Origin: Alphaproteobacteria bacterium
GTDB lineage: Bacteria > Pseudomonadota > Alphaproteobacteria > SP197
Direction: 5' to 3'
DNA: 64,000 bases
NCBI GenBank assembly: GCA_964291415.2
Contig: OZ219918.1
Coordinates: 1,184,001-1,248,000 of the forward strand
Positions 1-64,000 of the stretch are shown in pieces. The first letter of the stretch is position 1; the number at the start of each line of letters is the position of its first letter. The notes under the pieces are model-generated. The model saw only the letters and a list, made by a program, of their open reading frames with translations, did no database searches and was not told the DNA's origin. A program made the position numbers and the translations under genes.

Positions 1-1
1 C

Positions 2-136
2 GCCGGCGAGCACCTCCATTCGAATCGGATCGCAGACAGCAGTTTCACTCTCCATCAGTTCGTCGACACGCTCGCAGACGGCGGATCCCGTATCGCGAAG
101 GAACTCGACCCACGCCGAGGTGTCGACCAGAATCAC
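2..136 (-). CDS. vapC: VapC-type PIN toxin, N-terminal part (runs off window)
   Basis: Manual translation MILVDTSAWVEFLRDTGSAVCERVDELMESETAVCDPIRMEVLAG contains the PIN DTS motif; GTG start overlaps the vapB stop (GTGA). Confidence 0.85.
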   Translation of the reverse strand, partial: MILVDTSAWVEFLRDTGSAVCERVDELMESETAVCDPIRMEVLAG

Positions 137-336
137 CATGCACGCCCGGAACGCATGTCGTCGAGATTGCCATCCCAGCCCGATCCTCGAAGTCCTCGAG
201 CCTCGTCAAGCCCGAGGGGCTCTGTCGCCACCATGCGCAGCGCGAGATTGACCGCTTCCCGCTTCGTTGAGAGCCGATAGCGACGCATGACCTCCGAGCA
301 GGCCTCTTCGTCAATGTCAATATTGGTGCGTGCCAT
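133..336 (-). CDS. vapB: VapB-type antitoxin
   Basis: MARTNIDIDEE...TKREAVNLALR...GWDGNLDDMR is a typical RHH VapB; coupled to vapC. Confidence 0.85.
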   Translation of the reverse strand: MARTNIDIDEEACSEVMRRYRLSTKREAVNLALRMVATEPLGLDEARGLRGSGWDGNLDDMRSGRAW

Positions 337-351
337 GTGTATCGTATACAC
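337..351. promoter_or_regulatory. Palindromic operator / -10 region of vapBC
   Basis: GTGTAT-CGT-ATACAC palindrome abuts the vapB ATG; TACGAT on the minus strand; no Shine-Dalgarno, possibly leaderless. Confidence 0.5.
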
Positions 352-785
352 CACAGGGAAGCGAAATCCAAGCTCAAACGCCGCAGGGCACGACCTTCAA
401 CAGCGGTGACGGGTTTCTAGTCCGATGTTACCCTGAATACTCGCACTGGTTTCGAATGCCATGTGGGCGCGAACATCGCCGGAGAGTACACACGAACTTG
501 CAACCTCCAACCCTTGTGACCGGTTGCGGCTTGGTCTGGTGGGAAGCTGGACGGGCAACTTGCCGATGCTGGGAAAAGGTATGCGATATCACGGTGGCGG
601 TCGTGATCATCGGTCAACGTTGCGCCCCGGCAATGTCCGGCACCGGAATCAGTGCAGTCAGGGCGTGTCCCATCGAAGACGTGCGACAACTCCCTCAGCC
701 GGGAACGACATACCGTCCGCACCGGCATCAAGCAGACCGACGCTGATCATTCAGCCCGGCCGTTGCCACCGCTGCCGATAGTGTC

Positions 786-2423
786 ATGGATTTCGAGCTG
801 ATAGCCATAGCGTTCGGAGACGTGGCGTGGATCGCCATGGCCTTCGTTCTGGGTCTGGTGTCGCGAACCGTCGGGCTGCCGCCCCTGGTCGGTTTCCTTG
901 TTGCAGGATTCCTGCTCAACCTGCACGGGATAGCTGGTGGGGACATGCTGCGGAAGCTGTCGGACCTCGGCATTACTCTGTTGCTGTTCATCGTTGGCTT
1001 GAAGCTCAACCTTCGGATGTTTGCGCGGCCGCAGGTATGGGCCGTGACCGGGCTGCACATGGCCATCATCGTGCCGCTTTTCGCAACGGCCATCTATGTT
1101 GTCGCCGCGCTCGGAGCGCCCTTCCTTTCCGACCTCGACTTTTTCCGGTCGCTTCTGATCGCCTTTGCTTTGAGCTTTTCCAGCACGGTGTTCGTCGTGA
1201 AGGCTCTGGAAGACAAGGGTCAGACGGCAGCGCTCCACGGCCGGATCGCGATCGGAATACTCATCGTCCAGGACTTGGCCGCCGTTGTCTTTCTGGCCAT
1301 CTCGGTGGGGAAGTGGCCGACTTACTGGGCCCTGCTGGTCCTGCTCGTCTTTCCGCTTCGGCCACTGCTGATCGTCGTGCTCCAGCGCGTCGGCCACGGC
1401 GAACTCATGGTTCTTTATGGTTTCCTGCTTGCTCTGGGCGGTGCGCAACTGTTCGAGCTCGTCGGGCTCAAGGGCGACCTCGGCGCGCTCGTGCTGGGCG
1501 TTCTCATCGCCAATCACGCCAAGGCCGACGAGATGGCGAAGACCATGCTCGGCTTCAAGGATTTCTTCCTGCTTGCCTTCTTCCTCTCCGTCGGCCTGTC
1601 CGGTCAGCTGACCCTGGAGACGCTACTGATTGGCGCCGCGATCACCCCGTTCGTGTTGTTCAAGTCGGCCTTGTTCTTCGGCCTGCTGACCGCGTTCAGG
1701 CTCCAGGCCCGCACGTCGTTTCTGGCGACGCTCAATCTCAGCAATTTCAGTGAATTCGGACTCATCGTCGCGGCCATCGGAGTCGCACAGGGCTGGATCG
1801 ACGCCGACTGGTTGATCGTCATCGCGGTCGCGCTGGCCTTGTCTTGTGTCATCTCTTCCGGGCTCAACGTCGCCAGCGATCGCATCTACACACGCTACAG
1901 GGGCATGTGGAAGCGCCTGCAACGATCCGACCTTGTTGCCGATGACCGGCCGCTCGACATCGGCACGGCGAAGATTGCCGTCATCGGCATGGGCCGTGTT
2001 GGATCGGCAGCATATGACACGATGCGTGAACTGCATGGAGAGACCGTCGTCGGGGTGGACACTGATCAGGCCACGGTCGAGCGCGAACGGTCCAGGGGAC
2101 GAAAGGTGTTGCTGGGGGATCCTGGTGACGCCGATTTCTGGGACCGCGTTCAGATCGCCCACACACTCGAACTGGTCATGCTGGCCTTGCCGAACCTTGG
2201 CGCCAACCTCGCCGTGATCGAACAGCTCAAAGCCGCCTCGTTTGGCGGTCGAGTCGCCGCCACCGCCAGGTTCCAGGATGACATCGAGACGCTCGAAGAG
2301 GCCGGCGCATCGACCGTCTTCAACGTCTACGCAGAAGCAGGTTCGGGGTTCGCCGCGCATGTGGCCGGGAGCATGTTGGCAATCAGTCCGACCGGGATCG
2401 ACGACTCCCGAACGCCTCCCTGA
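786..2423 (+). CDS. CPA2 cation:proton antiporter (Kef-like) with C-terminal TrkA-N domain
   Basis: Multiple TM helices, FSSTVFVVK and ILIVQDL motifs, C-terminal GMGRVG Rossmann domain. Confidence 0.9.
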   Translation: MDFELIAIAFGDVAWIAMAFVLGLVSRTVGLPPLVGFLVAGFLLNLHGIAGGDMLRKLSDLGITLLLFIVGLKLNLRMFARPQVWAVTGLHMAIIVPLFATAIYVVAALGAPFLSDLDFFRSLLIAFALSFSSTVFVVKALEDKGQTAALHGRIAIGILIVQDLAAVVFLAISVGKWPTYWALLVLLVFPLRPLLIVVLQRVGHGELMVLYGFLLALGGAQLFELVGLKGDLGALVLGVLIANHAKADEMAKTMLGFKDFFLLAFFLSVGLSGQLTLETLLIGAAITPFVLFKSALFFGLLTAFRLQARTSFLATLNLSNFSEFGLIVAAIGVAQGWIDADWLIVIAVALALSCVISSGLNVASDRIYTRYRGMWKRLQRSDLVADDRPLDIGTAKIAVIGMGRVGSAAYDTMRELHGETVVGVDTDQATVERERSRGRKVLLGDPGDADFWDRVQIAHTLELVMLALPNLGANLAVIEQLKAASFGGRVAATARFQDDIETLEEAGASTVFNVYAEAGSGFAAHVAGSMLAISPTGIDDSRTPP

Positions 2424-2620
2424 GTCGCGCCTGCAATCTCACCTGGAGGGCGGACGAATGGTGGTTGGAGCGCGTTCCACATCGACGGCAGACGGCGATC
2501 GCATGGCAACACGTAACCGCGTGCCTGCCCGGCCATCCGCAGTGGACGATCGCAATCCGCGTTGTTGAAGGAGCGTGACCCTACTGGAAGAGTGCGCATG
2601 GCGTGGTGTGGAGAGGCACG

Positions 2621-3754
2621 ATGGCAGAACGAACCGACTGTGTGGTGATTGGTGCGGGACTGGTCGGACTTGCGATCGCCCATGAGCTTGTCGGGAAGGG
2701 GACGTCCTGCCGCGTGATCGAAAGGGGAGGGATCGCCGGCGGCACGACATCGACGTCATTCGCCTGGCTAAATGCAACCTCCAAGCTGGAAGAGGACTAC
2801 CATCGTCTCAACGTTGCCGGGATGGAGGGCCACCGGAACTGGGTTGCCCGATGGGGGAGCGACGTGACCGGTCATCGGCAGCCGGGTTGCCTGATGTGGG
2901 CAGGTGTGGACACCGCCACCAGCCTTGATGATCTCGAACGGACATTCGACCGTCTCTGTGAACTTGACTATCCCTGTCGTCGGGTCGGAGGGCGCGAACT
3001 CGCTGACCTGGAGCCGCGTGTCGCCTTCGGTCGAGGGGCCGAAGGACTGCTCATGTCCCAGGATGGCTGGCTCGATGCGCCGCGTCTTGCGCGTCACCTC
3101 GCGGAAGGCATTGTTCGCCAGGGGGGCGCCATTCACGAGGAGGCGCCGGTGACCGGCTTCCTGGGCGCCGCTCCCGTGCTGGACGGAGTTGCGACCAAGA
3201 GCGGTCCGATTCATGCCGACAGGATCGTCATTGCCGCCGGGACCAGGGCCGGTGATCTCGCGGCCATGGCGCTCGGGAGCCAGACGGCCTCCCGGCTGGT
3301 CGGCAGTGATCCTGGCCTTCTGGCTGAAATCGCCGGAGCACAGGCGTGGCTCAATCACGTCGTCTATTTTCCCGAAGGCGACGATGAACTGCACACGCGC
3401 CCCAATGTGGGAGGGGGCCTGCTGATGGGTGCGGATGCCGCGGATGGGATGCTTCCCGACGAACTGCGAGCGCGGCGTCGTCTCGCCGACAGTGCACAGC
3501 ACTGGTTCGTCGATGTCGATGCGGCTGACGTGATGATGCGCATGACGGCCCGGGTCGGACATCGTCCGATGCCTGCCGACGGCCGCTCGATCGTCGGTTG
3601 CCTTCCCGGGTGCGACAATCTCTTCGTCGCCGTCACCCACAGCGGTATCACGCTGGCGCCGGCCATTGGCGCCCTGCTTGCCGAAGAAGTTAGCGGGGGG
3701 TCGGTGTCGCCCCTGTTGCGGGAGTTCCGGCCCGACCGATTCGCCTGGACATGA
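2621..3754 (+). CDS. FAD-dependent oxidoreductase, DAO family
   Basis: VIGAGLVG FAD motif, HRPMPADG and THSGITLAP C-terminal motifs; GAGAGG RBS before the ATG at 2621. Confidence 0.88.
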   Translation: MAERTDCVVIGAGLVGLAIAHELVGKGTSCRVIERGGIAGGTTSTSFAWLNATSKLEEDYHRLNVAGMEGHRNWVARWGSDVTGHRQPGCLMWAGVDTATSLDDLERTFDRLCELDYPCRRVGGRELADLEPRVAFGRGAEGLLMSQDGWLDAPRLARHLAEGIVRQGGAIHEEAPVTGFLGAAPVLDGVATKSGPIHADRIVIAAGTRAGDLAAMALGSQTASRLVGSDPGLLAEIAGAQAWLNHVVYFPEGDDELHTRPNVGGGLLMGADAADGMLPDELRARRRLADSAQHWFVDVDAADVMMRMTARVGHRPMPADGRSIVGCLPGCDNLFVAVTHSGITLAPAIGALLAEEVSGGSVSPLLREFRPDRFAWT

Positions 3755-3935
3755 AAAAAGGGCCCTCCCGGCGGCAAGCCGGGAGGGCCCTTTGAAACCT
3801 GGCGTCAGATCTTGCATCCTGCTTTTCGAGGCCGAGTTTCTGGGCAATCTGCACCCACTCCTCGGCCGCGTTTGTTGCCATGGCGTGGTGTCGTTGGCTG
3901 CCCTGGGGAATGTCGTCTCGGACGGCATCTGCCGG
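3731..3935 (+). repeat. Left copy of diverged direct repeat (DAO 3' end + terminator + degenerate SBP 3' end)
   Basis: Aligns with ~4438-4690; encodes AAEEWVQIAQKLGLEKQ on the minus strand, with an internal deletion; similarity fades beyond 3869. Confidence 0.85.
3754..3793. terminator. Rho-independent terminator (copy 1)
   Basis: A6-GGGCCCTCCCGGC-ggcaa-GCCGGGAGGGCCC-TTT, a perfect 13-bp stem. Confidence 0.85.
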
Positions 3936-4071
3936 GCTGTCTGGATGGCGCGTTTCTTGAGTATTCATATCCATCGTGGCGGGCTGCGCTGAATCATGGT
4001 CCTTTGGCAATCGGTTTCGTCCCGTCTGCGAGTGACGTCAGGCCCTTCTCGCCGATTCAGTTTGAACTCGC

Positions 4072-4096
4072 CATGTCGTGCAAATCGCACTACATG
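4072..4096. promoter_or_regulatory. Inverted repeat, probable antitoxin autoregulatory operator
   Basis: CATGTCGTGC-aaatc-GCACTACATG (9/10 match) just upstream of the DUF1778 gene. Confidence 0.5.
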
Positions 4097-4120
4097 CAGC
4101 AACCTCCCGGGGAGGCGAGC

Positions 4121-4429
4121 GTGATGAACCCCAATGCTGCTTCGAGCATCCCGAAAAGGAAAACCAGGACGACCCAGATTCGCCACGATGATCGACTGGC
4201 GAGGCTGATCGAGCGGGCCACGCGCGCGTTGGCCGTGGACAAGTCCACGTTTCTGCGTGCCGCGATCGAGCGCGAAGCCACGCGTGTCATTGACATGCAG
4301 TCTCGACACACGCTCACGCTTGAGGACGCCAAGGTCTTCGCTGCGGCCCTTGATGTCCCACCGGCCCCAACTCCGCGCGCTCTTGAGGCCGCCAGAAATT
4401 ACCGCGCGCGCGTGGTTTATGCCGATTGA
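4121..4429 (+). CDS. DUF1778 (TacA-like) RHH antitoxin, orphan
   Basis: LIERATRALAVDKSTFLRAA...LTLEDAKVFAAALDVPPAPTPRALEAA is a typical DUF1778 pattern; GGAGG RBS at ~4110. Confidence 0.85.
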   Translation: MMNPNAASSIPKRKTRTTQIRHDDRLARLIERATRALAVDKSTFLRAAIEREATRVIDMQSRHTLTLEDAKVFAAALDVPPAPTPRALEAARNYRARVVYAD

Positions 4430-4460
4430 GCGTCCGATCCGACCGTTTTCTTGGACATGA
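4419..4460 (+). pseudogene. Stub of probable GNAT toxin (MPIER...), fused to the duplicated DAO 3' end
   Basis: ATG overlaps the antitoxin 3' end as in tacAT operons; the frame ends after 13 codons inside the repeat. Confidence 0.45.
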
Positions 4461-4617
4461 AAAAGGGCCCTCCCGGCGGCAAGCCGGAAGGGCCCTTCGG
4501 GACCTGGTGTCAGATCTTGTATCCGAGCGACCTGGCGCCGTCGATGAAGTTCCGGTACTGGGCCTTCTGCTTCTCGAGACCGAGTTTCTGGGCAATCTGC
4601 ACCCATTCCTCGGCCGC
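4438..4617 (+). repeat. Right copy of diverged direct repeat (degenerate DAO end + terminator + intact SBP 3' end)
   Basis: tggacatgaaaaagggccctcccggcggcaagccgg... matches 3746-3869. Confidence 0.85.
4460..4497 (-). terminator. Rho-independent terminator of the ABC operon (copy 2)
   Basis: GC stem followed by a T-run on the minus strand, 12 bp after the SBP stop. Confidence 0.85.
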
Positions 4618-6051
4618 CTCGTCGAGCGCCTGCTGCGAGGTCAGCTCACCGGAAATGGCCTTGGAGATGTTGCGTCCCAGGGCATCGGCGTACTCCGGCG
4701 CCCCTTCCCAGAAGAACTGCGGGTAGCCCACCTCGACGTTGGCAAGGCCGGCGTCGAGATGATTGCGGGCCCTTCCGAAGGTCTGGAAGATGCCGTCGTT
4801 CGTCGGATAGATGTCGTTCGTCCCGCGCTGTGGATTGGGCTCGATGTACATCTGGGCCGCCGCATCGGTGTAGTGCGATGCGCCGAACGGATCGGATCCG
4901 CAGTAGGGATCGGCGACGATCCTGTCGGAGTAGTCGGGATGCGACATGCGGTAGATGAAGTAGAAGGCCGCATCCTTGATGTCCTGGGGCAGGTTCGCCG
5001 GAATTGATGCCGTCCGGCACCACAGGCTGATTGCCCGGTGGACCACCTCGCCATCGTCATGGACCCAGCCTGGCACGACGGCCGCGCCCTGATCTTCGGC
5101 GCGTTCCATACCCTGCTGCTGGACCGTGAATTCGGCCAGATCGATCCACCACACCGACATCACGTCGGAACCCGACTGCCAGCGCTGGATGGTGGTGCCG
5201 ATATCCATCGCCTCGGCGCCGGGAGGTCCGAACTTGATGATCTCCCGGTACATGTCGAGAGATTCGGCCGCCTTGCCCTGGTTGATGACCGGGTTCATGT
5301 TCTCGTCGAAGTAGTTGACGCCGGCCGATGCGGCGATGTCCATCCAGAAGCCCCATCCGAAGTTCGGCGGATTGACCACCATCGATGTGCCGTAGATGCC
5401 TTGCGAACCCAGTTCCTCGGTCATGAACTGCGTGACATTGAGGAAGTCCGGCCACGTCTTGGGGACTTCGAGGTTGGTCTGGAAGCGCTTGGAGTACTTC
5501 GACTGCAGTTCCGCGTTCTCGAAGAAGCTCTTGCGATAATGCAGGATGTGAATGTCGCCATCGAGCATCACGCCATAGGTCTTGCCGGCCCACTTGGTAT
5601 AGAACTCGCGGTAGGCGGGCATGACCCAGTCGAGATAGGCATCGCTGCCCTCGTACTGGGCGAAGTAATCGTCCAGGGGCTCGAGCTGCCCGGTTTCGGC
5701 GAAGGCGCCGAAGAAGAGCGAGGGAAACTGCACCCAGTCGAACCTTGGATTGCGTGACAGGAGCTGCGGCAGGATCTTGGCCACGGCATCGCCACCGTCG
5801 TAGTTCTCGCGTCCCTTGATACCGACTCCGGCTTCCTTCATCAGGTGATCCGACAGCCACAGCGGCGCATGAAGCCAGTTCGAGTCCTGGAAGTAGGTCA
5901 GCTCGACATCATTGAAGAGCTTCTTTCCGGGAGGAACGGACTGCGCGCCCCACGACAGCCTGCCGGGAAGCTGGAGTCCGGCCGCGGCACCAGCGCCGGC
6001 GGCTACGGATTTCATGAACTTGCGTCGAGTCCATGCACTGAAAACACCCAT
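4510..6051 (-). CDS. Carbohydrate ABC (CUT1) substrate-binding protein, Tat-exported
   Basis: TRRKFMK twin-arginine signal; LHYRKSFF and VPKTWPDF family-1 SBP motifs. Confidence 0.9.
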   Translation of the reverse strand: MGVFSAWTRRKFMKSVAAGAGAAAGLQLPGRLSWGAQSVPPGKKLFNDVELTYFQDSNWLHAPLWLSDHLMKEAGVGIKGRENYDGGDAVAKILPQLLSRNPRFDWVQFPSLFFGAFAETGQLEPLDDYFAQYEGSDAYLDWVMPAYREFYTKWAGKTYGVMLDGDIHILHYRKSFFENAELQSKYSKRFQTNLEVPKTWPDFLNVTQFMTEELGSQGIYGTSMVVNPPNFGWGFWMDIAASAGVNYFDENMNPVINQGKAAESLDMYREIIKFGPPGAEAMDIGTTIQRWQSGSDVMSVWWIDLAEFTVQQQGMERAEDQGAAVVPGWVHDDGEVVHRAISLWCRTASIPANLPQDIKDAAFYFIYRMSHPDYSDRIVADPYCGSDPFGASHYTDAAAQMYIEPNPQRGTNDIYPTNDGIFQTFGRARNHLDAGLANVEVGYPQFFWEGAPEYADALGRNISKAISGELTSQQALDEAAEEWVQIAQKLGLEKQKAQYRNFIDGARSLGYKI

Positions 6052-6124
6052 GGGATTCTCCCTTTCTCCTGGTCAATGTCGGAACAGGAAACACCCTGCC
6101 CCGGATGATGGGCGCGAGCGGCCG

Positions 6125-7225
6125 TCAGGTCACAAGCGCTCCGGTTTCGGCATCAAAGATCATCACGTCACGCGGATCGAGGCTGAAGCCTGCATGGTCG
6201 CCCGGAGTCATCCGGGTTTCAGGAGGCGCCAGTGCCTGCAGCGTCACATCCCCCGTCACGATCGAGAGGATGGATCTCTCCCCGAGGTACTCATTGATCA
6301 CGATCTTGCCGCCAATCGTCGCTCCGTCGTCGCAAAGATGAAGGTTCTGTGGCCGAATGCCTACCATGAATTCACGTCCCCCATGGGCATCGAGATCCGG
6401 CACGCGCTCCGCGGCCACGTCAAAGACGAGATCCGCACCGGTCGCGTGAAGCCGGGCGCGCTCCGCGTGATCGCGCCGTTCCACCGGGATGAAGGTCGTC
6501 GGTGGTTCACCGATGAAGTCGGCCACGAACATGTTGGCGGGACGGTTGTAGAGCGTGTTGCGGTCGCCGACCTGCTGGAGTTCGGCATTCGACATCACGG
6601 CAACCCTGTCCGCCAGCGCCAGTGCCTCCACCTGATCGTGGGTGACATAAATCATGGTGCGCCGGAGTTCCTGATGAAGCCGCTTGAGATCGAACAGCAT
6701 CTGGAACTTGAGGTGGGCGTCGAGGTGGCTCATCACCTCGTCGAGAATGAAGACGGCCGGTTCGCGGATCAGTGCCCGACCCAGGCTGACACGCTGCTGC
6801 TGACCGCCGGAGAGAACCGGCGGCTTGGCCGAGAGGATTTCGGTGATGCGCAGGAGTTCGGCCAGTTCCCGGGCCCGGCGGCGGCGTTCTGCAGGAGCGA
6901 CACCGCGCACCTCGAGAGGAAAGGCAAGGTTTTCCTCGACGGTGAAATTCGGATAGAGGGCATAGGTCTCGAAGGCCATGGCCACGTTGCGTTCCCTGGG
7001 TTCGAGATCGTTGACGCGCACGTCGCCGAAATGGATGTCGCCGGAGGTGATCGGTTCAAGACCGACGATCATGCGCAGGGTCGAGGTCTTGCCGCACCCG
7101 GACGGCCCCAGCAACGCCATGAATTCGCCATCGGGCACCGCGAGGTCGAGGTCGCGCACCGCGTGGACGCCCGCCCGTCCGGATCCGTAGACCTTGTTGA
7201 CCTTGCTCAACGTTACGTTCGACAT
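6125..7225 (-). CDS. Carbohydrate ABC ATP-binding protein (MalK-like)
   Basis: [25 protein letters not shown]. Confidence 0.92.
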   Translation of the reverse strand: MSNVTLSKVNKVYGSGRAGVHAVRDLDLAVPDGEFMALLGPSGCGKTSTLRMIVGLEPITSGDIHFGDVRVNDLEPRERNVAMAFETYALYPNFTVEENLAFPLEVRGVAPAERRRRARELAELLRITEILSAKPPVLSGGQQQRVSLGRALIREPAVFILDEVMSHLDAHLKFQMLFDLKRLHQELRRTMIYVTHDQVEALALADRVAVMSNAELQQVGDRNTLYNRPANMFVADFIGEPPTTFIPVERRDHAERARLHATGADLVFDVAAERVPDLDAHGGREFMVGIRPQNLHLCDDGATIGGKIVINEYLGERSILSIVTGDVTLQALAPPETRMTPGDHAGFSLDPRDVMIFDAETGALVT

Positions 7226-7226
7226 G

Positions 7227-8321
7227 TCACAACAGGAGGTTGCGCCCGTCGACCGGGCTGAAGAAGTAGAGGGCCTCGGGGTTCCATGCCAGCGTGACCT
7301 CTTCTCCATGGTGGAACGTGCGCTCGGGGCTTGTGAGCGCCGTCAGCCTGACACCACCTGCATCCACGATCATGACGCCCGTGGAACCCAGGGCCTCGAA
7401 GATGTCGATACGTCCCTCGAGCGCCATGCCTCGCGGCAGTTCGTCCAGCGGGCGCAGGTGCTGGGGCCTGAGACCGATGGTGACCTGGCGTTGCTGCACC
7501 TTTGTCAGCGCCGCACGATGCGCTGGCGAAACCGGCAGGCGAAGCGAACCCGCGTGAGCCTCGAGTCGGTCGTCCACGTCGACGAGTTCGGCCTCGATGG
7601 CATTGATGGTCGGCTGGCCCAGATGTTCGGCGACAAACAGTGTCGCCGGCTGCTCGAAGAGCTCCCGAGGATTGCCGACCTGGACCAGGCGGCCGCCGTT
7701 CCCCATGACGGCGATCCGGTCGCCCAGCGACAGCGCTTCGGCGTAGTCGTGGGTGACGTAGACAGTCGCCACCCGGCGCAGATCTTCCAGGGTATGGAAC
7801 TGGCTTCGCAATTCGTGCCGGATGCGCGCGTCGAGATGGCTGATCGGCTCATCGAGCAGGAAGACCTGGGGATCGGCGACAAGGGTGCGTCCGAGCGCGG
7901 TGCGCTGTTTCTGGCCTCCCGATATTTCTCCGGGCTTGCGCTCGAGCAGCATGTCGATGCGCAACAGGCGCGTCACCTCGCCGACACGCCGCCTGATCTC
8001 GTCCGCCGGAAGACCCCGCGCCTTGAGTGGCGAGGCAATGTTCGCGGCCACCGTCATGTGGGGGTAGAGGGCGTAGCTCTCGAAGGTCATCGCCACGTCG
8101 CGCCGGTAGGGAGGAACACGTGTGACGTCGCGCTCTCCGACGAGGATGCGTCCTCGATCCGGTGTTTCGAGACCGGCCACGAGTCGCAGCAACGTGGTCT
8201 TGCCGATACCCGATGGGCCGACAATGACCAGGAACTCGCCCTCGTCGACGTCGAGCGAGAGATCGTCGATGACCGGAAAGTCCCAGCCCTTGCACAGTCC
8301 TTCGATCGCCAGTCGCGCCAT
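7227..8321 (-). CDS. Second carbohydrate ABC ATP-binding protein
   Basis: GPSGIGKT, ISGGQKQR, LLDEP; start MARLAIEG overlaps the permease stop. Confidence 0.92.
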   Translation of the reverse strand: MARLAIEGLCKGWDFPVIDDLSLDVDEGEFLVIVGPSGIGKTTLLRLVAGLETPDRGRILVGERDVTRVPPYRRDVAMTFESYALYPHMTVAANIASPLKARGLPADEIRRRVGEVTRLLRIDMLLERKPGEISGGQKQRTALGRTLVADPQVFLLDEPISHLDARIRHELRSQFHTLEDLRRVATVYVTHDYAEALSLGDRIAVMGNGGRLVQVGNPRELFEQPATLFVAEHLGQPTINAIEAELVDVDDRLEAHAGSLRLPVSPAHRAALTKVQQRQVTIGLRPQHLRPLDELPRGMALEGRIDIFEALGSTGVMIVDAGGVRLTALTSPERTFHHGEEVTLAWNPEALYFFSPVDGRNLLL

Positions 8322-9175
8322 CAGCCCTTGACCACTCCCAGCGACAGTCCGCGCACCATGTAGCGGCGCAGCAGGATGAACAGGGTCACAGGGGGAATCA
8401 TGGCGATCAGCGAGAACGCCATCTGCAGGTTCCACAGTGTCTGGGATCCGTGCGTGAACGTCGGAATGACGATGGTGTAGGTGCGCACGTCGGTGCCGAC
8501 GAACAGGTTGGCGAAAAGATACTCGTTCCACGCAAAGATCCAGCACAACATCGCGACCGAGATCATTCCCGGCAACACCAGCGGCAGGGTGATGCGCAGG
8601 AAGGCGCGCAACGGAGTCCAGCCGTCGAGATAGGCGGCCTCCTCCAGTTCGCGGGGCGCATCGCGGAAGAACACCATCATCAGCCAGGTCGCCAGCGGCA
8701 GGTTGAAGACGAGGTAGAGGATGATGAGCGACCAGATCGAATCGGTTCCCCATGGCGTCGAATCAAAGAGGAAGAACATCGGCACCAGGATGGCGACCGG
8801 CGGAAACATGCGGTTGGAGAGAATCCAGAAGGCGAGGTTCTCTCCCCCGGCCTGGCGCGGAAAGCGGGCGAAGGCGTAGCCGGCGAGTGTGCCGAGAAAC
8901 AGCGACAGCAAGGTGTTGATCGTGGCGATGACAAAACTGTCGACCAGGGCATCGAAGTTGGTGGCTTCGGCGAAGACCGCGGCAAAATTGCCGAATGCAA
9001 AGAGTTCGGGCCAGAAGGTCGGCACCGTGAGATTGGTCTCGGCGGTCGTCTTGAGGGCCGTGATGATCATGAAGTAGAGAGGGAACAGGGTGAACAGAAG
9101 CCACAGCCCCAGGAAGGCCAGGAACAGCACCTGGACGTGCCGCCAGCGGTCATCGGGCCTTGCCTGGTCCGCCAT
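8321..9175 (-). CDS. Carbohydrate ABC permease (MalG-like)
   Basis: ELEEAAYLDG EAA loop, FAWNEYLFA. Confidence 0.92.
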   Translation of the reverse strand: MADQARPDDRWRHVQVLFLAFLGLWLLFTLFPLYFMIITALKTTAETNLTVPTFWPELFAFGNFAAVFAEATNFDALVDSFVIATINTLLSLFLGTLAGYAFARFPRQAGGENLAFWILSNRMFPPVAILVPMFFLFDSTPWGTDSIWSLIILYLVFNLPLATWLMMVFFRDAPRELEEAAYLDGWTPLRAFLRITLPLVLPGMISVAMLCWIFAWNEYLFANLFVGTDVRTYTIVIPTFTHGSQTLWNLQMAFSLIAMIPPVTLFILLRRYMVRGLSLGVVKG

Positions 9176-9178
9176 CGC

Positions 9179-10180
9179 TCAGGCAAGTCCCTGGGCGCGC
9201 ATGACGCGCTTCATGTACTGCAGGAAAAGTGTGACGAGAATTGCCGAGATGGCAAAGATGATGATCGCGTAGGCAGCGGCTTCGCCGATCGCGAACTCTC
9301 GGATTCCGCGCTGGAAGGCAATGTAGGTCGGCAGTTCCGATGTCTGCGCCGGGCCCCCCGATGTCATGACATACACCAAATCGACGAACTTGAAGGCGTC
9401 CGTGAACCGCAGGATGAAGGCTATCGCGATGACTTCCTTCAGCATGGGAAGGGTGATGCGCCGCACCACCTTCCACTGGCTTGCGCCATCGACGCGTGCT
9501 GCTTCGTAGACCGCCGGGGGCAGGCTGACACGTCCGGAATAGATGATCAGCAACGGCAGCGCCGTCCAGTTCCACACGTCGGCAATGATGATCGACCACA
9601 GTGAAACACCGGCGTTGAACCACTCGATGTGGGCCGAGATCAGGCCGAGATCGAGGAGTGCCTGGTTGACGGCGCCGTTGGACGGCGTCAGCAGGAAGCG
9701 CCAGAGAACGCCGACGATCGAGGGTGGCAGCATCATCGGCAGGACCAGCAGAATCAGGATGATGGTGCGCCACAGGTTGGACTTGACGACTTCGTAGAGT
9801 GTCAGCGCCAGGACACAACCGAGGATGACCTGAAGTACGGCGCCGAATGAAAGGTACTGCACGAGGTGGACCAGGCTGTCCTGGAACCGCTCCGAACTGA
9901 ACACCGTGCCGTAGTTGGCAAATCCAATGTACTCGTGATTTCCGGTGAAGAGACCTGTGATGTTGGTGTCGCGCAGCGAGTGATAGAACATCCAGATGGT
10001 GGGGTAGACGACGATGGCGAAGAGAACGGCCACCGGCAGTCCGACCATGGCGATCGGCACCCAGCGGGCGACGATGAGAGGCCGCTGCCGCCGCTTGCCA
10101 TCGAACCAGTCGGGATAGGTCGAGGGGTCACCCCTGACGATCGCCTGGCGCACGCTCAACACTCCAGGAGGAACAGACAC
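9179..10180 (-). CDS. Carbohydrate ABC permease (MalF-like)
   Basis: VYEAARVDGAS EAA loop, IIIADVWNWT. Confidence 0.92.
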   Translation of the reverse strand: MSVPPGVLSVRQAIVRGDPSTYPDWFDGKRRQRPLIVARWVPIAMVGLPVAVLFAIVVYPTIWMFYHSLRDTNITGLFTGNHEYIGFANYGTVFSSERFQDSLVHLVQYLSFGAVLQVILGCVLALTLYEVVKSNLWRTIILILLVLPMMLPPSIVGVLWRFLLTPSNGAVNQALLDLGLISAHIEWFNAGVSLWSIIIADVWNWTALPLLIIYSGRVSLPPAVYEAARVDGASQWKVVRRITLPMLKEVIAIAFILRFTDAFKFVDLVYVMTSGGPAQTSELPTYIAFQRGIREFAIGEAAAYAIIIFAISAILVTLFLQYMKRVMRAQGLA

Positions 10181-10349
10181 ACCGGCCCGTCACGAGCCGG
10201 CGCCCGATCCTGATGCATGCAAACCAGACACTCCCGGCCATCAGGGACGGACGGGCGACGCTACACGAGATGCAGGCGGGCGTAAACGTCCTGATCGACC
10301 CTTCTCCGGCTATCCAGGTTCCGTCTCTCTCGCCACGAAACACGGCTCT

Positions 10350-10362
10350 GGACAGCCTGTCC
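10350..10362. promoter_or_regulatory. Palindrome in divergent promoter, possible operator
   Basis: GGACAG-C-CTGTCC between the ABC operon and mtnK. Confidence 0.35.
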
Positions 10363-10413
10363 GACTCTGGCGAATCTTCCCCGGGGACGGTTCAAGCGCG
10401 AGGAGACCATGGC

Positions 10414-11694
10414 GTGAACATTGAGGTGCCGGAGGTCTATGTGCCGCAGACGCCGGAGAGTCTGCCGGCACTGCTCGGCAGCGTTGCGGTGATCCGTGAC
10501 CTGCTTGGAGGTGCGCCCGACAGATGGGCCGTCGAGGAGGTTGGTGACGGCAATCTCAATCTGGTCTTCAAGGTGCGCGGCCCTGCCGGCGGCATTGCCG
10601 TCAAGCAGGCGCTCCCCTATGTCCGCCTGGTTGGCGAGAGCTGGCCTCTGCCCCTCACGCGGGCGCACTTCGAGCATCTCGCCCTTGTCCGTCAGGCCCG
10701 CCATGCTCCGGGGCTCACTCCGGCAGTTCTCCACTACGACGCCGACATGGCGCTTATCGTCATGGAACTCCTCGAGCCCCACATCATCATGCGCCACGGC
10801 ATGATCGACGGCGTTGTCTATCCGGCGTTTGCCGAGGCCGTGTCGACGTTTGCCGCCGCGACCCTGTTCCACACGTCGGACCTTGCCATGGCGGCAGCCG
10901 ACAAGAAGGAACTGGTGGCGGACTTCGCCGGCAACACCGCACTGTGCGGCATTACCGAAGACCTGATCTTCACCGAACCCTACATGGTTGCCGAGAACAA
11001 CCGGTGGACCTCGCCGCAACTCGACGGACTGGCGGCATCCATTCGCGCCGACTGCGATCTCAAGGTTGCCGTGTCGCGGCTCAAGGTGAAGTTCATGTCG
11101 TCGGCCGAGGCCATGATTCACGGAGATCTTCACACCGGCTCCATCATGGTGACGCAGACCGACACCCGGATCATCGATCCGGAGTTTGCCTTCGTCGGTC
11201 CGATGGGCTTCGACACCGGAGCCGTGATCGCCAACCTGTTGTTGAACTACTTCTCGCAGATTGGCCACGAGGACAACCCTGGCGCCAGGGATGCCTACCG
11301 AAACTGGGTGCTGGACAGCATCGAGGAGTTCTGGAACGGATTCCGTTCCCGGTTCCTCGCCCTGTGGCGGGACGAAGGGAAGGGCGATGCCTATCCGGCG
11401 GTTCTCTTCGACGATGCGGTGGCCCGCGTGCACCTGGCAAGCGAACAGGAACGCTACATGGCGGAACTGTTCCGGGACACGCTCGGGTTTGCGGCCGCCA
11501 AGATGATCCGCCGCATCCTCGGCCTTGCCCACAACATCGACCTCGAGAACATCGCCGATGCCGACGTGCGCGCCGCCGCCGAGTCCCGTGCCCTGGTGAT
11601 GGCGCGGGCCCTGATGACGGCACCCGATTCCTTTCCCTCGATCGAGGCCGTCACCGGCGCCGCCCGCCGGTGGAACGCAACGACGGTGATCTGA
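10414..11694 (+). CDS. mtnK: S-methyl-5-thioribose kinase
   Basis: EVGDGNLNLVF, KQALPYVR, ESWPL, HGDLHTGS, IDPEFAF; AGGAG RBS 8 nt before the GTG at 10414. Confidence 0.93.
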   Translation: MNIEVPEVYVPQTPESLPALLGSVAVIRDLLGGAPDRWAVEEVGDGNLNLVFKVRGPAGGIAVKQALPYVRLVGESWPLPLTRAHFEHLALVRQARHAPGLTPAVLHYDADMALIVMELLEPHIIMRHGMIDGVVYPAFAEAVSTFAAATLFHTSDLAMAAADKKELVADFAGNTALCGITEDLIFTEPYMVAENNRWTSPQLDGLAASIRADCDLKVAVSRLKVKFMSSAEAMIHGDLHTGSIMVTQTDTRIIDPEFAFVGPMGFDTGAVIANLLLNYFSQIGHEDNPGARDAYRNWVLDSIEEFWNGFRSRFLALWRDEGKGDAYPAVLFDDAVARVHLASEQERYMAELFRDTLGFAAAKMIRRILGLAHNIDLENIADADVRAAAESRALVMARALMTAPDSFPSIEAVTGAARRWNATTVI

Positions 11695-12631
11695 TGCGGG
11701 CGTCTTCGAAGTGACGGGAGAGAAACGCAGCGATCTCGCCGAGTGAACGCTCGGCCTCCGGCAGTTCGTCGTAGAACTCGAAGACGTGCCACAGGTCGTC
11801 CCAGACCCTGAGTTCGACCGGCGCCCCGACGCCGCGCAGGACCTGGGCAAGCTGCACGCACTGGCTCATGAGCAGATCGCGCGTGCCGGTGGTGATGATC
11901 GCCGGCGGGAAGGTCGCGTCCCAGTCGCTCCACAGCGGCGAGGCGTCCGGATCTTCGGGGTCGAGGCCGCCGCAGTACAAGCGGGCGGCCTGCCAGACCA
12001 GGTCCATCGCGAGAGTCGGGTCGCGGTCGTCGTTGGTGCGGTGACTGTCGCCGGCATGGGTGAGGTCGCACCAGGGCGACAGCAGGGCGGCCGCGACCGG
12101 CATCGCCTCTCCAGCGCGCCGCAGGCGCCGCAGGACAGAGAGGGCGGCGTTGCCTCCCGCCGATTCTCCAGCGATCGCCAGCGGACCGGTCCGCGGATCG
12201 CCGGCGAGCGCGGCGTGGACGGCCATGCCGTCGTCGATGGCCGCCGGACAGGGATGTTCGGGAGCCAGCCGGTAGGCGGGCGATACGACGCGTACGCCGC
12301 ACAGGGAGGCGAGAGCGGCGCTGATGATGAGGTCTTCCTCGGGGCTGCCGATGATGTATCCGCCACCGAAGAAGTAGAGGATCGTCCCCGGACCGCGGGA
12401 CTCCCGCGGCAGGATCTCGAGGCAGCGCACGCCGCCGTGGACGACGTCCGCCACCGAGGGCCCGAAGCGTTCCAGGACCCTGTCGATCCTCGGCTGGAAT
12501 GCTTCCAGGGTCTCCCTGCGCAGCGCCGGCACCTCCCCTGGCGCGATGTCGCCCACGGGCGTGCGGGGCGCCGTCTCCATGAAGTTGCGGGCGGCCGCGC
12601 TGCACAGCAGGTTCCTGTTCGATCGTGTCAC
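11651..12631 (-). CDS. Alpha/beta hydrolase (HSL-family esterase)
   Basis: YFFGGGY oxyanion region, GESAGG nucleophile, LSPWCD, LWHVF. Confidence 0.9.
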   Translation of the reverse strand: MTRSNRNLLCSAAARNFMETAPRTPVGDIAPGEVPALRRETLEAFQPRIDRVLERFGPSVADVVHGGVRCLEILPRESRGPGTILYFFGGGYIIGSPEEDLIISAALASLCGVRVVSPAYRLAPEHPCPAAIDDGMAVHAALAGDPRTGPLAIAGESAGGNAALSVLRRLRRAGEAMPVAAALLSPWCDLTHAGDSHRTNDDRDPTLAMDLVWQAARLYCGGLDPEDPDASPLWSDWDATFPPAIITTGTRDLLMSQCVQLAQVLRGVGAPVELRVWDDLWHVFEFYDELPEAERSLGEIAAFLSRHFEDARIRSPSLRSTGGRRR

Positions 12632-14280
12632 CGGGATCCTCCCCGCCTCGGTCTGTGGACGGGCGTTTCGTCCGCGGCCAGCGGACTCTTGCCGGCAACG
12701 GCATCGGCGATTTTCTCGGCCAGCATCAGCACCGGCGCGTTGAGATTGGCGGTAACGTTGTGGGGCATGATCGAGGCGTCAACGACCCGCAGCGCTTCCG
12801 TGCCGTGGACCCGGCCCTCGTGGTCGGTCACCGAATCGTCGCCCGTGCCCATCCGGCACGATGAGCAGGGGTGGAACTCCGTGGTGCCCTCCTCCGCGAG
12901 CCAGGCGAGGATTTCCGCATGGCTCTGGACGTGGCGGCCGGGGACCGACTCCTCGCCACGCCAGGGGTCGAAGGCCGGCTGCGCCGCCATGGTGCGCGTG
13001 CGCTTCAGGCCCTCGGTCATGGCTCGCCGGTCGTCCTCGTGATCGAGATAGTTGAAGAGGATCGCGGGGTGCTGCCGAGGGTCGGCCGACTTCAGCCAGA
13101 CCCGGCCACGGCTCGCGGGGCGCATGAGGCCCATCGAGAACATGAACCCCGGATCCACGCTGGCGTGATCGCCACCGGAGTAGCCGGTCATGGCGTAGAA
13201 CTCGTGCTGCAGGTCGCAGTAATCCGCGGCGTCGGAACTCGCGAAGAAGCAGCCCGTCTCGGTGAGCGTCGAGGCCCCGGGGCCGCGCTTCCGGACAAGC
13301 CAATCCAATCCCATTGCCAGGCGCCGCAAGCCGGTGAAGTGATGGGAGACCGAAAGCGGCCGCTTCTCCCGGTAGCTCACCTGCACGATGATGTGATCCT
13401 CGAGATTGCGCCCCACGTCCGGGACATCCGCCACGAGCGGGATGCCGTGCTCGGCGAGGTGCGCAGGATCGCCGATGCCCGACAGGAGCAGGATCTGCGG
13501 CGAGTTGATGGCGCCGCCTGCGACGATCACTTCCCGGTCGGCATCGAAGCGGGAGACTCCGCTCCCGGTCTCCGCCTCGACACCCACCGCCCGCCTGCCG
13601 TCGAAGACGATCCGGCGGACGAGTGCCCCGGTGACGAGATCGAGGTTCGCCCGTCCGAGGGCCGGCCTCAGGAAGGCCGAGGCCGCGCTCCAGCGGCGGC
13701 CCTGGCGCGTGAAGCTCTGGGCCACGTGAAATCCCTCGTGCCGCTGGCCGTTCTGGTCCCCGGTGATGGCGTAGCCGGCCTCTTCACCGGCCTTCAGGAA
13801 GGCCTCGTCGTAGGGATGATCGGCCCGGCAGGTCTCGATATGCTGCGGCCCCGAGTCGCCGCGCCAGGAATCGGCGCCGCGATCGAAGGTCTCGCTCTTG
13901 CGGAAGTAGGGAAGGCAATGGGCGAAAGACCAGCCGGCGAGACCCTCGGCGGCCCATTGGTCGTAGTCCAGGGGATTGCCGCGGTTGGCGACCATGCCGT
14001 TGATCGAGGACGATCCGCCCACCACGCGGCCCCGGTGAGCGAGCACCCCGCGGCCTCCCAGACCGGGTTCGGGCTCGCCGACATAGCCCCAGCCGAAACG
14101 GGGATCGCGGGCCGCCAGCGGTGCCGCGGCGGGCATGGCAATGGCGAACGCCCTGTCGGAACCTCCCGCCTCGAGCAGGAGCACTGACGCTCCGGGGTCC
14201 TCGCTGAGGCGCGCTGCCAGTACGCATCCGGCGGTTCCCGCACCGATAACGATGTAGTCGTAACACGTGGATCGTGTCAT
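12628..14280 (-). CDS. GMC oxidoreductase (choline dehydrogenase-like)
   Basis: GAGTAG, GGSSSINGM, GAINSPQILLLSGIG, VVDASIMP, NLNAP. Confidence 0.92.
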   Translation of the reverse strand: MTRSTCYDYIVIGAGTAGCVLAARLSEDPGASVLLLEAGGSDRAFAIAMPAAAPLAARDPRFGWGYVGEPEPGLGGRGVLAHRGRVVGGSSSINGMVANRGNPLDYDQWAAEGLAGWSFAHCLPYFRKSETFDRGADSWRGDSGPQHIETCRADHPYDEAFLKAGEEAGYAITGDQNGQRHEGFHVAQSFTRQGRRWSAASAFLRPALGRANLDLVTGALVRRIVFDGRRAVGVEAETGSGVSRFDADREVIVAGGAINSPQILLLSGIGDPAHLAEHGIPLVADVPDVGRNLEDHIIVQVSYREKRPLSVSHHFTGLRRLAMGLDWLVRKRGPGASTLTETGCFFASSDAADYCDLQHEFYAMTGYSGGDHASVDPGFMFSMGLMRPASRGRVWLKSADPRQHPAILFNYLDHEDDRRAMTEGLKRTRTMAAQPAFDPWRGEESVPGRHVQSHAEILAWLAEEGTTEFHPCSSCRMGTGDDSVTDHEGRVHGTEALRVVDASIMPHNVTANLNAPVLMLAEKIADAVAGKSPLAADETPVHRPRRGGSR

Positions 14281-14315
14281 GGCTGGCTATTCACCCCTGG
14301 AGGAAGGGACGGCGG

Positions 14316-14501
14316 TCACATCGTCACGTCGTTGCGGCATTTGATGACGAATTCGGCGACAGGGGCGTTGTTGGAGGGGCAGGCAGGGTGGTCGGCGACG
14401 TCGCCCGGCTTCTTCAAGCCGTCACGCGGGATAATCTCGACATCGACGGCCAGGCCGGTGGCCACGAGCGTCGCTATCGCGCAGCCGGCAATGTTGACGA
14501 C
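14316..14501 (-). pseudogene. Deleted relic of SDR (homolog of 31195-31908)
   Basis: ...VAEFVIKCRNDVTM vs IAELVVNCRNDVTL in the intact copy. Confidence 0.8.
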
Positions 14502-14635
14502 TTCCTCGAGGGAGGCGCCCTGCCAGTGACCGTCGCTACCATCGCGGTCGCGATACGTCAGCACCCTGCTGTTCCGGCAGAGCGAGGGCGTTACAGAGGA
14601 CCGCATGTACTGGAAGGTCCCGGCGCGAACCATTG
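14502..14635 (-). pseudogene. N-terminal relic of CmcJ/NvfI-like gene (homolog of 31927-32895)
   Basis: PSLCRNSRVLTYRDRDGSDGHWQGASLEE vs PSLYRNGKVLTRRDRDGSDDHWVGVDLEE. Confidence 0.8.
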
Positions 14636-14645
14636 CCGGCGCACG

Positions 14646-15195
14646 TTGCTTCATCTGTTCGCCGATGTCCCTGTCGCCCGCTGCCAGCGGACATTATCCC
14701 TCACCGCACCGCAACGCCAGCGCACCATCGGCGCCGGCCAGCTACAGAGACGCGCAGGGAACCTCTTGCCGCCCCAATTGGGTCGACCGCTGCCAGCCGT
14801 CCGCCGCGCTGCATCTTCCGGGTACGGACTGCATGCTTGCCAAGGCGGACTACTTCGCCCGTGGGCAGAAACGCGGCCTTCACGGCCGTCAACCGGAGCG
14901 CAGCCCTGCCGGCGCTGAAAGACGGGGAGCGGGTGTGCTGGAAATCGAACGCCATCCTTCAGTATGCCGCCGGGTTCGCCGGCGAGACGGACAACGTCCA
15001 CAAGCTCACTGGTCTCCTCGTCGCCCGCCTCGGGATGCAGCTGCGGCGGCGCCCATGCATCGTCACGAATGGGCCGAGCTGCCGCTCTCCGGTCCCCCGT
15101 CTCTGGTCCGCCGGATGACGGAGTGGATCGAGCGGCCACCGTGTCGAAAGGCGACGGACGCAGGTGTCGGCTTCACCGTGGGCGAGGCTGCCTGA
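14646..15195 (+). pseudogene. Frameshifted relic of glutathione S-transferase (homolog of 32976-33620)
   Basis: Fragments LFAD, AALPALKDGERVCWKSNAILQYAA and MHRHEWAELPL...GFTVGEAA lie in different frames. Confidence 0.8.
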
Positions 15196-15201
15196 GGAGC
15201 G

Positions 15202-16119
15202 TCAGTCTGTCGGCAGGACTCCGGGCGGCGGCGGCACCGCCTCGCATTTGAGCCAGTGGACCCGTTCGCGGTACGCGCGGTCGAGTTCGGGGTCGTTGCG
15301 CGGCCCTGGCGGACCGCCTGGTTCCTCGAGGAGGTGGTGCGGGTTGCGGCCGTTGACCGCGCCCATGAACGGGGCTCCGAAGTCGTAGCCGACAAGCCTC
15401 TGCAGTTGTTCGGGCAGTTCCCGAGCCTTGTCGGGAGGCAGGGTCAGGAACTGGTTTTCCTGCTGGCGCAGCCAGCCCAGCGCAAGGTTGATCGCAACGG
15501 CGGTGCGCGGCCGCGCCGAGGCGTTGGCGCCGCCGCCGTGAATCAGGCTGTGGGCATAGATGATAGCCGCCCCGGCGGGCATCTCCGCCACCTCGATCTC
15601 GTCGGCGCGGGGACGGCGTTCCTCGTCCCACAGGTGGCTTCCCGGAACGATGCGTGTGGCGCCGTTCTCGCGGGTGAACTCGGTTACGGCCCACAGCGAA
15701 CCCTGCTGCGTTATCGGACCCGGATTGCGAAAGGGGTAGAAGAAGGCGTCCCTGTGGAGAGCCTGGGCGGTCTCTCCGGGAAGCAGGTGCATGGTGCCGG
15801 TGTAAGTGATCTGGTAGCGCGCGCACCACGGCAGGAGGATGTGGTCCGCGGCGCCGAGAAGGATGGGATGGAGCGCCATCGCGCGCGTGGTAGGCGCGCG
15901 CATGAAGAGATTGTTGAGACGCTGGGTCCGGGCTCCCAGGAAATCGCTCTCGCCCGTCGCCTGGCCGGCGAGCCCGCGGTCGAGCTCCCCACGCAGGGAG
16001 GTGAGGTCGCCGGCGCCGATCATGTTCTCGATGATGGCATAGCCATGCTGCTCGATGGCGCGTCCGACCTCCCCGCCGTCGGTGGATCGTGCATCGAACC
16101 TTGCTGCAACCGACATCAA
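15202..16119 (-). CDS. Phytanoyl-CoA dioxygenase (PhyH) family Fe/2OG enzyme
   Basis: ALHRD, ENGATRIVPGSHLWD, IHGGGAN, WLRQQENQFL. Confidence 0.9.
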   Translation of the reverse strand: MMSVAARFDARSTDGGEVGRAIEQHGYAIIENMIGAGDLTSLRGELDRGLAGQATGESDFLGARTQRLNNLFMRAPTTRAMALHPILLGAADHILLPWCARYQITYTGTMHLLPGETAQALHRDAFFYPFRNPGPITQQGSLWAVTEFTRENGATRIVPGSHLWDEERRPRADEIEVAEMPAGAAIIYAHSLIHGGGANASARPRTAVAINLALGWLRQQENQFLTLPPDKARELPEQLQRLVGYDFGAPFMGAVNGRNPHHLLEEPGGPPGPRNDPELDRAYRERVHWLKCEAVPPPPGVLPTD

Positions 16120-16165
16120 TGGACCTCCGCGCAGCTGCGCGGGGCAGTCTCCCTGTCCTCCGATT

Positions 16166-16330
16166 GGGACTTACATCGAGAAGTTGGCGGCGTCATGCCG
16201 CCATCCTCCGATCGATTTCGCGGTTCACAGGCCCGGTAACCCGGCAACCTCCCCGCGCAGATGCCTCAGTCCCCGAGGCCAGGATGTTCGCCGCTGCATT
16301 GAGGTCGGCGTGATCCGCATGGCCACAGGC
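16166..16330 (-). ncRNA. Putative omegaRNA scaffold overlapping the tnpB 3' end (boundaries approximate)
   Basis: Hairpins GCCTCG/TGAGGC, CGCGG/CCGCG and TGGCGGC-atgac-GCCGCCA at the position where TnpB omegaRNAs normally lie. Confidence 0.45.
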
Positions 16331-17392
16331 CACGCATTGAAACAGGTCCCGCGTCCTGCGTGATTGGGCGCTTGTGACGCCGCACGCTGCACAGGTCTGG
16401 CTGCTGTAGGCCGGGTTCACCGCGATGACGCGGCAAGCCTTGTAGTCCAGCATTCTCCGGAACGACGACCAGCCCGTCTCCAGGATGACGCGGTTGAGAC
16501 CCGCCTTGGACCGCACGTGGCGTCCCGGCTCCTCCTTCGTGCCCCTGGCGCTGCGGGTCATGGTGCGGACCTTCAGATCCTCGACCACCACCGTCCCCGC
16601 TTCATCCGCCAGCCGGCGGCTGACATGGTGCTGCCAGTCATGGCGCTTCATGGCCATGTGCCGGGTGGTTTTCGCCAGACGTCGCCGCGTCTTCTCCCGG
16701 CGCCTGCTGCCACGTTGCTGCCGCGCCAGTTGCTTGGCGTAGCGCCGGGCGCGGGCCTCGAGACGCCGGCTCCTCTCCAGACGCATGATCTCCCCGTCCG
16801 AGGTCGCCACTGCACCTGCATTCATGTCCACGCCGACGGCATGGCCGTTGTCGTCGGATTCCGGCAGCGACACCGCATGGCATACCACCGCCTTCCAGCG
16901 TCCCTCCTCGCGCTTGAGGACCGCACTCACCGGCGTGCCCTGCGGCCAGGGATTGCCGCCCCGGCGGCGGATGGTCAGCCAGCCCACACCGGGGATGCGC
17001 AGGCGGTTGCCTTCAACCCTGACGCCGGAGACCACGGAAAGGCTGTTGAAATGCCGGCGTCCCTGGAACCGGGGGAACCCGGCCCCACCCTGCTTCACCC
17101 GCCGGAAGAAGCCCTTGAAGGCATGATCGAGGCGCTTGAGCGTCCCACGCTGGATGGCCACCGGCACCACAGCCATCTCCGGCAGGGCCTTGCGGCAACG
17201 GGTCAGGGACTTCGCCTGATCGAAGTAGGTGAGTGACTTACCAGTCTTCCGGAAGCAGTCGATCCGTTCTTCCAGCGCCGCGTTGTAGAGCTGGCGCTGT
17301 GCATCGAGCATGGCGTCCAGCCGCCGCCAGGTGTTGCGCTTCTCGGGCAGCAGGCGAAAGGTGATCTGTCGATGGGTGACAGAGGACGGCAT
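16193..17392 (-). CDS. tnpB: RNA-guided endonuclease TnpB
   Basis: HTH N-terminus (RQLYNAAL), RuvC-I VGVDMN, RuvC-II VVVEDL, zinc ribbon CAAC/CVAC, RuvC-III HADLNAAANI. Confidence 0.95.
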   Translation of the reverse strand: MPSSVTHRQITFRLLPEKRNTWRRLDAMLDAQRQLYNAALEERIDCFRKTGKSLTYFDQAKSLTRCRKALPEMAVVPVAIQRGTLKRLDHAFKGFFRRVKQGGAGFPRFQGRRHFNSLSVVSGVRVEGNRLRIPGVGWLTIRRRGGNPWPQGTPVSAVLKREEGRWKAVVCHAVSLPESDDNGHAVGVDMNAGAVATSDGEIMRLERSRRLEARARRYAKQLARQQRGSRRREKTRRRLAKTTRHMAMKRHDWQHHVSRRLADEAGTVVVEDLKVRTMTRSARGTKEEPGRHVRSKAGLNRVILETGWSSFRRMLDYKACRVIAVNPAYSSQTCAACGVTSAQSRRTRDLFQCVACGHADHADLNAAANILASGTEASARGGCRVTGPVNREIDRRMAA

Positions 17393-17433
17393 GTGGGAAC
17401 TCCGGTGTTACAGGCACTGATTTACGACACGAA

Positions 17434-17462
17434 ATCATACCGATAACACCACTGGATGTCAA
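17434..17462 (-). promoter_or_regulatory. Sigma70-type promoter of tnpB
   Basis: Minus strand TTGACA-N17-TATGAT, 41 nt upstream of the ATG. Confidence 0.75.
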
Positions 17463-17573
17463 GTCGATTCTGTCAAGTTCAGTATGTAATCCCCTCCGAT
17501 TCGCCGTCAATCTCCCCGAGACGCAGGACCCCGCGGCGGCCCCAGCGGGATTGAAAGGAGAGGGACCGTCCAT

Positions 17574-18200
17574 GTGCCGGGTTCGGCATCTGTGCGTTCG
17601 CCTTGTCGGCTGCCGCCGCTCAACGGTCTCGGCATTGCCATGATCCTGCTTGCTGCGACAGGCCTCGGCCTGGAGACGGACCGGACCATCCATGAGCACT
17701 TCAGCCGGTCTTTCGCATCGCGTTCGCCGTCGCCGCTCCGCGCGACGGGCGCTGTCTCGGCGACGGCTGGAGATCCTTCGACATCATCGTCCTCGTCCGG
17801 GCCTTCGTTTCGGATGCATGCGAACTCGCTCTCATGGCGCGTCTGGCGAGACTCCTGAGGGTGCTGCGCGTCGTGATCGCGGTCTCCCGGCTGCGCCTTG
17901 TCGTCTCGACCCTGGTCCGTTCGCTGCCGGAGCTGGGCCATGACATGCTGCCGCTGTTCGTCATCTGCTGCGTTTGCGGCATCGCCGACGTGCAGCTCTT
18001 CGGCTCGTGCGACACGGTGCACCGGTTTCCTCCCGGTCCGGAAGCGCCAACGCAGTCGTCTCCTTGTGGACGTCCAGACCTGTGTATGATCTATACTCGG
18101 CCGTCACCGGCTCTCCTCGATGTGGTTCTGTGTTCAGCGGTACTCCGACATCGAGCATGGTCCGCGATCCTCGAGGCCAGGGCGGGTCAGTCCATGATGC
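17574..18200 (+). pseudogene. Degraded voltage-gated ion channel (Ion_trans, BacNav-like)
   Basis: LGLETD (S1), DGWRSFDIIV (S3), ARLARLLRVLRV (S4 arginine repeat), LRLVVSTLVRSLP; frameshifted, pore region lost. Confidence 0.7.
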
Positions 18201-18265
18201 CTGAGCAGAGGCAAGGCCGCCCTCATGAGTGCGGGAACTCTCAGGCGGTGGCGGGGGAGCATGCA

Positions 18266-19411
18266 ATGGACCGAAGCAATGGACTCGAAGAACGCAACAG
18301 GCACTTCGATTCCCTCGCCTCGCGATCGGGACTGATGTGGCTCGGTCAGAACACCAATCACTTCGAACCCTGTCCGGCTGTCCGCCAGGCGATGATCGAC
18401 TGCATTGACTCTGGCGAGTGTCATCGCTACGCGCCCCCTCTGGGCGTTGAGGAGTTGCGTACAGCCATTCTTGGAGATCTCGGCCTTGACCGGGAATTCT
18501 CCGTCATGGTGACCGACGGTGCCATCGAGGGGCTCTACCACACCTGCCATACACTGCTCGGCCCGGATGACGAGTTCGTCGTGACCGACCCGGGGTGGCT
18601 GTGGCCGAGGCGTTTCGCGGCAAGCCGGCAGGCGCGCGTTGTCGAGCTGCCGGTCTACGACCGCGATGCGGGCTATCGCCTCACTCCGTCACAACTGCGC
18701 GAGGCAATGACGGAGAAGACGCGCCTGATCTATCTTGTGGATCCGAACAACCCCCTCGGCTCCATTCAGACCGCCGTCGAGATCGAGGAAATCGCCTCAA
18801 TCGCCCGGGATGCCGGCGCGTTTCTCATTCACGACTGCACCTATCGCGACTTCGCCGAAGGACACACCCTGGCCGCTCGCCACTATCCGCAGGGGACGAT
18901 CACCACCTACAGTTTCTCCAAGTGGCTTGGACTGGCAGGACTCAGGCTCGGGGCGGTGGTCGCCTCGCCTGAGACCATCAATCTGCTTGCCGCCGCCCCG
19001 CCAAACAATCTTGGCTCGTCCTTCATCGCACAGCGCGCGGCGCTTGCGGGTCTGCGTCACAAGGCAGAGTGGTTTCCTGAAGTCCAGAAGCGCCAACGTG
19101 ACAACCAGGCGTCAATCAAGCAGTCGATTGGCGGTGTCGAAGGGCTGGAAACAACGGTTTTCCCCTCGCATGGCAACTTTCTCGCCCTCGACACCTCTAG
19201 GGCCGGGTTCGCACCTGATAGCCTTTGCGCATTCTATCTGGAGCGCGATATCCTCATCCGGCATGGCGGATACCATTCGACCCGGTGTGGAGACCGCTTC
19301 GTGAAGGTCAGCACGACGGTGCCTTCGGAGTGGATCAACGCATTTTGCAGTCATCTCGAAGAGGCCGTCGAATGGAGCCGGAGTGCAACGACCGTGCGGA
19401 CTCTGTATTGA
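18266..19411 (+). CDS. PLP-dependent aminotransferase class I/II
   Basis: DPNNPLG, HDCTY, SFSKWLGLAGLRLG. Confidence 0.9.
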   Translation: MDRSNGLEERNRHFDSLASRSGLMWLGQNTNHFEPCPAVRQAMIDCIDSGECHRYAPPLGVEELRTAILGDLGLDREFSVMVTDGAIEGLYHTCHTLLGPDDEFVVTDPGWLWPRRFAASRQARVVELPVYDRDAGYRLTPSQLREAMTEKTRLIYLVDPNNPLGSIQTAVEIEEIASIARDAGAFLIHDCTYRDFAEGHTLAARHYPQGTITTYSFSKWLGLAGLRLGAVVASPETINLLAAAPPNNLGSSFIAQRAALAGLRHKAEWFPEVQKRQRDNQASIKQSIGGVEGLETTVFPSHGNFLALDTSRAGFAPDSLCAFYLERDILIRHGGYHSTRCGDRFVKVSTTVPSEWINAFCSHLEEAVEWSRSATTVRTLY

Positions 19412-19471
19412 CTTGGTGAGTGTCGGGTCCATGCAGGGAACAAGATGGATGAATGACGCAGGGGAGGCGAC

Positions 19472-20254
19472 GTGGAACTCGGATTGACCGGCCGATGGGC
19501 TCTTGTGTCAGGCGCTTCTCAGGGCATTGGCGAGGGGTTGGCCGAAGCCTTCGCGTCGGAGGGCGTCAACCTGCACTTGACGGCGCGCAGTGCCGACCGG
19601 CTTCAGGACCTGCAGAAGCGCCTCCACGACCGGACTGGAGTCACCGTCCATGTCCATCCGATGGACCTTGCCCGATCCGGCGCGGTCGAGAGGCTTGTGG
19701 AGGCGACCGGCGAGATCGACATTCTGGTCAACAACGCCGGTGCCATCCCCGGAGGAAACCTCGACGCCATTGACGAGAAGAGGTGGCGCGAAGGCTGGGA
19801 GCTCAAGGTCTTCGGCTACATCAACCTGACGCGCGCGGTCTATGGCAGAATGCGGGACCGCGGCGGCGGCGTCATCATCAACAACATCGGCAATGCCGGT
19901 GAAGTCTTTGATTCTGGTTATGTCGCGGGTACCACCGGCAACGCCAGTCTCATTGCCTTCACTCGTGCGATGGGCGGGCGGAGCCTTGCCGATGGCATTC
20001 GCGTGGTCGGCGTCAGTCCCGGACCTGTCGATACCGAGCGCATCTACAATCTGTTGAAGGTTCGCGCCAGAGACCTTTTCGGCGATGAAGCGCGCTATAC
20101 GGAGTTGCTGAAGTCCTATCCTCTGGAACGCCCTGCCAAGGTCCGCGAGGTGGTGGACCTCATGGTCTTCCTGGCGTCCGATCGTTCCGGCTACACCTCT
20201 GGCACCGTCATCACGGTGGACGGCGGCATCTCGTCGCGTCACTCGATTGTTTGA
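19472..20254 (+). CDS. Short-chain dehydrogenase/reductase
   Basis: SGASQGIG, LVNNAG, SPGPVDT, TVDGG. Confidence 0.9.
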   Translation: MELGLTGRWALVSGASQGIGEGLAEAFASEGVNLHLTARSADRLQDLQKRLHDRTGVTVHVHPMDLARSGAVERLVEATGEIDILVNNAGAIPGGNLDAIDEKRWREGWELKVFGYINLTRAVYGRMRDRGGGVIINNIGNAGEVFDSGYVAGTTGNASLIAFTRAMGGRSLADGIRVVGVSPGPVDTERIYNLLKVRARDLFGDEARYTELLKSYPLERPAKVREVVDLMVFLASDRSGYTSGTVITVDGGISSRHSIV

Positions 20255-20265
20255 AGGTGCGCCGG

Positions 20266-21144
20266 ATGCCCTACGCAACATGCGATGACGGCGTCAGGTT
20301 GTACTTCGAGACCGAGGGGACCGGAACGCCGATCGTGTTCGTGCACGAATTCGGCGGCAGTTACTGGAGCTGGGAACCCCAGGTGCACGCATTTTCCCGG
20401 CGTCACCAATGCATCACCTTCGCCGCGCGCGGGTATCCACCCTCTGATGTCCCGGCGCAGGTCGATGCCTATTCCCAGAAGCGAGCCGCTCGGGACATCT
20501 TCTCTGTCATGGATGCGTGCGAACTCGAATCCGCCCATCTCGTCGGGCTGTCGATGGGCGGCTTCGCCGTCCTGCATGCAGCGATGCTGCATCCCGGACG
20601 TGTTCTCTCGCTTGTTGTCGCGGGCACGGGCTATGGCGCGGAAAAGGCGCATGAAGACTACTTCCGCAGGATTTCTTGCGAGGTCGCCGACGGATTCGAA
20701 AGCGGAGCAGCCGACTTCGCCGCGACCTATGCCGAAGGCGCATCGCGCGTGCAGTTCCAGGAGAAGGATCCGGCCGGATGGCGCGTGTTCGCCGATCGGC
20801 TGGCCAGGCATTCGGAGCGGGGCGCGGCCAACACCATGCGTGGTGTCCAGGCGCAGCGGCCCTCGCTCTTCGATCTCGAAGAAGACCTGTCCCGGATCCG
20901 GGCTCCCACACTCGTCATCTGCGGAGACGAAGACGATCACTGCCTGCAGCCCGGCATTTTCCTGAAGCGGACCATTCGTACCAGCGGCCTCGCGGTGCTC
21001 CCGAAGAGCGGCCACACCATCAATCTTGAAGAGCCGGAACTGTTCAATCGTCTCCTGGCCGATTTTCTGGCCGCCACCGTGGCCGGCCGCTGGGGCACGC
21101 GGGATCCGCGCGCCGATCCGGATCAGATCATGAGAACCAGGTGA
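20266..21144 (+). CDS. Alpha/beta hydrolase
   Basis: VFVHEFGG, GLSMGG nucleophile elbow, SGHTINLEEP. Confidence 0.9.
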   Translation: MPYATCDDGVRLYFETEGTGTPIVFVHEFGGSYWSWEPQVHAFSRRHQCITFAARGYPPSDVPAQVDAYSQKRAARDIFSVMDACELESAHLVGLSMGGFAVLHAAMLHPGRVLSLVVAGTGYGAEKAHEDYFRRISCEVADGFESGAADFAATYAEGASRVQFQEKDPAGWRVFADRLARHSERGAANTMRGVQAQRPSLFDLEEDLSRIRAPTLVICGDEDDHCLQPGIFLKRTIRTSGLAVLPKSGHTINLEEPELFNRLLADFLAATVAGRWGTRDPRADPDQIMRTR

Positions 21145-22406
21145 CGTTGGCCATGGAACAGCGCGGCATGCGCCCTTCCGATCTGATTGATGCCGACCGC
21201 CTGTGGCATCGTCTGATGCGCCTGGCCGACTTCGGCGCCACGTCTGCCGGTGGCGTGAACCGGCAGGCGCTCTCCATGGAGGAAATCGATGCCCGGGAGG
21301 TTCTCGCGGCCTGGGCGCGCGAGGCGGGGCTGAATGTCCTCAACGATGCGATCGGCAACCTGTTCTTCCGACTGGAAGGCGCCGACCCCGATGCGGCCCC
21401 GGTCCTTTCAGGCTCCCACATCGATTCGCAACCCACGGGCGGTAAGTTCGACGGCACCTTCGGGGTCCTCGCCGCGCTGGAGGCAATCTGCGCGCTCGCA
21501 TCATCTTCCAGGAAACCCCGACGTTCCATCGAGGCGGTAGCCTGGACCAACGAGGAGGGATCCCGCTTTGCTCCCGGCATGATGGGCTCGGAAGCCTTCA
21601 CGGGACGAAGGGCGCTCGACGGCATGCTCACGGTCGAAGATGTCGACGGCATTAGTGTCAGGTCCGCCCTGGCGCGGGTCCTGGCGGCCGAGCCGGACGT
21701 CAGACACCGTCCGCTCGGGTTTCCGGTTCACGCATACATTGAAGCCCATATCGAACAGGGACCGGTTCTGGAACGCGAAGAGACGTCCATCGGCGTCGTG
21801 TCCGGCATCCAGGGCAGCCGGCGTTTCCGTGTGACGGTCAGCGGCGAAGCAGCGCATGCCGGCACGACCCCGCGCAGGGAACGCAAGGACGCGTTGCTGG
21901 CCGCCGTTGGCATGATCGATGCGCTTGCCCGGCTCACGAGCGATCCGGAGAATGTCATGTTTACGGTCGGTTTGTTCAGGGTCGATCCGAACGCGCCTTC
22001 GGTCGTTCCCCGACAGGCCTACTTCTCCATCGATCTGAGACATCCCGACAATGACGTGCTTGGTCGGCTGGGTGATGCAATACCCGACTGCTGCCATGCG
22101 AACCGTGGGGCCTGCGAGGTTTCGGTAAAGGAAATCGCGCATGCGCCGTCACTCGAGTTTCCCGGGACAATCCGCGACACGATTTCCGCCGCCGCGCAAC
22201 GGCTGGAGTTGTCGTGGCGGGAAATCCACTCCGCCGCCGGACACGATGCACGGCAGCTTCACTATCACTGTGACAGCGGCATGATCTTTATCCCGTGCAG
22301 GGATGGGGTCAGCCACAACGAAAGCGAATGGACCGAACCCCATCAGGTTGCGGAGGGCAGTCGCGTTCTTGCTGATGTCCTCTGGGAGCTCGCGAATGCC
22401 CGCTGA
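21141..22406 (+). CDS. M20 Zn amidohydrolase (N-carbamoyl-amino-acid / allantoate amidohydrolase family)
   Basis: GSHIDSQPTGGKFDG, NEEGSRF, EAHIEQGP, HAGTTP, GHDA. Confidence 0.92.
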   Translation: MTLAMEQRGMRPSDLIDADRLWHRLMRLADFGATSAGGVNRQALSMEEIDAREVLAAWAREAGLNVLNDAIGNLFFRLEGADPDAAPVLSGSHIDSQPTGGKFDGTFGVLAALEAICALASSSRKPRRSIEAVAWTNEEGSRFAPGMMGSEAFTGRRALDGMLTVEDVDGISVRSALARVLAAEPDVRHRPLGFPVHAYIEAHIEQGPVLEREETSIGVVSGIQGSRRFRVTVSGEAAHAGTTPRRERKDALLAAVGMIDALARLTSDPENVMFTVGLFRVDPNAPSVVPRQAYFSIDLRHPDNDVLGRLGDAIPDCCHANRGACEVSVKEIAHAPSLEFPGTIRDTISAAAQRLELSWREIHSAAGHDARQLHYHCDSGMIFIPCRDGVSHNESEWTEPHQVAEGSRVLADVLWELANAR

Positions 22407-22532
22407 CGTCGTGGACGTGTCGCGCCCGTGTGACGTGTTTCGCGCCGCCATCGGCCCGGGTGGGCGCATTCCCCGTGATGTGGTTGTCATCCGGGATGCG
22501 TCATGCTCGCCTGAACCGTCACGGACATCATT

Positions 22533-23328
22533 GTGAACGTCGCGGCGGCGCCGGTGCCCCTCGTGGAATTGACCGGTGTTTCGGTGACCTATGACGTGCC
22601 GAGGCAGCATTCGGTGGTGGAAGCCCTGAAGAGGGTGGATCTTGCCGTTGCGAAAGGCAGCTTTACCTCGCTTATGGTCCCTCCGGCTGCGGAAAGAGCA
22701 CCTTGCTGAGGGTGGTGGCGGATCTCACGGCACCCACAGCCGGGCAGGTGTCGATCGAGGGTCAAACGCCCGCTTCTGCCCGGCGTGCGCGCCAGATCGG
22801 CTTCGTCTTTCAGGAGCCGGCCCTGCTCGAATGGCGTAGCGTTCTGGACAATGTGGCCCTTCCGCTGGAACTCCAGGGAGTGGGACGCGCGGAACGCGAG
22901 GCGGAAGCCGGGCGGTTGATCGATCTTGTCGGATTGAGTGGCTTCGAGGCGGTGTGGCCTTCGCAACTCTCGGGCGGGATGAAACAACGGGCCTCCATTG
23001 CCCGTGCCCTGTCGACGTCGCCGCACGTGATGCTGATGGACGAGCCGTTCGGTGCGCTTGATCAGATCACGCGAGACCGCATGAATCTGGAACTGGTGCG
23101 CGTCTTCGAACAAACCGGCGTGACCGTCCTGTTTGTCACGCATTCCATCCGGGAAGCCGTATTCCTGTCGGACAACGTCGTCGTGATGTCGCCGCGTCCG
23201 GGCCGCATTGTCCGCAGCATCGAGGTCGACCTGCCCCGCCCCGCAACCTCCTTGTGCGCGACAACCATGCATTCGGCGAACTGGTCCGTATCGGCGCACG
23301 CGAACTCGAGCAAGGCTATGGCACCTAG
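22533..23328 (+). pseudogene. NitT/TauT ABC ATP-binding protein with two apparent 1-nt deletions
   Basis: GSFTSL/GPSGCGKST broken at ~22675; C-terminus RNLLVRDNHAFGELVR...GT* in a shifted frame after ~23240; LSGGMKQR intact. Could be a sequencing error. Confidence 0.75.
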
Positions 23329-24138
23329 CACGCGACCGGTGAGCCGGCATGAGACCGGCATGGCCCGGCGGTTCACAACCCTGGCACGCATGGCGGGGCC
23401 ACCGATCGCGGCGGCCATCGTCATGGTGAGCCTGTGGGAGGGGGTGTGCCACCTCTTCGACATCGCGCCCTACATCGTGCCGGCGCCGTCGAGGATCTGG
23501 GCTGCCTTCGTGTCGAAGCCCGGATCCCTGCTCTTCAACGGAGGAGTCACCTTCCTCGAGGCGATCTCAGGCTTTGTCATCGGTTCCGTGCTGGGAGCCT
23601 TGCTTGGGACGGCCTTCGCCTACTCGCGCCTCCTTGCGCGCGGTCTTCTGCCCTACATCATCGCCGCCAACACGATCCCCGTCGTCGCCATCGCTCCGAT
23701 CATCATCCTCTGGTTCGGACACGGCATGCAGTCAAAGTGGCTGTCACCGCCTTTCTTTCCTTCTTCCCGCTGGCGCTCAACATGATGAAGGGACTGCAAT
23801 CCTACGACCGGGTGGTCATGGACGTGTTCCATGTATCCGCCGCCAGCGAGTGGCAGCGGTTCTTCAAGATGCGTCTTCCAAACGCGCTTCCCTACGTCTT
23901 CGTCGGTCTGAAGCTCAACGTCACGTTTTCCGTCATCGGCGCCATCGTCGCGGAGTTCGTGCAGGCCGACAAGGGACTCGGCTTCGTGATCATGACGACC
24001 TACCGCACCCTCAACATGCCGCGTCTCTGGGCAGCGATGCTGCTGTCGGCCATCATCGGAATTCTCTTCTTCGCCTTGATCGCCTGGATCGAAAGGCGGA
24101 CGATCCCCTGGCACAGTTCCATGCGGGAGGACCGTTGA
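23318..24138 (+). pseudogene. NitT/TauT ABC permease with one apparent 1-nt deletion
   Basis: IPVVAIAPIIILWFGHGMQS continues as KVAVTAFLSFFP in another frame at ~23736. Confidence 0.75.
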
Positions 24139-24199
24139 GGTGATAGAGTGAACTCTTGGACACGGCTGTCCAGGTGGGGAATCAAGGAGGATTGACATC

Positions 24200-25204
24200 A
24201 TGAAGTCGAGACAGGTGGCCGTACTGGCCGTCATCATGGGAATGGCTTTTGCGGCGAGCCCGCAGGCCGACGAGACGTTGCGCCTCGAGTGGGTCATGCA
24301 GGGGCAGTTTGCCGGACCGATCGTGGCCCACGACAAGGGCTACTACGACGAAGCGGGCGTCACCATCGAACTCTTGCCGGCCGGACCCGACATCAAGCCG
24401 GCGGTCACCGTGGCGCAGGGTTCCGACACATTCGGTCTGGGTCATCCCAACCAGATCATCGCCGCGCGCTCGAACGGAGTGCCTCTGGTGATGGTGATGC
24501 AGTTCGGCCAGAAGAGCGCCACGACCTATGTTGTACGCAAGGAAGCCGGCATCTCGAGCGTCAGCGACATGCCGGGACGCAGTGTGGGTCTTTGGTTCGG
24601 AGGCGACGAGCACGAGTTTCTCGCCATGCTGAATGCGGCTGGCGTCAGTCAGGAAGATGTGCAGATCATTTCCCAGGGTTTCGACATCATCGCCTGGCTC
24701 AACGGCGAGTACGAAGTGATGCAGGTCACGCGCTTCAACGAGCTTCTTCAGGTCTACGACAACGGCTTCAGTCCCGAGGACCTGGTCCTGCTCAATCCGG
24801 AGGACTATGGCGTGGCGTTGGTATCGGGCGGCCTCTTCACGACGGAGGAGGTGATCAACGAGAAGCCGGATGTCGTTCAGGGTGTGGTCGAAGCGACCAT
24901 GCGCGGATGGAAGGACGCCCTTGCCGATCCCGCTGCCGCGGCCGAGATCGTGCTGAAGTACAATGAGGAACTGACGCTCGAGAGCCAGATCGGTCAGATC
25001 AAGGCCATGGCTGATCTCATTTGTGCCGGTCCGACCCTGGAGGGCGCTTTCGGCCAATCGGTGCTCGCGGACTGGGAAACGTCGCAGACCGTCATCCACG
25101 AGGCCGGAGTCATCGACTCGACGATCGATCTCGAGGAAGGCTTCACCAACAGGTTCTGGGACGCGGTTCCCGCGGAGTACAAGCAGGTCATGTGTTCGAT
25201 GTAG
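24200..25204 (+). CDS. NMT1/THI5-like ABC substrate-binding protein
   Basis: Signal peptide, LRLEWVMQGQFAG, DKGYYDEAG, ATMRGW. Confidence 0.9.
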   Translation: MKSRQVAVLAVIMGMAFAASPQADETLRLEWVMQGQFAGPIVAHDKGYYDEAGVTIELLPAGPDIKPAVTVAQGSDTFGLGHPNQIIAARSNGVPLVMVMQFGQKSATTYVVRKEAGISSVSDMPGRSVGLWFGGDEHEFLAMLNAAGVSQEDVQIISQGFDIIAWLNGEYEVMQVTRFNELLQVYDNGFSPEDLVLLNPEDYGVALVSGGLFTTEEVINEKPDVVQGVVEATMRGWKDALADPAAAAEIVLKYNEELTLESQIGQIKAMADLICAGPTLEGAFGQSVLADWETSQTVIHEAGVIDSTIDLEEGFTNRFWDAVPAEYKQVMCSM

Positions 25205-25216
25205 CCATCGATACGT

Positions 25217-25247
25217 CGGCCGGCGCCGTTCACGGCGGCGCCGGCCG
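25217..25247. other. GC hairpin after SBP gene (mRNA stabiliser or attenuator)
   Basis: CGGCCGGCGCCG-ttcacgg-CGGCGCCGGCCG, no T-tail. Confidence 0.5.
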
Positions 25248-25276
25248 GGTCCGCTTCAAGGAGGGCAGGGCCTGAC

Positions 25277-26206
25277 ATGGACGTGCGCATTCGCTTGCTG
25301 TGGTTCCCACAGGCTCAGTTCGCCGGCTATCTCCTCGCGGAAAGGCAATCCCGCCTTCACGGGTCCAAGCCACGCATCGTCTGCCAGGGTGCCGACTTGT
25401 CGACCGGACCGATCGCTGCGGTGCTGCAGGGAGAGTGCGAGTTTGCTGTCGCAAGCCCGGCGCACGTTCTTGAATCCGGTGCGCCGGCGGACCTTGTCTG
25501 GCTGCTCACCATCCAGCAGGAGAGTCCCCTCGTTTATCCGGTGTCGCGGACCAGCGGCATCGAGAGTCCGGGCGATTTGTCCGGACGCTGTGTCGCGGTC
25601 TGGCCCGGGAACGAGGATCTGGAACTGCAATGGATGATCGCGAGGGCCGGCCTTGATGCGGATCTGGTAAGGCGCCTTCCGGTTGCTGATACCGTTGCGG
25701 CCTATCTTTCCGGCGAGGCCGACTCCGCCCAGATGACCAGCTACCACGAGTTGCACCTGCTTGAGGCCGCGTTGCCGGAAAGGGGAGAATTCCGTCTTCT
25801 GAGAGCGGCAGACCAGGGCATCGGCCTTCTCAAGGATGGCTTGATTGCGCGGCGCGACTATGTCGAGAAGAACGAGAGCCTGGTCCAGGAGGTTGTCTGC
25901 GCGGTCCTTGCCGGATGGACCCTGGCCTTCACTGACACACAGGCGGCGATTGACGCCTGTCTGGCGGCAAGGCCGGAGCTCGACGGCAATGACCAGGCGC
26001 GGCAGCTGGAGGATGTTCGGGTGCTGAGCCGTGGTGGGGCGACACGGAGCCATGGCCTCGGATATCCCGATCTGGCGCATGCGGAAAACGCGCTTGCCGC
26101 AGCGAGGGAGACCGGACTGCCCGGACCGTTCGTGACGGCATCCGAGATGACGGTCCAACGGTTCTGGCATTCGGCTCCACCCGCCTTGCGACGGCAAGCC
26201 ATTTGA
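25277..26206 (+). CDS. NMT1/THI5-like protein without signal peptide
   Basis: Starts directly at MDVRIRLLWFPQAQFAGY, matching the mature N-terminus of the upstream SBP. Confidence 0.8.
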   Translation: MDVRIRLLWFPQAQFAGYLLAERQSRLHGSKPRIVCQGADLSTGPIAAVLQGECEFAVASPAHVLESGAPADLVWLLTIQQESPLVYPVSRTSGIESPGDLSGRCVAVWPGNEDLELQWMIARAGLDADLVRRLPVADTVAAYLSGEADSAQMTSYHELHLLEAALPERGEFRLLRAADQGIGLLKDGLIARRDYVEKNESLVQEVVCAVLAGWTLAFTDTQAAIDACLAARPELDGNDQARQLEDVRVLSRGGATRSHGLGYPDLAHAENALAAARETGLPGPFVTASEMTVQRFWHSAPPALRRQAI

Positions 26207-27357
26207 GCGGGACAGCCGAAGTCATTGTCGTGGGCGCGGGAATCGTCGGTTCCGCGATCGGCGCGGAACTGGCCTTGCTCGGCCACGACGTCATCATCGT
26301 GGAACAGGGAGTGCCGGGCGGCGCCGTATCGGGTGCGAGTCTGGCCTGCATCGGTTCTCACATGGTCGACATGGAGGAACTGCCGTTGCTGGCCTGGGCC
26401 CGCGACGCGTGGCGGGCATTCGACGGGGAAATCGGGGGGTTCGAATACAACCCGTGCGGCCAGCTTCGGTTCATCCTCAGCGAGCAGGACCTTGCGACGG
26501 CGAGGGCGTGGATCGACGTCGAGCGGAACGCCGGACTGGAGGTGAATCTCCTGGAGCCCGCCGAGGTGCGCGAGGTGGAACCATCGCTCACCGGTCCGAT
26601 CGTCGCCGCCTCATGGTCGAAGGACGATGCCGTGGTCAATCCGTTTCTTGCGGTTCGCGCCTTTCTGAAGCGGGCTCGTGATTGCGGCGCCCGTCTCGAG
26701 ACACACTGTTGTGTGGACTCGCTCATCGAACGCGACGGCAGGATTGCCGGCGTGCGTTGTGCAAGGACCGACATGTCGGCCGAGCATGTCGTGCTCGCAT
26801 CAGGTCCCTGGACGGCGCGCCTCGCGGCCAGTCTCGGCATGAAGCTGCCAATCCGGCCACGCAAGGCTCAGTGCCTGGCGACGGTGCGCATGCCTCCCAC
26901 AATCCGGCGCGTCGTCGGCGCCTGCGAGAGCGATGGCGGTGTCGAAGCCGGTTACACGCAGATCCAGCAAACCAGGAACGGACAGGTGCTGTTCAACACG
27001 GTGCATGCGGACGGACTTGTTGACGACGGCACACAAGACCGCATTCCTGAAGTTGGCAGAGGCTTTGTCCGGGATTCTGTCGAGACGCTGCTGTTTCTCT
27101 TTCCCGATCTGTGGAATGTCCATCTCCTGCGTTCCTGGGTTCGCTTCGAGGCCGTAACGCCCGACAACCGCTTCCTTGTCGGCCCCCTCGGACCTGAAGG
27201 CCTCTGGGTTGCCGCAGGAGACTGTGGAACCGGTTTCACACGAGCACCGGCGATCGCCCGCTTGATCGGTCATATGCTGGGTGGCGACCATCCTGCTTTC
27301 GACACGACGCTCTACGCGCCGGATCGATTCTCCAGCGCGCGCCCGGCTTCGGCATGA
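26203..27357 (+). CDS. FAD-dependent oxidoreductase (HcnC/OoxB/SoxB-like)
   Basis: VGAGIVG, TPDNRFLVG; coupled to the next two genes. Confidence 0.88.
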   Translation: MSGTAEVIVVGAGIVGSAIGAELALLGHDVIIVEQGVPGGAVSGASLACIGSHMVDMEELPLLAWARDAWRAFDGEIGGFEYNPCGQLRFILSEQDLATARAWIDVERNAGLEVNLLEPAEVREVEPSLTGPIVAASWSKDDAVVNPFLAVRAFLKRARDCGARLETHCCVDSLIERDGRIAGVRCARTDMSAEHVVLASGPWTARLAASLGMKLPIRPRKAQCLATVRMPPTIRRVVGACESDGGVEAGYTQIQQTRNGQVLFNTVHADGLVDDGTQDRIPEVGRGFVRDSVETLLFLFPDLWNVHLLRSWVRFEAVTPDNRFLVGPLGPEGLWVAAGDCGTGFTRAPAIARLIGHMLGGDHPAFDTTLYAPDRFSSARPASA

Positions 27358-27605
27358 AGCGTCTGCGCATCTCGATCGACGGCGAGCCGCGTGATGTCGC
27401 CTCGGGAACAACCGTTGCGGCAGCAATGCTCGAGGCCGGTCAGGTTGCCGTCCACCGCAGCACCCGGTTGGGGCACCCTCGCGGAATGTTCTGCGGGATG
27501 GGAGTCTGCTTTGCATGTCTGCTCACGGTCAACGGACGTCGCGACGTGCGGGCATGCCTGATCGAGGTGACCGACGGCATGGTGGTTGAGACACATCGGT
27601 CATGA
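27354..27605 (+). CDS. (2Fe-2S) subunit (HcnA-like)
   Basis: FCGMGVCFACLLTVNG...RAC. Confidence 0.9.
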   Translation: MKRLRISIDGEPRDVASGTTVAAAMLEAGQVAVHRSTRLGHPRGMFCGMGVCFACLLTVNGRRDVRACLIEVTDGMVVETHRS

Positions 27606-28990
27606 AGCGAAGGGACGCCTGTGACATCGCCGTGGTGGGCGCCGGGCCCGCGGGTCTGTCAGCGGCGCAGGCGGCGGCGGAGAAGGGCCTTGATGTCGTG
27701 GTCGTAGATGCAAACAGCCATCCTGGCGGCCAGTATTTCATGCAACCACTGGAAGCGGGATCCGTTTTCGCCAGATCGGCGCAGGTCTTGCGGGGCAAGG
27801 CCAGGGTCCGGAGCGCAACAACTGCCGGCGCCAGAATGCTGCTCGCAACCGAGGTGTGGGGGGCGTTCCCGGGCTTCGCGCTTCATGCCCGGGATCCTGA
27901 CGGGGCTGTGTGCATCGAATCGAAATCCGTGATCGTCGCGACGGGAGCACACGATCGCCTTCAGGCCTTTCCGGGCTGGACCCTCCCCGGTGTCATGACG
28001 CCGGGCGCCGCCCAGCGGCTGGCCAAGACCTCAGGCGTTCCACCCGGCCAGCGAACACTGCTGGCGGGCAGCGGACCATTTCTTCTTCCAGTTGCGGGAA
28101 CGGTCCTCAAGGCTGGCGGCACGCTTGTGGAAGTGGTCGAGGCACAGTCTTCTTACCTGCGCACGCTGCCCCTTCTCGCGGTTCATCCAGACAAGTGGCT
28201 GGAGACGGCCCGTGTGCTGTTTCCGGTCCTTGCCGCCCGCTCCAGGCTTCGATTGGGCGAAATCGTCGTGGCAGCTTCGGGCGAGGAAAGGGTGAGAGAA
28301 GTTGAACTGGCGCCCCTCGATGCTGACGGTCTGCCCGACCTCGCACGAAGGCGCGTGGTTTCGGATATCGACTCGCTTCTCGTCGGTTTCGGTTTTCAGC
28401 CGCAGATAGAACTCACCGCTGTGCTGGGCTGTCGGCATCATTTTGACGAGGAGGCCGGAGGCTGGTGCTGCACGGTGGAACGGGACTGTGGTGCCACAGA
28501 CATGCCCGGGGTGTTTGCAGCCGGTGAAGTCTGCGGCGTGGGCGGTGCTGTTCCCGCAGCGATTTCGGGGCGCATGGCCGGCCTTGCAGCGGCTGGACAG
28601 ATTCTTGGCGAGGAAACCGCGTCCGAACGGCGCGCCCTGTCGAGGCGCCTGAAGCGTGCCCGAAAGTTCGCCCGGGAACTCAATCGCCTGTTTGCGCCTC
28701 CTCCCGGGTTGGTGGAGCTTCTCTCGAACGAGACGATCATTTGCCGATGCGAAGACGTCACGGCCGGTGAGGTCAGGGAGGAGATCACGGGAGGCATGGA
28801 CACCATCCATGGCGTCAAGCTCTGGACTCGCGCCGGCATGGGCCCGTGTCAGGCTCGTTTCTGCGGCTGGTCGTTGGCCCGGTTGGTTGCTGAAGAGACC
28901 GGAAACAGCATGGAGGACATCGGGTTCAGCCATCCCCGCATGCCGCTCAGGCCCGTGCCGTTGAACGTTGTCCGCGATTCAATCCTGTAG
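27602..28990 (+). CDS. FAD/NAD oxidoreductase with BFD-like 2Fe-2S domain (HcnB/OoxA-like)
   Basis: VGAGPAG, FPGWTLPGVMT, ICRCEDV, TRAGMGPCQARFC. Confidence 0.9.
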   Translation: MKRRDACDIAVVGAGPAGLSAAQAAAEKGLDVVVVDANSHPGGQYFMQPLEAGSVFARSAQVLRGKARVRSATTAGARMLLATEVWGAFPGFALHARDPDGAVCIESKSVIVATGAHDRLQAFPGWTLPGVMTPGAAQRLAKTSGVPPGQRTLLAGSGPFLLPVAGTVLKAGGTLVEVVEAQSSYLRTLPLLAVHPDKWLETARVLFPVLAARSRLRLGEIVVAASGEERVREVELAPLDADGLPDLARRRVVSDIDSLLVGFGFQPQIELTAVLGCRHHFDEEAGGWCCTVERDCGATDMPGVFAAGEVCGVGGAVPAAISGRMAGLAAAGQILGEETASERRALSRRLKRARKFARELNRLFAPPPGLVELLSNETIICRCEDVTAGEVREEITGGMDTIHGVKLWTRAGMGPCQARFCGWSLARLVAEETGNSMEDIGFSHPRMPLRPVPLNVVRDSIL

Positions 28991-29261
28991 GTGAATGATG
29001 ATGCCGGTTTCGTCACCCGCATCTCGGTTCCGTTCGGCTGTGACAACGCCAGAGCGTTATCCGATCAGGTTGGACCATTTCCGGCGGTGGCGAAGTCGTC
29101 TAGGCACTCCTCGGGCTTGACCAGGATGCCTGGGAAGCCATGGCAGCCTCCTCCATGCAGGCCGAGGACGGGGACCCGGAGGGTGGCGCCTGGTATTTAC
29201 GATATTTGTTTCACTTACGGCGTTTATGAATCATGTTCGTCCTGACGAAGGAGGCGCCACC

Positions 29262-29711
29262 ATGGCAACGAGGACCAAGGCGGAAACGGCATGCGGCATA
29301 CCGAGCGAACGCGATGCGGCGCTCGCGGACCGGGCGGGTCGGGCGCTGGAGCCACTGGTGGAGGGGACCCGACCGATATCGGCGCGGTTCGGCGACGAGA
29401 CCGTGGACCTGCCAGCGCCGGCGCTGCGGCTGCTCCGGGAGATTCTCGACCGGATGGCGCACGGCAAGGGCGTCGCCTTGACGCCGCTTCACGCCGAGCT
29501 CACGACGCGCCGGGCGGCCGAGCTTCTGCAGGTGTCGCGGACACACCTGGTCCAGCTCCTCGACTCGGGACGGATCCCCTGCCGCAAGGTCGGCTCACAC
29601 CGCCGCGTCCGCGCCGAGGATGTTCTCGCCTGGCGCCGCGAGACCGAGCTCCGCCGCCGCGAGGCGCTCGACGGACTGACCGCACGCGATCAGAAACTCG
29701 GGCTGCAATAG
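29262..29711 (+). CDS. Excisionase-type HTH protein (antitoxin partner of a PIN toxin)
   Basis: ELTTRRAAELLQVSRTHLVQLLDSGRIP..KVGSHRRV; followed by a PIN gene. Confidence 0.85.
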   Translation: MATRTKAETACGIPSERDAALADRAGRALEPLVEGTRPISARFGDETVDLPAPALRLLREILDRMAHGKGVALTPLHAELTTRRAAELLQVSRTHLVQLLDSGRIPCRKVGSHRRVRAEDVLAWRRETELRRREALDGLTARDQKLGLQ

Positions 29712-29714
29712 ACG

Positions 29715-30230
29715 ATGGCCGGCCCGACGGCGTTGCTGGACACCAACGTACTCTATCCGGCCGGTCTTCGCCCCCGCTGGAGCGCCGATACTCATGCCGA
29801 ATGGATGCGCAGCCTTCTCGCCGACCGCCCCGATATCGACGCCGGGGTGCTCGACGGGACCCGCGCGGTCATGGACGAACACTTCCCCGACGCCGTCGTG
29901 ACGGGATACGGGACCATCGCCGCCGGGCTCGACCTGCCGGACCCCGACGACTGCCATGTACTGGCTGCGGCCATCCACGGCGGCGTTGACGTGATCGTGC
30001 CCCGCAATCTGCGGGCTTTTCCGACCGACAGGCTGATGCCACACGCCCTTGCGGCGCAGCACCCCGATGCCTTCGTCGCCGACCTGTTCGAGACCGACCC
30101 CGAGGCCGTGCTCGCCGCCGTTCGCGGCCACCGGATGGCGCCGCGCCATCCTCCCCGGTCGGCCAGCGATCATCTGGCCGCCCTCGAACGCCTCGGCCTG
30201 AGCGAAACCGTATCCTGTTGCGACCGCACG
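29715..30230 (+). pseudogene. PIN-domain toxin with internal deletion and lost stop codon
   Basis: LLDTNVLYPA joined directly to GLRPRWS; LPDPDDCHVLAAAI and NLRAFP present; reads through into low-complexity antisense sequence. Confidence 0.7.
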
Positions 30231-30386
30231 AGCCGTCAATCTGACCGGCTCCCCTATCCGGATCGCCGTCGCCGGTTCCGCGCACCGCCCTGCTGCGCAA
30301 CCGCCCGGACGTTATCTTGCCGGGGGCGCGAACGTCGCAGTTCCGGCCGTCAGTCCGCTTCGCAGCCGCCCCGGCGCCGTCTTCGC

Positions 30387-30830
30387 TCAGCCCCTCCGCG
30401 CGAGCCACCACCAGGCGAACCAGACCGGCGCCCCGAGCGCAACGGCGCAGGCCGCGATCGCGAGTGGCCCGAGCAGGCCCGCGAACACCGCCACCGGGAT
30501 GGTCATGGCGCCCATCCCGACACCCGCCATCCAGGCCGTGCGCCGGTAGCCGAACCGCCAGAGGCGGCGGCATCCGAGGGCCAGCGGCAGGCCGCACGGC
30601 CCGAGCAGCGCCAGCGACAGACCCTCCATCGCCATCGTCGCGAGCCACGGCCCCAGCGTGCCCGCAGCGAGCGCATCCGGCCCGAACCGCACCGCCGCCT
30701 GCGCAACGATCCCGGCCGGCAGCCAGAGCAGCGCCAGCGGCCAGAACCCGTGACGCCCGATCCATCCGCGCCCGTCCATGTCGTAGCGATGCACCAGGCC
30801 GGTCCGGCGTTCAAGCGGGTCGGTTCTCAT
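30387..30830 (-). CDS. Hypothetical membrane protein (~4 TM)
   Basis: Hydrophobic helices, GC-rich codon pattern; start could also be 30779. Confidence 0.55.
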   Translation of the reverse strand: MRTDPLERRTGLVHRYDMDGRGWIGRHGFWPLALLWLPAGIVAQAAVRFGPDALAAGTLGPWLATMAMEGLSLALLGPCGLPLALGCRRLWRFGYRRTAWMAGVGMGAMTIPVAVFAGLLGPLAIAACAVALGAPVWFAWWWLARRG

Positions 30831-30918
30831 GTCGCCGGGGAGGCAAAAAAGAGCGTGTGGGGAGCGCGGCCGCTGACGGAGAGGGAGCGGTGGTACTCGA
30901 CATTCGGGAGCTCGGGAC

Positions 30919-31053
30919 ATGGCGACATTGATCTACGCTGGTGTCGGCGCGCGGGCGACACCGGTAGCCATGCCACCACACCTCGCCGGAGGCCATGCAC
31001 AAATTGCAGATAACTCTGGACACAACTCACACCGGGGGTTTCAGGAGACGTAA
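30919..31053 (+). pseudogene. N-terminal relic of SLOG/DprA-like protein
   Basis: MATLIYAGVGARATP resembles the YAGIGSRxTP start of SLOG-family proteins, then degenerates. Confidence 0.45.
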
Positions 31054-31194
31054 AGGACGGTCCTGGAGAGACCTGGGGAACTCCGGGACATCTTGCGGAT
31101 TGACCGGATAACGCACTCGGCTATCGGACGGTACTTCTCCAGTGGGCCGGGCCATTGCGCGTCTCAAGCCAATGTCAAGGAGCCCGGCCGCGTG

Positions 31195-31908
31195 TCACAG
31201 GGTCACGTCATTGCGGCAGTTGACGACGAGTTCTGCGATCGACGCGGTGTTGGAGAGGGCGATCAGGGTGGCTGCAAGTTCGGCGATGTCGCCTGGCTCC
31301 ATCATCTCCTCGTGGGGGAATGTGGTGACATCGGCCGTCATGTCGGTGGCGACGAATCCGGGGCACAGCGCCGTGCAGCGCACCCCGTCATCCCAGCCGC
31401 AATGGCGGGTCGCATGGGACAGGGCGACGGCGGCAAACTTGGTCATCGCATAGCCGACGTTGTTGTTGTAGACGGCCTTTCCCGCGATCGAGGCGACATT
31501 GACGATGCGCCCCGCATCGCTTTTCCTGAGATGCGGCAGGGCGAGGCGGATCATCGACAGCGGCGCCTTCACGTTGACGGCCCACATGCGGTCGAGATCC
31601 TCGTCCCGGTCGATCTCGACCGTGACCCGCACCACCATGCCCGCGTTGTTGACGAGGCCGTCGATACGCCCGAAGCGCGATACCGTGTCGTCCACCCACG
31701 CGCGATGGGTGTCCCTGTCTTCGGCGTCGTAGCGGTGGCGGGACAGGTGGTCGGCACTCCACCCGTCGGTCATGTCGGCGAGCGAGTCGGGGTCGCGAGC
31801 GCCCAGGCTCAGCGTGTAGCCGGCATCGTGGAGGCGTTCGGCGATGGCACGGCCGATCCCGCGGTTGGCGCCGGATACCATGATGACGCGTCCTTCAGGG
31901 GCAAGCAT
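31195..31908 (-). CDS. Short-chain dehydrogenase/reductase
   Basis: SGANRGIG, LVNNAG, YAMTK, CPGFVATDM. Confidence 0.92.
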   Translation of the reverse strand: MLAPEGRVIMVSGANRGIGRAIAERLHDAGYTLSLGARDPDSLADMTDGWSADHLSRHRYDAEDRDTHRAWVDDTVSRFGRIDGLVNNAGMVVRVTVEIDRDEDLDRMWAVNVKAPLSMIRLALPHLRKSDAGRIVNVASIAGKAVYNNNVGYAMTKFAAVALSHATRHCGWDDGVRCTALCPGFVATDMTADVTTFPHEEMMEPGDIAELAATLIALSNTASIAELVVNCRNDVTL

Positions 31909-31926
31909 GGAAAGTACCCTCCAGAA

Positions 31927-32895
31927 TCAGGACCAGAGCGCGACGCAACGGACCTCGATGCTCCAGCGGTCGGGTGCGTCGTCCGGTGTTGAAGGATCCT
32001 CGAAGGCGCTGTGAAAGCTGAACGTGGAGATCGCGTCCCCGTCTCCGCGCCGGCCCCCGGACGACGCGAGCGTCCCGTCTGAATCCCACTGCTTGAGGAT
32101 CAGGACCTCGTCACGGGTGAGTGCCGTGTAGTAGGACCAGCGGTGGGTGTCGGCATGCTTGGCGAAGTAGTTCTCGCCGACGCGGTCGGCGTAGTGAATC
32201 TCGAAGACGACCAGGTCCATCGGATTCACGCTGGTGGCGTCACACAGCGCAAGGGGATGGGTGGCGACCGGTTCCGGCCTCACGTTGCGCCATACGTTGA
32301 TGATGGCATACCGACCGGAGTCGAGAGCACAGTCGACTTCGTCCCGGTCGAGCAGCGACGTGCCGGCGGCAAGCACCGTGGAAAGAGTGTCGTTCTCGCC
32401 TGGTGGTCGTGTCAGGTCGCGAAGTCTTTGCGGTGCGCTGGCGAGGGTGTAGTCGCCGTGGACGACACTCGCCGGTCCCTGCACTTCCTGGCCACCCCTG
32501 ATGCGGCTACGGCTGGACTTGCCGCCGGCCGAACGGACGTTGTGGTCGAAGGCGGCGGCGAACGATGCGCCGCTTGCCTCGCGCACGATGTCGGCACACT
32601 CCGGATAGTAGCGGCGCACCACCTCGTCGTGACTGAGAAAATCGAGATCGGAACGCGCCAGCGGGCTTCGGGTCATGCAGAAACCGTTGCGCGTGAGCGT
32701 CGGTCGTTGCGCGGCATCAAGCTGGCGAACGTCGCGGACCGGCATCGGGTACTCCTCGAGGTCGACGCCGACCCAGTGGTCGTCACTGCCGTCGCGGTCA
32801 CGCCGGGTCAGAACCTTGCCATTGCGGTAGAGGGAGGGTTCTGCGGATGGGCCGAGATAGTTGAAGCGTCCTGTGCCTGGTGAAGATGTGATCAT
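31927..32895 (-). CDS. CmcJ/NvfI (AsaB-like) family oxidoreductase
   Basis: YYPEC, FDHNVRS, VHGDYT, INVWR, PLALCDA, HSAFEDP, RWSIEVR. Confidence 0.82.
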   Translation of the reverse strand: MITSSPGTGRFNYLGPSAEPSLYRNGKVLTRRDRDGSDDHWVGVDLEEYPMPVRDVRQLDAAQRPTLTRNGFCMTRSPLARSDLDFLSHDEVVRRYYPECADIVREASGASFAAAFDHNVRSAGGKSSRSRIRGGQEVQGPASVVHGDYTLASAPQRLRDLTRPPGENDTLSTVLAAGTSLLDRDEVDCALDSGRYAIINVWRNVRPEPVATHPLALCDATSVNPMDLVVFEIHYADRVGENYFAKHADTHRWSYYTALTRDEVLILKQWDSDGTLASSGGRRGDGDAISTFSFHSAFEDPSTPDDAPDRWSIEVRCVALWS

Positions 32896-32975
32896 GCGGT
32901 TTCCGGCGAATGGCTTACCCTCGACCATTTTGCCACGATAGAATGGCCGGAACCATGATTGTGGAGAACAACACG

Positions 32976-33620
32976 ATGGAACTCTTTGCTGATCCGATCA
33001 CGGTGAACTGCCGCAAGGTGCTTGCTGGCCTGCAACTGCTTGGCGCCGACTACGAGCTCACCAAGGTGGATTACTTTGCCGGTGAGCAGGCGGGCGAGGC
33101 CTTTCGAAAGATCAATCCGAATGCAGCCCTGCCGGCCCTCAGGGATGGTGACCTTGTGCTCTGGGAGTCGAACGCCATCCTGCAGTACGCTGCCGAGAAG
33201 ACGGGTCGCGAGGACCGCTATCCCGTGGCGCCCGCAGACCGTGCGGATGTCAATCGCTGGTTGTTGTGGGAAGCCGCTTCGTGGTTTCCCTCCTGCTACA
33301 TCTACCTGGTCGAGAACTGCGTGAAGCCACTGCTCGGCGATACCACAGATCCTGCCGTGCTCGCCGGGGAGGCTGACAACTTCCACAAGCTTGCCGGCAT
33401 TCTCGATGATCGCCTGTCGGACAATCCATGGCTCACCGGCGATGCTGTCACAATCGCGGATATCGCGGTGGCAGCGCCGATGCATCTCCATGAATGGGCC
33501 CAGTTGCCGTTGGATGACCATCCCAACCTGGTTCGCTGGATGACCGAAAACGTCGAACAGCTCGAGTGCTGGAAGGCCACCCATGTGGGCGAGGGATTTG
33601 TCGCCGGCGCGGCGGCCTGA
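32976..33620 (+). CDS. Glutathione S-transferase family protein
   Basis: INPNAALPAL, LWESNAILQY, TIADIA. Confidence 0.92.
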   Translation: MELFADPITVNCRKVLAGLQLLGADYELTKVDYFAGEQAGEAFRKINPNAALPALRDGDLVLWESNAILQYAAEKTGREDRYPVAPADRADVNRWLLWEAASWFPSCYIYLVENCVKPLLGDTTDPAVLAGEADNFHKLAGILDDRLSDNPWLTGDAVTIADIAVAAPMHLHEWAQLPLDDHPNLVRWMTENVEQLECWKATHVGEGFVAGAAA

Positions 33621-33638
33621 CTTCGCCGTGGGGTAGGG

Positions 33639-34532
33639 TCAGCGTCCAAGGACGAGGACAAGGATCCCGGCGACAATCGCCAGAATGCCGGCGAACTCCG
33701 CAATGCTGGTGCGTTCCCGGAAGATCACCAGCGAGGCGATGAAGGTGAACACCAGCTCCACCTGGCCCAGGGCGCGCACGTAGGCGGCATTCTCGATGGT
33801 CATGGCCGTGAACCAGCATGCCGATGCCAGCATGCCGGTCAGTCCGACGAGCCCGGAGACGCGCCAGCTGAGAAAGGCCTCGGAGAGGACCCGCCGCTGC
33901 CGTGCGATGAGCCACGCGGTCATGATCACGGTTTGCCAGGTGGTGACGAAGAGAAGCGTGAAGGCGGCCTGCATCAAGTAGCCGTCGCCACCCAGCGACA
34001 GCGACGCGGCACGCACCGACACCGCGGTCAGGGCAAAAAGCGCCCCGGACGCAAGCCCGATGGGAATGGCGCGGCCGGAGAACTCCCGAACGCCCGCGGC
34101 GGCGCGCGCCACGCTGAGGACCAGCACGCCGACAAGGCTGATGATGATTCCCGCCACGGCCCCGACGCTCAGTGGATCACCCAGAATGAGAAGGCCGATG
34201 ATGGCGGCCTGGACCGTTTCCGTCTTGGAATAGGCTGTGCCGGCGGCGAAGGTCCGCATCGAGAAGAGCGTCACGAGAAGGAGGGTGGCAAGGATCTGCG
34301 ACAGGCCGGCGACGCCGGCGAAGACCAGGAACGAACTGTCCGGGAGAGGGAGTGGGTCGTCGCCAAAGACGAGCAGAGTGGCAACCCAGACAAGGGCGAA
34401 GGGCACCGCGTAGACGAAGCGGACATAGGTGGCGCCGACGGTATCCAGTCTGCTGCGCAGATGCTTCTGCAGGGCCGAGCGGGCGTTCTGCAGGAATGCC
34501 GCGGCAACGGTGATCGGGATCCACAATTCCAT
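33639..34532 (-). CDS. DMT/EamA family transporter
   Basis: ~10 TM helices; AAFLQNARSALQK, YSKTE, RALGQVE. Confidence 0.88.
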   Translation of the reverse strand: MELWIPITVAAAFLQNARSALQKHLRSRLDTVGATYVRFVYAVPFALVWVATLLVFGDDPLPLPDSSFLVFAGVAGLSQILATLLLVTLFSMRTFAAGTAYSKTETVQAAIIGLLILGDPLSVGAVAGIIISLVGVLVLSVARAAAGVREFSGRAIPIGLASGALFALTAVSVRAASLSLGGDGYLMQAAFTLLFVTTWQTVIMTAWLIARQRRVLSEAFLSWRVSGLVGLTGMLASACWFTAMTIENAAYVRALGQVELVFTFIASLVIFRERTSIAEFAGILAIVAGILVLVLGR

Positions 34533-34769
34533 CAGCGGTGATGCCTTGCCGCCCGCGCGCTGTGACGGAACGCGACGATTGGCGCACGCCGCGGCGCTTC
34601 CTTATCCACTGACTCGCGCCGTGATCAGCCAGGCCGGGGAATTCATGCCGACGGGAACGATGTCACATGGACAAGGCGGATGGTGCTGCTCACCGGACGT
34701 CGATTCATCGTCCGCCATCGAGCGGAGGCGATGCCTGCCAGGTCTTGTCATCCCACATGGTGTTCCGGC

Positions 34770-36485
34770 TCATGGTGGCGCCCACTCCTCGATCCGGTGC
34801 TCGGTGCGCAACATCTGCCGGCGGCCCTGAAGTCCTTCAAAGACCTTGTCGGCATCCATACTCCCGGATGGATCGAGCATCAGGGAGGCGCGGGCTTCGG
34901 CGAAGAACCGGTCGCTCGCCCGCTTCACATAGCCTTCCTGCCACCATGTACAGATCCGGTCCCGGGCGTCGTCGAGAGCGTCCGCCGACGGAAGCCGGGC
35001 GCGTTTCTGGTGCTGATTGACGCGCCTGTCGGTGGGCAGAAGGTTCCACAGGGCATCACACGGCCATGCCGCCCACGGCATGCAGTGATCGATGTTGAGC
35101 CGTTTCCTGTCCAGCTTGCGGCCTGTCCAGACGCAATGGAGGTGTCCCTCCTCGAAGAGCTCCCGGGAGACCCTGCGAGCGAATCCGACGTCGCGGTCGG
35201 GATCGGACCATCGCATGGCGTCCTCGACGCGGCGATGATCGAGTTCTCTTCCCTGTGTCGTCGCCCACTCCGTCATCAGCTTCATCCATTCAGCGATCAG
35301 TGCGGGCTCGATCCACGCGTCATGACGCATGAGGGAGTTCCACAGATGGACGGGAATGTGAAGGTCGCCGAACTGCGCCAGATACTCCCGATCGACGAGC
35401 ACGGAGCGAGGTGGCGCACCGGCTTTCGCCTGACGAGCCTCGAACACCTGTTCGTCGGAACCGGGGAGGGTCATGTAGTGGATCGGCATCCTGACGAGTG
35501 TGCCGACGGTGTCCCGAAGCGCCTGGTGAAGTCCGCGGGCGTGGGAGCCCGAGAAGCTCTGGCCGACACGCAGGTCGAAGGCCGGGAGATCGTTGATGGT
35601 CCGCCAGCCATCCTTGACAAATCCAAGATTGGTCAGGCCATCGTTGCCGGGGCGCTGCGGCAGTCCGGCCCCGATCAGCGCCTTGTAGAGTCTGAGCCAG
35701 TTGAGGGCGACGAGACCGAGAGGCACGGTCACGGTATCGTCATCCACATGGCGCGCCATGCCGGGAGCACTGTCGGCGGTACGCGCCACGGCACGGAGCA
35801 GGCCGAGCTTGTAGGTCGATGATTTCCTGTCGTTGAGGATGATGTGGCGGAGCAGGGGCAGGGCGCCGGTACCGTCATCGGGGAGTTGCAGGGCCACCTG
35901 CTCCCAGCGAACGCCGGGACGGCCGAAACTGTCCGGTGTGGTGCTTCCGGGAAGTGCCATGGCGCCGTGCCGACGGGCGAGAGATTCAACTTCGGCTGCG
36001 CTGGAGGGATACATGCCGTCATCAGAGTCGTTGCCGCCGACACGCAGCGAGAAAATGATGAGGCCGCCGGGCTTGAGGAGGCCGATGAGCTTGCGAAAGG
36101 CACGCTGCCGATCATCCGGATGAACGTGCATCCACACGGCGTTGAGCAGAATGATGTCGTAGCTCAGTCCTCGTCGCACGACGTGATCAAGCGATGGCAG
36201 GCAATCTTGGGTCCAGGAGACTCGTGCAGTCGGGTGTCGTCGGTGCGCCTCCTCGAGCATCGTCGCCGAAGGGTCGGCGGCTACGACTTCGTAGCCCTTT
36301 GCGGCGAACCATGCGGCGTCACGGCCCGATCCGGCGCCGACGTCGAGCACGGCGGCCGGTGGCGGCGGCAGGTGATCGGCGAACCAGGCGTGAAGCGCAT
36401 TGGGGTCAATCGACTCATAGCGCTCGGCAAGGGCACGCCCCGCAGCGTCCTCGTAGCGCGTCAGTTGTCCGGGCGTCCCTGTCAT
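34770..36485 (-). CDS. Class I SAM-methyltransferase fused to HNH endonuclease
   Basis: VLDVGAGSGRDA and AVWMH at the N-terminus; STYKLGLL middle domain; CVWTG..IDHCMPW..LWNLLP...VNQHQK HNH at the C-terminus. Confidence 0.85.
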   Translation of the reverse strand: MTGTPGQLTRYEDAAGRALAERYESIDPNALHAWFADHLPPPPAAVLDVGAGSGRDAAWFAAKGYEVVAADPSATMLEEAHRRHPTARVSWTQDCLPSLDHVVRRGLSYDIILLNAVWMHVHPDDRQRAFRKLIGLLKPGGLIIFSLRVGGNDSDDGMYPSSAAEVESLARRHGAMALPGSTTPDSFGRPGVRWEQVALQLPDDGTGALPLLRHIILNDRKSSTYKLGLLRAVARTADSAPGMARHVDDDTVTVPLGLVALNWLRLYKALIGAGLPQRPGNDGLTNLGFVKDGWRTINDLPAFDLRVGQSFSGSHARGLHQALRDTVGTLVRMPIHYMTLPGSDEQVFEARQAKAGAPPRSVLVDREYLAQFGDLHIPVHLWNSLMRHDAWIEPALIAEWMKLMTEWATTQGRELDHRRVEDAMRWSDPDRDVGFARRVSRELFEEGHLHCVWTGRKLDRKRLNIDHCMPWAAWPCDALWNLLPTDRRVNQHQKRARLPSADALDDARDRICTWWQEGYVKRASDRFFAEARASLMLDPSGSMDADKVFEGLQGRRQMLRTEHRIEEWAPP

Positions 36486-36589
36486 CGGGAAAGAATAGAC
36501 CCGTCAGTTCTCTGGAAGAAGGTTGACGGTGGGGGATGTTCCGCTGGCCCGTGGAAGCTATTGTGAGTTGAGGGAACCGGAGAGTCGTC

Positions 36590-37726
36590 ATGGACCGCGA
36601 GATGATCAGTTTTGCCAGCGGCAACGCCAATCCGGAGACTTTTCCGGCCGCGGAGCTTGCTGAAGCCGCCGCCGAGGTGATGCGCACCATGGCGGTGGAT
36701 CTCACCACCTACCCTGGAAGTCTCGGTCATGAAGGGCTGCGCCAGCTGATGGCCAGGCGCGAAATGGACCGTGAGGGGATCACGGTCGATCCCGAACACG
36801 TGCTGATCACCAACGGGTCCATGCAGGCCGTCACCCTGGCGGTGGAGACACTGTGCACCGGCGTGGACGACGTCGTTGTCATGGAGGAACTCAGCTACTC
36901 GGGGAGTATCGTCGCCTTTGGTTCCATGGGCATCGAGATGGTTGGGGTTCCGGTCGATGGTGACGGCATGGTGATGGAGGCCCTTGAGGAGACTCTGGAG
37001 ACACTGTCACGCCAGGGACGCCCACCCCGCTGCATCTATACCCTTGCCACCTACCAGAATCCGACCGGCACGGTGATGCCGCGGTCCCGCCGCCTGGAGA
37101 TGATTGCCATCGCCGGGCGTCATGGCGTTCCGATTGTCGAGGACAACTGTTACGCAGATGTTCACTTCGATGGTGACGTCGCTCCGGCGCTCTACGCGCT
37201 CGATCCGTCCCCCTCGATGATCTACCTGTGTTCGCTTTCCAAGATCTTCGCTCCCGGCGTGCGACTCGGCTACATGGTGGCGCGGCCACCCATGCTCGAT
37301 CGGGTGCTGGCGAAACGTCATGACGCGGGACCCAACACCCTGGCGTCGGCCATCACCCATGCGTACCTGAAGGATTGCCTGTGGGACCATGTCGCCATGG
37401 CCAACCGGGCGCTGAAGATCAAGCGCGACACCATGATGAGCGCCCTCAGGCGGGAACTGGGCAACGCGTGTTCCGTTGTCCAGCCCCCCGGTGGGCTCTT
37501 CATCTGGGTCCAGCTGTCCGACGATGTCGATCCCGCCCGGCTGGTCGACGCGGCCCTTGAGGAGGGTGTGGAGGTTGTCGACGGTTCGGAGTTCCATGTG
37601 AGGAACGACGCCGGCGCGGTCATCCGCCTCGCCTTCGGTTTCCCGACGGTCGCAGAAATCGATGAGGGTATTCGCCGTCTCGGCGTCAGCCTGCGCAAGA
37701 TTCGCGGTGATTCACCTGAACCATGA
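36590..37726 (+). CDS. PLP-dependent aminotransferase (LysN/MocR-like, no HTH)
   Basis: YQNPTG, EDNCY, SLSKIFAPGVRLG, PPGGLFIW. Confidence 0.9.
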   Translation: MDREMISFASGNANPETFPAAELAEAAAEVMRTMAVDLTTYPGSLGHEGLRQLMARREMDREGITVDPEHVLITNGSMQAVTLAVETLCTGVDDVVVMEELSYSGSIVAFGSMGIEMVGVPVDGDGMVMEALEETLETLSRQGRPPRCIYTLATYQNPTGTVMPRSRRLEMIAIAGRHGVPIVEDNCYADVHFDGDVAPALYALDPSPSMIYLCSLSKIFAPGVRLGYMVARPPMLDRVLAKRHDAGPNTLASAITHAYLKDCLWDHVAMANRALKIKRDTMMSALRRELGNACSVVQPPGGLFIWVQLSDDVDPARLVDAALEEGVEVVDGSEFHVRNDAGAVIRLAFGFPTVAEIDEGIRRLGVSLRKIRGDSPEP

Positions 37727-38910
37727 GGACTCCCTTTGCGCGGGAAGAGTACGAGGAACGCTGGCGCCGTGTGCATGACGACATGCGTCGGCGCGGCCAC
37801 GCCGCGGCCCTTGTAATCGGCCGCGGCGGGGGTTCCTACGACCGCTGCGGCGATGTTCTCTACCTTGCCAATCACTATTCGCCGGCATCGGGTCACGAAG
37901 TCGACAATCCACTCAACACGGCACGCTCGTTCTCGGCCGTCCTGCTCGAGGAAGGCCGCGAACCGCAACTCCTGATCGACGATCCGGAGCCGCGCCGTGA
38001 TCGTCTGGCCACGGGACATGTCAGCGGTCACAACGATCCCATGTCCGCCGCCGGCCGGGCGCTGGCGGAACGCGCCATTGATGGCACCGTCGCCCTGGTG
38101 GGGGCCGACTTCCTGCCCCTCAAGTACTGGCGGCTCATCCGGTCTGCCGCCGGGGATGTCGCCTGGACCGAAGATGACACCCTCATCCAGCGTGTCCGCC
38201 GCATCAAGAGTCCGGCCGAGATGGAGGTCTTTCGCGAGGCCGGCGAGATCGCGACACGGTCCCTCGACCTTCTCATGGCAGGTCTCGTGGGTGGCATGTC
38301 CGAAGCAGAAGCCGTGGGCGAAGCGATCCGCGAACTGCGCCGGTCTGGTGCGGTATCGCAGATGATTCCGGTGGCCCACGGACGGCACATCAGCCGCTGG
38401 ACGTCGGATCCTTTGACCGGTGCCAGCCGTGCCGTGCCGTGCCCGGGCGATCTGGTCAGGGGCTGGCTCGACAGCATCATCTACCAGGGATACTGGCTCG
38501 ATCCCGGCCGCACCGCGGTCGCCGGCGGCAGGCCGACAGCCCGGCAGCGGACCCTCATCGAGAACTGCGTGACGGTCGTCGACGCGTTGATCGAGGCCAT
38601 CCGCCCGGGTGTCCTGGTTCACGATGTGGCGCGTCTGGGAGATCAATTGACCGCCTGCCATCGGCAGGGCGCCAGCCAGATGAGCGCCCAGTGGCCGCTC
38701 TATGGGCACGGCACCGGTCTCTACTGGGAGCACCCCTACATCGGTCTCAGGATGTGTGAAGCGCACGAACGCTTCGAAGCCGGCATGGTTCTCGGCGTCG
38801 AGGTCTTTCTTGACAGCGAGGAGACCGGTACCGCCGCGCACGAACAGAATCTCATTGTCCACGACGACGCAAACGAAATTCTCACACACTCTCCCGAGTA
38901 CTGGTGGTAG
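37723..38910 (+). CDS. M24 (Xaa-Pro peptidase / creatinase-like) hydrolase
   Basis: EEYEERWRRV N-domain, RRIKSPAE, GHGTGL, GMVLGVE. Confidence 0.85.
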   Translation: MRTPFAREEYEERWRRVHDDMRRRGHAAALVIGRGGGSYDRCGDVLYLANHYSPASGHEVDNPLNTARSFSAVLLEEGREPQLLIDDPEPRRDRLATGHVSGHNDPMSAAGRALAERAIDGTVALVGADFLPLKYWRLIRSAAGDVAWTEDDTLIQRVRRIKSPAEMEVFREAGEIATRSLDLLMAGLVGGMSEAEAVGEAIRELRRSGAVSQMIPVAHGRHISRWTSDPLTGASRAVPCPGDLVRGWLDSIIYQGYWLDPGRTAVAGGRPTARQRTLIENCVTVVDALIEAIRPGVLVHDVARLGDQLTACHRQGASQMSAQWPLYGHGTGLYWEHPYIGLRMCEAHERFEAGMVLGVEVFLDSEETGTAAHEQNLIVHDDANEILTHSPEYWW

Positions 38911-38958
38911 GTACCGGCAATCCGGGCCACCTCCTGTGGAGGACTTGTCAGCGGCGCG

Positions 38959-38987
38959 TTGACAGCAATCCGGCAAAAAAATACCGT
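38959..38987 (+). promoter_or_regulatory. Putative sigma70 promoter of amt
   Basis: TTGACA-N17-TACCGT. Confidence 0.5.
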
Positions 38988-39105
38988 CATTCACGAGATT
39001 GTCCGGACCGCGCGTGACAGGCTTCACGCTGGCAATTCGGACGGGGGTTTCGTGCGTCAGGCGGCCTGACAATTCATGTGGCTGCCGGCGTCATGGGAGG
39101 AATTC

Positions 39106-40491
39106 ATGAACCTGACTATTGATCTTGCCGTCCGTCGAATGGGACAGGGCCTCTTCTGGGCAGCCGTTCTTCTGATAGCCTTGCCGGGCGAGGCGGCGGC
39201 GGCGGTGCCTGACGAATCTCAATTCGTCTTCAACACTTTCTCCTTCCTGGTGTGGGGCGCCCTGGTCATGTGGATGTGCGCCGGCTTCACGATGCTGGAG
39301 TCGGGTTCGGTGCGCACAAAGAACGCTTCGGTCATCTGCCTCAAGAACATCGGCCTCTATTCCATCGCCGGGCTCGCCTTCTACTTCATCGGCTACAACC
39401 TCATGTACGTCGATGTCTCCGGATGGATCGGCACCGTCACGTTCCTCTACGGCCCGTCAGCCGATGAGCTGGCCCTGCTCGACGGGGATGAGGAAGTGGC
39501 CGGAGCGGTTGTATCCAATGGCTACTCGGTGATGTCAGACTGGTTTTTCCAGATGGTCTTCGTGGCCACCGCTGCCTCGATCGTTTCCGGTGCCCTCGCC
39601 GAACGTGTCAAGCTGTGGTCCTTCTTCGCCTTCATCACCGTGCTGACCGCCATCATCTACCCCATCGTCGGCGCCTGGACCTGGGGTGGCGGCTGGCTCG
39701 CCGAGAGGGGTTTCCAGGACTTTGCCGGGTCGACCATCGTTCATTCGACCGGTGGCTGGGCAGCCCTTGCCGGCGCCATCGTGGTGGGTGCGCGCCGCGG
39801 CAAGTTCCGGGCTGATGGCAGCGTCAAGCCCACCCCGCCGTCGAATGTTCCGGTGGTGACGCTGGGTGTCTTCATCCTCTGGCTGGGCTGGTTCGGCTTC
39901 AACGGGGGTTCACAACTCGCTCTTGGAGGCGCGGTCGATGCGGTCGCCATGAGCAACGTTCTCGTCAACACGAATCTCGCCGCTGCAGCAGGCGTCATGG
40001 CGGCGATCAGCACCGCCCGACCGATTTTCGGCCGCGTTGATCTGCTGGCGGGACTCAATGGCGCCATTGCCGGTCTTGTCGCCATCACGGCCGGTCCGGA
40101 TCTGGTCGATCACTACTGGGCGATCATCATCGGCGCCGTGGGTGGCATCGTCTGTACCCTCGGCATGAAGGTCATGGAAATGCTGAAGCTCGACGACGTT
40201 GTCGGTGCGGTTCCGGCCCACCTCGTCGCCGGAGTATGGGGCACCCTGGCTGTCTGCATCACGGCTGGCGGCAACTTCGGGGTCCAGCTCTTGGGCGTGC
40301 TCGCCATCGGCGCTTTCGTCTTTGCCGTGTCGCTCGCCCTGTGGTTCCTGCTCCAGAAGACGGTTGGCGTGCGTGTCTCCGACACTGTGGAGGAGATTGG
40401 CCAGGATTCCGCGGAGCTTGGCATCGAGGCCTATCCGGAGTTCGTGGTCATGCCCGATGCGGACGACATCGAGGAACTGAAGCGGCCCTGA
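39106..40491 (+). CDS. amt: Ammonium transporter
   Basis: GFTMLESG, FFQMVF, DFAGSTIVH, LWLGWFGFNGGS, DDVVGAVPAH. Confidence 0.95.
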   Translation: MNLTIDLAVRRMGQGLFWAAVLLIALPGEAAAAVPDESQFVFNTFSFLVWGALVMWMCAGFTMLESGSVRTKNASVICLKNIGLYSIAGLAFYFIGYNLMYVDVSGWIGTVTFLYGPSADELALLDGDEEVAGAVVSNGYSVMSDWFFQMVFVATAASIVSGALAERVKLWSFFAFITVLTAIIYPIVGAWTWGGGWLAERGFQDFAGSTIVHSTGGWAALAGAIVVGARRGKFRADGSVKPTPPSNVPVVTLGVFILWLGWFGFNGGSQLALGGAVDAVAMSNVLVNTNLAAAAGVMAAISTARPIFGRVDLLAGLNGAIAGLVAITAGPDLVDHYWAIIIGAVGGIVCTLGMKVMEMLKLDDVVGAVPAHLVAGVWGTLAVCITAGGNFGVQLLGVLAIGAFVFAVSLALWFLLQKTVGVRVSDTVEEIGQDSAELGIEAYPEFVVMPDADDIEELKRP

Positions 40492-40515
40492 TCGGCACGA
40501 ACCGACCTGCCCTTC

Positions 40516-41919
40516 ATGGGTCACTGGTGGCACAGGAGCGCCGCTGAGACGGCGGCGGCGATCAGCCGCCGGGAGGTGAGTGCTCTCGAGGTGGTGGAGG
40601 GCCACCTCTCCCGAATGGACGAGGTCAACGCGCATGTGAATGCCGTTACCGTGCGCATGGATGAAGAGGCGCGTCGTGCTGCACGTGCAGCCGATGACGT
40701 CGTGGCCGCAGGCGCTCCTGTCGGACCGCTGCACGGAGTTCCTGTCACCATCAAGGAGAATGTCGACGTGGCCGGGCAGGCGACCACCAACGGCATTCCC
40801 GCCTTCGCGGATCTTGTGGCCAGCGAGGATTCCCCAGTCGTCGCCCATCTCAGGAAGGCCGGCGCCATCATCATCGGCCGCACCAACACGCCGGAGTTCA
40901 GTTTCCGGTGGTTCACAGACAATCCTCTGCGTGGCGCCACACTCAACCCCTGGGACCGTGACGTCACGCCCGGTGGTTCCGGAGGCGGCGGCAGCGCGTC
41001 CCTGGCCGTGGGCATCGGCTGCATTGCCCATGGAAACGACGTTGGCGGTTCTCTGCGCTATCCCGCCTTTGCCTGCGGCGTGGCGACCGTTCGCCCGACG
41101 CTCGGGCGTGTTCCGGCATTCAATCCATCGGCGGCTGCCGAACGCCCGCCAATGTTCCAGCTGATGTCGGTTCAGGGGCCGATGGCACGCGAGGTGAGGG
41201 ATGTACGCCTTGCTCTCGAGGTGATGGCGGCACGTGATCCCCGGGATCCGTGGTGGGTGCCGGCACCGATTGCGCCTCCGCCTCCCGACCGCAAGCCAAG
41301 GGTTGCCGTCACCTCCGACCCTGGCGGCCTCGGAGTCCACCCGAGTCAACGAGATGCGGTGACGGCGGCCGCTGATGCTCTCGCGTCAGCCGGATACGAT
41401 GTTGTCGAGGCCGAACCCCCGCGGATTGGCGATGCCATGCGGTGCTGGGAACGCCAGATTGCCACCGAAATGACGTTCTACCTGGAGCGCGACATGCGTC
41501 GCCTTGGCGGCCATGCGATCAACCGCAAGCTCGACTTCATCAGGACCAACGTGCCGACACTCGACCTCGAATCCTATCTCGCGGTCCTGTGCGAACGACA
41601 GACCCTGTTGCGTGAATGGCTCCTCTTCCTCGAGGACTATCCCCTGGTTCTTGGTCCGGTGTCCACGGAGCCGCAGTTTCCGGTGGACGATGATCTTGTG
41701 AGCGCCGCACGGCTCGGCGAGATTTTTGTTGCCAACCGGCTGCTGACGACTGTCAATTTTCTCGGTTTGCCGGCAGCCGCCGTGCCGGTGGGACTGGCCG
41801 GAGACCTGCCTCTCGGGGTGCAGATCATTGGCAACCGGTACCGCGAGGACATGACACTCGATGCCGCCGAAGCCATCGAGGACGTGACGGGGGTGCTCAC
41901 GCCGATCGACCCGCGCTGA
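40516..41919 (+). CDS. Amidase signature family protein
   Basis: GVPVTIKEN, GGSGGG, GNDVGGSLRYPA. Confidence 0.93.
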   Translation: MGHWWHRSAAETAAAISRREVSALEVVEGHLSRMDEVNAHVNAVTVRMDEEARRAARAADDVVAAGAPVGPLHGVPVTIKENVDVAGQATTNGIPAFADLVASEDSPVVAHLRKAGAIIIGRTNTPEFSFRWFTDNPLRGATLNPWDRDVTPGGSGGGGSASLAVGIGCIAHGNDVGGSLRYPAFACGVATVRPTLGRVPAFNPSAAAERPPMFQLMSVQGPMAREVRDVRLALEVMAARDPRDPWWVPAPIAPPPPDRKPRVAVTSDPGGLGVHPSQRDAVTAAADALASAGYDVVEAEPPRIGDAMRCWERQIATEMTFYLERDMRRLGGHAINRKLDFIRTNVPTLDLESYLAVLCERQTLLREWLLFLEDYPLVLGPVSTEPQFPVDDDLVSAARLGEIFVANRLLTTVNFLGLPAAAVPVGLAGDLPLGVQIIGNRYREDMTLDAAEAIEDVTGVLTPIDPR

Positions 41920-41970
41920 ATCGTCACGGCCGCCGTGACGTTGCGACCGCGCATCGGGCATGATGGCGCC

Positions 41971-44907
41971 ATGCCCCGATGGCTCAAAGGATCCGGGAGA
42001 ACCGTCGCGTTCGTCGTGCTTGTCGCCGGCGTGGTCACGATCGCCGGTTTCCATGGTGCCCGCCACGAGATTGCCGGATGGCTGATCAGCCGCAGCCTCG
42101 GCGATGCGGTCGCCGGTTTCGAGGTGGCGGAGGTGACGCTGGGGACCGTCACCATGACCAACGTCACGTTCAATCCGCGAGGCACACTCGACGAGGTCCG
42201 GGCCCAGTGGAGTTTCGGCGGACTGGCCGGCGGTCGCCTCGACCGGCTGACAATCAGGGGGTGGAACACGGATTGGCCCACCCTGTCGGAGATGGCTGCC
42301 GGCATGACCGCGCTGGCGGAAGACGTCGTCACCGAGGACACGCATGTCGACGTTTCCGGGCCATGGGGCGACATCGTCCTTCGCTTTGACGCGGAGCTCA
42401 CCGATCAGCGGACGGGGCTGACTGGCACAGGGGAATGGCAGGCAGCCCTGATGGGTCTGGAGGGCGCCGGTGACCTTGCCCTCACCTGGCACGGTGTCGA
42501 GGACCGGGCGGTGATCGATATCGCGCCGAAGGGAAATGGCGAGGCAAGGGGCGCCGGACTTCCCGGTGGCCGCATCGTGGTGGAGGGTCTGACGAGCCGT
42601 CAGCCGGTGGCCGGGATCCGTCTGGCGTGGCCCGGCCTCGCGGCAGGTGACCTTGACATCGAAGGTGCCGTCGACGGCACAGGCTTCACGGGGACGGCCT
42701 CCCTCTCCGGCGGCAGGGTTTCCCTTGCCGCCGACATCGGTGTCACGGGCAAAGGCGAAGTCTGGCAGGTGGAGGGAATGGTGACCTCGGGCACGTTGGT
42801 CCATGCGGCCCTGCAACTCGACGCCCGGATCGCCGATGTTTCCGATCCGGCAAGCTGGATGATCACGGGCGATGGAGTCGTGCGGACAACCGACATGCAT
42901 CTGGGGCCATGGCTGGCGATGGAGGATGCGAGCGCCGACGTGAACCTCTCCGTCGAGGGTGGTCGATTGCGGGCGTCGCTTGGCGCGCCGCTGCCCGTCG
43001 TTCTCGATCTTGGCGATGGCCTGCGCCTTGATCTTGCCCTGGAGATGGCGTCGCTGGAGGCGAGGCGGCGGGGTGATGGCGCCGAACTCACCGTGGCCCT
43101 CGAGACATCGGGTGAGGTGGCAGGCCGGGGACGGGGCCGGGCACTCGTCACGGCTGATGTCGCATTCGACGGCGCCGGCGATGTTGTCGCACTCAGAATT
43201 CCGGATCTCGACCTCGTCATGGAGGGTGATGTGTCGGGCCATGTCACCGGATCGGCCGACGTTGCCGGTGGACCGGATGCATGGCGAGGAGGCATCGGCA
43301 TTCACGGTCTTTTGGAAGAGGTGGTGATGTCTGACGCCACCTTCTACAACGTCACTTTCGATCTGCCGCTGACACTGGCGACCGGAAACAGCGACCACCT
43401 CCTGCGGAGCAATTCATCGGCGCTGCTGCATGTCGGCGAGGTTCGCAGCCACGCCATGGTCGTGGGCGGTGTGGACCTGGAGTTGCCGTTCGGAATCGAT
43501 GTCATGGAACGCGGCATCGAGGTTCGTCAGAGCGATACCGGCTGGATCGACCTGCAGACGTTCACACATGGTCCCGTGCGCCTGGTGGGGCCGCTCTCCG
43601 TCAAGCTTGAAAAGGAGTCACTCCCCCTCTTTGTCCTGGAACAGCTGGGAAAGGACCTGTCCTGGGATCTGCGTCTGCAGCTCAGCGATACACCGCTCCA
43701 TGCTGTCGTTCTCGATGACACTCCGCGTCCCGCGGTCATCGAGGGAATCCTGCCGGATCTCGGGATCCGCCTCGAGAGCCTTGGCGCCCACTACCTGCAG
43801 GCAACCATGGAGGCAGAAGGTGGTGATCTCGTCGTCAGGGGACCAGACCTCAGGGTCAGGGATGTCCGTGCCCTCCTCAACTACAATTCGGGCCTGTCGC
43901 CCTGGCCACAGTTCAGTGCCGACGTGAGAAAGATCGATGACTTGAGAGACCCGCAACGCTTTACCCGGATGTCAGTGGACGTGGTGGCGACACCGGTGTG
44001 GCCGGAAGGCGACGATGCACGCCTGTCGATGACCCTCCACACCGACAAGACCCGGTTTGTCGGTGCCGTCGATGCCCGTTACATGCCGGAACGAGGCCGT
44101 CTCGAAGCATCCGTCAGGACAGCCAGCGCGCTGTTCGAGGTCCCGGGACTGCAGCCTGCGGACCTCTCCCCTCTTTATGGTGCGCCATTCAGCGATGTCA
44201 GTGGAGGCGTGGCGATCACGGGAACACTCTGGCTCGAAGGAGAGGAGTCTGGCGCCGATCTCTCCGTCGACATCAATGACGTCTCTGCCAGTATCGCTGG
44301 TGTCCAGGTGCGGCATGCCTCCGGCACCACCACCTTCACCAACCTCCTGCCACTGGAGACATCGTCTGCCCAGGCGTTCACGATCGCCGGCCTCGACGCT
44401 CCCCTGCCGCTCCACGATGTCGAAGTCATGCTGTCTTGGCCCGGCGACGGCACGGTGGTGGTCGAGAGCGCGGTGGCTCGCCTGCCAACGGGTCAACCGT
44501 TCAGGGTCGAGCCCGCGGGCCGTGATGGTCACGCGATGAGATTCCGTCTTTCCGGCCTTGATGCCGTATCCCTGCTCGACCATGCCGGGGTGGCGGGACT
44601 CGATCTGGAGAGTCGGCTCGATGGTGAGGTCGCGGTGTTGACTGGCGAGGCGGGCCTTGTGATCGACATGGCCGAACTCCGCACCTCGTCGCCGGGAGTC
44701 GTTGCTTTCGCCGGCAGCGGAATGCGGGCCTACGATGCGCTGGTGTTCCACTACGACCGCCAACAAGGGACATCTGGATCGATGCATGTCACGATGACGG
44801 AAGGCCGGTGCCGGTTGCGCCAGGAGTTCTCTCTCGGTCACGGTATCCACGCGCTGGCCGGCGCAGTCGCGGCTTGGATGGGTAACGCTCGATGCGACAG
44901 CACGTGA
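41971..44907 (+). CDS. YdbH/AsmA-like envelope-bridging protein
   Basis: N-terminal TM anchor, long beta-rich repeats, LQPADLSP and C-terminal LDGEV/YDAL segments resembling the YdbH domain. Confidence 0.6.
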   Translation: MPRWLKGSGRTVAFVVLVAGVVTIAGFHGARHEIAGWLISRSLGDAVAGFEVAEVTLGTVTMTNVTFNPRGTLDEVRAQWSFGGLAGGRLDRLTIRGWNTDWPTLSEMAAGMTALAEDVVTEDTHVDVSGPWGDIVLRFDAELTDQRTGLTGTGEWQAALMGLEGAGDLALTWHGVEDRAVIDIAPKGNGEARGAGLPGGRIVVEGLTSRQPVAGIRLAWPGLAAGDLDIEGAVDGTGFTGTASLSGGRVSLAADIGVTGKGEVWQVEGMVTSGTLVHAALQLDARIADVSDPASWMITGDGVVRTTDMHLGPWLAMEDASADVNLSVEGGRLRASLGAPLPVVLDLGDGLRLDLALEMASLEARRRGDGAELTVALETSGEVAGRGRGRALVTADVAFDGAGDVVALRIPDLDLVMEGDVSGHVTGSADVAGGPDAWRGGIGIHGLLEEVVMSDATFYNVTFDLPLTLATGNSDHLLRSNSSALLHVGEVRSHAMVVGGVDLELPFGIDVMERGIEVRQSDTGWIDLQTFTHGPVRLVGPLSVKLEKESLPLFVLEQLGKDLSWDLRLQLSDTPLHAVVLDDTPRPAVIEGILPDLGIRLESLGAHYLQATMEAEGGDLVVRGPDLRVRDVRALLNYNSGLSPWPQFSADVRKIDDLRDPQRFTRMSVDVVATPVWPEGDDARLSMTLHTDKTRFVGAVDARYMPERGRLEASVRTASALFEVPGLQPADLSPLYGAPFSDVSGGVAITGTLWLEGEESGADLSVDINDVSASIAGVQVRHASGTTTFTNLLPLETSSAQAFTIAGLDAPLPLHDVEVMLSWPGDGTVVVESAVARLPTGQPFRVEPAGRDGHAMRFRLSGLDAVSLLDHAGVAGLDLESRLDGEVAVLTGEAGLVIDMAELRTSSPGVVAFAGSGMRAYDALVFHYDRQQGTSGSMHVTMTEGRCRLRQEFSLGHGIHALAGAVAAWMGNARCDST

Positions 44908-45812
44908 AGGACGATACCGGACTTCTTCCCGGGTCGATCGACGAGACCGTTCACCTTCTCGAATCGGAGGGTTACGTAACGGGACGCAGTCTTGCCTGCG
45001 CCATATATCTTGCGCTGGCCATGGAAAGACCGCTTTTTCTCGAAGGCGAGGCCGGCGTTGGCAAGACGGAGACGGCAAAGGTGCTGGCAAGGGCGCTCGG
45101 CCGCCGGCTGATCCGTCTGCAGTGCTATGAGGGCCTCGATGTGGCCCAGGCGGTCTATGAGTGGAACTACCCGCGGCAGATGGTGGAGATCCGGCTGGCA
45201 GAGGCTGCCGGGGCGGTCGATCGCGATGCGGTCTCCGGTGCGATCTATCGCGACGAATTCCTGCTCAGCCGGCCTGTCCTCGAGGCGTTGCGTCCCCATG
45301 GCGAGGGACCGCCCGTCCTTCTCATTGACGAGATCGATCGCACGGACGAACCCTTCGAGGCCTACCTGCTGGAGGTGTTGTCCGAATGGCAGGTCAGCAT
45401 TCCCGAACTGGGAACGGTGACGGCCGAACGGCCGCCGATCGTCATCATCACCTCGAATCGGACACGCGAAGTGCATGACGCACTCAAGCGTCGCTGCTTC
45501 TACCACTGGGTCGACTACCCCTCGCCCGAGCGGGAGATCGAGATCGTGGAGCGCAAGGTGCCCGGATGCGCGGACCGGCTCGGTGCTGAAATCGTCAGGT
45601 TTGTCCAGGTCCTGCGCCGCCAGGACCTCTACAAGACCCCCGGAGTTGCCGAGACCCTCGATTGGGCGATGGCTCTCGAGCACTTCAACACCCGATCACT
45701 GGAACCGGGAATTGTCGACAGTTCGCTGGGGGTGCTGCTCAAGCATCAGGACGATGTCCGGACCATCAGGGACACCGGTATCGAGGTACTCTTGAAGGAA
45801 GACGGCACGTGA
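44892..45812 (+). CDS. coxD: MoxR AAA+ ATPase (CoxD-like)
   Basis: LEGEAGVGKT, RLQCYEG, LIDEIDR, TSNRTREVHDALKRRC. Confidence 0.9.
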   Translation: MRQHVKDDTGLLPGSIDETVHLLESEGYVTGRSLACAIYLALAMERPLFLEGEAGVGKTETAKVLARALGRRLIRLQCYEGLDVAQAVYEWNYPRQMVEIRLAEAAGAVDRDAVSGAIYRDEFLLSRPVLEALRPHGEGPPVLLIDEIDRTDEPFEAYLLEVLSEWQVSIPELGTVTAERPPIVIITSNRTREVHDALKRRCFYHWVDYPSPEREIEIVERKVPGCADRLGAEIVRFVQVLRRQDLYKTPGVAETLDWAMALEHFNTRSLEPGIVDSSLGVLLKHQDDVRTIRDTGIEVLLKEDGT

Positions 45813-46993
45813 GCGCGTTCCTGGCAAACGTGGTGCGCTTTGCCGGTTCCCTGCGGGCCGCCGGCCTGGCGGCGGGACCGGACAAGGTGCCAGACGCCCT
45901 CCGGGCACTGGACCTGGCAGGCGTCACCCGGCGGGAGGATGTCTTCTGGCTGTGGCACGCCATCTTTGTTTCGCACGCCCACGAAAGCGATCTCTTCACC
46001 GCGATCTTTCATCGCTTCTGGTCGGGGGAATCCGCTGACCGAGAGGCCATGGAGGAAGCCGTTGTCGAAGCCGGCGCGACGACCGCTGGACTGCCGGACG
46101 GCGTCAGGGAAGACAATCCACGTGGCCCGCAGACCGGTGAACAGGGAACCTGGTCGGCCGCCGAGGCACTGCGCACGATGGACTTTGCCGACATGGACGA
46201 AGACGAAATGGCACGGGCGCGACAGGCGGTGGCAAAGATGTCGGTTGCCTTTGCTCCGCTTGCCGGCCGCCGCTTCAGGCCTTCGCCCTCCGGCCGTCAA
46301 ATCGATCTGAGGGCAGCGCTGCAGGGTGGCGTACGTCAGCCCGGCGGCATGATCACGCTGCCTCTCGTCCGGCGGGTCGACAAGCCGCCTGGCGTGGTGC
46401 TTCTGTGCGACATTTCCGGTTCCATGATCGACTACGCGCGCATGCTGATCTGTTTCGCCCATGCCCTGTCGGTGCTTGGCCGCAGTGCGGGCACCCGTCG
46501 ATGGACTGCCGGCGCGATGAAGGTCCATACCTTTACCTTCGGCACCCGGTTGACCGATATCACCCGCGATCTGGCGACGCGCGATGCCGCGACAGGCCTG
46601 AGCACGGTCGCGGAGCGTGTGGCGGACTGGTCCGGCGGCACCCGCATCGGCGAGTGCCTCGGGACCTTCAATCGCGGCTGGGGCCGGCGTCTTCCCGGCC
46701 AGGGCACGATTGTCATTCTCGTCACCGACGGCCTTGACCGCGATGTCGGTGGCAGCCTCGCGACCGAGATGGCGATGCTCAGGCGTTCGTGCCGCAAACT
46801 GGTATGGCTCAACCCCCTGTTGCGCTGGCGTGAATTCCAGCCCCGCACATGGGGGATCCGCACGATGCTGCCGCATGTCGACGGGTTCCTTCCATGCCAT
46901 AATCTCGCGAGTCTCGAAAACCTGGCGGAGGTTCTTGCCAGACCGGGACGCGGATCTGCGGAGGACATGGCAGGATGGCTGAGAGCGGCTTGA
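45809..46993 (+). CDS. coxE: VWA-domain CoxE-like protein
   Basis: CDISGSM MIDAS, FGTRLT, WSGGTRIG, WLNPLL. Confidence 0.9.
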   Translation: MSAFLANVVRFAGSLRAAGLAAGPDKVPDALRALDLAGVTRREDVFWLWHAIFVSHAHESDLFTAIFHRFWSGESADREAMEEAVVEAGATTAGLPDGVREDNPRGPQTGEQGTWSAAEALRTMDFADMDEDEMARARQAVAKMSVAFAPLAGRRFRPSPSGRQIDLRAALQGGVRQPGGMITLPLVRRVDKPPGVVLLCDISGSMIDYARMLICFAHALSVLGRSAGTRRWTAGAMKVHTFTFGTRLTDITRDLATRDAATGLSTVAERVADWSGGTRIGECLGTFNRGWGRRLPGQGTIVILVTDGLDRDVGGSLATEMAMLRRSCRKLVWLNPLLRWREFQPRTWGIRTMLPHVDGFLPCHNLASLENLAEVLARPGRGSAEDMAGWLRAA

Positions 46994-47304
46994 TGGAGGA
47001 TGTTCTGGAGACGGCCGAGGCCTGGTCCGGGGACGGTTACCGGGTGGCGCTGGCCACCGTGACCAGGACATGGGGGTCGAGCCCGCGCCCCGTGGGGAGC
47101 CAGCTCGTGGTGCGCCAGGATGGCTCGTTCCGGGGTTCCGTGTCGGGTGGTTGCATCGAGTCTGCGGTCGTCGAGAGTGCGCGCGAGGTGATCGCGGACG
47201 GAAAGGTGCGCACCCTGGAGTTTACAGTCTCCAACGAACGTGCCTGGGAAGTGGGGCTGACCTGCGGAGGTACGATTCAGGTCTTCGTCGCGCCACTGAC
47301 ATGA
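46993..47304 (+). CDS. XdhC/CoxI N-terminal domain protein
   Basis: ATVTRTWGSSPRPVG, GSVSGGCIE, GLTCGG. Confidence 0.9.
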   Translation: MEDVLETAEAWSGDGYRVALATVTRTWGSSPRPVGSQLVVRQDGSFRGSVSGGCIESAVVESAREVIADGKVRTLEFTVSNERAWEVGLTCGGTIQVFVAPLT

Positions 47305-47984
47305 AGAGCGCCACGCTCACGGCCCTCAACGAGGCTCGAAAGAAGCGGGAGGGCGTCATTCACGCGACCTGGCTCGACAGCGGCGAATCATGGCTGATCT
47401 GCCGCGACGATGCTCCTGATGCCGACCTGGCCCGGGACGTTGGCCAGGCGTTCCGGCTCGATCAATCCCGGACGCTGGAGGTGAAGGGCCGACCACTCTT
47501 CCTCCATGTCTTCAATCCGCCCGTGCGGCTGATCATCGTCGGTGCCGTTCATGTGGCGCAGCCGTTGGCGGTCCTTGCCGGAACAACGGGTATCGACCCT
47601 GTGATCGTCGATCCCCGTCGCGCCTGGGCCGATGTCGGGCGATTCCCCGATGTACGCGTGATCGAGGCCTGGCCGGACGATGCACTGGCGCAACTGAAGC
47701 CGGACCACCGCACGGCCGTGGCCGCACTGACCCACGATCCCCGCATCGATGATCCGGCACTGATCGCCGCGCTCAATTCGCCGGCCTTCTACATCGGCGC
47801 CCTGGGCAGCCGGCGCAGCCATGCAAGGCGCCTGGAACGCCTCGCGGATGAGGGACTTGACGGCCTTGCCATGGCGCGAATTCACGGGCCCGTCGGTCTC
47901 GACATCGGGGCGCGATCGGCAGAGGAGATCGCGCTTTCGATCATGGCGGAAGTCGTCGCCGCCCGGAACGGAAAACTGCCGTGA
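47301..47984 (+). CDS. XdhC/CoxF Rossmann domain protein
   Basis: IVGAVHVAQ, LTHDPRIDD, YIGALGS, GPVGLDIGA. Confidence 0.9.
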   Translation: MKSATLTALNEARKKREGVIHATWLDSGESWLICRDDAPDADLARDVGQAFRLDQSRTLEVKGRPLFLHVFNPPVRLIIVGAVHVAQPLAVLAGTTGIDPVIVDPRRAWADVGRFPDVRVIEAWPDDALAQLKPDHRTAVAALTHDPRIDDPALIAALNSPAFYIGALGSRRSHARRLERLADEGLDGLAMARIHGPVGLDIGARSAEEIALSIMAEVVAARNGKLP

Positions 47985-49606
47985 GATTCGCAGACAAGCC
48001 GGTGCTCGACGCGCTGGGCGGGATTCTTGCCCACAGCGTCACGATTGAAGGGCGTACCGTGAGGAAGGGGCGCCGCCTTGACGAGGCGCTCGCCGACGAA
48101 CTTCTGGCAGCCGGCGTCACGTCGCTCTACGTCGCCATGCTCGACACCGGTGATGTCCTGGAGGATGAAGCGGCAACCAGGGTCGCAGAGGCCCTTGCGG
48201 GGTCCCATCTTCTGGTGCAAGCCGCGTCAAGGGGCCGGGTCGACATTGTCGCCCGAAGGCCAGGTCTTGTGGTGATCGACACCGTTGTGCTGGAGGCCGT
48301 GAACGGTGTCGATGAAGCGGTGACGGTTGCCACGTTGCCCGGCTTCGAACCGGTGGGTGAGGGCGAGAGGGTGGCGACCATCAAGATCATTCCCTTCGCC
48401 GTGCCATCGGCCACCGTTGCGGCCTGCGTCGGCCTGGTCGAAGCGCCGGCACTCGCGATCGCCCCCTTCGCCGCCTGGCGCACAGGCCTCGTCATGACCA
48501 CCTCGCCGGCGGTGAAGTCCCGGGTTCTCGACCGCACCCAGAGTGTGGTGACCGCGAGAATCGAGGGATTCGGACTGTGCCTCGGCGACAGCGTCAGGAC
48601 CCCGCACCGGACTCCGGACCTCGCGGACACCATCACCCGCATGGCCACGAGCCACGATGTCGTTCTCGTCTACGGCGCCTCTGCCATCTCGGACCGCAGG
48701 GATGTCATCCCGGCCGCGATTGAGACCGCGGGGGGTGTGGTCGATCATCTCGGCATGCCGGTCGATCCTGGCAATCTCCTGCTTCTCGCCCACATCGGAA
48801 GCACCCGTGTTCTCGGTCTTCCGGGGTGTGCCAGGTCGCCGCAGCCCAATGGACTCGATCTCGTTCTGGGGCGGCTCGCCGCAGGAATCCACGTGACCGG
48901 CGCGGACATCCAGGCCATGGGTGTCGGCGGCCTCCTCAAGGGACGGCCTTCGGGTGTCCTTCCCGTGGCGGGAAGCCGCAAGGGAATGCCGGCTGCGATC
49001 GTCCTGGCGGCGGGCCGCAGCCGGCGCATGGGCGGGCACAACAAGCTCCTGATGACGATCGATGGTGTGCCCATGATCCGTCACGTGGTGAACGCGCTTC
49101 TTGCGGCCGGAATTGCGGTCATTCGGGTCGTGACCGGCCATCAGGCCTCCGCCGTGCGTGCGGCCCTGGAGGGCTGTGCCGTCTCGTTTGTCGACAACAG
49201 CGAGCACGAAGCGGGGCTCAGCACGTCACTGAAGGCGGGACTCGATGCGCTCCCCGCCTCCTGCGGAGCCGCACTCGTCTGCCTGGGCGACATGCCGGCT
49301 GTCGCTGGTCCGGCGTTGCGTTCCCTTGTCCGTGCATGGCAGGGTTCGAAGGCCAAGGCGATCGTTGTGCCGACGTGGAATGGCCGCCGGGGCAATCCCG
49401 TTCTGTGGGACAGCAGCTTCTTCCAGGCGATGCGCAGGGTGACGGGCGACGCCGGCGCCAGGCACCTGATCGGCGAGTACGCCGACTACGTGATCGAGGT
49501 GGCGATGGACGACGGAGCCGTTCTGGTGGATATCGACACGCCGGAAGACGCAAGCGGTCTCGTCATGGCCGACGGCGAGGCAGATCGGGGGAAGCGCGAA
49601 CGATGA
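47981..49606 (+). CDS. Molybdopterin-binding / MocA cytidylyltransferase fusion
   Basis: GMPVDPGNLL, LPGCARSP, VLAAGRSRRMG..NKL, LGDMP, GNPVLW, DIDTPED. Confidence 0.9.
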   Translation: MRFADKPVLDALGGILAHSVTIEGRTVRKGRRLDEALADELLAAGVTSLYVAMLDTGDVLEDEAATRVAEALAGSHLLVQAASRGRVDIVARRPGLVVIDTVVLEAVNGVDEAVTVATLPGFEPVGEGERVATIKIIPFAVPSATVAACVGLVEAPALAIAPFAAWRTGLVMTTSPAVKSRVLDRTQSVVTARIEGFGLCLGDSVRTPHRTPDLADTITRMATSHDVVLVYGASAISDRRDVIPAAIETAGGVVDHLGMPVDPGNLLLLAHIGSTRVLGLPGCARSPQPNGLDLVLGRLAAGIHVTGADIQAMGVGGLLKGRPSGVLPVAGSRKGMPAAIVLAAGRSRRMGGHNKLLMTIDGVPMIRHVVNALLAAGIAVIRVVTGHQASAVRAALEGCAVSFVDNSEHEAGLSTSLKAGLDALPASCGAALVCLGDMPAVAGPALRSLVRAWQGSKAKAIVVPTWNGRRGNPVLWDSSFFQAMRRVTGDAGARHLIGEYADYVIEVAMDDGAVLVDIDTPEDASGLVMADGEADRGKRER

Positions 49607-50832
49607 GCGTGACGATCGACTCCATCAACCAGGCCTCACGCGTGATTGCGGGACATGTCGTCAGGACGCCCTGTGTCCAATCGCGCACGTTGTCGACAAT
49701 GAGCGGAGCCGACGTCTTCGTGAAATTCGAGAACCAGCAGTTCACGGCATCCTTCAAGGACCGCGGCGCCCTGGTGAAGATCGCCTCGCTCGGAGATGAG
49801 GAACGCTCCCGCGGCGTCATTGCGATGTCAGCCGGCAATCATGCCCAGTCCGTTGCCTACCATGCCCAGCGCCTGGGCATTCCGGCGACCATCGTCATGC
49901 CAGTCGGGGCGTCGGTGGTAAAGGTCCGGAACACCGAGCGCTTTGGCGCCCGGGTCATCCTGACCGGCGAGACCATTGATGATGCGGCGGTGTCCGCCCA
50001 TCTCATGGCGGCCGATGAGAATCTCGTCTTTGTCCATCCCTATCATGATGATCACGTCATGGCAGGGCAGGGGACCCTTGCCCTCGAGATGCTCGAGGAC
50101 GCACCGGATCTCGATGTCATCATCGTCCCGATCGGTGGCGGAGGGCTGATCGGCGGAATCGCCGTTGCCGCCAGGGCCATCCGTCCGGAGGTGGAGATCG
50201 TCGGTGTCGAAGCCGAGATGTTTCCCTCGATGTACCAGCAGCTCAGGGGAATGGAGGTGAAGGCGGGAGGCCGCACAATCGCTGACGGCATTGCGGTGAA
50301 GACGCCCGGAAAGAATGCCATTCCCATCGTCCGGGATCTCGTGTCGGACATTGTCCTGGTGAGCGAAAGCCAGCTTGAACATGCCGTCCAGACCTATCTG
50401 GAAATCGAAAAGACGGTGGCGGAAGGCGGAGGGGCTGCGCCGCTTGCCTGCCTTCTCGCCTGGCCCGAGCGCTTCCGCGGGCGCAAGGTGGGCCTTGTCC
50501 TGTCGGGAGGCAACATCGACAGCCGGGTGCTGTCGATGGTGATCGAGCACGGTCTCGTGCGAGACGGCCGCATGGTCCGTCTCGGCCTGGAGATTCCTGA
50601 TGCACCGGGTGTGCTGGGCAGAGTGTCCGCCATCATCGGCGAAACCGGAGCGAACATCATCGAAGTGCATCACCAGAGGGCGTTCTCCAATCTCTCGGTC
50701 AAGCTTGCCGATCTCGATATCGTTCTTGAAACCCTCGACCGGGATCACATCAGTCGGATTGCAGAACGTCTGCTGGAGGCCGGATTCCGCGTCCAGCCCG
50801 TTGAACCCGTCTCCGGCTCGAGAACGGTCTGA
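49603..50832 (+). CDS. ilvA: Threonine ammonia-lyase with ACT domain
   Basis: KFENQQFTASFKDRGA, SAGNHAQ, PIGGGGL, LSGGNID. Confidence 0.92.
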   Translation: MSVTIDSINQASRVIAGHVVRTPCVQSRTLSTMSGADVFVKFENQQFTASFKDRGALVKIASLGDEERSRGVIAMSAGNHAQSVAYHAQRLGIPATIVMPVGASVVKVRNTERFGARVILTGETIDDAAVSAHLMAADENLVFVHPYHDDHVMAGQGTLALEMLEDAPDLDVIIVPIGGGGLIGGIAVAARAIRPEVEIVGVEAEMFPSMYQQLRGMEVKAGGRTIADGIAVKTPGKNAIPIVRDLVSDIVLVSESQLEHAVQTYLEIEKTVAEGGGAAPLACLLAWPERFRGRKVGLVLSGGNIDSRVLSMVIEHGLVRDGRMVRLGLEIPDAPGVLGRVSAIIGETGANIIEVHHQRAFSNLSVKLADLDIVLETLDRDHISRIAERLLEAGFRVQPVEPVSGSRTV

Positions 50833-50920
50833 CACCGTGGGGGCCGCTATGCGCCGGCCGGGGAATCGGCTATGTGTCTCCGGGCCACGGGGGGGTGACT
50901 GATGTTGAAGGGCGTGTGCC

Positions 50921-51667
50921 ATGAGTGGCAGTAGGGATCGTGTTCGGCGCAAGGTGATCTGTGTCGTTCACGGTGAATGGTCAACCACAGGTCGCATCGG
51001 TCGAGTCCTTCGTGAAGGGGGCTACGAGGAGGTGCGCTGCTGTCTGAAAACCGGCGATGTACTTCCCCGGAACGTCCACGAAATCGCCGGCGCCATCATC
51101 TTCGGCGGCCCGATGAGCGCCAATGATGACGGCACGTTGGACTTTATCGCCGCCGAATTGCGCTGGATCGACCGGGTCCTCGAGGCGGGCACGCCGTTCT
51201 TCGGGGTCTGTCTTGGAGCCCAGATGCTCGCCCGCAGCCTCGGTGCTGCCGTGAAGCCGCACGAGGACGGTTGGCACGAGATCGGATTCACGCAGCTGGT
51301 TCCCACGCAATCCGGACGGTCGGTGCTGGGTGATTTGCGCCATGTCTACCAGTGGCACGGGGAGGGTTTCGATCTTCCCCGGGGATGCGAACTTCTCGCC
51401 ACGAGTGTGACAGAACACTTCCCCAACCAGATGTTCTCCTGCGGCCCGAGCGTCTACGGCGTGCAGTTTCACCCCGAATGCACCATCGACATGATCGGCG
51501 AGTGGATGAAGGAGGGAGCGGAGGATCTCGACGAGCGGGGCGCCCAGCAGCCTGAAGAGCAGCTCGCCGACGCCGGCAGGTACGATCACCTGGTCGACGC
51601 GTGGCTGCCGGGCTTCTTCGAACACTGGCTCGGCGCTGCCAACTCCGGGAGGATGGCGGCCGAATAG
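50921..51667 (+). CDS. Class I glutamine amidotransferase
   Basis: GGPMSAND, GVCLGAQ, QWHGEGF, QFHPE. Confidence 0.9.
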   Translation: MSGSRDRVRRKVICVVHGEWSTTGRIGRVLREGGYEEVRCCLKTGDVLPRNVHEIAGAIIFGGPMSANDDGTLDFIAAELRWIDRVLEAGTPFFGVCLGAQMLARSLGAAVKPHEDGWHEIGFTQLVPTQSGRSVLGDLRHVYQWHGEGFDLPRGCELLATSVTEHFPNQMFSCGPSVYGVQFHPECTIDMIGEWMKEGAEDLDERGAQQPEEQLADAGRYDHLVDAWLPGFFEHWLGAANSGRMAAE

Positions 51668-51670
51668 GTG

Positions 51671-52279
51671 TCAGGCCTGCTCCCTGAGAGCCGCTTCCAG
51701 GAGGACAAGCCGGTCGTTGCCCCAGAACATCTGTTCACCGAGGAAGAATGTCGGTACTCCGAATGTCCGGCGCTCAGCAGCCTCGGCGACTCTCGCTTCC
51801 ATCTCGTCGCCGAGGCTGCCGCTTGCCAGATCGCTCCGAAACCTCCCGACATCGAGGCCGCAGGCTCCGGCCGCCTGTTCAAAATCTTCCTGGGCCAGCT
51901 TCTCGCCGGGAGTGATGAAGATGAGCGACATCACCGCCCTGGACATGGACTCCACGGCGCCCTGGCGTTCGCCGGCCAGGCAGGCGAGCGCGGCCTTCCG
52001 GGCATCGAACGTCAGGCGGTCGACCGGTTCGAGGTACTTGACGCCGTAATGGCGGGCCCACGCCGCCGCGTCCTGCTTGCGGTACTCCCAGTCGTACTGA
52101 CCCGCCCCGCCCTTGAAGGGATCCTCCCCCTTGTGGCCGGCGGAAATGAGCAGGCCGCTCTGCAACGGCAGCCAGCGGAAGCGGCACCCGGTCTCGCGTT
52201 CGATGCGCGCCAGCTGCGTGGAGGCGAGATAGGAGTAGCGGCTGCCCGGACCGAAGTAGAAATCGACCTCTTGGGTCAT
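51671..52279 (-). CDS. 2-hydroxychromene-2-carboxylate isomerase / kappa-GST (DsbA fold)
   Basis: DFYFGPGSRYSYLA, FGVPTF, FWGNDR. Confidence 0.88.
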   Translation of the reverse strand: MTQEVDFYFGPGSRYSYLASTQLARIERETGCRFRWLPLQSGLLISAGHKGEDPFKGGAGQYDWEYRKQDAAAWARHYGVKYLEPVDRLTFDARKAALACLAGERQGAVESMSRAVMSLIFITPGEKLAQEDFEQAAGACGLDVGRFRSDLASGSLGDEMEARVAEAAERRTFGVPTFFLGEQMFWGNDRLVLLEAALREQA

Positions 52280-53427
52280 TCGGCGGCCTGAGGCACGGGC
52301 AGGGGGCCACCTTCCATGGCCTGCATGACGAGCCTGTGGAAATGGTGCACCGCGTGCTCGCTGATGTGGCTGCGGCCGCTGTCGACGATGAACCGGCCGC
52401 GGTCGTAGCCACGCGACTTCAGGCCCGCATGGACACTCTCGCAAAGAGCGATGTCCTCAGGCTGAAGCACGTCGACCACGTAGTCGATCGCCGCCTCGGA
52501 CTGATGGGTCAGCGCGCCGCCCAGCGAGTGCCAGTGCAGATGCTCGACGCAGCCTTCGGGTCCGTCGGGGAGCATCTGGAGAGTCATGAGATTGGGTTCG
52601 CCCGGCATCAGCCAGATCGTCAGGTTCGGCCACACGAAGTAGCCGGCGTAGCCGAAATCGACGTCGCCGGTTTCGAAATCGTAGGCCGTGCTCCTGTTCG
52701 AGCGTGGCTTGTCCGATGTCTGCGCCGACCAGTACTGGTGCGTGCGATTGCGGTAGGTGGGCATCTCGACCATGTCGACGAAGGCCGGATGCGCCGGTTC
52801 GCAGTGGTAACACTCCTGGAAGTTGTCGATGACCACCTTCCAGTTGGCCTTCAGCGCGAAGTCCCGTTGGCACGCCGGCTCGAGAGATGCGGCCCGGGGC
52901 ATCCAGCGTAGAATGTCGTCCTCGAGGCCGGCATACTGTTCGCCGAACGGGATGGCTTCAGCGTCGAGATTGACGAAGACGAGGCCAAGCATCGTGTCGA
53001 CCCTGACCTGTTGAAGTGAAAACGCCGACTTGTCGAAATCGCGGACATTCTCGCAGCCGCGCGCCGTCCTCAAGGACCCGTCGAGATTGTAGGCCCAGGC
53101 GTGGTAAGGGCATGTCATGACGGGCCCCAGAGTGCCGCTGCCTTTGAGGACACGGTGCGCCCGGTGCTGGCAGACATTGTAAAAGCAGCGCAGGACGCCG
53201 TCACGCCCCCTGACGAGAGCGAGGCTCTCGTCGGCGATCTCCACCACCCGATAGCTGCCAGGTGCCCTGAGCGTGCTTTCGTGTCCGGCAAAGAGCCATG
53301 AGCGGGCGAAGATTCGCTCCTTTTCCTCCTCGAAGATCAAGGGATCGGTGTAGTAGCGCGAGGCCATCGTGAAGGAACGGGAGGGGTCGTCGTGGAGACC
53401 TCCCGGAAGAGCGTCATGAAGTGTCAT
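52276..53427 (-). CDS. Rieske non-heme iron oxygenase alpha subunit (CntA/choline monooxygenase-like)
   Basis: NVCQHR and CPYHAW Rieske ligands; NFQECYHCEPAH; EDIALCE. Confidence 0.9.
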   Translation of the reverse strand: MTLHDALPGGLHDDPSRSFTMASRYYTDPLIFEEEKERIFARSWLFAGHESTLRAPGSYRVVEIADESLALVRGRDGVLRCFYNVCQHRAHRVLKGSGTLGPVMTCPYHAWAYNLDGSLRTARGCENVRDFDKSAFSLQQVRVDTMLGLVFVNLDAEAIPFGEQYAGLEDDILRWMPRAASLEPACQRDFALKANWKVVIDNFQECYHCEPAHPAFVDMVEMPTYRNRTHQYWSAQTSDKPRSNRSTAYDFETGDVDFGYAGYFVWPNLTIWLMPGEPNLMTLQMLPDGPEGCVEHLHWHSLGGALTHQSEAAIDYVVDVLQPEDIALCESVHAGLKSRGYDRGRFIVDSGRSHISEHAVHHFHRLVMQAMEGGPLPVPQAAE

Positions 53428-53706
53428 CGTGGCAGTCCGCTGACCATGCGATATCGCCGCACCATATGAACGCCTCCCGACGAATTCAATCGAGATGTGT
53501 CACACAGACTCTCAAGATTTTCTCAATGAACGTCCGCCCTACGCGCTCTCCATCTGCGTCGGCTTCCATTTGGCGCACCAGGCCCGGGCCGCCGGAGGTC
53601 ACCGCCGCTTCGCAACGGGTCGGCATGGGATCCGGTGCGTCCAGCGCCTTGTCGAGCCAGGCGGGGACGCGTTTCATGGCGTGCCGGAACCGCGCGGATA
53701 TGCGCG

Positions 53707-54942
53707 TCAGGCGGTTTCCGCTGGGGTGAGGTGGAAGCCGCGCTCCTGGACGAAACTCCCGAATTCCTCCTGTGTCATGAGGGCAAACCCGGAGCGCCGG
53801 GACATGTGCTCGCGTACCGCCGACACGATCTCCGCGACGGTTTGCCCGTTCGCGGACCAGCCGAGGACCGAGAGGTTGTAGAGGACCGTGAATTCGTTGC
53901 AGCGCCGGCCGATCGACAGGTGGTGGCGGTTGCCGACCAGCCGGGGCGGGTAGATCAGGGCTTCCTCGAATCTCCCCTCCTGGTGAAGCTCCCAGTAGAC
54001 CTGCTGAATCTCCTCGGTCTCAGGAATCGCGAAGGCCGAATCGCCCACGACCGGCTTCTGCCGGGGGATCGCGAGGCCAATCGAACGGGAAACGAGTTCA
54101 GAGAGCTCCTTCAGGGACGAAAGGTCGATGCCGGTGGAAACGCCGATGTGCATCTCGGCCGCCACGGCGAACTCCTCGAGCGGAACAAGGCCCGTGAATT
54201 CCCCCACACCGTTCACCGTGGTCTGGATGGTCGAGGCGCCCGCCAGGACGGCCGCCATGGCGTTGACGACGGCCATGGAGGAATGGTTGTGCAAGTGAAC
54301 CTGCAACGGACGGTCGGTCCATGCGGCGACGAGCCCGACGAGATGGTGGAGGCCCCATGGCGAGATCGTGCCGACGGAGTCGCCGATGGTGAACTCGTCG
54401 CAATGCGGTGTGAGTTCCCTGATCAGCCGTTCCAGGAATTCCGGTCGTGTGCGCGTTGCGTCCATGCACATCAGGCACGTGTGCATGCCTTGCGCCCTGG
54501 CATGGTCGGTCAGGCTGCGGGCGAGGTCGATGATGTCGGCGCCGGACTTACCCTGAGGCACAAGGGCGTCGTTGACTCCCACCAGAATGTCGATGTCGGA
54601 GAGGCCGGTTTGCCGGGCGATGTCGATCTCCTGGGCTGTCTTGACGAAGGAACTCAGGCGGACGGGCAGGTCGAGGGCGACGATCTTCTCCGCGCAGCGG
54701 ATGTCGTCGTCGGACGGCAGGGGCGAGTTGCCGAGAATGGACATGCGGCCGACACCGGCGCCGGCGAGTTTGCGGGCAATGGCGATGCGGTCGGCTTCGC
54801 TCAGGTATGCTCCCGCCATTTCCTCGCCGTCGCCCTCAAGCGTGAGGTCGTGGATGGCGACGTTCTTCGGCCTGTCGGGTTTCTGCAACTGTGGAGCGAG
54901 CCAGTTGTAGGGACTGGCGTAGGGTGTGAGCGTGGGCATCAT
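53707..54942 (-). CDS. Divergent DRE-TIM metallolyase (isopropylmalate/homocitrate synthase-like)
   Basis: HDLTLEGDGEE, DATRT, DSVG, VHLHNH, TVNGVGE, KPVVGDSAF. Confidence 0.78.
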   Translation of the reverse strand: MMPTLTPYASPYNWLAPQLQKPDRPKNVAIHDLTLEGDGEEMAGAYLSEADRIAIARKLAGAGVGRMSILGNSPLPSDDDIRCAEKIVALDLPVRLSSFVKTAQEIDIARQTGLSDIDILVGVNDALVPQGKSGADIIDLARSLTDHARAQGMHTCLMCMDATRTRPEFLERLIRELTPHCDEFTIGDSVGTISPWGLHHLVGLVAAWTDRPLQVHLHNHSSMAVVNAMAAVLAGASTIQTTVNGVGEFTGLVPLEEFAVAAEMHIGVSTGIDLSSLKELSELVSRSIGLAIPRQKPVVGDSAFAIPETEEIQQVYWELHQEGRFEEALIYPPRLVGNRHHLSIGRRCNEFTVLYNLSVLGWSANGQTVAEIVSAVREHMSRRSGFALMTQEEFGSFVQERGFHLTPAETA

Positions 54943-54975
54943 CCGATCTCCCAGGGTTCTGTTCCGCCGGTATCT

Positions 54976-55782
54976 TCAACAGGAGGCAAACGCGGTGAAG
55001 GACGTCCGCTTGAGGTAGCGATCCAGGAACTGCCGGGATCGCTGTTCCCTGGGACTCGAGAGGAAGTCGGCCGGCGCGCCTTCCTCGATGATCGAGCCTT
55101 CGTCCATGAACACGATGCGGTCCGCCGCCTCGCTCGCGAAGCCGATCTCGTGGGTCACCACGATCATGGTTGTGCGCTGCTCCGCGAGCGCCCGCATGAC
55201 GTCGAGGACCTCCCCGACGAGTTCCGGATCAAGTGCGCTCGTGGGTTCGTCGAACAGGAGGATTTCAGGCTCCATGGCAAGCGCGCGGGCGATGGCGACG
55301 CGCTGTTGCTGGCCGCCGGAAAGCTTGGCGGGATAGCTTGTCGCCTTGTCCTGCAGTCCGACCCGGTCGAGCAGGACTTCGGCCCGCTCGCGGGCCTCAT
55401 TCCTGGAGAGGCCCCGGACGATCATCGGTCCCTCCATGACATTGCCGATCGCCGTCCTGTGAGGCCACAGGTTGAAGGATTGGAAGACCATGCCGATCCG
55501 GCTGCGCTGCCGTCTCAATCGGGCATCGCCCAGTGGCCTCGGGGTGCCGTTGGCATCCCTTTCCATGCCGAGCATTTCATCACCGATCCATACCGTTCCC
55601 GAGGTCGGCGGCGACAACCAGTTCAGGCAGCGCAACAGGGTGGACTTGCCTGAGCCCGAAGGACCCAGGACGCAGACGACCTCGCCCTTGGCCACCTCGA
55701 GGCTGATGTCACTGAGGACCTCGAGATCCCCGAAAGTCTTGACCAGGTGTTCGGCGCGAATGGCGGGCACGTTCTTCGTCAT
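54976..55782 (-). CDS. Polar amino acid ABC ATP-binding protein
   Basis: [37 protein letters not shown]. Confidence 0.93.
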
Positions 55783-55792
55783 GGTGGCGCTC

Positions 55793-56452
55793 TTACCTCG
55801 CTTCACGGTAGCGGGTCACGCGACGTTCCAGAGACCGCATGCCGTTCTCCCAAACGCAGAGGATGGTCCAGTAACAGATGGCGGCAAATGTCCAAAACTC
55901 GAACGGGGCATAGGTCCGGGCAACGACCTGCTTGGTCTCGAAAGCGAATTCGTGCACCGAGATGATCGACAGGATCGCCGAATCCTTGACGAGGCCGATG
56001 GAGATGCCGGTGAGCGGAGGGATGATGAGGCCCAGGGCCTGCGGCACGGTGATCCTACGCGCCGCCTGCAGGCGGGACATGCCGACCGAGCGCGCGGCTT
56101 CCAGCTGTCCTGAGGGAATGGCGTCGATGGCGCCGCGCATGATTTCGGCCATGTAGGGCGAATAGTAGAGCGTCAGGGTGAGAAGGCCCGCCGCCAGTTC
56201 CGAAAGCCTGAGGCCGATGTCCGGGAGAACGAAGTAGATCACGTAGAGCAGCACGAGTATCGGGATGCCCAGGATGATCTCCGTATAGATGCGAACGATG
56301 ACGGCGAGCGGCCGGATGCCGGAGCGCTGCATCGCGACCAAGACGGCTCCGGTGACAATGGAAAGCAGGATGCCGGCCGCGGAGATGATGATGGTGACCT
56401 TGAGGCCCTCCAGCAGGAGCGGCGCATACTTCAGAATCTGTTCGAGATCCAT
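55793..56452 (-). CDS. Polar amino acid ABC permease
   Basis: [31 protein letters not shown]. Confidence 0.92.
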
Positions 56453-56467
56453 GCCGGGCGTCCTCCT

Positions 56468-57124
56468 TCAGGTGTGGAGCAGCCGGAAGCGGCGTTCCAG
56501 CCACCGGGAGACCTGGGTGAAGGAGAGGGCAATGAGGACGTAGCCCACCGCGATCGGGAGGAAAATCTCGACGGCGCTGAACGCTCTTGCCTGGATGACG
56601 ACGCCTGCGTAGGTGAGTTCGGTCACCGCCACCACCGAAGCAAGCGGTGTCGACTTCAGGACGATCGTGAACTCGCTGGTTAGAGCCGGCAGGCTGACCA
56701 CGAACGCCTGCGGCAGGATGACCCGGAACCAGATCTGCCGGGTCGACATACCCATGGCCCGTGCCGCCTCGATCTGTCCCTCGGGCACATTCTGGACAGC
56801 CGCTCTGAGGATTTCCGTCGTATAGGCTCCGCTGTTCAGTCCGATCGCCACAGCCGCGGCGAGGAAGGCCTGTCCCTTGATGCCCAGCAGGGGCAGGCCG
56901 AAGAAGACGACGAAGAGCTGCACCAGAAGGGGCGTGCCGCGCATGATGCTGACATAAGTCCGGCTGAGCCAGTAGCCGCCCGGGATCTTCGACAGCTGGA
57001 GCATCACCGAAATCGTGCCGAACAGCAGACTCAGAATGACACTGCAGACGGTCAGTTCCACAGTGACGATCGCTGCCGATGCAAGAATGGGTACGGATTC
57101 GTAGAAAAGGTCGAGATTGAACAT
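56468..57124 (-). CDS. Polar amino acid ABC permease
   Basis: RGTPLLVQL, EILRAA..GQIEAARAMGM, ILPQA. Confidence 0.92.
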   Translation of the reverse strand: MFNLDLFYESVPILASAAIVTVELTVCSVILSLLFGTISVMLQLSKIPGGYWLSRTYVSIMRGTPLLVQLFVVFFGLPLLGIKGQAFLAAAVAIGLNSGAYTTEILRAAVQNVPEGQIEAARAMGMSTRQIWFRVILPQAFVVSLPALTSEFTIVLKSTPLASVVAVTELTYAGVVIQARAFSAVEIFLPIAVGYVLIALSFTQVSRWLERRFRLLHT

Positions 57125-57151
57125 GTGCTTCCAGGCACCGGGAAGGGATAC

Positions 57152-57181
57152 GCAGGGGCCGCGGCAGGCCGCCGCCCCTGC
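57152..57181. other. GC hairpin between SBP and permease
   Basis: GCAGGGGC..GCGGC/GCCGC.CCCTGC imperfect inverted repeat. Confidence 0.4.
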
Positions 57182-57230
57182 GCCGGTTGCTTTGCGGTCC
57201 GGTCAGATGATCAGCCGACCGGGCAGGGAT

Positions 57231-58082
57231 CTAACCTTCGGGAATGAAATTCTCTTCGGGAAGATTGTCGATCCGGAAGCCGAAGTGTTTCTCCTGAAGC
57301 TCGCCCATCTTGCCGCTGGCCTTGAGTTTCTTGAGGGCATCGTTGAGCGCCGCGTTGAGCTTCGGATCATCCTTGTTGGTACCCCAGCCGATCACCGCCT
57401 TCGTGCCGATCTCACCGACGACTTCCATCTCGATGTCCGGGCGGCTGGCCATGGCCTTGTGGAGAACGACGATGTCGTCGACGACGCAATCGACCCTTCC
57501 GTCGACCAGGGCGGCGATGGTCTGCTCCACGGTGTCGAAACTCAGGAGCTCCACCTCGTCCATGCCTGCGGCCGACAGTTTCTCGTTCATCGATTGCATC
57601 ATCTGCTCGGGTTGCGTCGTCTGCTTGACGGCGCATCTGTTGCCGGAAAGGTCATTGATGTTGCTGTTCGTGACATTGGCGTTGCCCTTGGTTGTCAGTA
57701 TCGCGTTCACGGTCGACGTGATGGGTATCGTGAAGTCGATCTTCTGGGCACGCTCGGCGGTGATGTTCAGCGCCGTGGCGGTGAAATCGAACGATCCGGC
57801 GATGAGGCCGGGAATGACGCCGCTGAAGGCCATGACCTGGTAGTCGATCTCGACACCCCAATCCTCGGCAATGGCTTCGAGCAGCTCGGGATCGTAGCCG
57901 ATGATATTGCCCTCCGAATCAGTGTATTCGAAGGGTGCGAAGGTCGGATCGATGGCAACGATCATGCTGCCTCGCTCCATGATGTCGTCGAGGGCATCGG
58001 CCTCGGCGGGCGCCAGTCCGGCGTTCATGCCGAGCACGATGACGGCAGCAGCCGTCGACGTGATAATGTGTCTTGTGTCCAT
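57231..58082 (-). CDS. Polar amino acid ABC substrate-binding protein (family 3)
   Basis: Signal peptide, FAPFEY, GYDPEL, ITAERAQKIDFT, GRVDCVV. Confidence 0.92.
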   Translation of the reverse strand: MDTRHIITSTAAAVIVLGMNAGLAPAEADALDDIMERGSMIVAIDPTFAPFEYTDSEGNIIGYDPELLEAIAEDWGVEIDYQVMAFSGVIPGLIAGSFDFTATALNITAERAQKIDFTIPITSTVNAILTTKGNANVTNSNINDLSGNRCAVKQTTQPEQMMQSMNEKLSAAGMDEVELLSFDTVEQTIAALVDGRVDCVVDDIVVLHKAMASRPDIEMEVVGEIGTKAVIGWGTNKDDPKLNAALNDALKKLKASGKMGELQEKHFGFRIDNLPEENFIPEG

Positions 58083-58147
58083 GGAAATTTCTCCTTTGGT
58101 CCGTTGAACGTTCGTTACGTTGTGCCAGTGATTCCCGTGCTTGTGCG

Positions 58148-59185
58148 TCACCCTCCTTCCTTACCGGGTGTGCCGAACAGTCGAAGGCGATTCACGCCAC
58201 CGTCTGGAATCATGTTGAAGCGGACATGAGTCACCGTTCCGAGGACGGCGACTTCATCCTCGAAGGTGTGGACCCGGTCCATTTCGAGTTTCTGCTCGGG
58301 CAGCAGATCCTGCCAGAACAGTGACGATGCCACGGCCGACGAATCGTCGGCCGCATGCGCGGCAGCCTGAATTGAACATCGGTCGGGATAGTTGCCCTTG
58401 AAGTGGGTGGTGTCGACAACAATTTTTCTGACCGTTCCCGCACAGGCGAGGCGAAACAGCGCCCATTCGTTGCCGGGTTCGCGCCGTCTGCGGGTTTCCC
58501 ATCCCTCGGCCATGGTGGCGCCGACACCGGGATAGAGGATGTTCGCCGGCGATCCGTAGTGCTGGTCGCTGCAGTCCACGAGCCAACCACCGTGTTCGAT
58601 CGCCGCAAGGTCCATCTCTGCCGCGCCGTCCCGGTCGCGAACGATTTCGCCGTAAACGCGCAGGCGAGCGACACCCCCGTCGGGATAGATATTGAGGCGC
58701 ACATGTGTCCACAGACCGTCGTTGTCGATCGGCCGGACGTGGTGAGCGTTCCCCTCCAGGGCGACCGGCGGCAGGACCTCGGTCCAGGTGGTGGCATCAT
58801 CCGGGTCGCCGCTGCAGCGGCAAGCGTCGATGGAAGCGGACGGCGGAAAGTTGCCGGTGAAGTGACTTGTATCGATATCGAAGCCCCGGATTCGTCCGGT
58901 CGCCGAAAGCCTGACGATACAGTAGTCGTGTCCCGTCGTTCTCCTGCGCCTGGTCTCCCATCCGTCCATCCACTTGCCGTGATCGTCGTACCTGTCCGGA
59001 ATGAAGCGCGCGGGACGCGGTTCGAGCATGCGCTCCTTCGGCGCAAACCACTCGTTGTTCGCGAACACCGCGACAGCACCCAGGCGGGGGTCGGCGAGGT
59101 TGGGCCAGCGCTCCGCAAGCGTGTTCTCGCTGGCCGGGACGAACTCGCCGAGTGTCTCGTCGAAGAACAGACCGGCTCCGGTCAT
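58148..59185 (-). CDS. alc: Allantoicase
   Basis: Duplicated GWETRRRR motif, [37 protein letters not shown]. Confidence 0.95.
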
Positions 59186-59661
59186 CGAAGGTCCGTGTCG
59201 AGCGTCACCACGATCCCCTCGTCATCGATGCTCTCCTCTTCGTAGTCCTGATCGAAGACCTCGCCTCTTGCCGAGCGGTCCACAACCAGGAAATCGGCGG
59301 CATGGAGCGCGATGAGGGGGAGATGCCATGTACCGGGGTGGAGGCTGACGCCCTGGCTGTGCCGCGCCACGACGATCAGAAACTCCGAACGGTCGAGAGG
59401 CACGAAGGCCTGACCGGGCACGGGATAACGTTCCATGAGACTCAGCCGGAAGGGAAGCATCGCGAGCATGAGCACCTGGAAGATGCTGAATAGGGGCCTG
59501 CCGTCCTCGGCCGGCACGTCGACCCTGGCGAGGTCGTGATGAGGCAGGACCTCGCCATTGTTGATTTCGAGGCACGAGCGCGGATCCCGTTCGACGACAT
59601 CGCCGAAGGCGCGGAAGGCCAGTCTGGTCAGAGGTTCGACCCGGATCTCCCCTATCGACAT
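59182..59661 (-). pseudogene. allA: Ureidoglycolate lyase, degenerate with in-frame deletion
   Basis: EPLTRLAFRAFGDVV and HDLA present; ERHP replaced by ERYP; FLIVVA joined almost directly to QGVS..GTWH. Confidence 0.7.
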
Positions 59662-59828
59662 TCTGCCACCCCGATTCGCGTGCGGTGCAACATTCAATCG
59701 CTCAATTCAAGCGGCGGTCAAGCGTCCATTGTCTCGGTCCGGGCACCCTTCGGGAGCCGCCTTACGGGCAGTACCGGGCCGTTGCGGCATGATGAGGACC
59801 GTCTGCCGGCATCTCGAGGGGTTTGCCC

Positions 59829-60135
59829 ATGCACTACGTCAGAGCCGGTCGATCTTTCCGTCGACGGCAGCGAGGACCTCTTTCCCGTGGCCCGGGTGTT
59901 CTGCATCGGACGCAACCATGCCGGCCATGCGATCGAGATTGGCGGCAATCCGGAGCGCGAGGAACCGTTCTTCTTCGGCAAGCCGGCCACGGCGATCGTG
60001 CCGACCGGAGGACCGCTTGACGAACCTCCGGCCAACGGCGGTCTTTACCATGAGGTCGAGCTCGGAAAGGGCGGCCGCGACATTCCGGTCCACGCCGCCG
60101 GAGACTGCATCTTCGGCCATGCGGTCGGCGCGTTG
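59829..60135 (+). pseudogene. Truncated fumarylacetoacetate hydrolase family gene
   Basis: FPVARVFCIGRNH, PFFFGKP, HEVEL, GKGGRDI; C-terminal half missing. Confidence 0.78.
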
Positions 60136-60215
60136 CTGTCAACAATTCTATTGAATGCTGCAGTCCCCGAGCATATCTCTTCAGTGCTGGTTCGATCGCT
60201 CACGTGGCTACGCTC

Positions 60216-60461
60216 ATGACGACACTTGTCAAATGCACCGACCCTCCGAAGCAGCTTGCTGAAGCCGTCTGGGTCGATTCCGCACGTATGAGTGGCGTGC
60301 CCGGTTTCCGCGGTACGCGCTTACCGGTTCAACAGCTCTTTGACCGGATTGCGGACGGCATCCCCCTGGACGGGTTCCTGCCCAACTTTCAGGTCGACCG
60401 CAGGGCGGCCACCACCGCCCTGCGTGCCGGAGCGTCGGCCGACTGCGCTTTCCCCTCCTGA
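60216..60461 (+). CDS. DUF433 antitoxin (possibly decaying)
   Basis: DSARMSGVPGFRGTRLPVQQLFD. Confidence 0.75.
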   Translation: MTTLVKCTDPPKQLAEAVWVDSARMSGVPGFRGTRLPVQQLFDRIADGIPLDGFLPNFQVDRRAATTALRAGASADCAFPS

Positions 60462-60470
60462 CTCCCCGGC

Positions 60471-60807
60471 ATGAGGCTTCTCCTTGACGTCGGTGTGTCG
60501 CCGCGCCCGCGCCAGCCACTCCGGCAGCAGCTCGCCGGTGCCTTGGTCAAATCCGCGGAATCTCACAGCTGGCGTTCGCTCCGTGACCACGAACCCTTGT
60601 CTGCGGCGGAGCGTGGCGGTTTCACGACTCCCACAACGACCGATGGGCGCATGGCGGCGAAACAGCCGCACGCACCATCGCCATCATTGTGGTCGACGAC
60701 ATCAGCCTTGCCGGACTCGTGGCCCCGCCTCCAGCATTGCTGAGGCTGTTCGGTCGGCACTCCCCGGCGAGAAGCGCCTCGTGCCGTTCGCACAACTCCG
60801 CCGATGA
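60471..60807 (+). pseudogene. DUF5615/VapC45-like PIN toxin, frameshifted
   Basis: MRLLLDVGVS..WRSLRDHE..TTD; the C-terminus (IAIIVVD, IAEAVRSALPGE) lies in other frames. Confidence 0.7.
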
Positions 60808-60819
60808 TCCGTGCTCCTT

Positions 60820-61090
60820 TGCCGGCTGGGAAGGGGAGGCGATGCCGGGCTGGAACCTTGATGGCGCGCGGACAGATTCCGACGCCGTCCTGATTGCTGC
60901 GGTCTCCGACAACGTGTCAGCACCGGCAATCGCTTCGGGAGGCGTGAAGCGGGCCGATCACCTTGTCGCGGCCCTGAACGCCGGCGCCAACGCCGTGCTT
61001 GCGGCTTCGACTTTCCTCGACGGCGACTGCACGGTGGCCGACTTCAATCAGGCGATGACCCCGAACCGCCTCGAGAACGAGCGGTGGTAG
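60820..61090 (+). pseudogene. C-terminal relic of HisF-like cyclase
   Basis: AVSDNVSAPAIASGG..DHLVAALNAGANAVLAASTFLDG matches the HisF C-terminal pattern. Confidence 0.65.
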
Positions 61091-62295
61091 ACCGCGCCCC
61101 GCCAGTCGATGTCGGCGCAGGACGGCGTCTTCCGATCCTGGCCTTCTGTGCCGGCCACATGGCCGTCGACTGGCCCCACGGCGCACTCTGGATTCTGATT
61201 CCCGCGATCGGCGTTGCCATGGACCTATCGCCATCCGATCTTGGGCTGATGGTGAGCCTTACGGCAATCGGGGGCACGCTGAGCCTGATCCCCGCCGGGA
61301 TGCTCAGCGACCACACCCGGCGCCGGGGAGCTCTCTTCGTGAGCACATTCGTCTGGGTGGCCGCGGGTTACGGCCTTGCCAGCCTGGCGCCTGACTTCTG
61401 GTCCCTGACGCTGCTGCTTGCCGTTGCCGGGATGGGCACCTCGGCCTGGCATCCCCTGGCCACAGGCACGCTGACGCAGGTCCTGCCGGCGCAGCGGGCG
61501 CGAGTGCTGGGTATTCACGCCATGGGCGGTACCCTTGCCGAGGTCTTCGCACCCGTGCTGACCGGCGCCCTGCTGGTCCACGTCGACTGGCGGCAGGGCC
61601 TGCTCCTGGCTGTCGTTCCTGCTGTTGCCATTGGTCTCGTTTTCTTTGCCATACGCGGCCGCCTTACGGTTCCCGCAGAATCTGGTGCGCGCATGGCGGA
61701 TCTCAAGGAGCTCGCGCAACGCTGGCTCAGCCGCGCCGGCCTCCTGCTCGTGGCGATGATCAGCATCTACAACATGGCCATCATGGCCACGCTCGCGATG
61801 GCAACGCTCTTCATCGTCAACGATCTCGGCCTGTCCGAGTTCTGGGCAGGCATCGCGTTCGCCGCGATGATCCTGGCCGGCGCGGTGTTGCAACCGGTGA
61901 TGGGGCATCTCTCCGACACGCTGGGACGGCGCAAGATCTTCGCCTTCTCGCTGCTGGCTGCCGCGCCTCTTGGCTTTCTCATGCCCCTGGTCGAAGCGCC
62001 CTGGCTCGCTCTGGCCTTCCTGATCGCCATGATCGGGGCCTTCTACGGTGTTCGTTCGGTCGTACTCGCTTCTGCGGTGGATTTCGCCGGCAAACGCGAA
62101 GGAACGACGCTGGCGCTGGCCTTCGTGCTCATGGACGGCGTGGGTGCGTTGGGCGCCTTCCTGGGCGGCCATGTCGGTGATATTGACCTCGCCTATGCCT
62201 TCTCGCTTGCCTCGGCGTTCGCCGTGGTGGCAGCGACTCTCGCAGCTGCTTCGACACTTGTCTCCCCGCGCGCACGAAAGGAGGCGGCAACTTGA
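61084..62295 (+). CDS. MFS transporter
   Basis: ~12 TM; GMLSDHTRRR and GHLSDTLGRRK MFS motif A; AWHP. Confidence 0.9.
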   Translation: MVDRAPPVDVGAGRRLPILAFCAGHMAVDWPHGALWILIPAIGVAMDLSPSDLGLMVSLTAIGGTLSLIPAGMLSDHTRRRGALFVSTFVWVAAGYGLASLAPDFWSLTLLLAVAGMGTSAWHPLATGTLTQVLPAQRARVLGIHAMGGTLAEVFAPVLTGALLVHVDWRQGLLLAVVPAVAIGLVFFAIRGRLTVPAESGARMADLKELAQRWLSRAGLLLVAMISIYNMAIMATLAMATLFIVNDLGLSEFWAGIAFAAMILAGAVLQPVMGHLSDTLGRRKIFAFSLLAAAPLGFLMPLVEAPWLALAFLIAMIGAFYGVRSVVLASAVDFAGKREGTTLALAFVLMDGVGALGAFLGGHVGDIDLAYAFSLASAFAVVAATLAAASTLVSPRARKEAAT

Positions 62296-62552
62296 TCATG
62301 CCCCCGAACCAGCTCAAGGACGGTCTTGCCGTGTCATTCGAAAGTCTGGAGTGTGCTTTCGTATCCTGAAGAAGCCGAATCGAAGGAATCGCCCCTGGAG
62401 GCCTCCCGGAAGGGTATCCTGGAACGTCGTCGAGGCGATCCGCTGCCCATCACTGTCGCCGTGTCAACTGATTGTCCCCCGATGTTGGCTGACCTGGCGG
62501 ACAGCTTGACATCGGGTCGATCAAGTCCGGATCATTGATCGGGGAGGCGACC

Positions 62553-63194
62553 ATGGCACTGATGAGTCTGCAGGGCGAAGTTGACCTTCTGCTTGTGATT
62601 GACGTCCAGAACGACTTTTGCCCCGGTGGCACGCTTGGTGTTCCCGGGGGCGATGAGGTGGTCGCCGTCATCAACCGGCTGGCGCCGCACTTTCATCATT
62701 GCGTTGTCACCCAGGACTGGCATCCGGCGGACCATCTTTCCTTTGCCAGCAACCATGCCGGGCGCCAGCCCTTCGAGACAGTATCCCTCGACTATGGCGA
62801 ACAGGTGCTGTGGCCCGATCACTGCATTCAGGGAAGTCACGGCGCATGCTTCCACCGCGACCTTGACCGGCGCGGTGCCGACCTCGTCCTGCGCAAGGGT
62901 TTTCGCCGCGGCATCGATTCCTATTCGGCGTTCCGGGAGAACGACAAGGCGACGCCCACCGGCCTTGCCGGCTACCTGCGCGAACGGGGTTTTGCGCGCC
63001 TCTTCCTCGCCGGTCTGGCGACGGACTTCTGTGTCGCCTGGACGGCGCTCGATGCCGTGGCGGAAGGGTTCGATACCGTCCTCATCGAGGATGCCTGCCG
63101 GGCCATCGATCTTGACGGTTCACTCGCTGCCGCCATGGAGGCCATGACCGGTGCCGGGGTCACGATAACCCGGTCCGCCGCGATGACCGGCTGA
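62553..63194 (+). CDS. pncA: Nicotinamidase/pyrazinamidase
   Basis: IDVQNDFCPGG, TQDWHP, WPDHC, DSYSAF, GLATDFCV. Confidence 0.95.
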   Translation: MALMSLQGEVDLLLVIDVQNDFCPGGTLGVPGGDEVVAVINRLAPHFHHCVVTQDWHPADHLSFASNHAGRQPFETVSLDYGEQVLWPDHCIQGSHGACFHRDLDRRGADLVLRKGFRRGIDSYSAFRENDKATPTGLAGYLRERGFARLFLAGLATDFCVAWTALDAVAEGFDTVLIEDACRAIDLDGSLAAAMEAMTGAGVTITRSAAMTG

Positions 63195-63196
63195 GA

Positions 63197-64000
63197 TCAG
63201 CCGGCAGCTGCCGAGCGCAAGCCTTCGTCCCGCCAGAAATCCGTTGCGGCACCGACATGAGCCGCGAGGTGGCGCGTCAGGTCGTACGCATCGTCCCCCG
63301 CCCCGTGGATGAAACTCGACTTGCGGCGGCGCAGAAATGTCAGCCCGGTGCGGTAGAGCCCCGGGGCCACCACACCTCCGTCATGGCGCAGGCCTCCCTT
63401 GCGATCGAATACCGGAAGATGGAGCCACGAATGGTCCGCCTCGAAACCGGTGGTCCAGATCACGCTTCGGATACCTTCCCGGGCGAAGTCGAGAACCAGG
63501 TCTGGCGATTCGGGGACGCGTGTGGGGGCCGGCCGTTCCGCTGCCTCCACCGCGCCATCGAGCCCGTTGCAGGTCGCCCACTCGTCGAGGGTGTCGAGAA
63601 GACGGCCCTGCTTGAGGTCAGCCAGGGCGCACTTGTTGGCCAGTGAACCGGAGAACTGGGCCCGCCCGTCCGCGACGCCTGCGAGACGTCCCACCAGCCG
63701 GACGCCGTCTGCCGTCAGTGCGTTGAGGTCGAGTGTGCTCCTGGGCTCGCTGCCGACGAGTTGCGGTGAGGGCACGCGGCGGGCTCGCGCAACATCCTCG
63801 ATTTCGTCCCAGCGTTCGTTGTGAAGACCCGAGCGGTCGAGCCACCAGAAGATGTCCCGTCCCCGGTACAGTCTCGGCATGCGCACGTGCTCCCCCACGG
63901 CGAGGGTGACCGGGCGTCCCGAGCGCCGCACCTCTTCTGCGATCTGGACGCCGCTTGCGGATGCGCCGACCACCAGCACGCCCCCTGGAGGCAGGCTGGA
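63197..64000 (-). CDS. Flavin-containing monooxygenase (CzcO-like), 5' end outside window
   Basis: VLVVGASASGVQIAEE, PRLYRGRDI, WTTGF, SSFIHGAGDDA. Confidence 0.88.
   Translation of the reverse strand, partial: SSLPPGGVLVVGASASGVQIAEEVRRSGRPVTLAVGEHVRMPRLYRGRDIFWWLDRSGLHNERWDEIEDVARARRVPSPQLVGSEPRSTLDLNALTADGVRLVGRLAGVADGRAQFSGSLANKCALADLKQGRLLDTLDEWATCNGLDGAVEAAERPAPTRVPESPDLVLDFAREGIRSVIWTTGFEADHSWLHLPVFDRKGGLRHDGGVVAPGLYRTGLTFLRRRKSSFIHGAGDDAYDLTRHLAAHVGAATDFWRDEGLRSAAAG

What the first reader, a model, noticed from the sequence alone, without database searches (positions are those of the whole stretch)
16158..17501. TnpB as sole cargo of an element with terminal inverted repeats and target-site duplication (DDE/IS1595-like ends)
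Seen: tnpB with all three RuvC acidic residues and the zinc ribbon intact, and no transposase. The ends 16166-16190 (GGGACTTACATCGAGAAGTTGGCGG) and the reverse complement of 17470-17494 (GGGGATTACATACTGAACTTGACAG) match at 17/25 positions ungapped. TCCGATT lies directly outside both ends (8 bp CTCCGATT if a 1-nt gap is allowed in the TIR). Established: IS200/IS605 and IS607 elements, the usual TnpB hosts, have no TIRs and make no TSD. IS1595-family elements have ~25-bp IRs often starting GG, make 8-bp duplications and include transposase-less passenger cassettes. Inference: a non-autonomous DDE-type cassette has captured an RNA-guided nuclease and is mobilised in trans. This would be a different lifestyle for TnpB.
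Basis: partly seen in the sequence, partly recalled or inferred. Interest (0 to 1): 0.88.

Follow-up and report, generated by a model that had tools for sequence, protein, structure and literature searches.

The report
TnpB cassette mobilised by IS1595 transposase
A 1.3-kb mobile element that carries only the RNA-guided nuclease gene tnpB has the inverted-repeat ends and 8-bp target duplications of an IS1595-type cut-and-paste transposon, so it is moved by a transposase encoded elsewhere in the genome, a partnership not named in the TnpB papers I could read.

Summary
Observation confirmed; interpretation supported. The element is window 16166-17493 (1328 bp, tnpB on the minus strand), flanked by the 8-bp duplication CTCCGATT (16158-16165, 17494-17501). 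Homology among the copies in this genome stops at these ends. Each copy has a different 8-bp duplication. Two related genomes and two sponge-metagenome runs carry the empty site. The genome has no IS200/IS605 TnpA. It has an IS1595-family transposase in a 3.2-kb element 1.1 Mb away whose inverted repeats match the cassette's left end at 23 of 25 positions. All 71 relatives placed in the tree (40-92% identity, MAGs labelled with several phyla, some sponge-associated) lie on one side of a 99%-supported branch. An automatic scan found terminal repeats plus a perfect 8-bp duplication in 34 of the 80 loci fetched. No locus had a transposase beside tnpB. TnpB keeps its catalytic residues, is under purifying selection, and has a structured omega-RNA-like 3' region. 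New here: the base just outside the left duplication is G in 42 of 45 insertions, against 7 of 26 ends of transposase-bearing IS1595 elements. This orientation-specific mark fits a TAM. DDE-linked TnpBs are already published (Altae-Tran 2023), so this is a new variant, not a new kind.

The parts
16158..16165 (.). Target-site duplication, copy next to the right end (CTCCGATT on + strand)
   Evidence: sequence. A single copy is present in the empty sites of G024 and G014. Sponge-metagenome contigs join 16158 to 17495.
16166..16190 (-). Right-end (RE) terminal inverted repeat; reads GGGACTTACATCGAGAAGTTGGCGG on the + strand
   Evidence: Homology with the other copies ends here. RE consensus of other copies is GGGACTTATATCGAGAAGTTGACAG.
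16186..16202 (-). 6-bp stem / 5-nt loop hairpin (GGCGGC-ATGAC-GCCGCC on the minus strand); the loop holds the tnpB stop codon
   Evidence: Other copies have GGCAGC...GCTGTC, so the stem is kept through changes on both arms. I read this from the printed sequences.
16166..16385 (-). Predicted omega-RNA scaffold region (3' part of tnpB through the RE tip)
   Evidence: RNAalifold on 16 elements: 32 pairs, 12 with compensatory double changes. Synonymous differences are lower in the last 80 codons (weak). No RNA ends were mapped. No Rfam family matched.
16193..17392 (-). tnpB, 399 aa, intact
   Evidence: dN/dS is 0.16-0.43 among 9 intact copies.
17434..17462 (-). Sigma-70-like promoter TTGACA-17-TATGAT just inside the left end
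   Evidence: 11 of 12 matches; 2 sites found against 0.2 expected in shuffles. It is a consensus match only.
17469..17493 (-). Left-end (LE) terminal inverted repeat (minus strand GGGATTACATACTGAACTTGACAGA; one G shorter than in other copies)
   Evidence: It matches the IS1595 element's repeat GGGGATTATATACTGAACTTGACAA.
17494..17501 (.). Target-site duplication, copy next to the left end (CTCCGATT)
17502..17502 (-). Flank base just outside the left duplication; G on the tnpB strand (candidate TAM-proximal base)
   Evidence: G at this position in 36 of 39 perfect-TSD sites and 6 of 6 sites with 7/8 TSD.
16146..16165 (-). Inferred guide template (duplication plus flank transcribed past the RE)
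   Evidence: Inference by analogy with IS200/IS605 TnpB omega-RNAs. Not shown here.

Best explanation
The element is a non-autonomous IS1595-family transposon whose only gene is tnpB. An IS1595-family DDE transposase made elsewhere (in this genome by the 3161-bp element at contig C2:46358-49518, 1.1 Mb from the window) would recognise the about 25-bp terminal inverted repeats. It would then move the 1.33-kb cassette into AT-rich 8-bp targets, duplicating them.

Shown: the ends, the duplications, the empty sites, the matching repeats on a transposase-bearing element, and the absence of TnpA.

Inferred, part 1: tnpB is transcribed from a promoter-like site in the left end. Its 3' part and the right end give an omega-RNA whose guide is read from the flank.

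Inferred, part 2: the TnpB-RNA complex cuts the empty form of its own insertion site (flank-G, single duplication, right flank), so that repair from a filled copy restores the cassette. The orientation-specific G just outside the left duplication would be the part of the TAM that this requires.
For: - Boundaries: 4 full copies (93-94% identical to the window's), 1 interrupted copy and 1 truncated copy in the genome. Homology ends at window 16166 and 17494.
- Duplications in this genome: 8/8 in 3 of the 5 copies with both ends, 8/8 in the window copy once the empty site fixes the boundary, none in 1.
- Relatives in the genus: 12 of 26 loci have a perfect 8-bp duplication and 3 more have 7/8 (partly by eye).
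- Wider relatives: 34 of 80 loci have 8/8 plus a GG-initiated repeat of at least 13/20 by an automatic scan, and 6 more have 7/8.
- Empty sites: G024 and G014. Contigs of DNA runs X2 and X4 skip 1336 bp, 16158 to 17495.
- Partner: two IS1595-family transposases in the genome. The repeats of element A match the cassette LE at 23 of 25 positions. The motif scan found 13 sites in 4.4 Mb: 10 at cassette ends, 2 at element A, 1 elsewhere.
- The DDE_Tnp_IS1595 domain is present in 18 of 23 genomes of the genus, and in 10 of the 12 that have this TnpB.
- It is present in 5 of 5 other MAGs tested, with repeats matching the local cassette at 19/20, 17/20 and 17/20 in three of them.
- Ten autonomous elements in relatives (2.4-3.9 kb) have 18-22/22 repeats and 8-bp AT-rich duplications, with repeat sequences close to those of the TnpB cassette lineages.
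- No Y1 TnpA in the genome.
- TnpB is functional-looking: invariant D-E-D and CxxC...CxxC; 9 of 9 ORFs intact with dN/dS 0.16-0.43.
- RNA: conserved stems with compensatory changes up to the RE tip.
- TAM-like mark: G at -1 in 42 of 45 sites, against C at the mirror position in 15 of 39, and against 7 of 26 ends of autonomous IS1595 elements. Fisher p = 7e-7 and 5e-8 for the 36/39 set.
Against: - No transposition, RNA or cleavage was observed; everything is comparative.
- G025 (complete, one contig) has three cassettes but no DDE_Tnp_IS1595 match.
- In G034 and G036 none of the 6 transposase loci sampled in each had a repeat matching the local cassette at 15/20 or better.
- 40 of the 80 wider loci were not resolved by the automatic scan and were not all inspected by eye.
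- One copy in this genome (L004) has no duplication, only a shared CATG.
- The window copy has a 1-nt deletion in its left repeat and may no longer move.
- A TAM of a single G would be unusually short. The control set of autonomous elements is small (13 elements) and comes from mixed transposase lineages.
- Cut-and-paste excision already leaves a break, so the benefit of homing is less obvious than for IS605 (argued in the review PMC13565253, section 6.2).
Confidence: 0.88

Rival explanations
1. A conventional IS200/IS605 (IS1341-group, tnpB-only) element moved by a Y1 TnpA. The inverted repeat and the flanking repeat would be coincidence, and the TTGAC outside the left end would be its TAM.
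For: TnpB belongs to the family usually found there. In this single copy the inverted repeat is no better than chance repeats. A TTGAC lies 4 nt outside the duplication.
Against: Boundaries of all copies coincide with the repeats. Each copy has a different 8-bp duplication. Empty sites hold one copy of the 8-mer and already contain the TTGAC. No conserved motif precedes the left end apart from one G. There is no Y1_Tnp in the genome or beside any of the relatives.
Confidence: 0.02
2. The cassette is moved by something other than the IS1595 transposase: by TnpB itself (a RuvC-fold enzyme once annotated as a transposase), or by another DDE family that makes 8-bp duplications. The repeat match to the IS1595 element would then reflect shared ancestry of ends only.
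For: tnpB is never next to a transposase: 0 of the TnpB loci held had one (hits only in L019 and L020 of 145 loci). G025 has three cassettes with different flanks but no IS1595 DDE domain. No matching repeat was found in the sampled transposase loci of G034 and G036.
Against: The repeats match at 23/25 in this genome and 19/20 in G035, between cassettes and elements whose only transposase is IS1595-type. Both share the same 8-bp AT-rich duplication. Different cassette lineages pair with different IS1595 repeat lineages. No activity of TnpB as a transposase is known to me (recall).
Confidence: 0.06
3. The G outside the left duplication has nothing to do with TnpB. It would be a target preference of the particular transposases that move these cassettes, or a by-product of where such elements are tolerated.
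For: The control is small: 13 autonomous elements, 26 ends. These come from several transposase lineages, not necessarily the ones that moved each cassette. Transposases often have weak flank preferences (general knowledge).
Against: The bias is one-sided. G at -1 occurs in 36 of 39 sites but C at the mirror position in only 15 of 39. It holds in 5 of 5 cassettes with nearly identical ends, 19-20 of 20 (L091, L092, L100, L105, L138), so end asymmetry cannot set the side. Only 5 of 13 autonomous elements have a G-equivalent on either side (read).
Confidence: 0.4

Closest known systems
DDE-transposase-associated TnpB branches (DDE-1 to DDE-6) of Altae-Tran et al. 2023, PNAS (PMC10691335; sections 5, 8, 9 and 10 seen as passages, section 9 read whole)
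   Same: tnpB lies inside a transposon with inverted terminal repeats. The 3' end of tnpB is close to a transposon end. Solo tnpB copies have the same ends and are taken to be mobilised in trans.
   Different: Those branches were defined by a DDE transposase next to tnpB. Here none of the loci examined has one. The families named in text I could read are IS630 (that paper) and ISL2, IS630 and IS1031 (review PMC13565253, section 6.2). 'IS1595' occurs 0 times in the paper's main text.
Fanzor1/Fanzor2 in eukaryotic cut-and-paste transposons (Bao and Jurka 2013, PMC3627910, search listing only; Yoon et al. 2023, PMC10711439, passages; review PMC13565253, section 6.2 read)
   Same: A TnpB-family nuclease is cargo of a TIR/TSD transposon, with the guide RNA running through the inverted repeat into the flank. 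In Fanzors the 5' duplication is read as part of the TAM, which parallels the one-sided G/A-T signal here.
   Different: This case is bacterial and has a compact 399-aa TnpB. The duplication is 8 bp and variable in sequence, not TA or TTAA. The transposase is IS1595-type and always in trans.
IS1341 group of IS200/IS605 (tnpB-only elements)
   Same: A 1.3-kb element whose only ORF is tnpB, present in several copies per genome, dependent on a transposase in trans.
   Different: IS200/IS605 elements have no terminal inverted repeats, make no duplication and insert 3' of a fixed motif (stated in PMC13565253, section 5.1 passage). All three features were tested here and are contradicted.
IS1595 family, including members with passenger genes and transposase-less derivatives
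   Same: About 25-bp repeats starting GG(G), and 8-bp duplications. The transposase-bearing relatives found here are 2.4-3.9 kb and carry extra genes. The family description (repeat length, 8-bp duplication, passenger-carrying subgroups) is recalled from ISfinder and Siguier et al. 2009 and was not checked here.
   Different: The passenger is an RNA-guided nuclease with its own promoter and RNA, and the cassette has diversified as a lineage of its own (40-100% protein identity). I found no paper linking tnpB and IS1595 in this way.

Membership tests
IS1595 family (as a non-autonomous member) | Terminal inverted repeats of about 15-40 bp shared with a transposase-bearing IS1595 element | tested here: met
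   Cassette LE against element A repeats: 23 of 25. G035: 19/20.
IS1595 family (as a non-autonomous member) | 8-bp target-site duplication | tested here: met
   Autonomous relatives show the same.
IS1595 family (as a non-autonomous member) | Encodes a DDE_Tnp_IS1595 transposase with an N-terminal zinc ribbon | tested here: not met
   The only ORF is tnpB. The weak Zn_ribbon_IS1595 hit (E 0.0037, below cut-off) lies on TnpB's own zinc ribbon. The element is therefore filed as a non-autonomous derivative, not an IS proper.
IS1595 family (as a non-autonomous member) | Actually mobilised by that transposase | not testable with these tools
   Needs a transposition assay.
IS200/IS605 (IS1341 group) | No terminal inverted repeats; subterminal hairpins recognised by Y1 TnpA | tested here: not met
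   Conserved terminal inverted repeats. No Y1_Tnp in the genome.
IS200/IS605 (IS1341 group) | No target-site duplication | tested here: not met
   8-bp duplications and single-copy empty sites.
IS200/IS605 (IS1341 group) | Insertion 3' of a fixed tetra- or pentanucleotide | tested here: not met
   Only one flank position is fixed (G, 36 of 39); positions -2 to -12 are not.
TnpB / OMEGA RNA-guided nuclease | RuvC D-E-D triad and CxxC...CxxC zinc ribbon | tested here: met
   D189, E271, D363, C334, C337, C353, C356 invariant. Pfam and NCBIfam hits above cut-off.
TnpB / OMEGA RNA-guided nuclease | Omega-RNA from the 3' end of the gene with a flank-derived guide | tested here: inconclusive
   Structure with covariation, but no mapped RNA. 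RNA-library contigs cover the element, which is not proof of transcription. No Rfam match.
TnpB / OMEGA RNA-guided nuclease | TAM-dependent cleavage of a guide-matched target | not testable with these tools
   Only the one-sided G at -1 hints at a TAM.

The most novel reading that the evidence does not exclude
TnpB is not idle cargo. The one-sided G (plus A/T at the first three duplicated bases) next to the left end is the footprint of its TAM. Then either only insertions that land beside a TAM survive, because RNA-guided cutting of the empty site restores the cassette, or TnpB helps choose where the IS1595 transposase inserts. In both cases an RNA-guided nuclease has been functionally coupled to a duplication-making DDE transposon in bacteria, with the transposase always supplied in trans. 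This would be a bacterial counterpart of Fanzor-carrying transposons and a possible step toward guided DDE transposition.
Probability: 0.4. Interest if true: 0.8.

Novelty: new variant of a known kind. Interest (0 to 1): 0.62.

Why it matters
TnpB's accepted role, restoring a transposon after scarless excision, was worked out for IS605 and IS607. Reviews argue that cut-and-paste DDE transposons gain little from it. Here a diversified TnpB lineage lives only in IS1595-type cassettes, keeps an intact active site under purifying selection, and carries an orientation-specific insertion-site mark.

This gives a tractable bacterial system: a 1.3-kb cassette plus one 327-aa transposase. With it one can ask what an RNA-guided nuclease does for a duplication-making transposon.

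It also shows that 'solo' TnpBs can be assigned to a mobilising transposase through their ends, even when gene-neighbourhood methods find no partner.

Tried and rejected
- Rfam scan of the region: only a sub-threshold chance hit.
- Shifted-duplication control: it gave 24 of 80, but it is invalid. A symmetric shift of both ends recovers the true duplication from inside the repeats, so I do not use it.
- MITE-like elements of 298 and 174 bp with similar ends. I first took them for omega-RNA-bearing deletion derivatives. One search shows that the shared 69 nt is an inverted insert present in only two of three copies, so I dropped them from the TAM argument.
- Compact autonomous IS1595 elements within 1.5 kb of the transposase domain: none found. 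The elements are longer, and were found after fetching 12-kb regions.
- Viral contigs: 100 relatives, the best 35% identical. No member of this clade, so no sign of a phage vector.
- Plasmids: best 40% identical.
- RNA evidence: one metatranscriptome run (X8) has contigs 90-99% like the element, one of them running 143 nt past the right end into another flank. Contigs of an RNA library do not prove transcription or show ends.
- The small word shares of the listed sponge and reef runs that I did not lay are not used as evidence of habitat.
- Synonymous-site dip in the last 80 codons: present but weak, and also seen at the 5' end.
- Supplements of PMC10691335, which list the DDE branches, could not be seen.
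Full report
**What is at the coordinates.** The window is contig C2:1184001-1248000 of a 4.44-Mb, five-contig genome. A 399-aa ORF lies on the minus strand at 16193-17392. It matches Pfam OrfB_IS605 (54 bits) and Cas12f1-like_TNB (69 bits) and NCBIfam guided_TnpB (213 bits). CTCCGATT lies at 16158-16165 and 17494-17501. Judged on this copy alone the inverted repeat is not remarkable: the repeat finder lists it third of 154 inverted pairs in the 1.46-kb region, and CCTCCGAT also occurs a third time inside the element. The case rests on comparison.

**Copies and boundaries.** The genome holds three more full copies that are 93-94% identical to the window's. It also holds one copy split by a 1805-bp insertion, one 399-bp left-end fragment, and small pieces. 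In every full copy the homology runs from window 16166 to 17494 and stops. Directly outside the ends lie CTTCCTTT/CTTCCTTT, AAAAAATG/AAAAAATG and ATCGACAA/ATCGACAA. One copy (L004) shares only CATG. The left end reads GGG(G/A)ATT(G/A)(T/C)ATAC...AACTTGACAG. The right end, reverse-complemented, reads GGGACTTATATCGAGAAGTTGACAG. They match at 17-18 of 25 positions.

**Empty sites.** A search of the genus with the element plus 1 kb on each side found both flanks contiguous in G024 and G014. The fetched DNA shows ...CCCTGTC-CTCCGATT-TGCCGTCAATC... in G024 and the same with CTCCGAAT in G014, so the 8-mer is present once. This fixes the duplication at 8 bp and the element at 16166-17493. It shows that the window copy lacks one G of its left repeat. 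Independently, one contig in each of two sponge-metagenome DNA runs joins 16158 to 17495, skipping 1336 bp, with 7 letters fitting both sides. These contigs were laid at 90% likeness or better and may come from related strains.

**The partner.** The genome has no Y1 TnpA: no PF01797 match, while the same search found the family in 6 of 14 control genomes, and no tblastn hit with three TnpA proteins. It has two adjacent IS1595-family transposase genes on C2 (NF033547, 187 and 177 bits).
- The first gene lies in a 3161-bp element, C2:46358-49518, together with a 464-aa ORF.
- Its repeats, GGGGATTATATACTGAGTTTGACAAGCG and GGGGATTATATACTGAACTTGACAAGCG, match the cassette's left end at 23 of 25 positions.
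- A loose motif for these ends hits 13 places in the genome: 10 at cassette ends, 2 at this element, 1 elsewhere.
- The TTGACA inside the repeat is followed after 17 nt by TATATT upstream of the transposase gene (read).
- The cassette has a second TTGACA with 17 nt to TATGAT (11 of 12 consensus matches).

**Relatives in the family.** TnpB relatives at E of 1e-30 or better occur in 12 of 33 genomes of the family, all in the window's genus. They fall into lineages at 85-92, 55-65, 49-52 and 36-42% identity. Of the 26 loci examined, 12 have a perfect 8-bp duplication outside GG-initiated inverted repeats and 3 more have 7/8. The rest are degenerate, lie at contig ends, or are unresolved (partly by eye). 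In the cassettes the tnpB stop lies about 27-31 nt from the right tip.

**Relatives beyond the family.** A scan of one genome per species found 336 relatives. The best 80 (41-92% identical) come from MAGs labelled Alphaproteobacteria, Thalassobaculaceae, Paracoccaceae, Gammaproteobacteria, Pseudomonadales, Rhodothermales, Bacteroidota and Candidatus Poriferihabitaceae. An automatic scan found an 8/8 duplication plus a repeat of at least 13/20 in 34 of the 80, and a 7/8 duplication in 6 more. The other 40 were not resolved by the scan. At least one of them (L066, the same copy as L022) is a cassette by eye.

**No transposase in cis, but one in the genome.** No IS1595 transposase lies within the flanks of any tnpB locus: tblastn hit only L019 and L020 among the 145 loci held. 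No TnpA lies there either. The IS1595 DDE domain is present in 18 of 23 genomes of the genus. Ten of the 12 TnpB-positive genomes have it. The exceptions are G012, which is fragmented, and G025, which is complete. The domain is present in 5 of 5 further MAGs, and repeats next to the transposase match the local cassette at 19/20, 17/20 and 17/20 in three of them. In the other two, none of the six loci sampled in each matched at 15/20 or better. Ten transposase-bearing elements in the genus are 2458-3928 bp long, have 18-22/22 repeats and 8-bp AT-rich duplications, and have repeat sequences that pair with particular cassette lineages. An example is GGGGATTATATACTTGACTGAA against a cassette's GGGCATTATATACTTGACTG.

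**Tree.** The tree has 80 rows (quick IQ-TREE). All 71 rows from the genome collection and the genus lie on one side of a branch with 99% SH-aLRT support and length 0.39. On the other side are eight plasmid-borne TnpBs and one distant genus copy. Rows with scored repeats and duplications occur in every subclade. Rows dropped before the tree were matches shorter than 1000 nt or with stops. The outgroup includes tnpA-adjacent IS605-type genes of Klebsiella and Azospirillum ramasamyi, and a Deinococcus gene with a tnpA about 1.4 kb away. It also includes two Bosea genes that have their own, different 25-bp repeats and 8-9-bp duplications. The sampling is of top hits only, so monophyly of the lifestyle is suggested, not proven.

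**Is TnpB functional?** D189, E271, D363 and the four zinc-ribbon cysteines are invariant across eight lineages down to 40% identity. Nine of nine copies at 87-100% identity are intact, with pairwise dN/dS of 0.16-0.43. The last 220 nt of 16 elements fold into a shared structure of 32 pairs, 12 of them with compensatory double changes. One stem pairs upstream sequence with part of the terminal repeat. Synonymous differences are somewhat lower in the last 80 codons. This is what an omega-RNA overlapping the 3' end of tnpB would look like, but no RNA was mapped.

**A one-sided insertion-site mark.** I aligned 39 distinct insertion sites with perfect duplications in the tnpB orientation.
- The base just outside the left duplication is G in 36 of the 39 sites.
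- Duplicated bases 1-3 are A or T in 34, 39 and 33 of the 39 sites.
- The mirror position after the right duplication is C in only 15 of the 39 sites.
- Six further sites with 7/8 duplications all have the G, giving 42 of 45; the background G frequency is 0.31.
- The five cassettes with nearly identical ends (19-20 of 20; L091, L092, L100, L105, L138) all have the G on the left and C on the right in only two.
- In 13 transposase-bearing IS1595 elements the equivalent base is G at 7 of 26 ends, and only 5 elements have it on either side (read). Fisher p = 5e-8 against the 36/39 set.

The left flank touches the guide-matching sequence only in the empty site. A constraint there that follows the orientation of tnpB is therefore what a TAM would leave. 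A review notes that in Fanzor-carrying DDE transposons the 5' duplication is read as part of the TAM (PMC13565253, section 6.2). I rate this reading at about 0.4. The control is small, and a one-base TAM would be unusual.

**What is known.** Altae-Tran et al. 2023 (PMC10691335; section 9 read, other sections as passages) describe six DDE-associated TnpB branches, all with inverted terminal repeats, and solo TnpBs with near-identical ends that they take to be moved in trans. The main text names only IS630, and 'IS1595' does not occur in it. A 2026 review lists ISL2, IS630 and IS1031. Full-text searches for TnpB with IS1595, IS1341 with IS1595, and TnpB with non-autonomous DDE elements returned no paper making this link. 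I therefore rate the finding as a new variant of a known kind: the partner family, the strictly in-trans arrangement across a whole clade, and the one-sided flank mark are the new parts.

**Verdict.** Confidence is 0.88 that this is an IS1595-mobilised tnpB cassette. Interest is 0.62.

Noticed in passing
outside the window: G000 C2:46358-49518 and C2:~49527-50600 (loci L019, L020): Two IS1595-family elements lie end to end, 9 bp apart. The first (3161 bp) carries a 464-aa ORF besides its transposase. The last 295 aa of that ORF had no Pfam match. Its flanking 8-mers match at only 6 of 8.
   Followed up: partly
G000 C2:344481-344778, C4:1169275-1169572, C4:883416-883589: MITE-like elements of 298, 298 and 174 bp have IS1595-type ends (GGGGATT... 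/ GGGACTT...). The two long ones contain an inverted 69-nt copy of the cassette's 3' RNA region between short direct repeats. They were found only in this genome.
   Followed up: partly
G000 C2:85682-87486 (loci L005, L007): One tnpB cassette is split by an 1805-bp element encoding an IS110-family DEDD transposase (Pfam DEDD_Tnp_IS110 and Transposase_20). It is inserted in the RuvC-III coding part of tnpB.
   Followed up: partly
plasmid loci L224 (Bosea sp. RAC05) and L240 (Bosea sp. ANAM02): TnpB genes about 40% identical to the window's sit in elements with a different 25-bp inverted repeat (GGCTATCCG.CAT..GAGGTTGAT) and 8-9-bp duplications (CTTACAGC; CTTTGTTAG). In the tree they group with IS605-type TnpBs, so there may be a second, separate TIR-type lineage.
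   Followed up: partly
G000 C4:1339554-1340882 (L004) and C4:883416-883589: One cassette and one MITE lack an 8-bp duplication and share only 4 bases at their flanks (CATG, GTTG). Recombination between copies would explain this but was not tested.
   Followed up: no
window 16205-16212 versus 16157-16164 and 17493-17500: The duplicated target CCTCCGAT also occurs inside the element, in the stretch predicted to pair with the terminal repeat. So in this copy the presumed guide start resembles part of the scaffold. Probably chance.
   Followed up: no
G025 (complete, one contig): loci L028, L035, L043: Three cassettes (one with an in-frame TAG) but no DDE_Tnp_IS1595 match in the genome. They are stranded elements or are moved by something else.
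   Followed up: no
G000 C1:387806-389100 (locus L018) and G014 locus L041: A second tnpB lineage (40-41% identical) in the same genome has its own near-perfect terminal repeat (22 of 25 in the G014 copy) and no clear duplication.
   Followed up: no
window 15202-16119 (-): The gene 47 bp downstream of the cassette's right end, on the same strand, is a PhyH-family dioxygenase. Read-through from tnpB would enter it.
   Followed up: no
loci L066-L145; runs X2, X4, X8: Some relatives are MAGs with sponge-associated labels (for example Candidatus Poriferihabitaceae), and the laid runs that hold the element are sponge metagenomes. The clade crosses phyla within what looks like one habitat, which suggests horizontal spread there.
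   Followed up: no
window 16165 to 17592, runs X8 and X1: One contig in each run joins 16165 to 17592 with 92 other letters between. This looks like a relative whose intergenic region differs and lacks the cassette.
   Followed up: no
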